Positions 1-64,000 of a stretch of DNA of 64,000 bases are shown piece after piece. The first letter of the stretch is position 1. Each line of letters opens with the position of its first letter. The notes beneath the pieces were generated by a model. The model was not told where the DNA came from. It searched no databases and saw nothing but the letters and a program-made list of their open reading frames with translations. This DNA is from Epithemia pelagica. Lineage: Eukaryota > Protista > Bacillariophyta. A program made the translations under genes and the position numbers. Where the stretch lies: the NCBI GenBank assembly GCA_946965045.2, contig OX337235.1:1984001-2048000 (forward strand). Direction: 5' to 3'.

Positions 1-220
1 GGAACCTTCTTGCTTCAATCCAACGACGACTGGTACCCCTTTCTGGATGGGGAAGAGACAAGGTTGTACGTGTGCGGGCTGGTAAATGAGGAAGAGTCAT
101 ACAGTGCCTACTTTTGTGTTCACCGATCCTTTATTGTCGCCTTTCAGGAGACATGGTCCGAAGTCCGAACGGTCTCTTGGTTGTTTTATTTAGGTTACTG
201 TCTAATCGATAGTTGGACTC

Positions 221-3200
221 CTAAGCGGTCAGTTCACTAAGGAGTGGGGCGGTGTCCATGTTTGGGACGAATTCTGCCATTGGGGCGGGGGAGTATATGG
301 GTGTTACCGGCGCAAAGCACGGGGATGCCAAATTTTGCAATTGTGTGGTTCTGATTTTTTGTTTCGATTGGTGTTGTCGGATTGCACCTATGTTGTTGTT
401 GGCGTGAGTCGCGAGGGCTGAGACGATGGTGTGTCCCAATGAAGCTTTGGCGAAGTGCCCGATGGAATATATGTGGGCTTCTGGGTAGCTGAATTTCTTG
501 GTTTTGGCGTTGGCTGCCGTGAGAAGATTTGATGGTGCTTCGGTGGATTCTTCGAAGAGTCGGAATGCCGATGGTTGAGGTTTACTTCGTTTTTGGTCCT
601 TGCCGAAGTACGGGTTTTGCCATGGTGGTGGTTGTGTGGTTGTGAATATATGCGGATGGTATTCTGAGGGGAACAAAAGGCGATCGGCGAAAGAACCGAG
701 TCCTCCAAGATGATCAACGGTGAAGGGTATCAAGTAAATTCCGTTGTCGAAGAGATGTTTGGCCGTGTCTGGGTCTCTGCAAAACTTAGCTCTTGCCGCT
801 TCTTGATGCGTCCTGGAGGCCATTGAGGCAAGTGTGGTGTGGTCGGACGGGTCGAGTAGGGGCTGTGGCTATTGCGGAGGCGGAATTGTGACGTCGATGG
901 CGGCATAGTTGAAAGGTTTGTTCTTGTGTGGTTTTGAGAGAAGCATGCCGACGTCTGCCGGTCTAATATTTCTGTGATGTTGAGGTGCCAGTCCTGGGGG
1001 TTCAATGTGGACATCGTGTGGTGTGTCCACGGCTTCGGCAGCCGGAGCTATTTGTTTGAGTACATCAAACAAGGTGTCCCGTATTGCGTTGGACAGAGGT
1101 GTCTTGGATGCTGCCGTGCAAGAAAAAAGGTGGTCTCCCATGGGATCGATTGATTTTGTTTTGGAACAACGGCATTTTTGGGGCCAGTCTTGAGTTGGGT
1201 CGTTGACAAAAAGTGGGAGTTGTAGTTTGCGTTTGATTGCTGTCCGGAAAATTTGGTTTGTGTACCGGAATTTGGAGGCTGTTAGGGGAAGGGAGAGTGC
1301 CATGCTGGTCAGTGGAGACAACAGAGCTGGAAGGAAAAGCCGTTGGTCTGGATCGGTTTCAACAATCAACCGTGGCAATGTGTGTTCTTGCACGGTGTGT
1401 TTAAGGAGTCGGTTGTGGGTAGTCGGTTCGTATCTCGAAGGTACGAATAGCGACTCTTCCGCATGTTCGTTTGCAAAAAGTGATAATGCTTTTCTGAATT
1501 TTGTCATGTGTTCGTTTGTGCTGTCTTTCCAGGAAGTGAAATGTCGTTGGTGGACAGCTGGGATTGGGTTTTCTGTAGAAGACGCGAGATGGATTGCTCG
1601 GGCTGTTTGTGTGAGGAAACGTGGGTATGCAGCTGTTGCTGCCTATTGATAGCCCAGGCCCCCTAGTCGTTGGGGCATGGTCGCTATGAGGGTGGAGGTC
1701 TCGGTGATTTGGTTCTCGTGTAGTGATGTTAGTTTTGCGAGGAATCTGGCGACGAGTTTTTCCGTCCGTTGTGTTGTTGGGCTTGTCCACAGGGTTGTCC
1801 TTGGGTCTTGGTCCGGGTTGGCTAAAAGGATGTCAGATGGCAGCAGGTGCAGAATGGACGAAACCATTCTTGTGTATTTGAAGAGGCTGTGTTTTGTCTG
1901 GAGGTCGTTCAATTGGAGCAAACAGTCCATCTTGTTGTACATATTGTCGAGTTTTTGGTTGATGTATTGTTGCGCAAACGATTGGGACCCGATTGGTTGT
2001 CCGAGGAATCTTACTCCATGTGTTATTTCCGCTTTTTCAGGGTTGTCGGGTGAGAGAAATTCAAGAGCTTTTTGGAGGTTTCGTTGTTGTTCTGGCTTGA
2101 GGTTGTTGCTTGGCGAGATGCCATTTGTTGAAGTAAGTATGGTTGTTTTGTTTTTGTTGAGGATAATTCCGAGTGGTTTTCCAAGCTCTTCGAAGCGTTG
2201 GAGAAACCAGAGAAGGTCACAGTGGGGTAAGCAGACCAAAGTATCATCCATGATGGATGCGGTGTGGCCGATTCCTCCCATACCGTCGTCGTGTGAGTCG
2301 TGGCTCATTTTTCTTTGTTGTGCTCGTTTCGCTTGCTCTTTATTGAGTTTGTTTGTCAACGCCAGGAGGACGAGACAGGAAAAAAGGGGGCTCAAGGGAC
2401 ACCCTTGAGGAAAGCCCTCTTCTTGGGTAAGGTATCTGGCGTTTTTATTTTCGTCGAAGTACCATTGGTTACACGGGCTGTTTGTCAGCAGGTCAAAAAG
2501 GGGGACAAGTTGTGTTGTGGCTTCGTCCTCCAGCAGTATTTTCTGCGCTTCGGTTCTGCTTACGTTATTGAACATGTTTGTAAGATCAAGCATCACCAGG
2601 GCTCTGGAGGGTGTGTTGTTGTTGTTGTTGTCTGCGTTGTTTGTGTTTTCGCTGTTTGTTTGTCTTTCTATATATTCGTTTACCGCCATGGCGGTGGATT
2701 GTGCCACGAAATCGACTCCGCCAGGCGTTTGAATGCCGTACTGGCCTCCTTGCAACAAGAGCGGGCGTATTTCATCAGTGAGTTGGACTAAAGCTGCTTT
2801 TGCGGCCACTCGTCGTATGGCTGTTCTAATGCCGATTGGTCTCAGCCGTTCGAGGTTGTTGATGTCTTTGTGCAGAGCGAGAAAATAATTGCTCGCGAGA
2901 ATGGTTTGGATCGTTGGCGGGACCTGTGCTGTGACCACCAATTGGATTATTGATTTAAGTATGGCCGTGTGGCGTCGGGGGACCGGGTTGTTCTGTGTAA
3001 CGCCATAGATACCATAGATACGAGAATGTCGGTGCTGGTGGAGAAAGGGCCGGCGGCCGTTCCCGGCTTCATTTGCCGGAGTGCGGTTTCAAACATGTTG
3101 TCTTGAAGCTTGAGGTATTGTGCCGCTGGTGGTGGCATTGTTGTTTGTCCGTGTGACCGAGTTGCTGGTGGCGGCTGTTGTCTTTCTGGGAAAAGTTCCT

Positions 3201-4110
3201 TTTGGCATTTTTGGATTCGGGGAGGGGTGAGGGTAGCCGGTGGCGTGTTGGTCGTCAATCGTTTGACGGCGGCTCTGTAGTTACCGAGATCGGCCAGTTG
3301 TTGCGCCGAGCGGGTTTTCCATTGTGGGAGTTGGTCTGTTGGTGATGTTTGCTGTTGTTGGCGTCGTTGTTGCCGGTTTTTCTTGTTGTTGTTGTGGTTG
3401 GTCAGTTTGGAAGCGGTGTTGGGTTCCATATGGTTTGGTACAGTTCTTCTATTCTTCCTGCTTTCAGGAGGGACAGCCGGGCGCGGAAGGCGTTGGTGTA
3501 AGTTCGGTGCACTGTGTCTTTGATCGGTGCTAAGAGCAATGGCTCTAGCAAAATCAGCAGCTTCCAGAAAGTGCTGGCGTCGGTGTCATGTTGTTGTGGT
3601 CGTTCGTCTCGGATGACGGCCTGGGTGAGAGGTGGTGTTGCTGCAAGGAGCCATGAGATCACGTTGTTGTATGTGGAGTAGAATTCTGCTCTCAATGGCG
3701 GCTTGAGTTTGTGCCATAAGCTGCGTCGAAAGGGCGGTGGTGTAAGTTGTAGTTGGTGCAGGTAAGCTAGACTTTTCTTCCAGTTGGTTTCTGTCTCTGG
3801 TTGTGCATGTCGGTAGGTATGTAGGACTAGTTGAGTGTTTGTTTTGGACCTACTATGCTTTTTTGTTACGTGTTGTCTTAGATGGCCTTCCGTTGTGAAT
3901 ATGGCCGTGGTTGTGTCACAGGTTTGGCATGGATAAAAACCATGCTTGTTGCAGTACGATGGTGTTAAATAATCAGATGGGTGTGTCTCGTTGTGGGCGG
4001 TGATCAGGTGTTCTTTGATAGAAGCGTGGGGGTTGATTGTGAAGCGGCACTTTCCATGGACAGTCTGGGACTGGGCAGTGTCTCGGTGGTGTTGTTGTTG
4101 GTTTACTCAT
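221..4110 (-). pseudogene. ORF2 (pol) of the non-LTR element: zinc fingers, reverse transcriptase, RLE endonuclease; disrupted
   Basis: ATG at 4110 gives MSKPTTTPPRHCPVPDC; after a frameshift near 4050 come HLITAH and CQTCDTTTAIFTTEGHLRQHVTKKH. RT motifs: RLRPIGI, GGQYGI, LDLTNMFN, GFPQGCPLSP, SIMDD, FLGQPIG, QRLGGLG. Endonuclease region: CRC..GDHLFSC, RPADV, AIDVTI, PFTVDHLGGLG. In-frame TAG at 1643-1645 and 869-871; frame breaks near 4050, 3400-3310 and 2948. Confidence 0.85.
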
Positions 4111-7100
4111 CTGGCCCCTTGGCCCAGTTTGCATGCGGGACCACATGGCCGGTGCGCGAGTCGGCGACGGTGGAATTGCTCGTCTGTACCAAAGACTGAG
4201 CGAATCTCCACGCGTCTTGCGCGTCTGTGTCGTTCGTGAACGACTTTGTGTTTTCCAAAAACTTTCTCATTTCGTCTAAACGAGAGGGGTTGTTGTTTGC
4301 CACATACTTAAAGATAAGTTCGATCTCCTGCATTGTAGTGGCAAAAAACTCGTGTTCGTCGTTTTCGAGGTTGTCATCGCTGCCGATCAGGGCCCGGGAG
4401 TGATCGTCGGAGTCGTCCGTGTCCATCCTGTCTACGGTCGATTGTTCGTCGTCTTCCTGTTCGGTGAGTGGTGCAAATTGGTTGCGTTTGGCTGCAGGTT
4501 TGGAGTCTTCTTCCTCTGGGTTTGGTGCATACGAGTTTGTTTGTGCGGCCACCGTCGTCCAGTCGGTTCCGTCCTCGTATGGGTCACTTTCTTCGTCTTC
4601 TGTTGGTTGCATGGCCGCGGCGCTTCGTTTGTTGGCCGGTGGGCTGGTGTTTGTCGGCGTACTTTGGTTGTTGGTGTGGTTGTTGTTGCTGTCTCCGGAC
4701 GTCTCGTCGAGGTTGTTGTGTTTGCGACGGAGCAGACGGTTGGTGAAGGCTAGCAGCCTGTTGGTGTGGCTTGAGGAAGTTGGGGTTGTCGGGTTTTGGC
4801 CTGTGGTGGTCTGTCTTGGTGGTGTTGCCGCTACTGCCGCCAGAGTGGGGAGAAGAATGTTTTCAGGAAACTCTGGGTGCTGCCGGATGGTGTTTGTTGT
4901 TAACATGTGGGTGTCCGGTGTTTTTCGCAAATAAAGGGTGTAGAATTGCGGATCCGGATCTTCGTTCTCAAATTCTGGAAAAAGGGCCACGAATTCTCGG
5001 AGGTTTTGCAGGCGCTTCCAATCTCCGTCGGTTGCTTCTTGGTTGATTGGTTTAAGCTTGATTTTGACGCAAGCTCCGAAGAACTGGTCAATGTCCTTGA
5101 TTGCCTCTAAGGTTGTTGTTTGATTGCTCTGAGAGGTTGGCATCGGGATGATTTGGATGTTATTCTTGCACCAAGCCAGCTCTGTGTTGCGGTTGGCGGA
5201 TAGGTAGGCGTTGTAACTCCGAAGTAGTGCCTCAAAGTTGCTTTTGGACGAGGCTGTGATGTAAATTGCCGGTACTTGTCCGCGTTGTTTGTTTTTCAGC
5301 TCGCCGCTGAAAGTTCCAGCACGACAGCCGATGTGGTTGTAATAGTTCACGTGGTTCAACTTCCGAGGGAGGTGAGGGGTGAGGATGTTTTGGATGTCGG
5401 AGGACAGGTCCAAAGCTGCTCGACGGTGTTTGATTGTTTGAGCCGGCACCCCTACGACTATGCCGTAGGTGTCGCTCGTGCGGTTGTTGCATGCTGGTTG
5501 GTAGACGTTGATCTGGTCGTACCGTGGGTATATCGTTGGGTTGGATTGGCGGGTGCCTGGGCGAAGGATTGTTTGGGACCCGTGCTCGTCGTAGGAAAAG
5601 TCGTCGTTGTGGTGTTTATGCCACATTTGCAAGACAAAGCGAAGACCTTGTTCGAAGAAAACACCGGTGTCGAATGCGTCGTTCGCTGGAGCTGAGGAGA
5701 GGGTGACATGGAAGGTGGATGTGTGTCCACTTCCCTTGTTGGATCGGTTTTGGTTGTCTGTGCCACGGAGGGGGCGACTGGGAGACTGTTTCGTTTCAAG
5801 GAAGTCCACGGAGTGGACCTGTAGCCACATGGGCTCCTCCCTCTTGCTGTGGTGGAAGAAAACGTCGTTGGATTGCGTTTTCAAAGCTTGTTCTGTGAGT
5901 CGCGGGAGAGTGGACTCGATCTCGTGGTTGTGGTGGTGGTTCACTGCCACGTGGAGGTGGAACAGGAAGGACGGTTCGGGAGACTGGGGACGTTTCGCCA
6001 CTTTCGGTTTCCTGTAAGGGTTTGTCACGGGCGTGCCTTTCTCGTTGCCGTTGGGTTTGGTGGTTGAGTTGTCGTCGCTCGTCGGGGTTTTGTTGTTGGT
6101 GGGTTGCGTTTCCTTGGTTCCTTGAGTGCCTTCGTCCGTGTTTTGTTCGTCGGTGGTGTCGATTTGGTTGGGCTCGTTGTTGGTGGATTCGGTGGTGGTG
6201 TTGTCGTTGTTGGTGTTGTCGTGGTGGTCGTTGGTGTTCTTTTTTTCTGTGTTTTTTGGTTGTTCTTTTTTTCTGTGTTTTTTTTCGTTATTGGCAATGT
6301 TTCCTTTCTTGTTGTTGTCGTTGGTGGTTGGTTTGGTTGTCTTACGGTCCGGGGTGATGGCGGTGGTGCCGTGGATGGTAGTGGCGACGAGAGGGATGGG
6401 TCCGAGGGCGGAGGAGGTGATTTTTGCCCGGGTCGAGCGACGGCCGGCGGAAGGTTTGGAGTGGACTTGCATCTTGGTCGGTTGTTGCTGTTTGCGGTGC
6501 TGGTCGGCTGGAGGAGGCTCCCTGTGGAAAACTCTGTTTCCACTGTATTTGTGGGGAGGGCATTTTGTCGTTTTGTTGGTTTGGGTCATTGTGAGTTGGA
6601 GGATGACTCGCCGTAGGGCATTGTCTAACTGTTTCGTTTTGGGGATCTTGGGCCTTGGGCAGCTGGGTTTGGTGGTGTTGGGTGACGGCATTGGGTCTGA
6701 TACGGGCTCGGTGGCGGTATTTGTTGTTGTGGTCGTGTGGCTTTGCCGGAAGTGTTCCACTCCTGGTGGCGGGCGGGGGAGTGCCTGTTGGTGTCTTGCT
6801 CTGCCGACGTGGCCTGGTTCTTCGTTGCTGTCGTCGTGTCTTCGAGCTTGAGGTGTTGGTGCTGGGAGGTGGTCTGGCAGGGTCATCCGCTTGGTCCGTT
6901 CGGTCATCCTTTCGGTTGGGTTGGTCATCCTTTCGGTTGGTTCAGTCATCCGTTTGTTGGGCTTGGTTTCGGTCCGGGGGCCTGTTGGATTGGTGTTGTT
7001 GTTACACCGTAGCAGTCGCTGAGGGTCTGTGTTTCCGTTGGAAGTCGCTTGTTCGGCCAGCGGTGGGTTCTGAGTTGTACCATGGTGGCGGGGGAAACGT

Positions 7101-7306
7101 GTAACGGCGTTGTGAGGTTTGTTTTGTTTGTTTTTCCTGAGACCATGGAGAGATTCCATGGTCCATGTTGCGGTCGCCATGCGTTGCATGTGTTGCCAAC
7201 CGATGGGCGGGGGTGGATTGGCGTTGTTTCGGCAGTTGGGTCGTGGTTCGGCCATGGGAATTTTCTTGGCCAATATGGCCCATGGCGGGTCCGCGTCGCG
7301 CTCCAT
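4103..7306 (-). CDS. ORF1 of the non-LTR element (1067 aa, low-complexity N- and C-termini, structured-looking centre)
   Basis: Long open frame directly upstream of ORF2; its TAA overlaps the ORF2 ATG (gATGagTAA). No catalytic motif recognised. Confidence 0.7.
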   Translation of the reverse strand: MERDADPPWAILAKKIPMAEPRPNCRNNANPPPPIGWQHMQRMATATWTMESLHGLRKNKQNKPHNAVTRFPRHHGTTQNPPLAEQATSNGNTDPQRLLRCNNNTNPTGPRTETKPNKRMTEPTERMTNPTERMTERTKRMTLPDHLPAPTPQARRHDDSNEEPGHVGRARHQQALPRPPPGVEHFRQSHTTTTTNTATEPVSDPMPSPNTTKPSCPRPKIPKTKQLDNALRRVILQLTMTQTNKTTKCPPHKYSGNRVFHREPPPADQHRKQQQPTKMQVHSKPSAGRRSTRAKITSSALGPIPLVATTIHGTTAITPDRKTTKPTTNDNNKKGNIANNEKKHRKKEQPKNTEKKNTNDHHDNTNNDNTTTESTNNEPNQIDTTDEQNTDEGTQGTKETQPTNNKTPTSDDNSTTKPNGNEKGTPVTNPYRKPKVAKRPQSPEPSFLFHLHVAVNHHHNHEIESTLPRLTEQALKTQSNDVFFHHSKREEPMWLQVHSVDFLETKQSPSRPLRGTDNQNRSNKGSGHTSTFHVTLSSAPANDAFDTGVFFEQGLRFVLQMWHKHHNDDFSYDEHGSQTILRPGTRQSNPTIYPRYDQINVYQPACNNRTSDTYGIVVGVPAQTIKHRRAALDLSSDIQNILTPHLPRKLNHVNYYNHIGCRAGTFSGELKNKQRGQVPAIYITASSKSNFEALLRSYNAYLSANRNTELAWCKNNIQIIPMPTSQSNQTTTLEAIKDIDQFFGACVKIKLKPINQEATDGDWKRLQNLREFVALFPEFENEDPDPQFYTLYLRKTPDTHMLTTNTIRQHPEFPENILLPTLAAVAATPPRQTTTGQNPTTPTSSSHTNRLLAFTNRLLRRKHNNLDETSGDSNNNHTNNQSTPTNTSPPANKRSAAAMQPTEDEESDPYEDGTDWTTVAAQTNSYAPNPEEEDSKPAAKRNQFAPLTEQEDDEQSTVDRMDTDDSDDHSRALIGSDDNLENDEHEFFATTMQEIELIFKYVANNNPSRLDEMRKFLENTKSFTNDTDAQDAWRFAQSLVQTSNSTVADSRTGHVVPHANWAKGPDE
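6881..6956 (-). repeat. Imperfect 21-bp tandem repeat, about 3.5 units, inside ORF1 (MTEPTER/MTNPTER/MTERTKR)
   Basis: Units starting GGTCATCC at 6881, 6902 and 6923 and AGTCATCC at 6944 on the plus strand. Confidence 0.85.
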
Positions 7307-7364
7307 TGGCAGCGTGTCCCTGTCCGTGCGGTGTATGTTCGTTCCCGGAGGACGGCGTTTGGCT

Positions 7365-8314
7365 TACCCCCAAGCAGGGGTGAGTCCAGGTCGCACATAG
7401 GTCGTACCTAAAGGTACATCCGTATACTCACCCCCTTGGCTCGACCACCCAAAATTGGCGATTTTCCGACATTGATACAAATTGCATTTTACCTCAACGC
7501 ATCCACCACGGTGCCAAACAAGTGAGGTCGATTGCATCTGCCATGAAGGTTCTCCAACCGCACCCAAGGCATTGTAAGCTGTCAAATACTACCGACAACA
7601 CTTCTGCCTACTCGGTGGTGCATCCATTCCCCCTTTCACAGGCATGGACCACCAGCAAGACAGCACATTTCGGAACAGTAACAAGGAAGGTGCAGCTCCA
7701 TCGACTGCATCCGCAACCGGCTCTATTACATCCAGTGAACAAGTTCACCTACGCCGATAAGTCTCCATCGCAGGAGGAACCGGGCAGTGTTTTAAAATCG
7801 GATCCAGTGGTAGTGGAATTGTTGAAACAAGAAGAATGCCAAACAACGACAAATGGTACAGCGATACCACACACGGCAATCAAACGAAACGAAACGAAAG
7901 AAAGCCGCAAGCAAGTTCGGCCACAGGGGATGATGGTTCTTGTGACGAGGGGGATGAGGCCGAAACACAAGAACGTTCCCATTATAAAAGCAGCAACACA
8001 CCCAATCCCCTTCAAAGAGACGACGGTAAACTTTTTAAGGAGCTGGTGGCTTCTCGGGCGGCCTGGAAGTCTTCCTTGGCGCCCGAAGCCACCCTATCGA
8101 CATTCATGGACTCTGCAAGTGATTTATGTGAAGAAGAAGACATGATGTAGGTCGTTTGGATACCACTGCACCTCCACCATGTGTGGAGGTAGAATGTGGT
8201 TTTTAGAAATTTGTATCAATGTCAAGAGCGACCAGGTCGAGCCAAGGGGGTGAGTATACGGATGCACATCGTGCATCCAATCACGCGTGACTGACTCACC
8301 CCTGCTTGGGGGTA
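7365..8314. mobile_element. Non-autonomous AcademH-type TIR element (950 bp)
   Basis: Termini TACCCCCAAGCAGGGGTGAGT...ACTCACCCCTGCTTGGGGGTA; 10-bp TSD GCGTTTGGCT at 7355-7364 and 8315-8324; same end architecture as the autonomous-type element at 42143-49915. Confidence 0.9.
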
Positions 8315-8661
8315 GCGTTTGGCTATTGTTGTTGTTATCGTCCTCAATGTGGTTCACTTCACAGTCTCTTTGTCTTCTATTACTCCACAGTCTCGAGCAT
8401 TTCGATCGTTATCGTCGTGTCATCGTACTAGCGACAGAACTATCTACTCAAACGCGACTGAATACTCTTGACTGTGCGCTGCACGGCGCGCGCAGCTGAA
8501 AGGGATGGACGCAACCAGAATGAGTACGACGTTTTGATGTATAGTTTCTGGCTGGGCGCGGTTTTTCGCACTCACATTTTTACGCTGGGTTGATTACATT
8601 TTCCAAAAACAGCAGATGACCATAGGCAGTGGCACCACAACGTTCGAACTGGAAGAACAAC

Positions 8662-10284
8662 ATGATGCAAAACCTGTGTAACTCCAAAATAGTCTTGATG
8701 GTGGGATTGTGTTCCATGGCCACTCTATACCAGTTGAGCATTGCGTTCAACAGTGTGCTGGCCGCACCGGGACCGCCTCCTGAAACTCTTTGGGTCTCCT
8801 CCTGGTTATCTGCCCAACAAGACGAAGAAGCGTCACTGCAAACTGCAGTGACGATAGAAAAAGAAGAAGATGCGACCATAGATACTCAGGAAGAGATACC
8901 AATTCATTTTCAGCAGCGCAACATATCTGTAGCAAACCATCCAGAACTTTCAACCGTCACAGAAACCTCCATCCAACCAAAGAACGACGTCGAAGAAGTC
9001 ATCACGATATCTTCTTCTTCCCTCAATCTGACCTCCAGACCAAGACCATGGGTGATACCATCCCAATGCTTGAAGGTTTGCCGGATTACGGTCGATCCAC
9101 GAACAGGTCGATTTCCCACTCGAGTGAATCCAAGAGGGCCGTATTTACTGTCCAATAGTGCCTATGGTGAACTTGCAGATATTGACTACAACAGTTGGGA
9201 TGCGACTACAAAATTGATGAATGTCAGCAAGGTCGACTTTTGGAATGACTGTCTCCCGCCTGTCGTCGTTATTTACTTGTATACCTCGCGTGATGTGAAC
9301 GGGTTTTGGAAACAAATGACGAGACTACCCCACAACTTGAAACGACCCTACATTATCATTGCCACCGGGTGGGTCATTGACTTCTCGCTTAAATGGATAC
9401 AGCCCATTCTCAAGGATCCAAATCTTCTCCGCATATATGCCTCCAGCGTCGAAATCAAGCGCAAGGATCCATACCAGGTAGAGAAGGTATATACCATACC
9501 GCTGGGGTTGATTCGAGACCACGGAATGGATCAAGGCACTGGTCTCGTGAGTGCCATGACTTCTATACATCCTGTCAACCAAATCCACTCTGCTTCTGCT
9601 CCAAAGTACGAGGATCCCTCCAAACCTCAGAGCGTACAACAACATTCCAAACTCTTGTTGGTCAATTTCTCTCCCCACAATTTCAAATCCAAGTTTCGAA
9701 CGTTACCTTACAACCATTGTTGTAACAGCACCGAAACAGCTCGTCTCAACACCACTTGTACCGGTGGTGGATTTTATGATTTCACTTCGTATGGCTCCAG
9801 AAAATTCCTTCCTGCTGAATGGCGCAGAGCAAGTAGCTCCATTTATCGCACATGGTCCCAGCACAAATATACCGTGGCACCACGGGGGCAAAAAGTGGAC
9901 TGCTATCGATTTTGGGAAAGCCTGTACGTGGGCTCGGTCCCCATTGTCTTGCGGAGACATGCATACTATCGCGACTTGTTGGAACGATTTTTTCATTTGG
10001 AAGAGAAAGATGCTCCCATTCTCTATGTAGACTCTTGGACGAACATTACCAAAGAGTTTTTGGAGGAACAGTGGCCTCGTTTCCAAGAAGTATTGTCACG
10101 ACCCGAGTGGAACACATGGCCACCCAAGTATTTGACAATTGACTATGTCGAGAAGGAGATTCGTAAGGTCGTGGAGAATGCGTTTGAAACACGAAAAGAC
10201 ACACTTGCTCAAGAGGCGTCTCAATACTACGATCCAAAGGACCGTGATTGGTTCTGGAAAGATCGACGTAGGTGCCACCTGTAG
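8662..10284 (+). CDS. Putative glycosyltransferase, exostosin/GT47-like, type II membrane protein
   Basis: N-terminal hydrophobic anchor (IVLMVGLCSMATLYQLSIAF), Ser/Thr-rich stem, C-terminal KYTVAPRGQKVDCYRFWESLYVGSVPIV motif typical of exostosin-like domains. First ATG at 8662. Confidence 0.6.
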   Translation: MMQNLCNSKIVLMVGLCSMATLYQLSIAFNSVLAAPGPPPETLWVSSWLSAQQDEEASLQTAVTIEKEEDATIDTQEEIPIHFQQRNISVANHPELSTVTETSIQPKNDVEEVITISSSSLNLTSRPRPWVIPSQCLKVCRITVDPRTGRFPTRVNPRGPYLLSNSAYGELADIDYNSWDATTKLMNVSKVDFWNDCLPPVVVIYLYTSRDVNGFWKQMTRLPHNLKRPYIIIATGWVIDFSLKWIQPILKDPNLLRIYASSVEIKRKDPYQVEKVYTIPLGLIRDHGMDQGTGLVSAMTSIHPVNQIHSASAPKYEDPSKPQSVQQHSKLLLVNFSPHNFKSKFRTLPYNHCCNSTETARLNTTCTGGGFYDFTSYGSRKFLPAEWRRASSSIYRTWSQHKYTVAPRGQKVDCYRFWESLYVGSVPIVLRRHAYYRDLLERFFHLEEKDAPILYVDSWTNITKEFLEEQWPRFQEVLSRPEWNTWPPKYLTIDYVEKEIRKVVENAFETRKDTLAQEASQYYDPKDRDWFWKDRRRCHL

Positions 10285-10620
10285 AAATAATGAGCTTCGC
10301 GTAGTCTCACTTTGCGTGCATCTTCAGTAGCGCGAGGATACTGGAAAGGGACGACAGTTAGTTCTCTTGTTGCCGTGCATCTTCAGTAGCGCGAGGACGG
10401 CAGTCAGCATGTTGTTTTCTTGCTGCCGCAGGTGAACAAGAACGGGCCCAACTTATCAAAACTTAGCTTCTGTGCAGGCAGGAGGACAAGATCGTGGACA
10501 TGAAGAACCAGAAGGTCACTAAGTGGGACGACGAGTGGATCTCAAGACCGAGAGAATGTGAAGACTAAAAGAAGACATAAATCCACCTTAAACGGTGCTT
10601 AACGACCGGGGACTGGGTTT

Positions 10621-12258
10621 TCAGTGTTGCTTAGACTTTGGTTTGTTCCAAGAAACCGAAGTCAAAAATGCCTTGACAGAAGCTCCCTTTAGTCTCTTTG
10701 CGGATACACTGCTCGATTTCTTGAGCAGTCTTGTTGCCGCTGGTTTCGGGCGGCGTTGGCGACTGCACCATGTGCAATAACCCACCTTCCAAAGGACCAA
10801 CAAGAGCATACCCATGAACACCAGGAGGACCAACACCACCAGTCTTGATCCACCTCTTATACGCATCATACGCATTTCCTCGTCGTCGTCGTCAAACTCG
10901 TCATATCTAAAATTGTTTTGTATCCATGACAGGAGGCCACTTTGTACATGTAGCTTCCATTCATCTTGCCAATCATGCACATGTCGCACAACTGCATGTC
11001 CGTGTTGATGGGCCGAAAAATACAATCGATGAAACTGATTGGGACAAGAAAGTGGTGCACAAACACGGGTCTCCCAAAACTCTGCCAAGGCGGACAAGAG
11101 TAGTAACCATTCTTCCTCACTATCTTGATGTGGTCTCGTCGTCGTTGTTGTCGTTGTCGAATTGGTGGTTGGTAGGACAAAACAGGTCTCAATTAGTTTG
11201 CGACAGCTTCGTTGTGCTTGCTTCATTTTCGATTGCGTACAAGGTTGTTGATGGGCTTGTTTCCACAATTGATTGGCCACAAGTATTCGATCATCGTTCC
11301 GTCGTCCCTCACTTCCTTTACCATAGTACGGCTCCAATGTCAAGGCCGTCTCATGACAGGTTGGTATCAAGAACGGACACCAGTCGGTGGCAGGACAAGT
11401 CCAGTGGTGGTTTAACGATCGGACCGAAGAATTTGAATGAGCAGTGGCGTCTGATTTTTCAATTACGGCTGACGCTGTTCTGTTGAGTTCCTCATCGTGG
11501 TCCAAAGGACTACTATCTCGACGCAAGCCAAATGAGTGTCGTGTCTTCATGTGTTGATCCAGGTAATATTGTGTAGAAAAGATTTTCTGGCATATTGTAC
11601 ACTGGTACATGTGAGGGTTGCACGAATAGCCTTTTGTGGGGAGAGAAAGTAAGAACAGGTTGCTTGAACGATGCGAATGCAGTTGATGACCTTTGGTCCA
11701 TTGACTGCGCAATTTTCTGGCATCCAACTTTTTGGAGTGTTGCATTTCCCAGCCCAGCACGTCATTTTCAGGATGTAACGGACAAGAAGGAACAACTGAT
11801 CTAGAAGGGAGTAACCAAAGTAACAAGTCGACCACTGCCGTTGCATTGTCTTGCTGTGTCAGAAACGACCTGCCCTGAGACAACAATGAGTTTCCTTGTT
11901 TCGAGTATAATGACAGAAAATGCACAAGGAGTTGATGTACTCGGAATCTTGCGGCTCGGCTCAAACGTGGATCGCAATCCTGAATCTTGCTCTCGTCCGT
12001 CGTGTCCAAGGACGAGAAAAGGTCGTCCTGCCCCTGGACGCCAAGTTCCGTAGCCAAGATCTTTGACCAAGAGGAGGTCGATGAACCCTGTTGCTGTTGT
12101 TTCTTTCTCCGCGAAGTGGATCTTTTTGTCGATCCTTCTGGCAATGATTCTGATGCGGACCTAACGGGGATGGTCTCCCAATTGTCGTTCTTCCTGTCGT
12201 TGAACTTCTCTTCAGTCATCGTAATCAATTGTTCTGTATCCTTGCTCCCCATTGTCAT
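10621..12258 (-). CDS. C2H2 zinc-finger protein with Cys-rich region and C-terminal transmembrane helix
   Basis: CTICQKIFSTQYYLDQHMKTRH, further spaced cysteines (CPATDWCPFLIPTC, CRKLIETC, CAPLSC) and hydrophobic LVVLVLLVFMGMLLLVLW near the C-terminus. Confidence 0.7.
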   Translation of the reverse strand: MTMGSKDTEQLITMTEEKFNDRKNDNWETIPVRSASESLPEGSTKRSTSRRKKQQQQGSSTSSWSKILATELGVQGQDDLFSSLDTTDESKIQDCDPRLSRAARFRVHQLLVHFLSLYSKQGNSLLSQGRSFLTQQDNATAVVDLLLWLLPSRSVVPSCPLHPENDVLGWEMQHSKKLDARKLRSQWTKGHQLHSHRSSNLFLLSLPTKGYSCNPHMYQCTICQKIFSTQYYLDQHMKTRHSFGLRRDSSPLDHDEELNRTASAVIEKSDATAHSNSSVRSLNHHWTCPATDWCPFLIPTCHETALTLEPYYGKGSEGRRNDDRILVANQLWKQAHQQPCTQSKMKQAQRSCRKLIETCFVLPTTNSTTTTTTTRPHQDSEEEWLLLLSALAEFWETRVCAPLSCPNQFHRLYFSAHQHGHAVVRHVHDWQDEWKLHVQSGLLSWIQNNFRYDEFDDDDEEMRMMRIRGGSRLVVLVLLVFMGMLLLVLWKVGYCTWCSRQRRPKPAATRLLKKSSSVSAKRLKGASVKAFLTSVSWNKPKSKQH

Positions 12259-13045
12259 TGCGTGTGCTTTAGAGTTGCTCCGTGAATGTCAGTTGTTGGT
12301 TGACGGACATGCAAAAAATGTCTCCCGACTCCCGAAAGCTATGATCCTATGAATGGTCTGTTTCCTAGCTACGGAAAGCTAGCTTTAACACCTCCATCGT
12401 AGCACCATGGCCGTCGGTAAATCTGGAAACGTTACATCCGTGTTACAAGATGAAAAGATCAACTCACAGCGCTGACGAACGGAGTCATTAAGGATACTGA
12501 AAAGTTTCACGGCATCCATCCACAGAGCGGCATGAGCTCGAAACGTGATGAGGCGAGATAACCGCATCTCAAGCGAAAGGAATTGGAGTTCGCGTAGTGT
12601 TTTCAGGAATTATTGTGGGGAAAGTAGGTGTCCTTAAGACAGCAAGGATTCACGCTAGGTGCTTCCCTCAAAATTGAGCAAAGGGCCAATAGTGACAAAT
12701 CAGTGTAGCCTTCCATGAAATTCGCGTGATCTTGGTCTGTGAGCAATATTTTGCTTGCGCAATACTATACCCTGAGAAGTGCATGTCTACGACTTTCGAG
12801 CTTGATCACCATGATTTTCGCGATGAAGATATGGAAGATCCTTGATACTTTTGTGCATATACCCAGAACCGTCCATCCAATACGAGGTTTCAAAAAATGG
12901 AAACAGGTGACTTGTATACGAGACAGATTCCAATGGTGTGCAAGATTTCCCGATCAATCACGTCATCTATACCAATACAAATTGACCAAACCAGAACAAT
13001 GCCGTTGATAAATCTCGAGATTTGACTCATTCCATTCCCATCACA

Positions 13046-15172
13046 TTAAAATGGATCAGGAGCTTCAAGTTCCAATCGTTGTTGAGAGTTGTTCTTGTCC
13101 GTATTGCTCGTCTTGCTCAATGGGAAGGATAAGCGATGAGCATGAAGACACATTTGGGCCGAACGATTTTGTCGGGAACGGCGGTACGTGGGATCCCCCG
13201 CAATCGCATGTCCAAGCAAGGCCATATGAATTCTTAATTGATGACGACGACCGGACCAGGGAATCAATAAAACTTTGGTAGTATCATCGTGTTTGTTGTA
13301 AGCCAGGATACGACATTGCGTTAAACAAGGTCTGAACACTATTTTGTCAATGTCATCATCGCCGTCTCCCTCCTTGTGTTTTGTCTGATTCTTCACTTTT
13401 GTTTGCTTTTTCTTTTCTTCGCGTATGGATCTTTGATGTCTTAATCTCTGGGCTGATGGAGCAAGCAAACAGGAAGGAGGGCTGAGTGGCTTGGTTTCTT
13501 CGGACTGCAGCACAACTTGAAACTGTTTTGGGATTTCCGCGATCGAGGCGCAAACAAAAAAGGTTCGTTTCTCGTCAATGTCTCGCCCCTCCTCAGTATC
13601 CGTCTCTTTAGCTGGACGGATACCAAAAACCAAAGGAAGAGAAGACGACGACGCAGGCGCAATTTGAGATTTCTCCTCCTCTTCGACAGGATATCGCTCG
13701 TGGAGCTCTCTCAAAAACTCGTTGTGCACCGACGCAGCTTGTTGAAAACGAAATGTCTGACCATCCTGTCTCACTTGTTTCCAAGTTAAATCGGAACGAA
13801 AGGCAAATTCCGCAGTTTCCTTTTCTCTTTCATTATCTGTGGAGGGTTCATACAACTGACCCCACACGTGTTGCCACTGATCACTGGATAAACGTCGCTT
13901 CTTCGCATTACCAACTGATCGTTGTTCTTGCTCGTGCTGTTGTTGGTCGTTCTTATTGTTACGTTTTCCCGTTGGTGCGTCTGCATTCCCACCAGCACTT
14001 GTCTTGGTGGTGGCAGTGCTAGATTCTTGCTGGTGTAAAGCACGTTTTCGTTTTTCGTAGGCCATCCATTGTTGAAACAGTGCCGGAGGTGGCAAGTATC
14101 CGGGAAAAGTTTTGCGATTCGTGCGTTGTCGCTGTTTCCGATGCGAAACATCCATGGAGCGAAATGTTTGGTGAACCTGGTCCATGGACTCCAACCACAC
14201 TGTTGAATTGCTGTGGCGATTTTGTTTGGCAAAGTATTGGGAAATGGTCTTTGCCACATCCCCACGCACCACTGCCAGATAGGCCTTTTGTACCGTTCGA
14301 TCTTCCATGGATTGACGAGCTTGATTGGCGGCAGCCTTGGAGCGAGCAACCAACAAGACACCTGATGTGGCATAATCCAATTGATGACAGGGACGCAAGG
14401 CATTGTCTGGATGATCGGAATGCCGTACATACGTAGTTTCAATGAAATGTTGAAATGACAACAAATGACGAGGTTCAATCGGACTGGACCGCCCTGTACT
14501 TTGTGATTTTGAGTTGCAAACTTCCGAAACCACTTCCTCATTCTGCTCATTCGAATGAGCATCGATCTGCGCGGTTTCGTCACCATCATGATTAACGTCG
14601 CCATGCTCTTTCAGATGGCGTTCAAAATCTTGCAAGACAGAGGGAGGCGGAAACCAGTAGGTTAGCAATTTGTGGACAGTTGCCGGGTAGTCTCCATCCA
14701 TGCGCAAGTCGGGTGGCTTGTTGATGGCTAGATAATCCGGCGATTCATAGAGAACACAGTCTTGTCTTGTATACTTTTGCAAGAGATGGGTCAAGGAACA
14801 TTCAGTGGGAGATCCCCAACATGGATTGTCGATATACTCTTGTGATGAAGAATCCTTCGGAGAGGAGGAAGAATCACTCTTGTTGGCCTGAAGGTCTTCT
14901 TTATAGTTGATGCGTTCGGCTGAGTGCTCTGTTCTGACGTGAGCAGGGGAAGAACTCATCATTCTGATTGAGGGTGAAGTGCAGCGGAACTTTGGAAATA
15001 GCCGCAGGTCACGTGAGCAACCGTCTTTACGTTGCAATAGGATTCTCTTCTTGATGTTCAGCGGCTTCTCAAGTCTGGAATGGAGACAGCTGAGAGAGAT
15101 CTTTCTGCTCTTACATCGACTTTTCCATGTCCTGTATACCAACGATGAGCCATGAAAGCGAAATCGTTCCAT
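13046..15172 (-). CDS. RluA-family RNA pseudouridine synthase
   Basis: AINKPPDL, CHQLDYATSGVLLVA (catalytic Asp), GRRHQLRIHMALLGHAIAGDPTY, MCLHAHRLSF, with long low-complexity insertions. First ATG at 15172. Confidence 0.9.
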   Translation of the reverse strand: MERFRFHGSSLVYRTWKSRCKSRKISLSCLHSRLEKPLNIKKRILLQRKDGCSRDLRLFPKFRCTSPSIRMMSSSPAHVRTEHSAERINYKEDLQANKSDSSSSPKDSSSQEYIDNPCWGSPTECSLTHLLQKYTRQDCVLYESPDYLAINKPPDLRMDGDYPATVHKLLTYWFPPPSVLQDFERHLKEHGDVNHDGDETAQIDAHSNEQNEEVVSEVCNSKSQSTGRSSPIEPRHLLSFQHFIETTYVRHSDHPDNALRPCHQLDYATSGVLLVARSKAAANQARQSMEDRTVQKAYLAVVRGDVAKTISQYFAKQNRHSNSTVWLESMDQVHQTFRSMDVSHRKQRQRTNRKTFPGYLPPPALFQQWMAYEKRKRALHQQESSTATTKTSAGGNADAPTGKRNNKNDQQQHEQEQRSVGNAKKRRLSSDQWQHVWGQLYEPSTDNEREKETAEFAFRSDLTWKQVRQDGQTFRFQQAASVHNEFLRELHERYPVEEEEKSQIAPASSSSLPLVFGIRPAKETDTEEGRDIDEKRTFFVCASIAEIPKQFQVVLQSEETKPLSPPSCLLAPSAQRLRHQRSIREEKKKQTKVKNQTKHKEGDGDDDIDKIVFRPCLTQCRILAYNKHDDTTKVLLIPWSGRRHQLRIHMALLGHAIAGDPTYRRSRQNRSAQMCLHAHRLSFPLSKTSNTDKNNSQQRLELEAPDPF

Positions 15173-15902
15173 TGATCGCTGTCTTCTATTTTGCCAATTT
15201 GTAAACACAAGATATCTACGAGCCGAGAGGGCGGCGCACTGCTGGGATGCTGGGTAGGGCCCAACAGCGCTGCTATGTGCTACATACCTCTAGTCCAATG
15301 AGCTATGAGAAGCTATCTATACTACTCCTATCTAGCTACCCTCAGACTCTGTGATTGTGATTGAGGGCCACAAAAATAAGACTGATTCCATCGTCACCAG
15401 GGATATTTGAAAAATCCACTTTTCGAGAAATCAAGCTTGAAAGTTTTGCGCGGTATGCGCGCGATATACCCCTATTGTCATTCACGTGCGCGACTGCAGT
15501 ACCGTTTTTACGTACCTTTTAGCACATCTCACATTAGGGTTTTGAATACTAAAATTTTGCCGCTCATACTTTAGTCCAATATTTCAAAGTGTATATCTTA
15601 ATTTGGCGAGGCATATATTGAACCAATCGAAAGAGCATTCAAAGACGAGTTGATCTATGTAACGAACTCAAATTGGGACCCCTCTGAAATATCCGTGCCC
15701 ACAATGGAATCAGTCTTAAATGTTGTTCGCCTCCTTCTCCTTCCACAATGAAGAATGAAGGCAGATTTGTTGGCAGAGCGAGATCCCTTCCAGTTCCATA
15801 CAATATCCATTTGTCATCGAGGGAAATATCGAGCCGGGCCTGGGCTTGTAGCCAGAGAGAGAAGATTGGTGAAGTCTTACTGTGTGGCTGAGAAAAATCC
15901 GC

Positions 15903-17018
15903 ATGTCGTCACGTGGTCGTCGAAGGCACGAGATGCCATCTTCCGAGGTACCGACCCTTGTTCCTGTTTCGGTCGAGGATGATGATGAAGAAGACGACAA
16001 CCATGAAAACAAATTCGATTCGAGCTCGCTTCGCCACGGCTGCAGTTCTGACAGTAACATGGACAAGAACGTTAATAGCGCTAGCACATGCACTAGGACC
16101 AACTCGACATGCTCGACAGAAAGTGCTTGGAGAACGGCAAGAACTGAGAAACCCGTTTACAAGTACGTTGGTACGAGTGGATGGCTTGTTCATGGGGTAC
16201 GGCTAGTCCTGAAATCCTACACCCAATACATGGCGGTAGCGGGCAATCCCGACAAGGGTTTGAAATTTTTACAATACACCTTGTGGTTTGCCTCCCACAT
16301 CTGTAGAAGTGCTTCTACGGTGCCGTCGAGACGACCGATTGGCACTTTTGCGAACGTATCGCTTTTCTTTTCAAAGCTCTCGTCGCACCTTTCCTTGACC
16401 CGTTGTGGGTTGCGATTGTTGGAATTTCCCGTGGCCCTGGAAGCCTTGGTCCACAATAGTTGGATGGTACAAAGTCGGACTCTTTCGTCGTCACATTTTG
16501 CCGGATGGGACAACATACTCGGTCGTCTCTTGGCAATGAGCATGTGTCTGTACTACCCAATGGAACACATTGCCTTGTTCCATTCCGTAGTAGCCACCAG
16601 GCGCTTGCCAAACTCGGAGAAGCTGCGACCTCCTCAAGAGTGGTGGTCAATGTGGAGTTGTCGGCGATGGCTAGCATTTACAGTCCTCGAACTTTTCCAA
16701 TGCGCATTGCAGTGTCACGAACTACGACAAGAACAAAAACGTGCGCTCTCGATCCAAAGCAACAAGCCGGAGGATGTTTCTCCTTCCTCAGACGTAAACA
16801 TTGACCAGAACCATAAAGCGCAACGACATTTGCAGTTGCAAGTCCTCCGAAATATTTTGTGTACACTTCCCGCTCTTCATCGCTCCTTACCTCACTGTGA
16901 CACAAAGCCATGGCTACCACCCACGTCGGTCCAATTTCTTCTTTGGTTGGAATCGTTAGTTTGCGTCTATCAATCCACTTTTGCTTTCTGCACCACCCAC
17001 AAGAACAAGACAGACTAG
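15903..17018 (+). CDS. PEX11: Peroxisomal biogenesis factor 11-like protein
   Basis: DKGLKFLQY, SLTRCGLRL and YYPMEHIA match the PEX11 pattern (DK..K..QY, R...R, Y...D/E). First ATG at 15903. Confidence 0.55.
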   Translation: MSSRGRRRHEMPSSEVPTLVPVSVEDDDEEDDNHENKFDSSSLRHGCSSDSNMDKNVNSASTCTRTNSTCSTESAWRTARTEKPVYKYVGTSGWLVHGVRLVLKSYTQYMAVAGNPDKGLKFLQYTLWFASHICRSASTVPSRRPIGTFANVSLFFSKLSSHLSLTRCGLRLLEFPVALEALVHNSWMVQSRTLSSSHFAGWDNILGRLLAMSMCLYYPMEHIALFHSVVATRRLPNSEKLRPPQEWWSMWSCRRWLAFTVLELFQCALQCHELRQEQKRALSIQSNKPEDVSPSSDVNIDQNHKAQRHLQLQVLRNILCTLPALHRSLPHCDTKPWLPPTSVQFLLWLESLVCVYQSTFAFCTTHKNKTD

Positions 17019-17335
17019 AGTGTGACTTCTCTGAGATCCACACATTCATGACCATGTAGAGGGGTCGGATGAGGTCGGAGGTTGGTATATGGTAAGGAAG
17101 TGCGACTTGGCAGTCCTTTCTTTGACCTTGAAAAGGCACATGCATATAAGGGGAAGGGAGTAAAGGACACGTCATCAGCCTCTACCACTTTCCTATTAAT
17201 GGGTGATGATCATTGAAAGCCTACGGTAGAAATGACTGTGGCATGAAAGACATGAAAATGAGGGTAAGGAATCAAACTACGGTATACAAACACTGGGCGG
17301 ACGGGTGTTAGCCTTTCGATAATCAACTTCTACTC

Positions 17336-18151
17336 TCAAATCCGCTTGCAACCACGTCTCTCAAATTCCTCTCGCAATTGTTCCGCATTCGCAATGGCGG
17401 CAAAAAAATGAACTTGCCCTGGAAGGGCCTGACCCGCTTCAATCTTGGCAGGATCATTGGCAAACTTCCCTGGTCCCTCATCCCAGAACTCTGGTGGTGT
17501 TTGATCTTCTTTGAAATAGACAGTAATGGGGCCGACCGGTCCATCAATCCATCCCTTGGGGAAGAAATCGTAATTGAAAATTCGGTCCGTGTCCCATCGA
17601 TTGGCTCCCCCCACAAAGACATTGTCAAAACTGTCCAACGAATTCAATTGTCCATTTGGCAAAATTGTCACCAATTCGAAAGATGTTTCATCAAAGACAA
17701 ACCTGAAGCAAAGCGTTTGAATCAAGAAAAATACACCCAGCAGTGTAAATATGGGACCCAACAGCAATACTGGAAGAAAATGGAACAAACCACCCACAGA
17801 TAAGAATAACAGTGCCAAGCGAAAATCGGGCTCGATTACGACCACTTCAGGATATAATGGCTCTTGCTCAAATTGTTCCTCTTCTGGATCTCTGCCGAAG
17901 AAACCAAACGCGTTTAATCTCGTTGTGACGACCGAGTGCCTTGATGCAGAGGGAACCGTCAAGAATTTGGCGGCGTTCAAATTGTTGGATGAGGTAAAAA
18001 TTTGCGGTTGAGGATGATGTGGACCAGCGTCTCGACCATTTCGAACGGCTCTAGTCCCTACGCACGATGGTGATGAGACAAAAGCAAATGCACAAAACTG
18101 TTCTGTCACCAGAGCAATAATGACAACCCTCAAGGTAGTCCAGCCGATCAT
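17336..18151 (-). CDS. DUF3119-family protein, probably plastid-targeted
   Basis: Signal peptide plus ASAFAP-like site (MIGWTTLRVVIIALVTEQFCA-FAFVSS) from the ATG at 18151; two TM helices, RFVFDETSFE, NVFVGGANRW, YFKEDQT, GQVHFF. An upstream in-frame ATG exists at 18211. Confidence 0.75.
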   Translation of the reverse strand: MIGWTTLRVVIIALVTEQFCAFAFVSSPSCVGTRAVRNGRDAGPHHPQPQIFTSSNNLNAAKFLTVPSASRHSVVTTRLNAFGFFGRDPEEEQFEQEPLYPEVVVIEPDFRLALLFLSVGGLFHFLPVLLLGPIFTLLGVFFLIQTLCFRFVFDETSFELVTILPNGQLNSLDSFDNVFVGGANRWDTDRIFNYDFFPKGWIDGPVGPITVYFKEDQTPPEFWDEGPGKFANDPAKIEAGQALPGQVHFFAAIANAEQLREEFERRGCKRI

Positions 18152-18345
18152 CGTTAACTCAAGTATTGACACACCTTCCGACGGATCTTTTGGGAGACAG
18201 AGACCCAACATCAGCGCGACTTTCAGAAATGATAGTGTCGGAATACCCCCAAGCAGGGGTGAGTCCCACGTGATTGAATACGCTGCGCTTGTATTCCCTT
18301 ACTCACCCCCAAGGCGCGTCGGCTGCTCCCAACTTTGACACAAAC

Positions 18346-18847
18346 AGTCGCAGTTTATGTTTTTAGCACCAGTCGCGTTTCCAAATTTGTATTTGTGTTT
18401 TGAAATATTGAATTTGCACGACTGGCAGTTTGTGTTGCATGACCCAATGATATAAGCCTACATGTCGGAATCCGCGCATGCATAACGCGCAGGATGGGCT
18501 TTGGCGCCACAGAACGCCGGGCCACTCGCCGTTTGTGTCTACGACACTCATGTTTTGCTAACTAACCTATGACACAACAAACAACAAATGAGATAACTAT
18601 CGTCCATTTGAATCAAGCTGTGCGTTGCAAGATAGCAGATCAATTCCTGGAAACCAAAGCGAGGAATCAAAATGAGGAACTCAAGATCACTTTGTTTACT
18701 CTATAGCTTTAATCATAATATCGATACAGGAGTTTTTGCAACGCAAAAGACTTCTAGGTTGGTGTGGAGACTTGATCAATCTCCACCCCGACTACGCGGT
18801 ATTACCCTAGCTATTAGTATACCCAGTGTATGCTAGTGACTCTGACA
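18346..18847 (+). repeat. 5' LTR of Copia-1 (AG...CA)
   Basis: Direct repeat of 27000-27501. Confidence 0.95.
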
Positions 18848-19080
18848 GGTTATTACGCCCAAATTACAGCCTAACCCGCTACCGTTTCCTCTGTTTCTAG
18901 CCCAACGACCATCATCGTCGGACTACCCCTTCTCGAGATTTTTGACAGGCCAACAAGCTGTCTACCCCAAGCGACGCTTCGCCATCGACTCTAGGGAGCC
19001 ACTTCTCCTTTGAGCCAATTGAAGAAGAAATCGTCTTCAACAGTTCCAGTTCTCACGGAAACGCCTCGGACACCTCCAGC

Positions 19081-22000
19081 ATGGCAAGTTCTGAAACTAC
19101 ACCCAAGCCCACTTTCAAGCCACCCAAGCCCACAATGGGCGATCTTGTTCAACTCGACGAGTACAAGTGGGCGGCTTGGACCAGCGGAAAGCCTCTCCCC
19201 ACCTGGAAAGGACTCGACCCAACCGCCAAAACCTACCCTGCAACTCCTCACCAACGACGATTCGGCAAAGACATCACCGGATTCGAGACTCGCTGCAGTG
19301 GATTGTCAATTCGTTACAAAAAGGGAGACAACCTCCACGAATTTATGAAGCGTCTCAACGACATCTTCGTACTCCGAGGTCTCGACACCATCTGCTACCT
19401 CGCCGATCCAGCCAACCCAAAAGAGATGCGACACATTGTCAATGAGCACACTCGCTTTAACCTCAAGCTTGTGCAGAAGGCAGCCCCTGTGCACTGCGCC
19501 AACTTTGACCCATATGATTCAGAGAACGACACCGCTGCACGCATGTGTCTCCTCGACTCTGTCGAACTGAAGATTCGCAAGATGTTAGAAACAAAGACGA
19601 ACACAACGGACTCCTTTCTCGTTACCTGGATGACTTTTATTAACCTTCTCCAATCCGACTCGGTTCAGAAATACGATGCTCTATCCGCCAAGATCGCAAG
19701 CCGAACCCCATTCATGTATCCAGGGCAGAACATCTCTGAAATGGCTGCACACATGAAGGCAGATTGTGAGGATCTGTTTGCATCAGGATTTTACAAACAA
19801 ACACTTACCTTGTCCGTTCTCCAAGCCTTTGCACTCGCAAATGGAGATCCCCTGTACAACCTTGGATTGTTGAATCTGTACCCACAAGTTCAGCAACGAA
19901 TTCTCGAGATTCGATACATGACAGAACAAGACCAACAAGATACTCTTGATAAAGAAGGACTCTCTTTTGCCCACATCTGTGACAAAGCCGAAGCTCTGTA
20001 CATGGATGCCATGAACCTCAAGAAATGGCCAGCTTCCACCCACAACAAAGACTCCAAGACACCTCCTGCAGCCTTTGCCAACCTCTCGGAAGTACAAGCC
20101 ATGGCCCTTCGTCAACACATGGGCGACACCCCCTTGTCGAAAGGAGCATGTCTAATTTGTGGCAGTTTCGACCACTGGGCGAAAGATTGTCCCCACAAAA
20201 GTTCCAAGCAAGCTTCCGGACCACGCGCACACTCGCGCGGTGGCAGTCGCGGATCTCTCAACCAGAAACCCAAGGGAAACTCCAATCGCACCTCCAGAAG
20301 CAACAACAAGACAACCACCAAATCAAACTCGGGATCCTCCGTCAACTGGAAGTACCAAGCACCCTCCCAAGGACAGTCCGAAACGAAGACAGTCGAAGGG
20401 AAAACTTGGTACTGGTGCGCCCACTGCGGCCGATGGACCGGCACCCACTCCACGGCACAGCACTCGGATGACTACAAGGGGCACTCCAAGTCCAACAAGA
20501 AAACATCCAACCCTGGCGGAATCACAGCCCCTCAGGCAAACATGATCTCCCTAGATCTTGATGCTGGCGCCTGGGCAGCACGATTTCCCGTCCGAAACCT
20601 CCTCTCAGTCGAAGATTTTGACTCTGTCGCTCCTGATCAAACCCAAGACGACATCGACAGCATGCCATCCATCCCTGACTCGTTCTGGGACACGTTCTCC
20701 GCATCGGGCCCCGAAGATGATGATGATAATGTGTCGATTGTTGTTTCAGAGGGAGAAGAACGTCGAGACACCACACAAAACGAGTCTCTCCTCAACAACA
20801 CCGTTGAAACCACCGACATGTTGTTGGATACGAGACCGGTTGATTGTTGCGACGACGCCAAATCCAACGATGCAAGCGATGAAAGCTCCGCAACCACAGA
20901 ACCGCCTCCACTGATTCCACGCTTTCAAGACAACGAAGAAGAGGATCCAGACTTGGCCTCTCTGTTCAGGAACGTCGATTCCGACCAAACCGACGAATCG
21001 GTCGAACTCCCACCTCTCGTTCCACGACCAATCACACCCTATGGCCTTCATCAAGCTCCGGCAACATTTTGTCCCCTCACATTCATTGACCCCGACGACC
21101 TCTCAATCGCAGAATCATCGGACGAAGAAGAAGACAACGATCCAAACGCCCCAAACCGAGATTTGATGGCTCTTCCACCCAACATCCGACAAGCCTTCAT
21201 CCAAGCTGCAACGGATGAACTACGCCGCGTCATGAACCTGCACCGCATTGTTCATCCACCAGAAGACTCCGACGACGAAGCTACCGAGACAGGTGACACC
21301 GCAAGCACCACCGACAACGATGCAGCCGACGGAGAAAATGACCAAGACGATGAAGAAGATGACGAAGAGGAAGAAGATGAAGACACCGACGACGACGACC
21401 CAAATGGAGACGCCGACGACGAAGCAGATGACAACGATCACGATGATGACAACAACGACGGAGCCTGCCCACCTACGATGGCAAACGAAACAAACAACGA
21501 GAGTGAGACAGATGAAGAACAAGATCCAGCACCCGAACCACCGGACATCGACTTTACCGTAGATCTAAATAAACTGAATCTCACTGCCAAAGTGGCAACC
21601 ATCAACTCACCTTGGAAAGAGTACAACAACTCAAATGTCGGCGAAACTGAACGAACCGACGACACCTGGTATGACTTCTATGAAGCAACATTCACATTCG
21701 ACAAGAATGCAGATCCACAGAACACTGACATCCACACGAAAATTCCGTCAGACTGTCCAGTGAATCACGAACAAGACCAAAAGGAACCGCCCAACTTCCA
21801 TGAACAAGACCAAGCAACACCTGATAGGAAGATGCCGGCGATTCAAGACGATGAAGTATCCTCCATTGAGTGGGAAACGCCTCCCAGTACTAACAGTGCA
21901 CTCTCGCCCAACAGCCTAGATCTGTCGTTCATCACCCCAACACGACTCTTCCACGCGCCGGGCGAGCCCTCAGCCCCCAAGAAACGTCCCTCCTCTCCCA

Positions 22001-25000
22001 TTATTCCCTTTGCAACTCGTCAAAGGCAAATGATGGGAGAAGACGACCCAGCCATCCGTCAAGACCACATTGAGAGCCTAGTGGAGCACTTTATCCACAC
22101 ACACACGGCCTATCACAAAGAAGAAAATCCACGTTTGAAGAAGACTTTAGAACAACAACTACCTTCTCTCCAACAAAAACTGAAGGAAGCACTAACCGCT
22201 CTCCAACTAGACGAGCAAGTACATCACAGCCGTCTCAGCATGGAAACACCAAGTCTGAGCAGTACCCTGCACACGGCATGGGAGTTGGCCACCATCTCTG
22301 ACTATGGTGCCATCATCATCAAGCAGAACAAACAAGGACTCCCTGGTCATGCCATGGATATCACCATCAATCCAAATGACATCACCCCGGACTCCCACGA
22401 CGAACATCTGACTAACCTGCCCAGCAAACCAGCCGCCCATGTCGTGATCACCAAGTTTACGACAACACCGAAACGAAAGAAAAAGAAACCACTTCGTCTG
22501 AACCTTCCTTCTAATCCCAATCGTCATCAATTCTTTCCACCACTGACTTCTACAAGAACACTGATGATAACCGTGAAGCAAGGCGCTCTCACCGGTTTGC
22601 TCGGCACTGGTTTGCTGTATATTGGTCCACATCTGGCTCCCAGAAAGGCACTCCCATACCTCTTTTCCTGTTTTGGAGGCGCTACAGCTGCTTTGCAGAT
22701 TGTTCACTCTTTGTCGCGTTCCCTCCACTCACCCGTGGACTGTCTCACCCACCGGTTGATTGTTACTTGTCTTCCACCCAACTCTGGCATGTCTTTGGTC
22801 CGCTCTGTTGGACGATGGCTGCGATCAGCACTCGGTCTCTGTACCACATCAGAGGGAGAATACCAACCAACCCATGCCATTGCTGTGGCACCAAAACCTC
22901 GCTCCCACCAGGACCGACACCGATCTCACCCAAAGTCCAAACCACGGAAACCAAAACATCGACGAAACCGTAAGAAACACAAACGAGACAGGACAAACAA
23001 GACAACGATTAGACCACTGCAAGGACCACAGCCACTTCCATCACTCATGAGCACCACCACCATACAGGCACATGCTTACACCATGAGCCAAAATCTGGCG
23101 CTCCAAGCTGCAATCAATCACCCACAAAAATTTCAGTCAGAAATGGAAGATAAACAAGCTTTTCTCCTCATTTGGGATTCAGGCGCAAGTGTCTCCATCA
23201 CGAACGACAAGAGCGATTTCATTCCAAACAAAGTGAGGGACGTACCTCCTGACTATCAGGTCCAAGGTTTGGCCGAAGGAGCACAAGTCGAAAGCCAAGG
23301 AGTCGTGGAATGGTACATCAAAGACGTCCATGGACGGCTAAGATGCATCGAACTCCTTGCTCTGTACATACCCGCAGCTGGCTGTCGGCTTCTCAGTACA
23401 AGCAGCCTCTTACAACGATACCAAGGGGAAACCATAAAAATCGAACCACAAGGACTCAAACTCAGCGGTGTGAGAAACGACCCTGCTCGAGGACCAATAA
23501 AAGTCGAAATCGAAGCCGAAAGCAACTTACCGAAAAGGATCTGCTACCACCGACTAGGAGTGAACCGTTCAGTCTCTGCATTCGTTGCCACTGTCACCAC
23601 AGTCGACGAACGAAACATAAACCTCTCAGCACCACAAAAGGTCTGGAGCCAATGGCACATCCGGTTTGGACATGCACCCTTCCGCGTCGTCCAGTTTGTT
23701 CTCCGCTCTGGTGTATTGTCGAATGATGAGTCGTCGCGACGACTCCACACTGCCGTCTGCAAACTGACAACTCCTCCGTTGTGTGCCGCTTGTCTTTATG
23801 GAAAATAAAAGACCAGGCACTCCCCAGGACAGAAAACCGTCAAAATACAAGACAAAGAAGGAGCCCTGAAAAAGAACCACCTTTTTCCCGGTCAACAAGT
23901 TTCAGCAGACCACTTCATCTGCTCGACAAAAGGACGCCTCTACACATCAAAAGGCAAAACCAAAGAAGAAGCAATGCTTAGCGGTGGATGCATTTTCGTA
24001 GACCACGCAAGTGGATACATCGACGTATCCATGCAAACTCACCTTAACACCCACCAAACACTAAAAGCAAAAACAGAATACGAACAACGATGTCAGAACC
24101 AAGGAGTGATCATTCAACAATATCACACAGACAATGGCACCGCCTTCACCTCGAAGAAATACACCGAGCACCTGCAAGCCTTTCAGCAAGTAACAAGCTT
24201 TGCCAGTGTAGGCGCACACCACCACAATGGCGTGGCAGAGCGCAGCATCCAAACCATCATGTCCATGGCAAGGACCATGATGTTACACGCCGCCACCCAT
24301 TGGCCCGAAGTTGCAGACCCAACTCTTTGGCCCATGGCCGTCGACCATGCTGTTTTCATCTACAACCGACTCCCCAAGATTGAAACAGGAATTTCCCCCA
24401 TCGACCTCTTCACCAAGACAAGATGGGAGCAACGCCGCTTCCACGATCTTCATGTCTGGGGTGCACCGGCATATGTTCTGAACAAAACAATACAAGACGG
24501 TAAGAAATTACCAAGATGGAAGCCAAGAAGTCAACGCTGCATGTTTGTTGGATTCTCCCAACAACATGCACTCACCGCTCCACTCGTACTTAACCTCGAC
24601 ACGGGCACAATCTCACCGCAATACCACGTTGTCTTCGACGACTGGTTTGCAACAGTGGCAGCAACCAACGAAAACTCCCACTCACCACATGCAACAGTTG
24701 ACCAAATCTTCGCAAACATGGACAACATTCTGCACTCACCAGGATACGACGATCCATCAGCAGACGACGATTCTCTGAATGACGCGCCCGAAGCCACTGC
24801 CTCCGAACTCACCAAAAACAAGATCTTTGAGGCCATGGAAAACGCGACCCCTCCTGTTCCACTGGAATACGACACCCCTGCCGTCCCACCAACTTCAACC
24901 ACGGCTGCCCCTCCCTTGCCCCACCCAGTCAGTACTCCACGTCCAGTGTCTGCCCCACCCAGTGTTCCGTCGTCGCCTGCCGATGCTCCGTCACGCATGT

Positions 25001-26973
25001 CGACCAATCCTCCTCCCACCACTTTGGCTGCACCGCACAAAATCCCTCCCCTTTCCCTTGAAGATGATTGGACCATGCCCACGGAGCAGAGGGAGAGTAC
25101 ACCAACACAGGCTCCTCCTGCCCCCAAATCACAACCACCTGAACACAAGCCACAGAGGGAGCCAACCAAACAGAGGGAGCCATCCAACCAGAGGGAGCAT
25201 GCCTCTCCAGCCCCTCGTCGATCCGGCCGAAACCGACGTTCACCCAATCGTCTCGTCGAATCCATGGACCCCACACACAAGTCCTACCTTGCCCACGTCG
25301 ATACTCTTGACAACCTACCCTTTCAAGCCACAATTGGACTCTTCAAGGCAACCATCGTAGACCCCGACACTCTGAGCTACGATCAAGCGTTGAAAGATGC
25401 AGACCTTCTTCACTGGCGCAAGGCAGCAAAACAAGAAATTGATGAGCTAACAGAAAAAGAGACATGGATTGAAGAGCCACAGTCGGCTGCCAAAACCAAG
25501 ATTCTACCAGGCACATGGGTTTTCAAACGAAAACGCCACGCCGATGGAACAATCAAGAAGCACAAAGGACGCTACTGCGTGAGAGGCGACCTTCAAGAAC
25601 AGGCACCAGACGCCTATTCACCAGTTGTAAATTGGGCAATCATCCGAATTTGCATGATCTACGCCCTAAGTCAACAATGGGTAATGGTATGCATAGACTT
25701 CAGCAATGCCTTCGTCCAGGCAAAACTCAAGGAACCCATCTGGATCCACATACCACCTGGTTTCAAGTCAACCAGCTCAGAACCCACCTGCCTACGTCTA
25801 CTGAAGAGTCTCTACGGTTTGACCATTGCCCCTAGATTATGGTATGAAAAACTCATTGAAGCTCTTTTGGAAGATGGTTTCAAGAAAAGCGACTATGACG
25901 AATGTTTCTTCATGAAGCCAGACATGCTTCTCTTTATTTGGGTGGATGATTGTGGCATCGTTGCACCCACCATGACTCTTGTGGATGCATTCATTGAACG
26001 ACTGAAAACAAAAGGTTTCGAATTGTCAAAAGACTCCGATTTCGCAGAATACCTGGGAATCGATTTCAAGCGGAACAAGGACGAGATTGTAATGACTCAA
26101 CCCGGCTTAATCAAGCGCATCCTCCAAACCACAAAGATGGAAGACTGCAACGGAAATTGGACCCCTGCAGCGCAGATTGGATTGGGAAGTGATCCCAACG
26201 GACCTCCCATGAAAGACAATTGGAACTATCGGTCAGTGGTTGGTATGTTGTTGTATCTCTCCACCAACACACGGCCAGATATAACGTTTGCCGTGAGCCA
26301 AGTGGCACGTTTTTCCAATGATCCAAAACAATCGCACGCTCAAGCCGTCAAAGCCATCATCCGATATCTCTCACGGACCATCGACAACGGCACCATCTTT
26401 CGCCCAAGCAAAGATTATCGGCTTGATTGTTATGTCGATGCAGACTTCATGGGTCTGCACGGCCGAGAACCAGAAGATGATCCAACAAGCGCCAAGTCCC
26501 GAACTGGGTATATCATCTTCTTCGGGGGAAGTCCTCTGGTTTGGAAATCTCAATTGCAAAGCGAAATTGCAACGAGCACCTTTCACTCCGAATACGTGGC
26601 TCTGTCCCAAGCCATGCGAGTTGTAGTCTGGTTGCAAGAAGTCTTGAACGAGTTAAACAACTCTTGTGTGAGAATCAATCCAAGTGTGCCACAGATTACT
26701 GCAGAAGTCCATGAGGACAACAATAGTGCTTACCTTGTGGCCACCAACCAACGTCTCACCTCTCGATCTCGCTCGCTAAACAACAAGTGGCACTGGTTTT
26801 GGTCCCAGGTGAAAGCCACAAACGCAACCATTGTGTCCTCGAAATCCAATATGGAAGATCGAACGATTACGATTTCCAAAATCGACACCAAGTTGCAACG
26901 GGCCGACATCCTCACGAAAGGTCTGGCTCGAGAAACCTTTGAGACCATCCGAAAACTAAATCAAGGATGGTGA
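19081..26973 (+). CDS. Copia-1 gag-pol polyprotein interrupted by one in-frame TAA (23806-23808)
   Basis: CLICGSFDHWAKDC knuckle, WYWCAHCGRWTGTH, protease IWDSGAS, integrase WHIRFGH..CAAC, FVDHA, YHTDNG, NGVAER, RT CIDFSNAFVQ, LKSLYGL, IWVDD, RNase H YVDADF, SEYVA, EDN, ADILTK. ORFs 19081-23808 and 23974-26973 are in the same frame. Confidence 0.93.
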
Positions 26974-26999
26974 CCTGTGACACCAAGCCCAAGAGGGAG

Positions 27000-27501
27000 A
27001 GTCGCAGTTTATGTTTTTAGCACCAGTCGCGTTTCCAAATTTGTATTTGTGTTTTGAAATATTGAATTTGCACGACTGGCAGTTTGTGTTGCATGACCCA
27101 ATGATATAAGCCTACATGTCGGAATCCGCGCATGCATAACGCGCAGGATGGGCTTTGGCGCCACAGAACGCCGGGCCACTCGCCGTTTGTGTCTACGACA
27201 CTCATGTTTTGCTAACTAACCTATGACACAACAAACAACAAATGAGATAACTATCGTCCATTTGAATCAAGCTGTGCGTTGCAAGATAGCAGATCAATTC
27301 CTGGAAACCAAAGCGAGGAATCAAAATGAGGAACTCAAGATCACTTTGTTTACTCTATAGCTTTAATCATAATATCGATACAGGAGTTTTTGCAACGCAA
27401 AAGACTTCTAGGTTGGTGTGGAGACTTGATCAATCTCCACCCCGACTACGCAGTATTCCCCTAGCTATTAGTATACCCAGTGTATGCTAGTGACTCTGAC
27501 A
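27000..27501 (+). repeat. 3' LTR of Copia-1
   Basis: Direct repeat of 18346-18847, preceded by the PPT. Confidence 0.95.
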
Positions 27502-28726
27502 CAAACTCAGAACAACCACAACGCAAACACCACGAGGCCCATCTTGCTATGGATGTAACAACACCCATGGACCCTTCCAAGTCCAACCGTGTTGTCCATG
27601 CTGTCTCTAACAACCCAAGGGACACTCCTGGCGCTGCAATTGCTGGTGCGCACACTTTCATTCCAAACACAATGCTACCGCGACGAATCCTCCAAACGTA
27701 CAACAATCAACGATACCCACACATCCTTGCCAATGACAATGCACTACAGGACACAAACAAACAATCCAACAAAGGAGGCGGTGCCCAACACAGCCATTGT
27801 CTCCCAAGAAAATGTCCGTCCAACGATGTGCTCACTTGTACTTGGCCGCAGCGGCCCAACGGAACAACAAAGGAGGGGGGGGGGGGGGGGGTACCAAACA
27901 AACCCAAAACAAAATAGAACCCATCCAAATGCATAGATTCAAGAGTGGGTATCACCAAACTTGCTGTAGATCCATGATAAAACGTTCAGGCTGAAAAAAT
28001 AGTGGATTCTCGCTGGTTGCGTGTCGTATCACTCAGTTCCTTACTTCAAAGTCCCAACTTGGTTCTACGCATCCTGAGAGTCACCAGGTACATAGGGGAG
28101 GGGTAATTGATCATGGGAGGTACTTGAAAAGAGACAAAGGGATCCATACCATGTTCAGACAGAGGGTTATCTGTTTGATTGTTGTTGTTTGGGTTTGCAC
28201 CGTAGTGGTACTGAGCGCTTGGAGCGATCGGACTGACCGCACCAGTAATTGCAGCGCCAGGAGTGACTCTTGGGTTGGTAGAGAAAGGATGGACAACACG
28301 GTTGGACTTGGGAGGGTCCATGGGTGTTGTTACATCCACAGCAAGATGGGCCTCGTGGTGTTTGCGTTGTGGTTGTTCTGAGTTTGTGTCAAAGTTGGGA
28401 AATCGCCGATTTCGAGGATCGCGCCTTGGGGGTGAGATAGAGAATACAAATCGTGTATTCTATCGCTAGTCCTCATTACTCACCCCCGCTGGGGGATAGT
28501 GTCGGAATTTGTCACATTACATGAACAGAACACCTGGTACACTAGTTCGATCCGTATCTTTCTGCGTCTAAGACGGACATACGTACAGACATACATTAAT
28601 CGACGATAAACGCGACTCTTTGTGGGTGATGTCAGTCCACAATTACGTAACCTTCCTCCCTCCAAGCCATCGAAGAGAACCTTTTGACAGATTTCAAAAC
28701 TCAATTCGAAAGATTGATCTTGAACA

Positions 28727-29584
28727 ATGTCTCTTCTAAAACAGGTCGTTCTCTCGAGCATTTGCCTTTTCGCAGTAACGGAAGCGTACTCGTTACAAGG
28801 CAAAAGAGCGCTTGTTACTGGGTCTTCAGGAGGAATCGGAAGGAATCTAGCACAGGAACTAGCCTATCAAGGATGTCAAGTTCTGGTTCACTACAACACG
28901 AGAGAAGAAGGTGCCATGGAAACCGCAGATCTCATTGAAGAAAGTGCCGAAAGACCAGGTGCTTGTGCGGGAGTACTCCAGTGTGATTTTCGTGATGTCA
29001 GGGATCTCGAACTTTTTCAACGCGATATTGACGGTATTTGGCCGGACGGATACGATATTTTGATCAACAATGCTGGAATGATCGGCATGATGGCCTTGGA
29101 AGATGATGACGACAACTTGTCGCACTGGTACAATGTCATGGCTACCAATCTTCATGCTCCACGGTGGCTGAGTCAATGGGCGGTTCCCCGTATGCAACGA
29201 CGTCGCGAAGGGGGTGTCATATTGCATGTGTCAAGCATCTACGCGGAAAGTTCCAATGAATACATGGGTGCATATGCCGCGAGTAAAGCTGCGCTGGATA
29301 GTTTGACAAAAACCATGGCCATTGAATACGCCACTCACAATATTCGTGTCAATGCGATTGCCCCTGGTGCAGTCGTCGTGGAGAGGACTGCAGAAGCTCT
29401 GTGTGACCCAAGAAGACAAGAACCCTGGTTGGATCGCATTCTGACAGGTCGACTGGGAACAGGAGTTGATGTGGCCCAAGCGGCGCTGCCTCTCTTGACT
29501 AATGATTGGATCACAGGCACGATTTGGAAAGTCGATGGCGGAATCACGGCTCGGGGCAATTTGCCAGCTCGGGACCGTCCCTAA
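28727..29584 (+). CDS. Classical short-chain dehydrogenase/reductase with signal peptide (copy 1)
   Basis: VTGSSGGIG, INNAG, YAASK, RVNAIAPG; N-terminal signal peptide ending TEA-YSL. Confidence 0.92.
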   Translation: MSLLKQVVLSSICLFAVTEAYSLQGKRALVTGSSGGIGRNLAQELAYQGCQVLVHYNTREEGAMETADLIEESAERPGACAGVLQCDFRDVRDLELFQRDIDGIWPDGYDILINNAGMIGMMALEDDDDNLSHWYNVMATNLHAPRWLSQWAVPRMQRRREGGVILHVSSIYAESSNEYMGAYAASKAALDSLTKTMAIEYATHNIRVNAIAPGAVVVERTAEALCDPRRQEPWLDRILTGRLGTGVDVAQAALPLLTNDWITGTIWKVDGGITARGNLPARDRP

Positions 29585-29873
29585 ACTAATGAAGATGTTG
29601 TTAAGTTTGTCGAATGTCAGTAGTTTGGTTGCTCTTAGGAAACAGAGACAAGCGTGACTATCTGTAAAGGCGTCAAAGCTGCTTTCGGAGTTCGGAGCGG
29701 TGCTCCATTCCCCTCAAGCAACTCCGAGTTGGACTTGGGGGGTAGTATACCTAGGCAATCAAACACCGACGGACGGCAAACGGACCTCTTGCGTGGTGCC
29801 TATTTTGGATTTTGCCATCACAATTCTCATCCATATCACTTGTGGTGCGCAGTGCGCACGTACATGGTAGACG

Positions 29874-30806
29874 ATGGCGATGCTATTGCTTGTGTTGGTG
29901 ACCATCTTAACGAGCCTCTGGTATGCCCTTCCCTCGGAGGCATACTCGCTACAAGGCAAGCGGGCGATTGTGACGGGATCTTCTGGTGGAATCGGTCGCG
30001 GAATGGCTATTGAACTGGCTCGTCAAGGCTGTCAAGTGCTCGTGCACTACAATGAGCGGCTGGAAATGGCCAACGAAACCGCCAACTTCCTAAACCAACT
30101 ATGGGATAACGAAGTTGATGAAGAAACCGGTAGAGCATCTATACCTGCGTGTGCTGGTATTCTGCAGTGCGATTTTCGTTCCTTGTCAAATCTGCAGCGT
30201 TTTCAAAGGGAAATCGACGATATATGGCCAGAGGGGTATGATATCCTTATAAACAATGCTGGGATAATCGGAAAGTTGGCGATGGAGGACGACAATGATA
30301 TGTTGTCGCATTGGAACGAAATCATGGCGGTCAATCTGCATGCTCCTCGTTGGTTAAGCCAGTCGGCTGTTTCACGTATGAAAAGGCGCTCATCGTTTGG
30401 ATCGCAAGGTGGTGGAACCATTCTGCATGTTTCAAGTATCCATGGCGAAAAGTCAAATGAATATATGTCCGCATATGCTGCCAGCAAGGCAGCTTTGGAT
30501 AGTCTTACTCGATCCATGGCAATTGAGTTCTCTTCCAATGGTATTCGTGTGAATGCCATTGCTCCTGGTATTGTGGCAGTCGAACGGACTATAGATGCGC
30601 TATCAGATCCAAAGAACCGAGAACCATGGGAAGAGCGCATTCCCCTCGGTCGGATAGGGTCAGTAGAAGATGTGGCTGAAGCGATGCTTCCACTTTTGAC
30701 TAACGATTGGCTTACGGGCACAATTTGGAAGATTGATGGGGGCATCTCTGCACGCGGCAATGGGCCAACCCGAGCGCGCCCCCTTCGAAGAGGTGGTTTC
30801 TTGTGA
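29874..30806 (+). CDS. Classical short-chain dehydrogenase/reductase with signal peptide (copy 2, tandem paralog)
   Basis: Same motifs as copy 1 and long identical peptide stretches (QGCQVLVHYN, GYDILINNAG, PLLTNDW.TGTIWK.DGGI). Confidence 0.92.
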   Translation: MAMLLLVLVTILTSLWYALPSEAYSLQGKRAIVTGSSGGIGRGMAIELARQGCQVLVHYNERLEMANETANFLNQLWDNEVDEETGRASIPACAGILQCDFRSLSNLQRFQREIDDIWPEGYDILINNAGIIGKLAMEDDNDMLSHWNEIMAVNLHAPRWLSQSAVSRMKRRSSFGSQGGGTILHVSSIHGEKSNEYMSAYAASKAALDSLTRSMAIEFSSNGIRVNAIAPGIVAVERTIDALSDPKNREPWEERIPLGRIGSVEDVAEAMLPLLTNDWLTGTIWKIDGGISARGNGPTRARPLRRGGFL

Positions 30807-31130
30807 TAGTCATGTGAGGAGCTTACAAATGATGATGACAACGTCGTTGGAACGGTTTCCGTCGCCAGTTAAAATATGTGTAGAACCTTGTCTGTTCGCC
30901 GAAGAGCATGATATGCAAACGCTCCTAACCTGTCCTTTGAAAGAAGGGTGCTGATAGACAGCTTGATAAACAATAACCTTCGGTCTTATACTAACCAGTA
31001 CCAGGAGTAAACAAGAGGTTAGATCAATATGCTCTATTATATGAATAGCTTTTATGTACCAAAACGTCTGGATTAACTTTGAACTAACCAGCACTGTGTT
31101 TGTTGGTTGGTCATCGTTATCTAGGAATGT

Positions 31131-32045
31131 TCACTTGGTAGTTTGATTTGCACTGGAGGCGCATATCCAGTCGAGCCAAAGCAATTCAAGCGAACTGCTC
31201 AGTGATGACTCCGGTCGCGGCGCTCCTTCGTTCATGTTGCCACAAAGGACGGTTCCATTTCGACGAGATCGATTTTTTACAAAGGAGGATCGTCTTGTTG
31301 GTCTTGTTCTTTCCTTCACGTCATCTTTTACGTTGTCTTCTTGTTCCCGTTTCAACCTCTCTACCATTGCAACGCACAGCCGGATTTCATCCACTTTCAC
31401 GCCAGCTCTCAAGAGCACCTTTTCACGGCGTAGAGAACGAAGCCGCATCTTCTTCTTCCCCCGGAGTTCTGGTCGCTGGGCCTCGTACTTTTCCAGGCTG
31501 CAGAAGACCTCAGTAGCGAGCTTGTTCCACGTCATGGCAAGTGGAGGGCCTTTCGATACTGATGGACTGTCACCCAATCCCACGGCATGGTAATGGACTG
31601 TAATGGAATCATAGCAAACCTTCTTCGTTCTTGTAGGCGTCGGGTATGCACAAGTCCTCTTTAGACATGACTTGGAAGGGAAAGTCCGAAAGGGAATAGG
31701 CCTCAATGAATGAGCCACTTCCTCATCCTCATCATCTGAAGAGTCTTCGGATTCACTGGAGTCTGTTCGGACAACTTGAGGGATATCATAGAGATATTGC
31801 TTTTGTTGGAAATGTTTCGTCAAGTCGATCTCTGAAGAGCAGTGACTGCTCGTGTCATCCTTGATTTCCTCCACGCTATCCCGTCTCAATATAATCGTGC
31901 TTTCAATGGCGGAATCTTCATCCGAAGAATGGTTGCCTGACATGCCCGAGTCATCTGAGCGGCTGTGTGTAATGACAATATCAAATCCTCCTTCCGTCTC
32001 CACGGCGATTCTTGATGTTTCAGTTACTGCTCCCATGATTGACAA
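31131..32045 (-). CDS. Uncharacterised protein of a diatom-type family
   Basis: 304-aa ATG ORF with KSCLKR, VCYDSITVHYH..LGDSPSVSKGPPLAMTW and YEAQRP..R motifs that I recognise from unannotated diatom proteins. Confidence 0.6.
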   Translation of the reverse strand: MSIMGAVTETSRIAVETEGGFDIVITHSRSDDSGMSGNHSSDEDSAIESTIILRRDSVEEIKDDTSSHCSSEIDLTKHFQQKQYLYDIPQVVRTDSSESEDSSDDEDEEVAHSLRPIPFRTFPSKSCLKRTCAYPTPTRTKKVCYDSITVHYHAVGLGDSPSVSKGPPLAMTWNKLATEVFCSLEKYEAQRPELRGKKKMRLRSLRREKVLLRAGVKVDEIRLCVAMVERLKREQEDNVKDDVKERTRPTRRSSFVKNRSRRNGTVLCGNMNEGAPRPESSLSSSLELLWLDWICASSANQTTK

Positions 32046-32795
32046 CTATTGTATTGTTGTGATGCGCGAATGGAATGAATATGAACGTGATCTGAGATAA
32101 TGAGCTTGATGCAGGTCAAACGATGATTGGTTTGAAATGCAAAATGTGATGGATCTTGAATACCAAACGACTGCTTTCTTGTAACTTCCAATAGCAAAGC
32201 AACAGAAACAGAAGCGGTTCTGATCGATGCTTGTCTTTGATTGCTCTTGAACAGTGATGACAATATTATAAGTCTGTTGTTGCGGAAGTATGAGTAATGG
32301 GGGGAGCTTTGTGATGGTATGGGAGTCTTTGTCGACAACGACCAAAAACCGAGAAATACAAACTTCCGTTCCCCCGCGAAACGCTTTTCGCGCATGGCGT
32401 CCATTTTACTTAGGCAGTATCCGCTGCGAGGTCCCATCATGAATCCCAGAAAGCCTTGTTTTGGTCTTGTTAGTTGCTGGCCGGCGTTACTTTGAACCTA
32501 TCGATGCGGCATGGAGGATCCGGGATGCGCGTGATTACATTTAATAGCTTCATTTACTGCATATCCTAAGCAATAACGTCTTATAAACGCTCAACGATCA
32601 AAGACCCATGTGATTTGAATCCAGAGAAGTTGTCCCTACCACCACTCTCTCTCCAAACACGAACGTGGATTGCGAACTGATATTGGCGAACGGGTCGTCT
32701 GTCGTCCTTTAGGAATCGGGTTACTGCACGAAGGTGCGCGGCTCACCTCGCACCTCACCCATGGGGGACGAAATGGACACGATCCAAATCGATTG

Positions 32796-33567
32796 TTCAG
32801 GCCCTGCGTCCAGGGAATGTGTTTTCGAGGTCTGAAATCGAGTTTCGAGTTTTGAGGTGGGGCTCTGTCCCTACCTTGAAACAACGATCTGGATGTACGT
32901 GTCCAGGTAAAAACTGTATTTTCGAGTTTCGAGTTTTATTTTTCAATACTCGTGCACTCCCATGCTTCCCCCCTACCGGCGCATGAACGAGCACAACGGC
33001 AATTGACAATGACGACAAACAAATATCGCTTGAGTACTCCTAATTCCTAATATCACATTGCATAACGGGAGAAGGTAGAATATTTGTAGAGCCCGTCCAT
33101 GGAGCAGGATGCGGGCTTTGTTCCGTAACCATGTCATCTATGGAGAGATGAGAACTATTTGCTTTTGACCATTGACAGTGGTTGTGACCATTACTTCCAT
33201 GGCAGCGACAGGTTAATAATACTTGCTTATTTCTTGAGAAGCTCCTACTTATATCACATCAATCATTGTGCTTCTATTGTCTATGAAGGACAAGAGAGAT
33301 TGCCTCGTTGTTGTTGTCGGAGAGATCGAAATGAGAGACAGAGAGCCCGGCGGCTGAAAGGTGGAGCGCGTGGGGCTCTTTGCAAACCTCGAAACTCGAA
33401 ACTCGATTTCAGAATCTTGGCAAGGTCGTTGGGGGATTGCCAAGATTTGGGGGATTCGAGGTTGTGTTTTCGAGTTTTCAAGGGGACCATAACCTATTGG
33501 CTCAACCTCGAAACTCGAAACTCGATTTCAGAACTCAAAAACACATTCCCTGGACACAGGCCCTCAA
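32796..33567. repeat. Degenerate foldback/MITE-like element with AAACTCG heptamer repeats
   Basis: About 63-bp imperfect inverted arms (32796-32858 versus 33505-33567) and internal copies near 32915, 33386 and 33465. No TSD found. Confidence 0.6.
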
Positions 33568-33614
33568 CGAACGAGAAACCCAACAGAAGTATTGTATCGA
33601 CACACCATTGATCT

Positions 33615-35401
33615 ATGACGCTGACCTCGTCATCATTCAAGGCTTCCACAACATATGGCACAGATGTATTGCTGGAATCTTCACCTACCAGCCCCAACTC
33701 GGAAGCAGGACAAAGCGAAAGTCGTCACTTGCTCCATCACCAACACTCTTCGTCCGTGCGACTGGAGGTCGACGTTCCTTATTATGCTCCACCCAAACAA
33801 CGGCAACGATGGGATGACGACCAATCTCCGTAAGCCAATCCATATCTGTGCGGTGATTTGCTCTCCTCATTTGATGCATTTCACGTTCCTGATACCTTGT
33901 TTGTATTTTCTTCCAATTCTGTTCCACTCATGTAGACCCATAGTAAACTGGGGCGATTTATTCTGGGATTTGTTCTATGTGAGCGGTGCATTTAACCTTG
34001 CTGCGTCTCTGAAAGAGTCCTTAAATGGAATCGGGCTTTTTTATTTTGTCGCATGCTATCTCTCGATACTCCAGATGTGGAATCAAAAATTAGTTTTTGA
34101 TGCCAGATTCGAGAATGATGACAATTTATATTATCGTTTTTGTGAGATTATCAATATTGTTCTGCTAGGCACCACCGTTGCCAGTAAGTGTATATTCATT
34201 GGCTCATGAAAGAATGGAATTTCCTCAAGAAAACTATTAGACGCTAACGTTCTCTCTGGGTTTTGTTGCGAACCAAGATATTCGACCTGTTCAAACAATG
34301 AGTGACACGTATCACAACTCGGACACCTTTCTTTTCTCCTTCTGCCTGATGCTTCATTGTGCCACTTGGTTTGCCCGTCACCTGGATGTTTTATGGAATG
34401 TACAAGGAGCGTTTTCGGAGTCCAGACATCAAGCGAGACATGACATCAACACCCGTCTTTTGACTTTTGTTTTCTATCTGTTAGCAGCCACATGGTCTTC
34501 TCGAGATTTGATCTCAAGTGGATCATCGGCATTTTCTTTCGGTGATAACCACCTGCAACAAAATGATCGCGGGGATGAAGAAAGATATGAAAATCACGGC
34601 CCAATGATTCTCGTTCTCCTTGGATACGTCGCATCAGAAATGAGCACCTTGTACTGGAGGTTTGTTTATATTCCGTTTCTTGGTGTCAGCCACAAAAAAG
34701 TCTTTGTCCCCGTAAATGTTGATTTCGTGCTCCATCGTCTTGGAGAATGGACCATGCTCATGCTGGGAGAATCCGTTCTTGGTTTGCTGATTGTTGAACA
34801 ATCAACAGGTCTACGGTACTACACAACGTTTTACGGTGGCATCATCACCGTTTCATTATTTCAGTACCTCTACTTCCGGTCACAGCCCTTTGATCCGGAG
34901 GATCATGCACTTCGTCGATCTTCTGAAGGAGGTTACACATATTCTTATTCGCACATTGCCTATTCCATGAGCCTAATTTTGATTGGCTGTTCCTTTAAAA
35001 TGATACTTCACTATTATCTTGAAGAAGACGAGGAAAAGGAATCAGGTCACGCTCTCTATGAGAATGTCAAGGAGGAACAGAGCATTGCCAACTTGTTTTC
35101 TTGGAGTATGGGTCTGTCGTTTGTGACACTGGACATGATGATTATATCCCACCGTGGTTGGAAACAAAATTTTGCTCGCTTTATTGATCCGAATGGGAGG
35201 CTGGCTTTCATGCCGTGTCTCATAACCGTGTTGAATTATGCACTTATTGCATGCTTATTTACACTATCGCAATGGGTGAATGACTTGGCGGATATGGTGG
35301 CATTGGGTATGTTGGTTGTATCGCTGCAAGTCTTACTACGCACGAGAGGCTTGCGTTACTTCCCAGTTTCGAAACAAGCCATGAACAATCAAGGAGTGTA
35401 A
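33615..35401 (+). CDS. LtrA (low temperature requirement A)-like multi-pass membrane protein, 3 exons (33615-33829, 33936-34183, 34278-35401)
   Basis: GT-AG introns 33830-33935 and 34184-34277 join the frames. Motifs VNWGDLFWDLFYV and HRLGEWTMLMLGESVL, plus many TM helices. Confidence 0.75.
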
Positions 35402-36159
35402 ATCTCCTGCCACAGCCAGAGCTTCCTTTGTTTGTCAATTTTGAAGGATAGTGGGTTGACCAATGGTAGGTTCGGTGCCCTGTACAGAATTGTCTTCCCT
35501 AATACTGAACAAACTTAGATCCTCTCCGCAAAAGTGAGCATGGAGTCGCAGACACGCCTTCTCGTTTTGCCTACCTAGAGTATGGGTTATTCTAGAGAGG
35601 AGAACCACGTCCGTCAGATCTTTCGCTCATTTCCGCCGTCATGTGCGATCTATAGTCTACGAAGGTTGACGTTCTCAGTTCTCAGTTGCCTACCTAGATG
35701 GGTAGCTTCAAGGAATGTTGGCATCGCCATTCGCGGTACCTCCCAGCGGGGGTGTTTTGGATGTAGTAGTTTCGTATTAACACCCCCATCTCTGTTCGCT
35801 GGATCTTGACGGTAGGCATATCTCATTTCCTCCACCACGATAACAACACGACAATCAAACTTTGTTGTTGCTGGTGACCTCCAATGGCCACCCCATCGCA
35901 ATCCGACCATCATATGTTTCATCTTGGTACCATGCTAATGGATTGTGATGAGCACAGTCCATGAGGGTCACTAGGAATCAATGACAGTAGTGCCCCTACA
36001 CTACAGCATGATACGAGACAATTCTCGTCAACAATGTATGTCAGTAGATGTTTTCAACAGCAAAACTCTGTCCTTTTACTGTTTACTTGTATGTCATGTG
36101 TTTGCAGGTTCTGTAGCAATGCAAAACGAGAGCAATGCTGTCCTCTGGGTTTCTTCAGT

Positions 36160-36445
36160 TGTTGGAACTTGGAACCTATTGTGGCCTGACTGATGGTCGC
36201 CCTTAACGGTCGGGATTAGCGCTGTGGCCTCTATTACGGTCGGGATTAGCGCCTTGGGATTCGACTACTGGGGAAACTATGTACGGGATCAGGTCAGATG
36301 AATGGGAGTCGAAATAGGTCTTACTCCCACGGGGATACAAACAAACAAAGAATTCGATTAGGATAACGAAAACAAAATATTAGTAATGAAGTCATAAGTT
36401 TGGGAAAAGCAAAACCTAATAGGCCAGTCTTGAAGTGTTCTAGCA
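36160..36445 (+). repeat. 5' LTR of Copia-2
   Basis: Matches 41412-41690 apart from a 7-bp duplication (TTGGAAC) and 3 substitutions; contains ACGGTCGGGATTAGCGC twice. Confidence 0.95.
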
Positions 36446-36479
36446 CGCTTCGAAGCGAAGGAGATCGCTCGAGACAACG

Positions 36480-39400
36480 ATGGCTACGGTAGACGACTTA
36501 TCACTGAAGCACCTACGTTTGCAGACGTTTGATGGAAAACACGAAAATTTCCAAGTATGGTTTATGAACTTCCGTTCCTACGCAGTAGCACATGGATTCA
36601 AGTCGGCCGTTAGCAAGGATGGACCGGATCCTCATTTACCTGGAAGAGACGACGAAGTTCTCTCGGGAGATACTGCAGTGGCAGCTCGGCAATCCTTAGC
36701 CAAGAAGAAGAATGCGATGGCGTTTTGTGCACTCAACCTTGCCATGTCCAGTCCCCAGATGATCCGAATGTTGACCGAAGCTCAAACGGATGAATGGCCA
36801 GATGGTTTGGTCTGGAGGGTGATTGCTGCATTGCATCGGCGATTCAAGCCGACAGACACTGTATCAAAGATTGAGATGCGAAGGTTGTTGGGTAAAGTGA
36901 CAATGACCAAGAAAGAAGATCCGACTACTCTGTTCAGCCAAATTGGGCAGATTGAAAATATGTTCAACGTGTCGATTGATGATGAGGAGAAAATTGCGAT
37001 TGCGATTGAAGCAGCTCCGCGAGAATACCAGGCCATTATTGTGTCGGAACAACGCCAGCAGGGTACAGCATTGACGTCGGACCATATTGAAGACGTTATG
37101 CGGTTGCACTGGCGTGCACTTTATGGTCAGCGCACCAAGAATTTCCTCCAGGACGACGGAGACGAAGACAATGAGATTGGTCTCGCAGCTGGAGACAAAC
37201 AAGGTTCAACGTCAGGAAAGTCAAAGTCAAGCAAGAAAAGTGGGAAAGGTGGCGGCAAGAAGACTTACAAATTCAAGGGCAAGTGCCATCATTGCGGAAA
37301 GGTCGGACACAAGGCCAAAGACTGCTGGATAAAACCCGAAAACAAAGACAAGAGGCCCGAATGGTACAAGGTCGAGGAGCATGGCAAAGTCGCAAAGGAC
37401 AGTGGTGAGACGGATGGCGAAGGCAGCGTTGAAATCATCACTTGTGCAGTTGACTTACCTCCATTGATCCCTCGGAACGTGGTATGGTTGGATACCGATG
37501 ACGAGGACGAACTCAACGAATACGAAGAACTTCCTGATTCGATACTCGATCATGAGATCGTGAGTGACACCGACGACGAAGAGACAGAGGACGAGGATGA
37601 AGACCGCAATTGGATCAGTTTGTTGGGTGAAGAAGACGACGAAAGCATCGACGACTCGTTGGTTGTTGTATCAGATGACGAAGAAGAAGAAGTGGACAGA
37701 GAGATCTGCTGTGCCGGTATGGCCAAGGAAATGGAATTCTCAGCCATCCAAAGTCTCCTTACAGATCCGAATGTTTGGATCGCAGACACAGGAGCGACGA
37801 CGCATATGACTCCGTTTCGCGTCGGAATGGTTGATGTCAAGAAACAACATGATGAGAAAGGGATCACCATGGGCAACAACAAAACAGAAAAGGTCGTGGA
37901 AGTTGGCAACTTACCTGGAGTGTTGCACGACAAGAATGGGAACGCGCTCAACCGTGTGAAGATGCAAGATGTCAGCGTGGTTCCAAGTGGTGGGTTCAAC
38001 CTGTTCAGCATCACGAAAATGCAAATGAGTGGCTGGAAACTCGAAGGAGACAAACAGTCAATCCGACTTACCAAGAATGGGCAGGAAATCATCTTCGATA
38101 TCAAGATCCAAACGCCCAAGGAAGTGATTTTTGCCGCGTATTTTGAAAGGACCGAGTTGGGAAATGCAGCGACAAGTGAGGAACAAATCAAGATGACAAT
38201 GGAACAGGCTCATGAGAAACTGGGTCACATCGGAGAGAAAGCAGTGATCGAAACAGCCAAGAAACTTGGATGGAAACTCACCAAAACAACGATGCCAAAA
38301 TGTGCAGCTTGTGCAGCTGGAAAGGCAAAACAAAAGAACTTGCCACGAAATGAGAACGGAGAAGATGACAGGGAACATGATGACGAGAAACAACTTCGTG
38401 CTTACCTAGACATGGCCTCGATCAAGAAGAAGCAAGACATGCCAATTCCGTCGAAGCCGCAGTGGAGAATCCTGGTGGTCCATCCGAAAGTCCAGCTCAA
38501 GCTTTCCGAGTTCTATGATGCCAAAGATGAGATGCCAGAGGACACATGTGAGAAAATGGCATTGATGAAACAACATGGTGTGTCCATCACTCACCTTCGA
38601 TTGGACAATGCAGGCGAGAACAAGGCCTTGCAGAAACGGTATTAAAATGAAAAGTGGCAGCTTGGAATCCATTTTGAGCAATACGAGCTGTAGCTGCATG
38701 TAGTGCGCGCATGGCGAAAACTCCATTTTTGATCTTGTCACGACTTAGTGTGACTTAAATTGTACATGCGACATATGAGGGCCAAAAACTCGAGTTAAAA
38801 TTTTGTTGCCACTTTGAGCACGGAAATAAAAGTGAGTATATCAGTCTAATTGTTAACGGACTATGCAGTGACCTTCTTGTACATCTCTTCTACCTTGCAC
38901 TTTTGTCCGTTGACAATTAGATCAAGTTTTGATGAAGTTATAGCATAAAGCATTCAGGCACCCAAATTTTGGACCTGTCGGCATCAAATTCTTATTTAAC
39001 AGGAAATATTTTCTACATAGGCGCGCGAGTCCATGTCACACCTGCACAGGCATCGCCTAAGGCACGTGTTGCCAGGAAAAACCAAGCACCTAAAGCTCGT
39101 ATTGGTTCACTGCCCGTGATACACCCCAGCAAAACTCTGTCGCTGAGGTGGGATTTGCTACCGTGATGAATCGAGCACGTGCGATGATGCACCGTGCTAA
39201 TATCCCCATCAAAATCCGCTTCAAGTTGTGGCACGAGGCTTGCATGACGGCAACGCTTTTGGACGGCTTGGTTGTTGTGGATCATGGGGGAAGATCTGCG
39301 ACTCGATACGAACACATTTGGGGGAAAGTGCCAACGTTCGCGAAACACTTGCGAGTATGGGGGGAAGCCGGAACGGTCAAGATCAAGACTAAAACTTCCC

Positions 39401-41391
39401 CGAAATTAATGGACAAAGGAGTACATGGTTTCTTCGTTGGGTATGCACGCGATCATCCGGGCGACTGTTATCGGATGTTTGATCCTAAAACGGGTCGTGT
39501 TCGGGAATCACGTGACGTGACTTGGCTAAGGTGGCTATACTACAAGAAACCCCCTAATACTAAGGAACTACAAACCAATCCAGTCGTGGATGCTGAGGTT
39601 GCATCGAATCACGGGGAGAGTCGCGGAAGTGGTCGCGAAAACGATGGCCAAGACGACCATGGCGGAAACGACGGCGATGTGGACGACAACAACCCCAACA
39701 ATGAAGATGAACCGGATGATCCGATGCCTGAGGTGAACATGAGCACAGGAAATGACAAATCCACGGCTCCAGTGAGGAATATTGTGATTCCGGAGCCCGT
39801 TGAAACAACAACGACGCGAACAGGTCGTACCGTACGAGCACCACAACGGTTGATTGCTGAAATTGGACAAGCCGTATTGTCCAAAACTGAGCAGAACCAT
39901 TACCATGCCCTTCAAGCATTGGACTCTGATGCCGACAGCTTCTTGGATGAAGAATTGGCCATGGTGGGTGCTGGCTTGGGGCAAGGGATTACGAATACAA
40001 AAGAGCTCAAAGTCATGACATTCGATGAGGCAATGGCCCAAGCCAACAAGGATGCATGGGTGAAGCCAGTTGATGGTGAACACCAACGCATGATTGATTG
40101 TGGCGTCTGGGTGCCCATTCGGAAAGAAGATTTGCCTCCCAATTGCGACATCATTGATTCGACCTGGTCTATGAAGAAAAAGGCCAGTGGAAAGTATCGT
40201 GCTCGTTTGGCAGCTCGGGGTTTCAAACAACGCGAAGGAGTGTCGTACGATCGTGATGATTTATTCGCACCGGTGGTCAACGAACTCACAGTGAAAATTG
40301 CCTTTGTTATGATGATTTTGGCTGGGTGGTACGCCAATTTAATGGACGTGAAAGGGGCTTTTCTGAAATGTGGTTTTCGCACGCAGCACAAAGTGGCAAT
40401 GGAAGTCCCAAGAGGTTTTGAGAAATTCTATCCCTACGGTTGGTTGTTGCTTCTGTTGAAGACGCTCTACGGATGCAAGCAAGCCGCTAAGATGTTTTGG
40501 GAATTTCTGTTGAAGTTGATGCAAAGTATGGGCTTTGATCAAAGCAAAGCCAACCCTTGTTTGTATTTTGCTTGGACGCAATTTGGGCTTATTTTGTTTC
40601 TGTCCTACATTGACGATATGATTCTGATGGGGAATAAAGATGGAGTTATGCATTTCCATGAAATCTTCAAGGGAAAGGGTGATGTTGATGATATTGGACC
40701 GTTGGATGAATATTTGGGGAGCAAGATTGAATTTTGTACTGAACAACGCACAGTCAAAATTACCCAACCAGTTCTTCTTCGCAGCTTTGGGGACGAATTT
40801 GGAGTGGGGGAGGGTACAAAAACACCTGCTGTAACGCACAGTACACTACAACCTGGAGATGAAAGTTCGCGTTTGGATGCTAAGGGCACATTTCGAATTC
40901 GGTCCGGGACTGGGAAACTGTTGTACTTAATGAAATGTAGCCGTTCTGACAGTGACTACGCGAAACAACACGATCGCAAGAGTGTTAGTGGAATTTCGGT
41001 GTTTCTCAACGGTGCACCTATTCAAACGAAAAGCAAGACTCAGAGCATCGTAACCCTGAGCGTTACGGAAGCCGAATTGGTGGCTGCTGTGGACTGTGTG
41101 CAGACGATGTTGTTCGCTCGGCAAATTATTCTCAGCATGGGGCTTAAGGTGAAACTACCTATGCTACTTGAAATGGACAACAAAGGGGGGAAAGATATCA
41201 TCAATTCGTGGGCAGTTGGTGGTCGGACACGTCACATTGATGTCCGAATGTTCTTCCTTCGAGAACTCAAGGAAGAAGGAATTCTCAAATGCAACTGGAT
41301 CGGCACTGACGATAATTCTTCGGACCTCTTTACCAAGAATCTTGATGGTCCTACCTTTCTTCGTCATGGGCTGGTCTATGTGGCCGATTGA
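36480..41391 (+). pseudogene. Copia-2 gag-pol, disrupted by a stop, a MITE insertion and an internal deletion
   Basis: FDGKHENFQVW, CHHCGKVGHKAKDC, WIADTGAT, HEKLGH..CAAC, RLDNAGEN, then TAA at 38643-38645, insertion 38679-39104, resumption at FTARDTPQQNSVAE, RT MDVKGAF, LKTLYG, SYIDD, and RNase H DSDYA joined directly to LLYLMKCSR. Confidence 0.92.
38679..39104. mobile_element. 426-bp MITE with 22-bp imperfect TIRs (CAATACGAGCT...), superfamily unknown
   Basis: CAATACGAGCTGTAGCTGCATG versus the reverse complement of the right end CAATACGAGCTTTAGGTGCTTG (3 mismatches); interrupts the integrase frame; AT-rich non-coding interior. Confidence 0.85.
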
Positions 41392-41411
41392 AGTCAGCCA
41401 CAAGGGGAGGG

Positions 41412-41690
41412 TGTTGGAACCTATTGTGGCCTGACTGATGGTCGCCCTTAACGGTCGGGATTAGCGCTGTGGCCTCTATAACGGTCGGGATTAGCGCCTT
41501 GGGATTCAACTACTGAGGAAACTATGTACGGGATCAGGTCAGATGAATGGGAGTCGAAATAGGTCTTACTCCCACGGGGATACAAACAAACAAAGAATTC
41601 GATTAGGATAACGAAAACAAAATATTAGTAATGAAGTCATAAGTTTGGGAAAAGCAAAACCTAATAGGCCAGTCTTGAAGTGTTCTAGCA
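41412..41690 (+). repeat. 3' LTR of Copia-2
   Basis: Direct repeat of 36160-36445. Confidence 0.95.
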
Positions 41691-42309
41691 TCAGTGCATG
41701 TCGCCACTCATGGCTTCCGTGCACCTGTGATGCAGGTAATGGCCTTATGACTAGGGTCTAAATCTCCTCAACTTTCACGATGTGACGACACAGATGCATC
41801 CTACACTATTGGTTTGAGGTCCATGACGTAGTTCACAGGCTTGAAGTGACAAAATAGGTGCACAACAACCAGTGCAACACCATGGTCCGTGTTATTATCG
41901 CGATGGCCGGAATGAGATATGCCTACCGTCAAGAAATAGGTTATTTTTGGCACTTAGAGATGGGGGTGGTTATACGAATTTACACCCTCAAAACCACCCC
42001 CGCTAGGGGGTACATTCGCGGGATCATTCAGACGAATAATCCCCAGATCTAAATCGCTATTTGAATCCCAGCATTGACCGATTTATTATCGAGAGGCCTA
42101 ACTATGCAAGTCAGATGCACGCTGGGGCTCTTCCGTGACGTTTACCCCCCAGCGGGGGTGAGTCATGAGGATAAGTGATTCGATTCTGGTGTGCAAACTC
42201 TTTCTCACCCCCACGGCGCGTCCCTTCCGCTCTCGACTTTGACACAAACCTCGCAACCACTCCGCGCATTCACCACGGCACTGGAGGTGAAGAGGCTCCT
42301 GCGACGCCC

Positions 42310-45300
42310 ATGTCGTCTTCCTCCTCGCATAAACGTCGTCGCTGGTCCCAACAAGACATAAGGAAGCTATACGGTTCGCAGGGAACGTCGGAATCCCACC
42401 CATCTCATTCTAGCGAGAGTGTAAAAGAGCCTAACAACAAGGGAATCGCCAAAGCTTCTACTGCTTCCAATACAAACGACAACCGCACCTCTGTTTCCCT
42501 TCCCTCGTCCCATTCTTCGCTCCCTTTTTCCACATCGAACGAAACCAAGAAGAAAAATCAGGAAGTAGCAAGGACAAGTCAAGATGAACCATCCACATTC
42601 TGTGGCAGCGCAACTGCAAGCGATTTGTCTACCATTCCGTCAACCGTCGATCCTTTGAAACAAGCCAGTCCGAACACCAGCCATGCTGCATCCTCGCTGA
42701 TTCAACTGTCCAGTAGCCGTCCCAACCCTGAAACGGAAGCCGTAATTGCTTCGTCCGCCTCTGTCCACACCAGAATCTCCTCTTCTGTCTTCAATCTATG
42801 GCACCGGCGTGGGTCAGTCAGTCTAATCGAATTTGGAACTCAGTCATCGCCGCCCAAGAAGTTGAACTTACTACCTGCCATCGAACGATCGGCAAGACCT
42901 GTTACAACGGCAACGGAAAACCAACAATTACCCGACAGAACGACGAACACAGAGGTCGACGAGGAGGAAATCCCAACTTTGAATCCTCAAGACGACGTTT
43001 CCATATTGAATCCAACTCCATTGGAAGTCGCTATTCCTACACATGCTCTGCCCGATCCCAACGAAGAAGAAGAAGAAGAAGCCCAGACCAACGAAGCACC
43101 TGCATTTTGCCTAACCAAAGCTCCGCCTAAAGTGAGTGTTGCTGCTGCTCAAAAGTCGTTGGTTAGCCACCAGCAACCTGTGAATCTGCGAGGCCATGTG
43201 AAAAACGTGACGGAAGGGGCCTTTCTCCTACAATTGCGTCGCATTCATCCTTTGCCATGCAAGTATCCAGGACGTTCGACCAAACTGAACGCCCCATTAG
43301 TCGTTGTCACTGCAGAAGCAGACAAGCGTAAGCAAAACAAGTTATCGTTGGTTTCCAATAACTGTTCATTGATTATGCGTCAAGCCAAAAACTACACTTC
43401 TGGTGTATCCAGATCCCCAACTGGAACATCGAAACAAAAACGATTCGACAAAGAAGGACCGAGCAAGAAACGCAAACACCAAAACACTACATCTTCAGAT
43501 CCCGACTCAAAGCCATCTGGTGGGAAGCCTTCTTTGCAACTTGTTACATCCTTTGCATTGAGGACTCTTGTACTGGAAGACCTATGGTTCGTCCAAGAGG
43601 GTCTCCCAATCGTTCTCTTCTTCCATGACGAAAGCCTTCCTCCTCGGTACTCCAAGAAATGGCAGGAGATATGGGAGGAAACTCTTCAATCGGACTACAT
43701 CCCGTCTGTCCAATACCAAGGACGAACCTTCAAGCAACTGGTTGGTTGGGTCCATGGCAACCCTGACGTGAAGCACGTCACTGGCGACAGCAAGCGATAT
43801 GAAAATATTGTCGAAGCATTGTCGGAGTTTCAACAACATGCACTCCAACTCAAGTTTCCAGTTATATCTCCCTTTTCGGAATGGAACTTGACAATGCCGC
43901 CTAAACATTGTTTGCAGGAGAAGCTGGGGTGGTTTGAATATTTCCACTTTCCTGAGTCAATCTTCCTCCAAGCGGATTATCATCCAGAACGTCGATGGCA
44001 ATCCATTTTCAAGATGTTGAAGGCTGACACAGATGATCGAGTGACATTGCTTCACCGCTTGATCCAGGAAACTCAGGGCGATCGCTTCATGCTTTCGGAA
44101 TTGAGGGGAATCTGGGAACGGTTGGCCCAGACTGCTCTTGCCAGTAAAACAAAAGAAGAGAACGAGAAAGCCTTGGCCAAAGCCATGGAGGAGGCAACTT
44201 CAACGACCTCGCAATTGAACCAACCTCTCATTGTGCCTGATGTCGTGGAAGCCTTCTGTTCTAAGGTGGACGCGACGCTTGTGGACCGACTAGAATCTTG
44301 TTTCGGAAGATTCAATAACATGTTTGATGTGATCCTCTCTGAATACGAGACCCGTTGCCTTGTAATGGAATTCGAAAGGGCATTACCACAGCAGTTCGAA
44401 GCCATCATGAGTTTTTGCGGCTACAACAAGAAGCTCCAGAGTGTACCAGCTAGTGAGCGCGATTTCGTACGGCTTCGATACACTCTTGATGCCTTTTTCC
44501 AATTTGTGGTCCGAGCACGAAACCACAATAACCATTTGTTGGTTCCTTTCGCAACCATATTTGCCCTTGCTCAATACGCATGTGGCCATCCCCTTTTTGC
44601 GACGCAGATTCCTGTCTGGTTTGGCATCTCGGTGTCCAAAAGAACAATGGAACGATGCATAGAGTCATGGATGCAATCATATGACGAACGTCTTCGCAAC
44701 TCTTTGAAGAATGTTACATTTCTAATGGGGGTGTTTGATAACCTTCAGGATGGGCGGGCACTGCAATTTCAACAAGGTCAGAGTGCAATCTACACGCGTG
44801 TTACGGCACGTTTTATAATGCAAATGTACCTCGCCAAGTTTCCTGCCTGGGCTTATTCCTTCACCGAGCGCCCCATATTGACCTACATTGCTCAAGACAT
44901 ACCGGCCCCCTACCAGCTTCCGGCTCTTGAGTTTGTGAAACCAGGTAGCCTGTCGACCCTTATCACCTCAATATTCCTTGGCCGATACCCCGTGGAGTGC
45001 GGTCCAGCGGGAAGTCCATTTGATTGCAGTGGTACGCGCGTTCGGCATTACCAACAATTATACAAGTGCTGCAGAGAATTGGGCACTGTAAAGCGATTTC
45101 TCTCCACCAAACGACGGGCTAATCGGATGGACGCAGACTACACTCTACAGCCATGGGAATTCGCATATAGTGGTGTCCGAGCGTCCATCAACAATGCAAT
45201 GAACAAATTACGGAAACCAAAGGCAACAAACCTATTTGAACTCGCAAAACAATTTCCCAGTGTTATGGTTCGAACGTGGAGGGGTGAGCCACCCGTTGCG

Positions 45301-46254
45301 GACTTGTTGATGTTGCCTGTCTCTGTCTTGGATGAGACAACGAAGGTAGGAGCCTCAGGCATCATCCTGGATTTTATGGTACTACACGGGTTGTTGATTT
45401 GGGACGTACAAGATGAGATGTACAAACCTGCCGATACCTGGGAGGACAAGTGGTTGTTCATTGTGGGGGATGGGTTGTCCATAGACAGACTCTTTCAATT
45501 TTTTGACGATGTGATGGCTATCACTGATGCCAAGTCGTCCTCCTTCCGAGCAGCCTACAAACAAGCCATCAGCATCAACCAAGTGCTGCATAGGGTCGTA
45601 CCGATAAATGGCGATCTACATGTACGGTTCCACATGTTGGATTCCATATTTTGCTTGTTTTATGGAGGCTTACTGCAATGCATCCAACACCGATTGCAGT
45701 GGAAGCGGATAAACGGTGGAGACGTGACGAAAAGTTACAGACAAGCCCATCGTTTAGCTGTGATTGCGTACGAAGAACTTGACAGATTAGTTATGGACGC
45801 TTTTGTGTTTTGGGAATGGAAGCAGGACAGAGTTGATATGTATCTTGATCATGGCCGAGAAGAGGAACTTGCAACGGTCATTGCCAAGGAGTATCTGGCT
45901 TTCCTTGGAAGACAAGTGGCCAAAAGCAAGCACTGGTTGACCGTACTCTCATGCAATTTCCTGTTAATCATGCGAAAATACCAAATGTTCAAGGAGGCAG
46001 AACTACAAGGAGACGCACTGACCATGGAATGTATGGTAGTCGAATTTCTACCCATTTTCTACATTGCAAAGAAGACAAACTCGTTCAGTACGCAGTTGCG
46101 TCTTATTGAACTATACTACCAACGCCTTCCGCCACACATTCTACACCAAATACGTGTGAATCGAACGAAACGACAAAAAACCACTCCCTGTGGCTATCCT
46201 AACAAAAGTGCCATAGACCAGATCATGGAAAGGCTCATGCCCTTGAAGCCATAA
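42310..46254 (+). CDS. Academ-type DDE transposase, main part (1314 aa from the first ATG)
   Basis: GVFDNLQ, FIVGDGLSIDR, NGDLHVRFHM and AIDQIME give the spaced D..D..H..D/E pattern of Academ transposases; lies inside the TIRs. Confidence 0.72.
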   Translation: MSSSSSHKRRRWSQQDIRKLYGSQGTSESHPSHSSESVKEPNNKGIAKASTASNTNDNRTSVSLPSSHSSLPFSTSNETKKKNQEVARTSQDEPSTFCGSATASDLSTIPSTVDPLKQASPNTSHAASSLIQLSSSRPNPETEAVIASSASVHTRISSSVFNLWHRRGSVSLIEFGTQSSPPKKLNLLPAIERSARPVTTATENQQLPDRTTNTEVDEEEIPTLNPQDDVSILNPTPLEVAIPTHALPDPNEEEEEEAQTNEAPAFCLTKAPPKVSVAAAQKSLVSHQQPVNLRGHVKNVTEGAFLLQLRRIHPLPCKYPGRSTKLNAPLVVVTAEADKRKQNKLSLVSNNCSLIMRQAKNYTSGVSRSPTGTSKQKRFDKEGPSKKRKHQNTTSSDPDSKPSGGKPSLQLVTSFALRTLVLEDLWFVQEGLPIVLFFHDESLPPRYSKKWQEIWEETLQSDYIPSVQYQGRTFKQLVGWVHGNPDVKHVTGDSKRYENIVEALSEFQQHALQLKFPVISPFSEWNLTMPPKHCLQEKLGWFEYFHFPESIFLQADYHPERRWQSIFKMLKADTDDRVTLLHRLIQETQGDRFMLSELRGIWERLAQTALASKTKEENEKALAKAMEEATSTTSQLNQPLIVPDVVEAFCSKVDATLVDRLESCFGRFNNMFDVILSEYETRCLVMEFERALPQQFEAIMSFCGYNKKLQSVPASERDFVRLRYTLDAFFQFVVRARNHNNHLLVPFATIFALAQYACGHPLFATQIPVWFGISVSKRTMERCIESWMQSYDERLRNSLKNVTFLMGVFDNLQDGRALQFQQGQSAIYTRVTARFIMQMYLAKFPAWAYSFTERPILTYIAQDIPAPYQLPALEFVKPGSLSTLITSIFLGRYPVECGPAGSPFDCSGTRVRHYQQLYKCCRELGTVKRFLSTKRRANRMDADYTLQPWEFAYSGVRASINNAMNKLRKPKATNLFELAKQFPSVMVRTWRGEPPVADLLMLPVSVLDETTKVGASGIILDFMVLHGLLIWDVQDEMYKPADTWEDKWLFIVGDGLSIDRLFQFFDDVMAITDAKSSSFRAAYKQAISINQVLHRVVPINGDLHVRFHMLDSIFCLFYGGLLQCIQHRLQWKRINGGDVTKSYRQAHRLAVIAYEELDRLVMDAFVFWEWKQDRVDMYLDHGREEELATVIAKEYLAFLGRQVAKSKHWLTVLSCNFLLIMRKYQMFKEAELQGDALTMECMVVEFLPIFYIAKKTNSFSTQLRLIELYYQRLPPHILHQIRVNRTKRQKTTPCGYPNKSAIDQIMERLMPLKP

Positions 46255-47545
46255 TGGGACTGAGGCGGCGTTTGTCCGAGTATCGAGAATGTTAACCGCT
46301 TGCCAGCGGTCTAAACATTTTGTGGAATTTTATACGAGGAACCGCGTGGATGGCGAATATGAATTGGCGGAAAGAAAAGCAGAATCGAACAAAGGAGGAT
46401 CGGACGAAAGCAAGGAAGGCTCCCAACCAAGCAAGCCGCCGGCTATGGCAGACCCTGGGCAGCGGCATAAATGCACGACAAACCCTGTCAACGAAATAAA
46501 CCGCATTCTCGTAACAGAGATCCTGACTTTGGCAGGGTGTCATGAGTTTGCACCAAAAGAGCTTGTCGAGGTGGACAAGGACCACTTCTGGCGTGTCTTA
46601 GATCGCACTTCCCTTCAAGTCCAAAAGAAAGTAAGGAGAAAGGGTGACGGTAAAGTCAAGGAGGATGCCACAGACCAGTACATCATCGTACAGGTTCATA
46701 ACATGGTCGGCAAGGGTGGCGACGAAAGAGTTGAGAGTTCTGCCAAGGACGACGAACCGAAGGATGACGAAACAAGAGACAGTAGCAAGTCGGGAAAGGA
46801 TGACAACGATACATCAATTATAGACCTGGAACAAGAAATGCAAGCCGAGCAAAGTAAACAGGACGATGATCTTTCATACTTTAGTGACTCCAGAGACTTG
46901 GCGATAAATGTTGAGCACGAGTATGACACAGGATTTGGTGGAGCACAACGAGATTCAGTGATCACAAGTGTCAGTGAATTGCCAGATGTTGGGGAAAGCG
47001 ATCCCACGGAGGCAGTTGATGACGAAAATATTGATTCGATGGGGATAGAAGAAAGGAATGACGAGACAGTGGACGAAGATGAGCCACTAACTGAAACACA
47101 AGTAGAAGACCTTGTAGCTGATTGCGTGGATGATGATGAAGAAGATGGAACCATCAATGACGATGGTACAGAGGAAGAAGAAGACAATGAGGATGAGAGA
47201 AAAGGGGATGTTAACAGTAGTGGTTTGCGAGAGAAGAACAGTGTAAAAGGGATGAAAACCGTAGAAATGAACCCATTGGCTACAAGAGACATCGTGGCTG
47301 TGGCACTAGAGGATATATCGGAAAAAAATGTTGTTACTGCCCGACAAAGAGATGTGGAACGGAAAGAGAGAGAAAATTTCTTCCTCCGTAATAGACTTTT
47401 TGAAAGACTGGAGGAAATGGAAGAGGAAGGCATGGACTTGAGTTGGAAGGAGGTGGATGACAGTGGCACCGACCAAGGCGAGCGCATGGACCGTGCTCTG
47501 CATTCATTTGAAAAGTATAAGAGCATCTTTACAACTATCGGCTAA
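46248..47545 (+). CDS. Probable frameshifted C-terminal continuation of the Academ transposase (acidic tail)
   Basis: The +1 frame is open from SHNGTEAAFVRVSRMLTAC, overlapping the stop of the upstream ORF; no GT-AG intron evident. Confidence 0.6.
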
Positions 47546-47568
47546 ATTAAACTAGTTATGTTATGTAA

Positions 47569-49734
47569 TCATGTAGTGTCCAGAAATCGAAACCCTTTCC
47601 ACGCCAAGTCGTCGTTTAGGCGTGGATTCCCATTCGAGCAGTACCCAAGTTTGGCCTTTAGGACCAGTCCATCTACATCAGATTCCAAGAGCCCGGCCGC
47701 AAAGCACTTTAGGATAACAGCTTTCGTCCTTTGCCGAACAGTCCGATTGTTCTTAAGGCCCAGGACGTCCTTAGCAAGTGGCTTTCTCGGCTTTCCATCG
47801 GCTCCTGGTATCTCGAAATCAATCATTGAATTTAGAAATACATCCTTATGGAGGACCAATTTGGACGATGGGAGTTTGTTGGTGATGAAGACCGCAATGA
47901 AGAACGATCGCAGATGACCTTTATGGACTGGGGCGTCAAGAGGGGTTGATATACGTGGGACACGGCAACGCCAACAAACACCTCCACAGGTTTGCTGCAG
48001 GTCACAAACAGATTCGTGATGAGGATGTAACATAGACTGCTCCAGGGCATAATGGACGCAAGTCCCATCATCAAGACAAACCAAACGAAGAACCTGGAGA
48101 GCATTTTGCCATTGTCGTTTAGCCAGCGCATCTTGTCGCAGCATTACGGATTCAGACGTGGAATCGGGTTGCGCCGTTTCCAGAATAGTATTGTTTGGAG
48201 CTTCTTGGGTGGCTGCGTATTTTGGCAGTATGAAAATCCGTGTGAGCAAGGAAACAAAGCTGTTGAGGGAAATGACCATACAAAATGACGAAGTTTCCGG
48301 CGTTGCTGTCGGCGACCGTCCACACCTCCCAGAGCACTGGAGAAGATCCTCAAGTGTTGGTGGGAATCCATGGAACAAAACTTTGTCCACCTCATGGCAG
48401 TCCAGACCGGCGCTTGTGGTGGCAGCAGTAGCAAAATAAGCAGCGGGATTGAAGCGCAGTTCACGGCCGGAATGTGGACACGTAGCAACTAATGGCTGGC
48501 CAGCAAACAGTTCCGTGTTATGGAACTTTTGTTCTCTATACATGTTTCCATGTACAAGAACAATGTCTTTTTGAATCCCAAGTCGGTTAAATTCCATTCG
48601 AGCTTCCTGATGAAGATGCATAATGCCTTTGCGAGAGTTTGAATAAACGATAAGTTTCCGATTTCCGTTCGTCCGGCAGATTGATACAAGATCAGCTTTG
48701 ACGCGTCGAAGAGGAGAGTCCTTGAAGGTTATGTCGATAAAGATGTTTCGACGTTGCACCCCTGAATGGTGGAATGGCCAAAGAAAGTCGCTCTGTGGAT
48801 CGAAAGATAAGCCTGTTAAAAGTTGTAGGTCATTCACCATGGACAGCAAAGCTGTGGCTGTCATGAAAAGTAGGGGGATAGGAATGACCGAAACTTTTTG
48901 GAGTTTGTTGATAAAAGTGGATTGGAGGGCTCCAAACTCCTGCCGGAATTCAATCCCATGACCGGCGTAAAGATGGCATTCATCAATTGCTACAAGTCGT
49001 AAGGCCCCTCTACGTGCACAGTTGACAAGAGTTTTCTGCCAAGAAGGATCGTTTGCAATCTTCTGGGGAGAAGAAAACAACATCACTCTTGTCTTTAATG
49101 ATGGGTTTTTTGCAAGGGACTCAAGGGCATATCGCAATGTGAAGTTTACATTCCGGGAACGAACCACATCGAGGTTGAAGACGCGTACCCGGGACGAAAG
49201 TTCTTGCTTCGAAACAACTTGTAGTAGCTTCTCAGTTTGGTCAGCTGACAAACTGAGAAGCGGAACGATTGTTAACGTAATGCCCCCACAAAGGAATCCG
49301 CATACATCTCGAACCGACGATTTGCCGCCACCCGTCGACCGAACAAGAAGAAGAGGCCGAAGCGGGGACGTTGGAGTGGGTATGGTATGGCGTTGGAGTA
49401 CTTCAATGCAGGCTTCAAGTTGCCAAGGGCGAGTCGTCTTGCCATGCCAATCGGAAAATGCCTGGTGGATCGCAGTTTCGAGCCAATGGGAAGCTTCTGT
49501 TTGGTCGGTGGAGGTGCGTGGGAGGCTTGCGGATGGTTGGATCGAAAGGAGAGGTTGAATGGATGGATGAAAAGGATGGTCATCCGCTTCGTTGTTGCGT
49601 TGGTTCTTGGAGGTGGTATGCCGATCATGGAGGGACTCGCCGTGGCGGGGTTCGGAGGCAACCGCTGATCCAGGATGGTCGAGTGGGGTAAGGGAGACGC
49701 GTTGGTCATCTTGGGTCGAGTTGGGGACGTTCAT
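47569..49734 (-). CDS. RecQ-like SF2 helicase of the AcademH element (721 aa from the ATG at 49734)
   Basis: STGGGKS (I), IVPLLSLSADQ (Ia), VAIDECH (II), MTATA (III), SAGLDCHEVDKV (V), QCSGRCGR (VI) and a Cys cluster (C..CGGVCWRC) resembling the RQC zinc site. Confidence 0.93.
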   Translation of the reverse strand: MNVPNSTQDDQRVSLTPLDHPGSAVASEPRHGESLHDRHTTSKNQRNNEADDHPFHPSIQPLLSIQPSASLPRTSTDQTEASHWLETAIHQAFSDWHGKTTRPWQLEACIEVLQRHTIPTPTSPLRPLLLVRSTGGGKSSVRDVCGFLCGGITLTIVPLLSLSADQTEKLLQVVSKQELSSRVRVFNLDVVRSRNVNFTLRYALESLAKNPSLKTRVMLFSSPQKIANDPSWQKTLVNCARRGALRLVAIDECHLYAGHGIEFRQEFGALQSTFINKLQKVSVIPIPLLFMTATALLSMVNDLQLLTGLSFDPQSDFLWPFHHSGVQRRNIFIDITFKDSPLRRVKADLVSICRTNGNRKLIVYSNSRKGIMHLHQEARMEFNRLGIQKDIVLVHGNMYREQKFHNTELFAGQPLVATCPHSGRELRFNPAAYFATAATTSAGLDCHEVDKVLFHGFPPTLEDLLQCSGRCGRSPTATPETSSFCMVISLNSFVSLLTRIFILPKYAATQEAPNNTILETAQPDSTSESVMLRQDALAKRQWQNALQVLRLVCLDDGTCVHYALEQSMLHPHHESVCDLQQTCGGVCWRCRVPRISTPLDAPVHKGHLRSFFIAVFITNKLPSSKLVLHKDVFLNSMIDFEIPGADGKPRKPLAKDVLGLKNNRTVRQRTKAVILKCFAAGLLESDVDGLVLKAKLGYCSNGNPRLNDDLAWKGFRFLDTT

Positions 49735-50200
49735 GGGTGATGTTATGACACTCTCAAGATTGGCTCCGTGGTGAATGTGTGGTGTGTTTTGGTGGTTTGT
49801 GTCAAAGTCGAGAAATCGCCAATTTTGGACCCTCGCGCCGTCGGGGTGAATAAGACTATGCACCTCGAATTCACGACACATGTGCGACCCGACTATTCAC
49901 CCCTACTTGGGGGTACCGTGACGTTTAGTTTACGCTCTGATAGGCTCTTTTCTCTTTTCTACTCAGAAGACCGGAAGCATGAAGCACGTGTCTCATCGAT
50001 TCTGTCGTCTGCGGTTGCTATTGTCATTTGAGGGTGCAGAATGCAGGATCCATTGCTTTCGAACAACGCATGACCCTTTTTCGTCTTCATAGACCTCATT
50101 CACCATATGCTAAGGTGATGATGATATTCTGAAAGTTATTGTGAGGAAAAAGAGTGTGCTCGAGGACTGACACGGTCTATCACGTCAAGTTGTATTGAGC

Positions 50201-51403
50201 ATGAACAACAACAATGCAACAGTTATGCATCGCCGAGAACGAGCTAGGCAAATCTACCGTGAAGTCGTATCTCAAAGGGACTTTCACCAAAACATTTTAT
50301 CTGCATTGGAAGAAGACCCACTGATCTTATGGGAGCCACTGCATGCCAGGAGCACACTCATGCACGCATCAGCAAGGTATCTTCGTCAAGAACAAGGTAG
50401 TGGACAACGCATTGCTGGACACGAAGGCGGATCGACTTTGTCGTCGAGTTCCAGGGGAGATTTGTGGAAATGGATTTTGCACAAAGCGTGCTGTCAAAAA
50501 GAGAACTTTTTACTTAAACAAGACAAGGCTGGAGAAACATGCATTGATTGTTTCATGTCGTCCTGGATACGGGCAAAAAAGGGAACGACCGACGTTGGCA
50601 AAGCTGTCGAACGAATTCTCGAATCGGACCGAAGCGTGTTCGCCTTGCGCTCCGTTTTGGTTTCACAAAAGAGCATCAAAGACACTTCTGGAGCCCATCG
50701 ACAAAAGATTTCTTCTCACTCGAGCGAAATTTTGATGGTGGCCCAGTTCTGCCTAGCCCTGGAATTGATCTGCCGAGCGGCCTGCCTTGGTAGCAAAGGC
50801 CTTGAAAACCTTGAAGATGATTTCTCTATTATCCCCTTTATTGCAGAAACCGGAAAATGCCCCGACATTGTCGCCCGTCTTCTTGTGCGACTGTACCCTG
50901 AACAAATAATTGAAAAAGACAACAACGGCTTTCTTCCTCTCCATTTATGGGCACTGGGTACCAAACAGTCAGACAGCGAACTCAGCCAAGAATTACTCGG
51001 TCCACTTCTTGGGGCTTGTCCTCAATCTGCCACATATCAGGACGACAAAGGACGTATTCCCCTTCACTTGGCGTTGGCCCACAAAAAGCCGCTGTTTCTG
51101 ATCGAGGTACTATGGACATGTGCGCCTCAGTCACTGGGGATACCGGATCCGGAAGCTGAACTTTATCCCTTTGCCTTGGCGGCCGTGGCATCGAGAAGTG
51201 AGCGCCGTGAACTTTCGCGAGGACGGGAGAAACGAGGCCCTTCGGTAAAGCTTTATGAGTGGTTGGACACAACAAGAGATGTAGAGGGTGCCGAGGAGGA
51301 AGCATCGGCCTATTTACTAGGGTCCATATACAATATGTTGCGGTCGTTTCCTCAGGCACTTCAAGACAGTCTTACGTATTCAAGAAACGATGACGATTCT
51401 TAA
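50201..51403 (+). CDS. Ankyrin-repeat-like protein
   Basis: Repeated ankyrin-like units (DNNGFLPLHLWA, DDKGRIPLHLAL, DPEAELYPFALAA); ATG at 50201. Confidence 0.6.
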   Translation: MNNNNATVMHRRERARQIYREVVSQRDFHQNILSALEEDPLILWEPLHARSTLMHASARYLRQEQGSGQRIAGHEGGSTLSSSSRGDLWKWILHKACCQKENFLLKQDKAGETCIDCFMSSWIRAKKGTTDVGKAVERILESDRSVFALRSVLVSQKSIKDTSGAHRQKISSHSSEILMVAQFCLALELICRAACLGSKGLENLEDDFSIIPFIAETGKCPDIVARLLVRLYPEQIIEKDNNGFLPLHLWALGTKQSDSELSQELLGPLLGACPQSATYQDDKGRIPLHLALAHKKPLFLIEVLWTCAPQSLGIPDPEAELYPFALAAVASRSERRELSRGREKRGPSVKLYEWLDTTRDVEGAEEEASAYLLGSIYNMLRSFPQALQDSLTYSRNDDDS

Positions 51404-52477
51404 TGTGATGTGCCATCGATAAGACACCAAAAAGGTGGCCAGATGCGCTCCATATTGAAGTTAGCAGGAATGTGTCTTATGGCTGTCGAGCGCTTCTTGT
51501 TTCTTCACCTAGCATTTCTATCGAGGGATGACGATCACTTCTCTGAGCTCATCCACCTACCGTAGGTATGTGACCAAACTCGAAAGCAAATAGAACGCTC
51601 CATATCCCAACTAGTTTCGTGTTTGGTGGTCTTCCTTCCTTCTCATCCCCATTCTTGCTTGGACGTTCTCTTGATAGGATGCATCTGATGAGAACATATG
51701 GATATGTCTTCGCTCCCGCCCGGTTAGTAATGTGCTGGAGCCTCATGGGGTTGCATGTGAACAGCATGCCGGGTTGATCCTGGCAACAACGGGTAGTGGC
51801 CAAGCAGCTGGATGTGTTGTCCTTTGGAACCAGTGACATTAAGGAACAGGCACCGTCTTTGCTTTCTGAGAATGCATCTGAACAGGACAAGTCACTTTTC
51901 CCAACTCCCAATGAAGGATCTAGCTAGCTGGGGAAATCCGTAACATTTACGTGCGCAGTTGGACTGTTCGATTTTTATTTCATGTACGATCCATCTGGCA
52001 GGTGTTCCCGGCTCTACAAGGACTATCTTGCGTGCGGACTGGGAGAAACTGGTTATGCCCGGGTTGCACCAGCAACTACTCCTAGGTAGGCAGCTATCAC
52101 ACCCCGGCACGGCATAGCACATCAGAACCACAAGGTTTGTTCAACCAATTGCGGATTGCGGAGTGTGGATTGTGGATGGAACAGTTCACCCAGAGTATAA
52201 GGCTCGCCATGCGTTCGGAAAGAGCCGACCCCTCTAAACGCTCCAAATAATTCTCCTGTGTACTGTTTAGATTAGTCAATTCTTCGTTTCTACAAAATGA
52301 ATAAATTTTTATCTTCAGTATGCGTTTTTTTGTATCCGTATAGCACTGTATGTACCAAACCAAGTTCGGAAGTATGAGAATTGAACCATAGAAACGAAAG
52401 AAGAGTCATGGGGGAGAGTACATTTCGGGCCAAAGGACGACAACAGAACACGGAGCATTTGCGTCCCACATTGAGAC

Positions 52478-52860
52478 CAGAGTTGTGAAGTACCAAATTA
52501 CCAATTTCACCAAATTATATCATTTTGTACTTTCTTTTACGGTAATTTGTCAAAGTCCAAGTACACCTTTCACAATCATTGATTTTAGCCCAAACTACGA
52601 AAGTCCCCCACCCCCTTTTCCAATTATCTCATTTAAATTACCAAATTACACCTGCCCCCAATTTCCATGTACTTTTATGTCCCAAAGTCCTTCCCCCCCC
52701 AATCCACGACGGTACTTCATGTATCCAATTCCCTTCCCAGAGTCACATGACCAGTACTTTAATTACCGAAGTCCATCCACATTACATCTCCTTATCGCCC
52801 AATAAGTACAAAATCACTCCTCATCTCACCCAATAGGTACTTCTCATTCCCCAACCATTC
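52478..52860. repeat. Left subterminal AAGTAC/GTACTT array of the hAT element
   Basis: About 8 copies in both orientations in AT-rich sequence. Confidence 0.8.
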
Positions 52861-53061
52861 ATTGACATCTCCAATATTCCAAATGATCACATACAAACGA
52901 TGAGAGAACAGATGAGATATGAGGCCTGAGGGTCATCGTTCATCTGCACCTCTGCTTTGTGCTACCTCAAAAACACACCCGTGAATGTGTTTCCAACTGA
53001 TCTTCCACAGTGTCCGCTCCCCAATCTTCATTGTTCCCATTCCAGCTTGCTTAAGAACTCA

Positions 53062-56000
53062 ATGTCTGACGACGACGAAGCAGCAGCCCCAGATCCTGGT
53101 CCTCATGACAAAATTGTGGAACAGAAGGACCAAGTTGACGAAGAGCATCTACCCCCTGCCAAGAAAACGGTGAAAAAGAAGAATCCTGGATCGAAAACAA
53201 AGAAGAAGTCTCCTCAACTGGTCAGGAAACCATCGGCTTTGGAGAAGAAAAAGAAAGCAGTCGATGCTGACTTTGCTCAAGTTGCCCAGACTACGGAACA
53301 ATTTCACCAAGAAGAAAAGGATCTCATCCCACTCATCGATGGCAAGTTTACGCCCTTCATAAGCTACGGCAGAAACACCTCCCCATATTGGAAATGGGTG
53401 ACTCACGTTGACTGGTTGAAATTCGAGTTGTTTTTGGTTGAACAACAAGAGAAAGGAACACTCGAAGACCTTCCTGGCGCTCGCGATGGTTTCGACAAGC
53501 TGGTTGCCGCTTTTGAGGACTTAGTGAAGATTGGAGAAGACTCCTTCATGAACACCGCGGAAAAACGAAAACCCATAGTTGCAAAAGAACGATACTCTCT
53601 TATTTGCAAGACAGCCGTTATCTGTCCACTCTGTTTCAACACTGGTTCAAAACCATTGAATGAATGCGTCATCTTATGCAGTCATTACAAACCTTCGAAC
53701 GTTGACCAACATGTTCTGAAGCACCACAAAGGATTGGATGAAGAAATTAAGAACAACAAAAAAACTTCTGACAAACAATCGACGCTGTCGACTTTCCGCC
53801 AGAATACGACGAAATCTGAAGCCAAGTCTCAGCTGCAGACCTTGATATACCGTTTTGTGAACGACTGTTGCTTACCCGCAGTGACAGTTGAGAAACCACA
53901 ATTTCGCGAACTCATACAATACGCCATCAAAAACGCGACAGCACTCAAGGATAGCCATGCTGAGATTATGAGCCGACGTCAGATTACGAAAGTACGAATC
54001 TCCTCGTACAAACAATTCTTTATCACGGTCGGCCATCTTATACGCAAGAGCCGTGACGAATACAAGCGTCTGTGTGCGCAATCTGTACCATTCGTGACCT
54101 GCTGTCACGATATATGGCAAGCAAAGAACCATGACGTTCTCGGTGTCACCATCATGTTTACCGACCCGAGAAATTGCGTGGTATATAAAATTCCAATTGG
54201 GTTGGCAGAGTGTCACGGGCATGCTGCCACCGACGTGGCCAATTTGACCGACTCCCTTCTACTGAGTGTTGGTCTTTCCACCGCTGACCTATGTGCTGCT
54301 GTCAACGATAATACTTCATCTGCCGTTTTGGCGGGTAAGTATATCATTGGCAATCCCGACAAAACTGGCAAGTGCGATATGCACAAGGCCGAGCTCGTGT
54401 TAAAACACGCTACTGGCTTGGTACAACGCTACCAAAATCGCATTTTGATAGATTCCAACGACTCTTTTTGTGATCTATGGAGGAGTGTTTTCAAGAAATT
54501 TGCGAGCTGGTTGACCTCCAGCAAGGCACCACACCGGTGGGAACGATTGAAGGATGGAGTCAAGAAATTTGGTGGCAAAATTGTCCTGATCCCCTTGCCA
54601 AATGACACCCGGGTTGGGGGGCTTGTTCTGTCAATTCACAACTTGTTTCGCGATAAGCCCTGCATGGATGAATATTGTAAGACAGCCACTCTAAGCGACC
54701 CCAATTTCAAGAAGCGGTATCCCTCAGAGGACGAATGGTTGCAACTCGCGCAATACGAAGGCATCCTAACCAACATAAAGATGGTCGCAATGAAATTACA
54801 GACCGATGATCCTGGTTCCAACTCCGCCTCTCTTCTGGAAATTTACACTTCTTTCTACCATGCTCAAAGAATGAGAATGGAAGGTCCCGACTGTGGTGTT
54901 GGGTGTTTGTTGCGACCCAATAAACCTCAAAAGTATTGGGACGCTAGAAAAAGTATTGACGACTTGGATGAGGCACGGAGAGCCATTCCATACAAAGATC
55001 TCTATCCTGGGCCCAGATTGTTGGTGAGACGAATCATCCAAGAGTTTCGCTACTATTTGTACAATCGGGATCCGGACGCTTTAAAAGCCGTTGGATGCAA
55101 TCCCCTTTTGGCAAATGTATATGCCGACATGTTTGTAAATTTCGGTGTATACGATCAAGACAACGTGAAGGAAGGTCGCACTATCATAATCAACGACATG
55201 ATAGACCGCTTCACTAACCATCGGGTCTCGGCTATTGGAGCTGCGATGACGTCTCAAAACAAGAAAACATCTGACTCCTCGTCGGAATTGGTCGTCGAGC
55301 CGAATAGAGCCACTCTCAAATATAAGTCTATGGATGTATTTGAAAGAATGCGCAAAGCAAGTGACCTGAGAAAACAGGCACTACTGAATATAACTGGAAA
55401 AGCGTCCAAGGCCGGCGAAGAACAAGTTATACAACAAGCACTCAAAAAGGCATGCACAGAGTGCTATGACGACTTTCTCCGCCATTGCGAGTCACAAATT
55501 GACTTCAATTGGGCGGATATTATCAAACAATATCCAACGGAGGCTTATTCCAAGGAATGGCCGAAATGGGACGATGCTCAGAAGCAGATGTTTGCCCGAC
55601 ATTGTCACAGTCGTAACTATTTGGAAGTGGGTCGGTTCTTTGACTTAATGGGATGGTGGCGTAAACACTCAAGTAACTGGTCCTACGTGTTTCCATCCGC
55701 TATCGTGTGGTTGGCTAAACCGGCAACTAATGCGTTCCAAGAACGCATTTTCTCGATTGGCAGTTGGATGATGCAGAACAAGCTAATGTCGAATTTGGAC
55801 AGGAAGACAAATGAAATGCGCACAATGGAGCGTATAACACGACAGCTAGTGGCTGAAATCGAAAGTAACGAAAAGGACATCAAGGCAGGAAAGGGTACCA
55901 CGAAATCATACGATAAGCGAGAAATAGATCCTGATGACATGGCAATTAGCGCGGCGATTGAAGAGAGTTTGAAAGAACAAGACAACAAGTTTGCTGTGTC

Positions 56001-57162
56001 AGGAATGAGGGACTCCACGTCTTCGTTACGGCGGTACTTCAACACTCGAGACATTTCTAAAGACGTAATCAAGGACCCCGCCGTAACAATGTCGTTCTAT
56101 CCAGTAGAAGGTGCCAAAATACCAAGTGAAGACAGCCTGCAAGGTAGAAAGAGTGCAGGTGGTACAAAACCACCACCCGATGCGCCATTGGATAATGACT
56201 CGATGGACACAAAACCACCCGCAAAGATTGACCCGACTGCTACCAACAAAGACCATAGCTCAGGACCTGTTGGAAATAGCGCCAAAGGACGAAAGGCGAA
56301 CAAGAATGTCAGTCCCTATACCCTAACGACACACGGAGAAGACACAACTCCAGCCAATGCAAACCGAATTGTCTATGTCACCATTGATGATCGTTACGAT
56401 GACGATTCGGTTGATGCATCTATTCCGCCACCAGAAGAACCAGACGAAGACAGTGATGAAATCATCAACCGTCTACTAGATGATGAATGGATGGACAACA
56501 ATGACGACGATGATGGACTAGTCGACGTCCAAGATGACTTTGAGGTAAACTTCGAGGATGGAACAGGGTTGGTGGACCTGAATGAGAGTGATAGGAAGAA
56601 TAACGAGAAAGATACAGTGGTTGAAGAAGACATGGTGGCTCCAGGTGATGTTGCTGCTGAAGATGACGATGCCGACGATGTACTTGTTGTCACTCCACCA
56701 ACAAAGAGAAAGACCAATCAGAAGTTGAGCTCGAGTAAAAGGCGCAAGAGAAAGTGCCCACCCAATCCCAGCAGTGGTAGTGGCAAGAAAAAATCTAAAT
56801 CGTCCATTGGTAAGAAGCCAAAACCCAATACACCAAAACGGAAAAAACCAACGGAACCAGTACGCTTCTCTCCCCGGAATAAGAAGGGTGCGGCATCAAA
56901 GCAACAAACTATCGATACTATGGCTGGTGTGGCAAGTGCACAAAGCAGGAAGAAGAGCATCAGGGGAAAGAAGGACGACAAAGAAGAAGACCAGGGCGAG
57001 GATGAGGTTAGTGAGCAAGGGGATAGTATGGACAATGACGATACATTCGTGGATAGTGATGGAAATGAGGATGATGACGAGTACGAAGATGAAGATGAGA
57101 TGAAGGAGAATGAGAATGACGAGGAGAACAACGATGAGAACGACGAGGAGAATGATGAATAG
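53062..57162 (+). CDS. hAT transposase, uninterrupted (1366 aa from the first ATG)
   Basis: BED-like finger (CPLC...HVLKHH), CCHDIWQ (D1), VNDNTSS (D2), CDMH (CxxH), DTRVGG, GWWRKHSSNW, AKPATNAFQERIFS (hATC, catalytic E); long acidic and Lys-rich tail. Confidence 0.92.
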   Translation: MSDDDEAAAPDPGPHDKIVEQKDQVDEEHLPPAKKTVKKKNPGSKTKKKSPQLVRKPSALEKKKKAVDADFAQVAQTTEQFHQEEKDLIPLIDGKFTPFISYGRNTSPYWKWVTHVDWLKFELFLVEQQEKGTLEDLPGARDGFDKLVAAFEDLVKIGEDSFMNTAEKRKPIVAKERYSLICKTAVICPLCFNTGSKPLNECVILCSHYKPSNVDQHVLKHHKGLDEEIKNNKKTSDKQSTLSTFRQNTTKSEAKSQLQTLIYRFVNDCCLPAVTVEKPQFRELIQYAIKNATALKDSHAEIMSRRQITKVRISSYKQFFITVGHLIRKSRDEYKRLCAQSVPFVTCCHDIWQAKNHDVLGVTIMFTDPRNCVVYKIPIGLAECHGHAATDVANLTDSLLLSVGLSTADLCAAVNDNTSSAVLAGKYIIGNPDKTGKCDMHKAELVLKHATGLVQRYQNRILIDSNDSFCDLWRSVFKKFASWLTSSKAPHRWERLKDGVKKFGGKIVLIPLPNDTRVGGLVLSIHNLFRDKPCMDEYCKTATLSDPNFKKRYPSEDEWLQLAQYEGILTNIKMVAMKLQTDDPGSNSASLLEIYTSFYHAQRMRMEGPDCGVGCLLRPNKPQKYWDARKSIDDLDEARRAIPYKDLYPGPRLLVRRIIQEFRYYLYNRDPDALKAVGCNPLLANVYADMFVNFGVYDQDNVKEGRTIIINDMIDRFTNHRVSAIGAAMTSQNKKTSDSSSELVVEPNRATLKYKSMDVFERMRKASDLRKQALLNITGKASKAGEEQVIQQALKKACTECYDDFLRHCESQIDFNWADIIKQYPTEAYSKEWPKWDDAQKQMFARHCHSRNYLEVGRFFDLMGWWRKHSSNWSYVFPSAIVWLAKPATNAFQERIFSIGSWMMQNKLMSNLDRKTNEMRTMERITRQLVAEIESNEKDIKAGKGTTKSYDKREIDPDDMAISAAIEESLKEQDNKFAVSGMRDSTSSLRRYFNTRDISKDVIKDPAVTMSFYPVEGAKIPSEDSLQGRKSAGGTKPPPDAPLDNDSMDTKPPAKIDPTATNKDHSSGPVGNSAKGRKANKNVSPYTLTTHGEDTTPANANRIVYVTIDDRYDDDSVDASIPPPEEPDEDSDEIINRLLDDEWMDNNDDDDGLVDVQDDFEVNFEDGTGLVDLNESDRKNNEKDTVVEEDMVAPGDVAAEDDDADDVLVVTPPTKRKTNQKLSSSKRRKRKCPPNPSSGSGKKKSKSSIGKKPKPNTPKRKKPTEPVRFSPRNKKGAASKQQTIDTMAGVASAQSRKKSIRGKKDDKEEDQGEDEVSEQGDSMDNDDTFVDSDGNEDDDEYEDEDEMKENENDEENNDENDEENDE

Positions 57163-57250
57163 TGATGAGTAGTATGCAAGCAAAGAATGAATGAATGAAG
57201 AGTAATGAGTGATGACAAAGATGAAATTAGGTAACAAACTAGGAGAGCGA

Positions 57251-59023
57251 TTAATATTTGTGAATCATTGTCATTATCTTCTTTCTGACAGGGTCGCTGA
57301 CTCGGTCTGTCTTTGTCAATGCTGCTATAATTTTGGATTTTGAGTCTATGGTACTGCAATGTTGACCGAATGCACCAAATAGGGGGTTTATTGCGTACCA
57401 CTTGTCTTGGGGCAACCATGATTCCAACACTTTGGAACAGGCAATACCAACAATGCCGGTGGGAGTCCACGAGAGATGATCGGCCCACCGGATCACGTGA
57501 ATATCCGCAGGTATGCCATCAACTCGGTGAAATGCTTCTTCGATGACGATGCATGCAGTTTTATATCCAATTCCGTGTAGTTTCGTAAGCTCATAGATTG
57601 TTATGTCTTCAGGTATTTTACCACCGTGGTACTGACAAAAATAATCTGCAGCATTGACAATCCTCTCTGTGTTGTTGTAATACAGTCCTGATTCCGAAAG
57701 AAGGCTACAAAAAGCATTCATGCCAAATTGTTGGGCAATGTCGATTACTGCATTTGCCGAAGTGAGGCCACATGCAAACAAGCGTGGGATTATTGAGCTC
57801 AGTTGGGAATCGGACGTGCTAGAGCTCATGCAGATTGTGATTAATATCATGAAAGGCCGATCAGCAGTAGGGTCATCAGTGAATTGGAGCCAAGCAGTCC
57901 ACTTATCACGTGGAGCAAATATTCCTTTCTCTTTAAGCTCAGCATGAAAAGACATCATTTGGGACAATTCCGAAATGCGTTGTTGTCGAACGGTTTCTTC
58001 CACAGGAGTAATACGAAGTGAGCATCGAGCGGGTGTTGTTAGGTTTGGAGGGTCTCCCGGTTGATGTCGTCTGTCCGGATATTGTATTTCTTCTTTAGAA
58101 TGCGAAGTAGATTGCAAGAATTGGGAAATGATTGCGTTGCGGTATCGTGTTGAATACGAGTGTGTGGAATACTGAACCGACGACTTTTTGGGATATTGTT
58201 GTTTTCTTTGACGTGATTTCGGAGTCGTTTGTTTGGTTCTGTTATCGTGATCCGTATAATTGTTGTATGGGATTGTGTGGTCCAATGGTTGTGAATTGTC
58301 CTGTGATTTGGGAGTTATATGTTCGGTCGAAAATGATGCCACCAATTTAGAGACATAAAGGTTCAGGGACAGAGGGAAACAGAATTCTGAATCGGTAGAC
58401 TTGTCCTTTGAATCTTCGACGTAGTAATCGACGATCATTTCCTGCGGGACTTGTTTACAGACAATAGGTACACCGGTACGGAAGAACCAGGATGATACAA
58501 TCGAATGAGCCTTGGAAGGGGGGCGTGGTGGGCTTGGTTTTTTTCCGTAGGTAAATTGAAGGCAGTCCCAATAGTGTTGGTTCTTCACTACGGTAATGTT
58601 TGGACGACAAGAAATTGAAAGAAACAGTCGATTGGAGAAGAAAGGTTCGTCTGGAACAAAGAAGTGTTGGTAGGAATCGATGGATTGGTGAGGGGAATAT
58701 CCATCCTTGAGGGTCCGTATAATAATTCCAACAATCAGCTGGACTCGTTCGAAGAAAATGAACTCCGAAATCCGGCATGTGTGTGTGCGAGATTGCCATG
58801 TATTCTTTTCTTGGAATTGGATATGTCCGTTGTTGCGAAGGAGCCATGCGATGGTTTGGCTTTGGACGGCACGTCGTAGAGCATTCGACGTCATGGAAGC
58901 GTGTTGAGTGGTTCTCATGAAGTCGTACATGAAGGAAAAAAAGGCCTCATTGGAATGTAGACAGTAAATTGGGAAGCATTTCGATTCGAAACGGATGCAA
59001 TTGCGTTCAACATAGTCATCCAT
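57251..59023 (-). CDS. Endonuclease III (Nth)-like HhH-GPD DNA glycosylase/AP lyase with a long N-terminal extension of unknown function, transposon-encoded
   Basis: C-terminal about 170 aa (57853-57356): FMILITICMSSSTSD, GLYY, GGKIP, LTKLHGIGYKTA (HhH, Lys at 57560-57562), GIPADIHVIR (Asp at 57503-57505), LESWLPQDKWYAINPLFGAFGQHC. 590 codons without a stop. Confidence 0.88.
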   Translation of the reverse strand: MDDYVERNCIRFESKCFPIYCLHSNEAFFSFMYDFMRTTQHASMTSNALRRAVQSQTIAWLLRNNGHIQFQEKNTWQSRTHTCRISEFIFFERVQLIVGIIIRTLKDGYSPHQSIDSYQHFFVPDEPFFSNRLFLSISCRPNITVVKNQHYWDCLQFTYGKKPSPPRPPSKAHSIVSSWFFRTGVPIVCKQVPQEMIVDYYVEDSKDKSTDSEFCFPLSLNLYVSKLVASFSTEHITPKSQDNSQPLDHTIPYNNYTDHDNRTKQTTPKSRQRKQQYPKKSSVQYSTHSYSTRYRNAIISQFLQSTSHSKEEIQYPDRRHQPGDPPNLTTPARCSLRITPVEETVRQQRISELSQMMSFHAELKEKGIFAPRDKWTAWLQFTDDPTADRPFMILITICMSSSTSDSQLSSIIPRLFACGLTSANAVIDIAQQFGMNAFCSLLSESGLYYNNTERIVNAADYFCQYHGGKIPEDITIYELTKLHGIGYKTACIVIEEAFHRVDGIPADIHVIRWADHLSWTPTGIVGIACSKVLESWLPQDKWYAINPLFGAFGQHCSTIDSKSKIIAALTKTDRVSDPVRKKIMTMIHKY

Positions 59024-59179
59024 TTGTTTGGGTATTAGACATCAAAGGTCAGAGGTGCAAAAGGCGGTGAAGAGGTGCGAGGATCGAGGATACAGCAGCA
59101 AGACTTTGTGCTCTGTGGTATGTGTTACTGAGAGTTACTAAGTATCGTGTAGTTTTCACTGCTGACTACGTGAATTAAG

Positions 59180-59578
59180 TGCTAAAGTACATAAGGAAAG
59201 TAGAGCTAAATTACCTATGAATGTGTAATTTGACGGGTACTTTCGAAAGTACCTCTTGTAAAGTGATGAAGTACTTAAGTCCCTAATGAAAGTACATACC
59301 GGTTGGGTGGAGGTACTTAAGTACCTAAATGAAGTACTTACTGGTTACTGCAGATGCCTTGGAAGGAGTAATGATCCGATTGATAGTTGGGATGAGTACT
59401 TCTTCTTACTAAAGTATTTCAGTCTAAATTGTAGAGTGTACTTTTTAGTCATTATTCCGCTGTGTATTGAATTCTTATAGTAATTTTAAGTACAAAAGTA
59501 CTTACTAATCAATTCTTTAGTGTACTTGAAAGGACTAAAGTCCTCTAAAAACTCGATATTTGGTACTTCACAACTCTG
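59180..59578. repeat. Right subterminal AAGTAC/GTACTT array of the hAT element
   Basis: More than 10 copies in both orientations. Confidence 0.85.
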
Positions 59579-60581
59579 ATTGAGACATGAATGAAGGCCA
59601 ACTGCCACTGCACGATGAATGCACTTCCAATTTTCCGAGTCTTTTCAAAATTCGTCGCAGGTGGCCAATCTTCAATAATTGGTACTCTTTCATTGACACT
59701 CTGGGTACGGTACGACCAGTTTCGGGTTGGGTATTGGGCAATCTTTACTAGTTACAAGTACTCGTAGTTCGTACTACGAGTAGTATTATTTTTTGTAGGG
59801 CAACCCAACACCCAACCAACGTAGCCAACCCCTAACATTGGAATTATCGAACAATACTATCAATTTCGATGGAGGATTGCGTCATTCTCTCTCTAGAGAT
59901 GCCCATTGGGACACTGTCAGTTCTTAAACACCCTTCTTGGCTATTCCTAAATCGAATTCAATGCCATTAAGTCATTCCGTCTTGGTCCGAACCCTATACT
60001 ATCGCCTTTTCGCTTCTCGACTCACGTGGTCGATGCAAAAATGAGAAGACAATAACATTATCGTCTTCTGTCTTCTGGATTTCGCAAAGCACAAAACAAT
60101 AGTGTAGTAGGTACTAGTACTTGGTGCTTCTACCTAGTCGGAGCTCGTAGTTAGTAGCTAGTACTCGTACTCCTGCAACTCCTAGGTACTTACGAGTTAC
60201 AGGTTTTACTCGTACAGGGCAACCGTTGCCGCAAGAGAACCGATCAAGTTCCCGAATAGTCGTTTTGTTGTAGCTTATAGCACGTGCGAATTTAGCGGGT
60301 CGTCACCAAATCGTGGCTCGAGGAATGGCTTACCGATCGAGATTGGACTCATGTTCAAATCTCTAGACGGATGATCCACCTCGGATTCCAACAAGAAAGA
60401 TTTTCTGTACCTGGACTAGGTGATACTCTGACTAGGTAGTACATCTTTAAGCGGTGCCTGTTGCAAATCGCACAGCGCACTGAAAAAGTGAAAAATGAAA
60501 AAGTTCCCTTGTCACCACTTTTTCTAATTCGTTCTTCCACACCAACGTTTCATCATTGCCATTGACAGCATCCTTTCAACA

Positions 60582-61157
60582 ATGACAGCCAGCAAAATGT
60601 TAGAGACCACCATTCCAAGTATTACGGCTCATAAGACAAGAATCCGACCTGTATTCTCTTCGTTTCAGGACTCTGCATTCCACGAAGCGAAAGGTTCAAG
60701 AATGTATGAGAGCCGATGTTTCAGTTCAGGTTGTCACCGTGAATCACCTGTTGACGTTGCTGCCGACAGCTCCGAGAGATCAATGGTTTTCTCCCCACTA
60801 ACATGTTCAAATATCAAGGGGGAAGAAGATAGCTTTTTGTTTCAAACGCCTATTTCACAGGTATCATCGATGGACGATGAATTCTTCAATGGACCAGGTC
60901 TGCTTCATCCACAGCACCCTTCGCACAGGCAGTCGCAAGACAATCAGATTCTCGATAGAACTCAAGATGCCTTTCGACTGCATTCCAACAATTTCTTCCG
61001 GCCAATCTCAGATGACCACCCAGAATGCCTTCCCTCCCTGATGCTGCCAGACTTCAATGATGATGCTCATCCAGAGTCCCTAAATTCAATGAAGTCGAGG
61101 ATACATTTCAGGCCAAGTTCCGAGGCAACGCAGTCAATGGTTCGTCTGATATTCTAG
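60582..61157 (+). CDS. Hypothetical protein (191 aa, Ser-rich)
   Basis: ATG-initiated ORF in otherwise non-repetitive sequence; no motif recognised. Confidence 0.45.
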   Translation: MTASKMLETTIPSITAHKTRIRPVFSSFQDSAFHEAKGSRMYESRCFSSGCHRESPVDVAADSSERSMVFSPLTCSNIKGEEDSFLFQTPISQVSSMDDEFFNGPGLLHPQHPSHRQSQDNQILDRTQDAFRLHSNNFFRPISDDHPECLPSLMLPDFNDDAHPESLNSMKSRIHFRPSSEATQSMVRLIF

Positions 61158-61809
61158 TTTCATGGGTGCATACTGGTTGCGTATACTTTTGAGTATGTCT
61201 ATATCAACTGCTAGTTGTACACATGGTCAGTCTAGAACTGAATTACAGTGGATTTTGTTACTTGTAATAAGTTAAGTGCATATGTTGTAAGCCGAATTCT
61301 CGACAAGCTCTTTAAGTCTTAAGCGTGAATCTGCAATTGGAGACTAAAAACATCAAGTCTTATTGGTGAAAAGAGGAGCAATATTGCTCAAATTATGTCG
61401 TTGATGCAGGACCCTCGATGAAGGACCCCCGATTCTGTCTGTTTCCATCCTCATACAGATTGAGATTTGATTACCCATCATATTTCCTTTTAGCCATGAA
61501 GACTCCAGAGAGGCATGAAGACGAGATGAACAAGGAACATCGCGTGAATTTAGTCCCAAGATTAGTCATTGGCCAGTGTTCACTGACATCACTGTTTATT
61601 GAACGCAAAAGATGCAGAAGCGACATCAACGTATCCCGTGACAAATAATGCAAAGTTGGGCCGCGTCAGTTACGAAGATAAAAGATGAGGTCAGGCTGAA
61701 GAAGTGAACTCAGTCGAAGAACGAAGAAGATTGGAAGTGCGACCGCCATAATCCCCCACCGGGCCAATGACAATGACATCCCGAGAGACCCGAGAGACCC
61801 GAGACCACG

Positions 61810-62183
61810 GGAATAGCGAAATGACAGACTTTCATGACAGACTTTCGGATAAACTTTCAAAATGTTGACTGTTATACGGACAGACTATCCGGTTGCACTC
61901 CATGTCACTGTTGCTCTTCCACATGCAATGTCATTTTACTACAGCCCATCTTGTCTCGTCAGTGCCACTTCAAATTCATGACGAGGATACCCCGTTTAAC
62001 CCTAACTCTAAAAACGAATGTTTACCCGAATGTCTGTCATTTTGCTATTCAGGCCTGAAAAAGTGAAATGACAGACTTTCGGGGTAGTTGTTTGACGGAG
62101 TTTCAGGTAGCTTTTTGACAGACATTCGGAGTTTCAGGTAGCTTTTTGACAGACATTCGGGAAAACTTTTTATTTTTGTAGTA
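61810..62183. repeat. Cluster of TGACAGAC(T/A)TTC repeats with a stem-loop and a 31-bp tandem duplication
   Basis: Motif near 61822, 61836, 62031 (inverted), 62069, 62116 and 62147; 31-bp unit at 62096-62126 and 62127-62157. Confidence 0.75.
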
Positions 62184-62319
62184 TCTTCTATTTAAAATAC
62201 AAAAAAATGTTCCCAACCAACATCATATCTACACATGATAGAGAGAATATTGCCTTTTAGTGTCTTGATTTCCCGTAATCAGACTGCTCGTTTGGACCCA
62301 GCAATGATGGAAGCAACCA

Positions 62320-62700
62320 CGCCAAGGAAGCAGCAAACAATCACCTACCAACTACTCGCTGCCAACGAACAACGAACAATGACAACACTCGGCAACAACA
62401 ACAAAAACAACCCGCACGCAACAATCAACTACTCGCTGTCACCGAACCCAGTGCACGAGACTGTGCCCGTCAATGACAACAAGAAGCAACAACGACATGC
62501 GGCGACTGCAGCAACGACATGCGACAAGACAGCAAGCGTCGACAACGACAGCGACAACAACAACATGCGGCTACAACAACGACAGCGACAACAACAACAT
62601 GCGGCTACAACCACAAGAACAACATACTCAACAATCAACTCCTCGTTTCTGCCCAACGGCAAAACAATCGGCGACGACGGCATGGCAACAGCACCATTCG
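62320..62700 (+). repeat. CAA/GAC-rich low-complexity tract with internal duplications
   Basis: CGACAGCGACAACAACAACATGCGGCTACAAC occurs twice (about 62546 and 62580); ORFs open in all three plus frames suggest a repeat, not a gene. Confidence 0.6.
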
Positions 62701-63336
62701 GCTGCTTCCGATAACACAGTTCGAGTGGAAGAAGGAGTGGACGCCGTAAACGAGAGCACCTTATCGAATCTTGACACTCTTACTGGATGGTGAAACAACA
62801 ATAAACAAAAACAAAGACAAATGGATCGATGCAGGCAAAAGACAGGATGGTGAACGAGGATGGATGGACGAAACGATTGCCTACGAGTATGACACATACA
62901 AGTATGTACAAAGCTAACTAGTACATGCTCTCACTCAATTAGTCATGTTCATACAAGTAGAGGAGGCGGGTTGATTGCTGTTGTGTTAGAGCCTCCTCGC
63001 CATGGTGTGTGTGAGGATAGTTTGCATATCTTGAGATTGAGCATCTCATTGATCGGTCGGTCCGCATCGTACCGCCCCGGTCAAGAAGGGACCGACGGAC
63101 GAACGCTGATCGAGTCATCGCACCCAAAGGAGTTCCTGGAAGAAGAGAGTGTGTTGGGACGGTCTTTGTGAAGACTGTCCCAACAAAGTTTCAACAATCA
63201 TAAATTGTTGGAAAGAAGATTTGTGAAGGTCATCGTTGGATTTGATCACCCTACGGTTCTTTACATTCTTCTTTCGCTTCGGTTTTTCTCCCTGTTCGAC
63301 CGTGCCATCCACCTCATCCTTGTCTGCGTTTGCGTG

Positions 63337-64000
63337 ATGTTTGAGTGGGCAAGTACTCCGGATTCTTTGCCCTCCGTGGGGTCGTCAGGTGAGTCTGCTG
63401 TTTCTGTGACCGGGGGGGGGACCCTTCGTTCGGGTTCTCTCTTCGGTGTTGTTCGTATCGAACAAGATACCTTTGAGGCGTCTTGTCGGGGATTTATCGG
63501 GGCAGGGCAGCGCGTGTGCATTCGTACGGATTGTTCCGTGGCATCACATGCTTCCAAGAAGCACGAGTGGAGTAAGTTAGTCGGTGACGATACCTCGGGT
63601 ATATTTATTCGCGGTGTCAGTGATTCTTCAAGTTCCGACGCTTCGGACGTTCTGTTTTGTCAACCGGTTCTTCAAGGCCACTACATTCGCACTCTGGATT
63701 GGAATGAAATGGAGTTAAGAGTTGGCAAGCAACGTTTGCATCACTCAAGCACGCGTCCTCCGAGTCGGGTGAAGGTGTGGATCTAACAACTGCAGCCAAA
63801 GTCATGGAAAACACTAAGGCTGAAGTGAAGTTTGTGGCTATGACGCCCAACCCCAAGCGCAAGAAACGGGGACATCAAATGTTGGTGGAATCGGTTTCTA
63901 GTGAAGATGAAGATGAGATGGGCGTCAAGAGTTCCTCAGTCGCTACTCCTCAGAAAAGACGTGTAGTTCCGTGGAAGGCTGTCCCTGAGGACATCGGCAA
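63337..64000 (+). other. 5' part of a probably TE-related ORF, frameshifted near 63700-63720 and truncated by the window end
   Basis: Cys/His motif CRGFIGAGQRVCIRTDCSVASH; a second frame (WQATFASLK...VPEDIG) stays open to the end of the window. Confidence 0.35.

What the first reader, a model, noticed from the sequence alone, without database searches (positions are those of the whole stretch)
52478..59578. hAT transposon carrying its own endonuclease III-like DNA glycosylase: candidate new system
Seen: perfect 21-bp TIRs and an 8-bp TSD enclose two uninterrupted, convergent genes, a 1366-aa hAT transposase and a 590-aa HhH-GPD protein whose start lies next to the right subterminal array. Both catalytic residues are present (Lys in GIGYKTA, Asp in ADIH, 19 residues apart as in eukaryotic NTH1). 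Known: hAT elements normally encode only a transposase; HhH-GPD enzymes excise damaged bases, and the plant DME/ROS1 branch excises 5mC; diatoms methylate transposons; TE-encoded anti-silencing factors exist (VANC). I know of no hAT lineage with this cargo. Inferred options: removal of 5mC or its deamination products from the element, nicking that helps resolve the hairpinned flanks left by hAT excision, or recent passive capture of a host gene.
Basis: partly seen in the sequence, partly recalled or inferred. Interest (0 to 1): 0.92.

Follow-up and report, generated by a model that had tools for sequence, protein, structure and literature searches.

The report
Diatom hAT transposon carrying DNA glycosylase
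A young, multi-copy cut-and-paste (hAT) transposon of a pennate diatom carries, besides its transposase, its own endonuclease-III-like DNA repair enzyme. The two genes have been inherited together through many diverged subfamilies of the element, so the enzyme is a long-kept part of the transposon and not an accidental pick-up.

Summary
A 7,101-bp element (52478-59578) has perfect 21-bp TIRs and an 8-bp TSD (ATTGAGAC). It holds two intact convergent ORFs: a 1366-aa hAT transposase and a 590-aa protein whose C-terminal half is NTHL1/endonuclease-III-like, with the catalytic Lys488 and Asp507.

- **Copies.** A 99.7% identical copy sits at another site with another TSD. The 90% protein cluster has 16 members on at least 12 contigs.
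- **Conserved pairing.** At least eight diverged subfamilies in the same diatom assembly have the same glycosylase/transposase pair inside TIRs with 8-bp TSDs. Glycosylase identity between them is 31-56%. Two sediment-metagenome contigs have the pair too.
- **Shared history.** The two gene trees agree at their supported nodes. Synonymous sites are saturated while dN is 0.30-0.54. Lys and Asp are kept.
- **A distinct clade.** It lacks the Fe-S cysteines and has a new duplicated N-terminal domain plus a basic motif. The nearest canonical NTH proteins are at most 39% identical.

Recent passive capture is therefore rejected. What the enzyme does for the element is not shown. My favoured, inferred reading is element-directed base excision that counteracts cytosine-methylation silencing. 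One related high-copy hAT lacks the gene. I found no published description.

The parts
52470..52477 (.). Left copy of the 8-bp target-site duplication, ATTGAGAC
   Evidence: Read directly. It is identical to 59579-59586.
52478..52498 (+). Left terminal inverted repeat, 21 bp, CAGAGTTGTGAAGTACCAAAT
   Evidence: It is the perfect complement of 59558-59578, and 0 matches are expected by chance.
52478..53061 (.). Left subterminal region holding 9 AGTAC/GTACT motifs, presumed transposase binding sites, plus the region upstream of the transposase gene
   Evidence: 15 motifs per kb against 1.2-1.3 per kb elsewhere. That they bind the transposase is an inference.
53062..57162 (+). hAT transposase gene, 1366 aa, intact, with a long acidic/basic C-terminal tail
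   Evidence: Dimer_Tnp_hAT at aa 847-917. One search found 30 homologue clusters, most with PF05699. The copy in L001 is 99.6% identical.
57163..57250 (.). 88-bp spacer between the two convergent stop codons
   Evidence: ORF coordinates.
57251..59023 (-). Glycosylase gene, 590 aa, intact
57254..58006 (-). Catalytic NTHL1/endonuclease-III-like HhH-GPD domain (aa 340-590) with no Fe-S cysteine motif. The Lys488 codon is 57560-57562 and the Asp507 codon is 57503-57505.
   Evidence: Sequence match to PDB 7rdt at 8e-18. Family profile against 7rds at 1.5e-21. Foldseek match to 7rds/7rdt at 2e-7 and 7e-7. Lys and Asp are invariant in 21 sequences and present in at least 90% of 34. 0 of 32 family members have a C-x6-C-x2-C-x5-C motif.
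58019..58156 (-). Conserved, strongly basic motif (aa 290-335): TR...SRSK..I.Y....RH.PG.PPKL
   Evidence: T292, R293, Y315, R319, H320, G323 nearly invariant. Net charge is +2 to +10 and pI 9.1-11.5 across paralogues. pLDDT is 80-97.
58157..58318 (-). Predicted disordered, poorly conserved linker (aa 236-289)
   Evidence: pLDDT 35-40. Mean pairwise identity 17%.
58319..59023 (-). Family-specific N-terminal domain (aa 1-235), an internal tandem duplication of a module of about 110 aa. Trp60 and Trp179 are invariant. No known relative was found.
   Evidence: Models with pLDDT about 84 and pTM 0.75. hhalign of half 1 against half 2 gives probability 94%, E 9e-8. No Pfam, PDB-sequence, PDB-fold or BFVD match.
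59024..59578 (.). Right subterminal region holding 18 AGTAC/GTACT motifs and the region upstream of the glycosylase gene
   Evidence: 32 motifs per kb. See also families D1 and I21.
59558..59578 (-). Right terminal inverted repeat, 21 bp
59579..59586 (.). Right copy of the 8-bp target-site duplication, ATTGAGAC

Best explanation
**Shown.** The locus is an intact, recently mobile, autonomous hAT transposon of a raphid pennate diatom. It belongs to a lineage whose members carry two genes between their TIRs: the transposase and a convergently oriented, clusterless NTHL1-like DNA glycosylase. Transposase and glycosylase have been inherited together while the lineage split into many subfamilies, and both genes are under purifying selection.

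**Inferred from conserved residues.** The protein is an active bifunctional glycosylase/AP-lyase. Lys488 would form the Schiff base and Asp507 would act as the general base.

**Inferred by analogy, about 35-40% likely.** The enzyme is made from the element's right end and enters the nucleus, with the basic motif at aa 290-335 serving as NLS and/or DNA clamp. It is then brought to copies of its own subfamily, possibly by its fast-evolving acidic N-terminal domain binding the cognate transposase on the subfamily-specific subterminal repeats. There it excises a modified pyrimidine (5mC or an oxidation or deamination product), so that base-excision repair restores unmethylated cytosine. This would keep the transposase promoter and the ends free of the CpG methylation that silences young transposons in diatoms.
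For: - **Element anatomy and mobility.** Perfect TIRs and TSD. A second copy, 99.7% identical, lies at another site with TSD CTCACCAA. A sister-subfamily element occurs at two sites with different TSDs and only 3 nt differences. The 90% protein cluster has 16 members on at least 12 contigs.
- **Conserved two-gene layout.** Loci L003-L009 and L011 of the same assembly, and metagenome contigs L010 and L093, have the glycosylase followed by a convergent hAT transposase. TIRs of the type CAGRGTTGTG with 8-bp TSDs enclose both genes in L004, L005, L006, L007, L008 and L011, and in nested form in L009.
- **Co-divergence.** Both trees recover (window,L003), (L004,L005) and (L006,L007) and give the same order of nearest relatives.
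- **Selection.** Between subfamilies synonymous sites are saturated while dN is 0.30-0.54 in both genes. ORFs of about 550-630 codons are open in at least 10 lineages. The catalytic domain averages 58% pairwise identity against 17-25% for the linker and N-domain. Lys488 and Asp507 are invariant in 21 sequences. Window against L001 shows 3 synonymous to 1 non-synonymous change in the glycosylase.
- **Not a host copy.** In an exhaustive search, family members score 1e-20 to 1e-183, then there is a drop to canonical NTH at 1e-17 or weaker and at most 39% identity. 31 of 32 family sequences form one clade with SH-aLRT 99.
- **Fold.** pLDDT 83.7, with top PDB matches human NTHL1 and endonuclease III.
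- **Context for the mechanism.** The host is a diatom. In Phaeodactylum, loss of DNMT5a removes methylation and de-represses young TEs (PMC9998398). DNA transposons, including hAT7 in fungi, carry TET/JBP 5mC oxidases (PMC12730594). VANDAL elements encode sequence-specific anti-silencing proteins (PMC5735166). Subterminal hexamers differ between subfamilies while the N-domain evolves fast.
Against: - Nothing here measures activity, substrate, expression or methylation.
- The catalytic domain is nearest to oxidised-pyrimidine enzymes (NTHL1, Nth). No DME/ROS1 or MBD4 chain appeared in the PDB sequence searches.
- The helix-invading Gln of the LSxQTxD motif is replaced (MSSSTSD), with unknown effect.
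- CpG observed/expected in these elements (0.69-0.90) is slightly lower than in their flanks (0.86-0.98) and similar to other TEs. There is thus no sequence sign that they escape methylation-driven decay.
- The subterminal motifs contain no CpG.
- The N-domain is acidic to neutral, so it is not an obvious DNA binder. Binding to the transposase is pure conjecture.
- A related hAT (L092), whose transposase cluster has 205 members in another assembly, has no detectable glycosylase. The gene is therefore not needed in cis for proliferation.
Confidence: 0.5

Rival explanations
1. Transposition cofactor or break-repair helper. The glycosylase/AP-lyase acts in the transposition reaction itself or in its aftermath. 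It could process donor-site hairpins or the gapped 8-bp target, or nick DNA near the ends to promote transpososome assembly or homology-directed refilling of the donor site, which would raise copy number. This would resemble the obligatory second protein of PIF/Harbinger elements.
For: - The gene is strictly linked with and co-diverges with the transposase.
- The lyase Lys is conserved.
- The N-domain evolves fast alongside subfamily-specific ends, as expected of a partner in a subfamily-specific complex.
- The CpG data give no sign of an anti-methylation effect.
Against: - As far as I know, characterised hAT transposases (Hermes, Ac, Tol2) need no element-encoded cofactor.
- A base-excision enzyme has no obvious substrate in hairpin or gap intermediates.
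- The glycosylase-less L092 subfamily is the most abundant relative seen.
Confidence: 0.2
2. Non-catalytic or regulatory accessory protein. The NTH fold is used as a DNA-binding or chromatin-recruiting module, for example to bind AP sites, nicks or element DNA, to recruit host repair or chromatin factors, or to regulate the transposase, without removing bases.
For: - The Fe-S loop is lost in all members and the conserved Gln of the LSxQTxD motif is replaced.
- The score is well below the curated endonuclease III cutoffs: TIGR01083 gives 67 against 211.7 bits, and Pfam gives 16.4 against 26.2.
- A large extra domain and a basic arm are present.
Against: - Lys488, Asp507 and the surrounding HhH-GPD residues are invariant or nearly so across lineages whose synonymous sites are saturated. 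Catalytic residues would not be expected to be retained like this in a purely structural protein.
- Clusterless active relatives exist: a clusterless MutYX is in the PDB hit list, and yeast Ntg1 is one from my memory.
Confidence: 0.12
3. Host-beneficial or general repair cargo. The enzyme is an ordinary oxidised-pyrimidine glycosylase that adds BER capacity to the cell. It would lower the cost of carrying the element, or protect all DNA including the element, with no targeting.
For: The closest solved relatives are NTHL1 and endonuclease III.
Against: - A diffusible, untargeted benefit gives little selective advantage to the element that encodes it. Yet the linkage has lasted through deep divergence.
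- The family-specific N-domain and basic motif are conserved too, which suggests a specialised role.
Confidence: 0.1
4. Recent passive capture of a host NTH1 gene, or an adjacent host gene that is not really part of the element.
For: None beyond the general fact that DNA transposons sometimes pick up host fragments.
Against: - The gene lies inside TIRs and TSDs in seven or more independent insertions of at least six subfamilies.
- No canonical NTH above 39% identity appears in a library that includes this assembly.
- The family forms a separate clade.
- Its tree is congruent with the transposase tree.
- The pair also occurs in two contigs of a sediment metagenome.
Confidence: 0.02

Closest known systems
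hAT superfamily DNA transposons (Ac, hobo, Tam3, Hermes, Tol2)
   Same: 8-bp TSD, short TIRs starting CAG, subterminal short-motif arrays, and a transposase with the hAT C-terminal dimerisation domain.
   Different: Classical hAT elements encode only the transposase. This lineage has a conserved second gene, a DNA glycosylase, and an unusually long transposase of 1200-1370 aa. No solved hAT transposase was found by plain sequence search.
Human NTHL1 / bacterial endonuclease III (Nth), the HhH-GPD bifunctional glycosylases
   Same: The fold matches, and so do the HhH motif, the catalytic Lys and Asp, the eukaryote-type spacing of 19 residues between them, and the eukaryote-type C-terminal segment.
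   Different: There is no [4Fe-4S] cysteine motif. The sequence reads MSSSTSD in place of LSSQTKD. Scores are far below the curated family cutoffs. The protein adds a duplicated 235-aa N-domain and a basic motif, and it is encoded by a mobile element.
TET/JBP-dioxygenase-carrying DNA transposons of fungi (KDZ, hAT7, Harbinger and others; PMC12730594)
   Same: These are cut-and-paste transposons, including a hAT lineage, that carry an enzyme acting on DNA bases beside the transposase. The proposed role is removal of the silencing mark.
   Different: The enzyme class differs (oxidase against glycosylase/lyase), as do the host kingdom and the TSD length (hAT7 gives 7 bp). There is no sequence relationship.
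VANC anti-silencing proteins of Arabidopsis VANDAL (MULE) transposons (PMC5735166)
   Same: A transposon-encoded accessory protein co-evolves with subfamily-specific motifs and, in VANDAL, causes loss of methylation at its own family. This is the model for the mechanism proposed here.
   Different: VANC is not an enzyme of known class and is unrelated in sequence. Specific targeting is shown for VANC and only conjectured here.
Plant DME/ROS1 5-methylcytosine glycosylases
   Same: Both are HhH-GPD bifunctional enzymes with Lys and Asp, which shows that this fold can excise 5mC.
   Different: DME/ROS1 keep the Fe-S cluster and have a split catalytic domain plus extra C-terminal domains (from my memory). 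No similarity beyond the superfamily was detected here.

Membership tests
hAT superfamily transposon | 8-bp target-site duplication | tested here: met
   ATTGAGAC on both sides in the window. Distinct 8-bp TSDs at L001, L004-L008, L011 and L092.
hAT superfamily transposon | Short TIRs with a conserved 5' CAG/TAG-type terminus | tested here: met
   21-bp perfect TIR beginning CAGAG. Related termini CAGRGTTGKG occur in the sister subfamilies.
hAT superfamily transposon | Transposase with the hAT C-terminal dimerisation domain (PF05699) | tested here: met
   21.9 bits against a cutoff of 21.4 at aa 847-917, which only just passes. PF05699 is precomputed for most of the 30 homologue clusters and for neighbours.
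hAT superfamily transposon | N-terminal BED-type zinc finger and a DDE RNase-H-like catalytic core | tested here: inconclusive
   No Pfam zf-BED or RNase-H-like hit at E<=0.1 and no PDB sequence hit. A CxxC...HxxxxH pattern is visible near aa 189-222. The catalytic triad was not mapped.
HhH-GPD superfamily, Nth/NTHL1 branch | Helix-hairpin-helix followed by a Gly/Pro-rich loop and the catalytic Asp, with the Lys that makes it bifunctional | tested here: met
   GIGYK(488)TA ... GIPAD(507)IH aligns to NTHL1 and endonuclease III. K488 and D507 are invariant in A1 and present in at least 90% of A2.
HhH-GPD superfamily, Nth/NTHL1 branch | Endonuclease III fold | tested here: met
   AlphaFold model with pLDDT above 90 over most of aa 330-590. 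Foldseek matches 7rds at 2e-7, 7rdt with target TM 0.72, and 1orn, 1p59 and 2abk.
HhH-GPD superfamily, Nth/NTHL1 branch | Score above the curated family thresholds (Pfam PF00730; NCBIfam TIGR01083 nth equivalog) | tested here: not met
   PF00730 gives 16.4 bits against 26.2, and 24 of 34 family members hit it at E<0.01. TIGR01083 gives 67 bits against 211.7. It is therefore a divergent relative, not an equivalog of Nth.
HhH-GPD superfamily, Nth/NTHL1 branch | C-terminal [4Fe-4S] cluster loop, Cys-x6-Cys-x2-Cys-x5-Cys | tested here: not met
   No such motif in 0 of 32 family sequences. The alignment shows no Cys beyond FGxxGQ(H/L)C/x.
DME/ROS1 5mC glycosylases | Specific sequence relationship to DME/ROS1, the Fe-S cluster and the DME-specific flanking domains | tested here: not met
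   No DME/ROS1 chain among the PDB sequence hits at E<=1 with the single protein or the family profile. The Fe-S motif is absent. Activity on 5mC cannot be tested with these tools.
Transposon-encoded anti-silencing systems (VANC-like; TET/JBP-carrying transposons) | The accessory protein lowers methylation or silencing of its own element family | not testable with these tools
   Only indirect data are available. The CpG observed/expected comparison was uninformative. Testing this needs methylomes and expression data.

The most novel reading that the evidence does not exclude
This diatom hAT lineage encodes a self-targeted 'base-excision anti-silencer'. It would be a clusterless NTH-derived glycosylase tethered to its own element through a new, fast-evolving N-terminal domain, perhaps by binding the cognate transposase. 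It would excise 5-methylcytosine or a derivative and so erase the host's methylation mark from the element. That would be the first transposon-encoded DNA demethylase of the glycosylase type, and an origin of 5mC excision independent of plant DME/ROS1.
Probability: 0.3. Interest if true: 0.92.

Novelty: new variant of a known kind. Interest (0 to 1): 0.8.

Why it matters
Cut-and-paste transposons with conserved enzymatic cargo are rare. The known cases (TET/JBP oxidases in fungal transposons, VANC in Arabidopsis) have shaped ideas about how mobile elements fight epigenetic silencing.

This lineage adds a DNA glycosylase/lyase kept by a transposon over deep time, in diatoms, a major group of marine primary producers in which TE silencing depends on cytosine methylation. 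It gives:
- a directly testable candidate for transposon-driven active demethylation or self-repair;
- a new clusterless branch of the endonuclease III family;
- an orphan duplicated domain whose partner is unknown;
- intact, apparently active hAT elements that could serve as genetic tools in diatoms.

If the enzyme turns out to target specific sequences through its partner domain, it would also be of interest as a natural, programmable base-excision module.

Tried and rejected
- **Metagenome scan.** It found no family members, so it added nothing on co-occurrence.
- **Numerical dN/dS.** NG86 and YN00 fail because synonymous sites are saturated. Only the qualitative result stands: dS is saturated and dN is 0.30-0.54. 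The single close pair (window against L001) has too few changes to test: 3 synonymous to 1 non-synonymous in the glycosylase, 5 to 4 in the transposase.
- **CpG observed/expected.** Used as a proxy for methylation history, it is uninformative because the whole genome is only mildly depleted.
- **N-terminal domain.** No hit in Pfam, PDB sequences, PDB folds or BFVD. The weak RNF25 RWD hit (E 0.32) and the RuvC/UvrC fold hits (probability 0.06 or less) were dismissed as chance.
- **Transposase against PDB and NCBIfam.** Nothing found.
- **Naming the organism from 90% clusters of host proteins.** This failed because no names are attached. A homologue search of a host ERGIC protein did give the taxon.
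- **TIRs and TSDs for the metagenome contigs.** L010 gave only a doubtful pair and L093 none. For these two the layout is shown, but not the element boundaries.
- **Ideas considered and rejected.** An unseen extra exon supplying the Fe-S motif is unlikely: only 88 bp separate the two stops, and all 32 relatives end the same way. The idea that the 590-aa ORF's N-terminal half is non-coding is contradicted by its conservation over the full length in paralogues and its confident fold.
- **Expression.** It could not be assessed.


Full report
**1. The observation**

The sequence is as described. CAGAGTTGTGAAGTACCAAAT at 52478-52498 and its exact reverse complement at 59558-59578 are the only matches in the window even with three mismatches allowed, and none is expected in shuffles. 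The 8 bases outside each end (52470-52477 and 59579-59586) are both ATTGAGAC.

Inside lie two uninterrupted convergent ORFs:
- 53062-57162 (+), 1366 aa;
- 57251-59023 (-), 590 aa.

The stops are 88 bp apart. The first protein has the hAT dimerisation domain, Pfam PF05699 at aa 847-917. It only just clears the cutoff (21.9 against 21.4 bits), but the same domain is recorded for most of its homologues.

The second protein aligns over aa 372-556 to human NTHL1 (8e-18) and to bacterial endonuclease III (1e-9). Lys488 in GIGYKTA and Asp507 in ADIH fall on the catalytic Lys and Asp. They show the eukaryote-type spacing of 19 residues.

Both ends carry arrays of AGTAC/GTACT, at 15 and 32 per kb against about 1.3 per kb elsewhere.

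**2. It is a family, and it moves**

The window's glycosylase belongs to a 90%-identity cluster of 16 sequences on at least 12 contigs of one ENA assembly, ERZ21939226. Some of these may be alleles, because host genes also occur twice in that assembly.

One member, locus L001, is a separate insertion:
- It is 99.7% identical over 6.8 kb.
- It is flanked by a different TSD (CTCACCAA).
- Its transposase is frameshifted.
- A 2.6-kb piggyBac-like insertion lies near the glycosylase end.

A sister subfamily is present at two sites (L007, L008) with different TSDs and only three nucleotide differences. These are signs of recent transposition.

**3. The two-gene layout is old and conserved**

- **Same assembly.** Glycosylase paralogues 31-56% identical to the window's over nearly the full length were found in the assembly. 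Wherever I looked (L003-L009, L011), each is followed by a convergent hAT transposase 39-61% identical to the window's.
- **Boundaries.** TIRs of the type CAGRGTTGTG and perfect 8-bp TSDs enclose both genes in L004, L005, L006, L007, L008 and L011. L009 shows the same in nested form. The elements are 6.8-7.1 kb.
- **Damaged copy.** In L002 a copia element has landed in the transposase.
- **Other organisms.** Two contigs from a sediment metagenome (PRJEB13118; L010 and L093) have the same pair in the same orientation. Their ends were not resolved.
- **Trees.** Maximum-likelihood trees of the two proteins from nine elements agree on every well-supported node: (window,L003), (L004,L005) and (L006,L007). 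They also give the same order of nearest relatives.

The simplest reading is one ancient acquisition followed by joint descent.

**4. Selection**

- Between subfamily pairs the proportion of synonymous differences is too high for a distance to be computed. dN is 0.30-0.54 for both genes.
- ORFs of about 550-630 codons are open in at least ten lineages.
- Conservation is uneven in a meaningful way:

| Region | Mean pairwise identity |
|---|---|
| Catalytic domain | 58% |
| Basic motif, aa 290-335 | 42% |
| N-domain | 25% |
| Linker | 17% |

- Lys488, Asp507 and the surrounding HhH-GPD residues are invariant in 21 sequences and present in at least 90% of 34.
- The one close pair gives 3 synonymous to 1 non-synonymous change in the glycosylase. 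That is the expected direction but too few changes to test.

**5. What kind of glycosylase**

- **Separate clade.** An exhaustive search of 1.8 billion representatives gave 35 family clusters below 1e-30. There is then a sharp drop to canonical NTH proteins at 1e-17 or weaker and at most 39% identity. In a tree with 106 of those, 31 of 32 family sequences form one clade (SH-aLRT 99, stem 0.58). The sister pair P0056 and P0141 are also clusterless relatives.
- **Best solved matches.** The family profile hits human NTHL1 best (1.5e-21), then bacterial endonuclease III. OGG1 is marginal, and no DME/ROS1 or MBD4 chain appears.
- **Fold.** The AlphaFold model (pLDDT 83.7) matches NTHL1 and endonuclease III structures.
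- **Departures from the textbook enzyme.**
  - No member has the Cys-x6-Cys-x2-Cys-x5-Cys Fe-S motif.
  - The LSSQTKD motif reads MSSSTSD.
  - Curated thresholds for Nth are not reached.
- **Additions upstream of the catalytic domain.**
  - A confidently folded 235-aa domain is an internal duplication of a module of about 110 aa (hhalign probability 94%). It has no detectable relative by sequence or fold. It is acidic to neutral.
  - A disordered linker follows.
  - An invariant-rich, strongly basic motif then packs onto the catalytic domain.

**6. Host and setting**

A flanking host gene (ERGIC/ERV) has these named hits:

| Organism | Identity |
|---|---|
| Epithemia clementina | 79% |
| Amphora | 58% |
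| Seminavis | 51% |

The host is therefore a raphid pennate diatom near the Rhopalodiales. The window is rich in TEs, with two copia-like elements and a DUF6589 ORF.

**7. How it most likely works**

*Shown:* an autonomous hAT lineage with a linked, selected glycosylase gene that looks catalytically complete.

*Inferred:*
- It is a bifunctional glycosylase/AP-lyase.
- It serves the element rather than the cell. An untargeted benefit would not keep the linkage for so long, and the family-specific domains are conserved.

*Favoured mechanism, about 35-40%, by analogy:* element-directed excision of 5mC or a derivative, or of its deamination product, which counteracts the CpG methylation that silences young TEs in diatoms (PMC9998398). 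The parallels are the TET/JBP-carrying transposons of fungi (PMC12730594) and VANC (PMC5735166). Subfamily-specific subterminal hexamers are AAGTAC, TAGTCA, AATTAC, GAATTA, AATTCA and AAGTCA. Together with the fast-evolving N-domain they fit subfamily-specific targeting, possibly through the transposase.

*Against this:*
- The nearest relatives act on oxidised pyrimidines.
- The CpG content gives no sign of protection.
- The end motifs lack CpG.
- A related 7.07-kb hAT in another assembly (L092) has 3.3 kb downstream of the transposase with no detectable glycosylase, although its transposase cluster has 205 members.

*Rivals:*

| Reading | Confidence |
|---|---|
| Transposition or repair cofactor | 0.2 |
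| Non-catalytic accessory protein | 0.12 |
| General BER cargo | 0.1 |
| Recent passive capture (rejected) | 0.02 |

**8. Novelty**

Full-text searches for hAT or DNA transposons together with glycosylase, HhH-GPD or endonuclease III found no description of such an element. The closest published analogue is the TET/JBP cargo of fungal transposons, including hAT7.

I rate it a new variant of a known kind, namely a two-gene DNA transposon with DNA-base-modifying cargo. It contains a new clusterless branch of the endonuclease III family and an orphan domain.

**Limits**
- There are no expression, activity or methylation data.
- Gene models are plain ORFs.
- Copy numbers may include alleles.
- The library search cannot exclude a Repbase-only report.

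Noticed in passing
L092:6950-14014 (ENA ERZ25042306 ctg3424l): A related hAT element of 7,065 bp with TIR CAGGGTTTGGAAGTCA and TSD AGCACCAC. Its transposase is 34% identical to the window's, and its 90% cluster has 205 members. The 3.3 kb downstream of the transposase has no detectable glycosylase, even with the family HMM and all filters off. This is either a loss or a lineage that never had the gene.
   Followed up: partly
L001:5205-16542 (ERZ21939226 ctg1270l): A second copy of the window's element with TSD CTCACCAA. The transposase carries a 1-bp deletion. A 2,634-bp insertion encoding a piggyBac-like (DDE_Tnp_1_7) ORF sits near the glycosylase end. It is accompanied by a duplication of 1.1 kb of the hAT, including glycosylase codons 1-291, and of 493 bp of the insertion.
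   Followed up: partly
L002:12020-20036: A copia-type retrotransposon (RVT_2 ORF of 1895 aa with repeated flanking ORFs suggesting LTRs) is inserted into the 3' part of the transposase of a paralogous hAT-glycosylase element.
   Followed up: no
L009:9535-16844: Two hAT termini lie 12 bp apart (9535 and 9547), with matching partners at 16214 and 16844. This suggests one element inserted into the very end of another. The flanking histidine-kinase and DLH genes are duplicated about 17 kb apart.
   Followed up: no
window:1-8000 and window:20000-26000: Strong, sustained GC skew (0.22 to 0.33 in the first stretch, about -0.20 to -0.23 in the second) with opposite AT skew. The first stretch includes a 1067-aa ORF (4103-7306, -) with no Pfam match. 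The second coincides with a copia-like element.
   Followed up: no
window:19081-26973 and window:36480-41391: Two copia-like retroelements with gag-pre-integrase, rve, SH3_retrovirus and RVT_2 domains. In each the polyprotein is split into two ORFs. The first ORF of the larger one (1575 aa) has almost no recognisable domain.
   Followed up: no
window:42175-46254: A 1359-aa ORF with only a weak DUF6589 match (E 1.7e-4, below the cutoff). It may be another mobile-element protein.
   Followed up: no
P0056 and P0141: Two outlying relatives of the glycosylase, also without Fe-S cysteines. They keep the PRDxW and MSSSTxD-like motifs but have different N-termini, and they branch as sister to the transposon clade. 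Their genomic context is unknown, so they could mark the source of the captured gene.
   Followed up: partly
ERZ21939226 contigs (loci L002-L009): Ordinary host proteins occur as two near-identical versions on different large contigs, for example 439,999 and 1,357,660 bp. The assembly therefore seems to hold both haplotypes or two close genomes. This matters for any copy count.
   Followed up: no
Element ends in the window, L004-L007, L009, L011 and L092: Each subfamily has its own enriched subterminal hexamer: AAGTAC, TAGTCA, AATTAC, GAATTA, AAGTCA and AATTCA. The outer 10 bp of the TIR stay nearly constant.
   Followed up: partly
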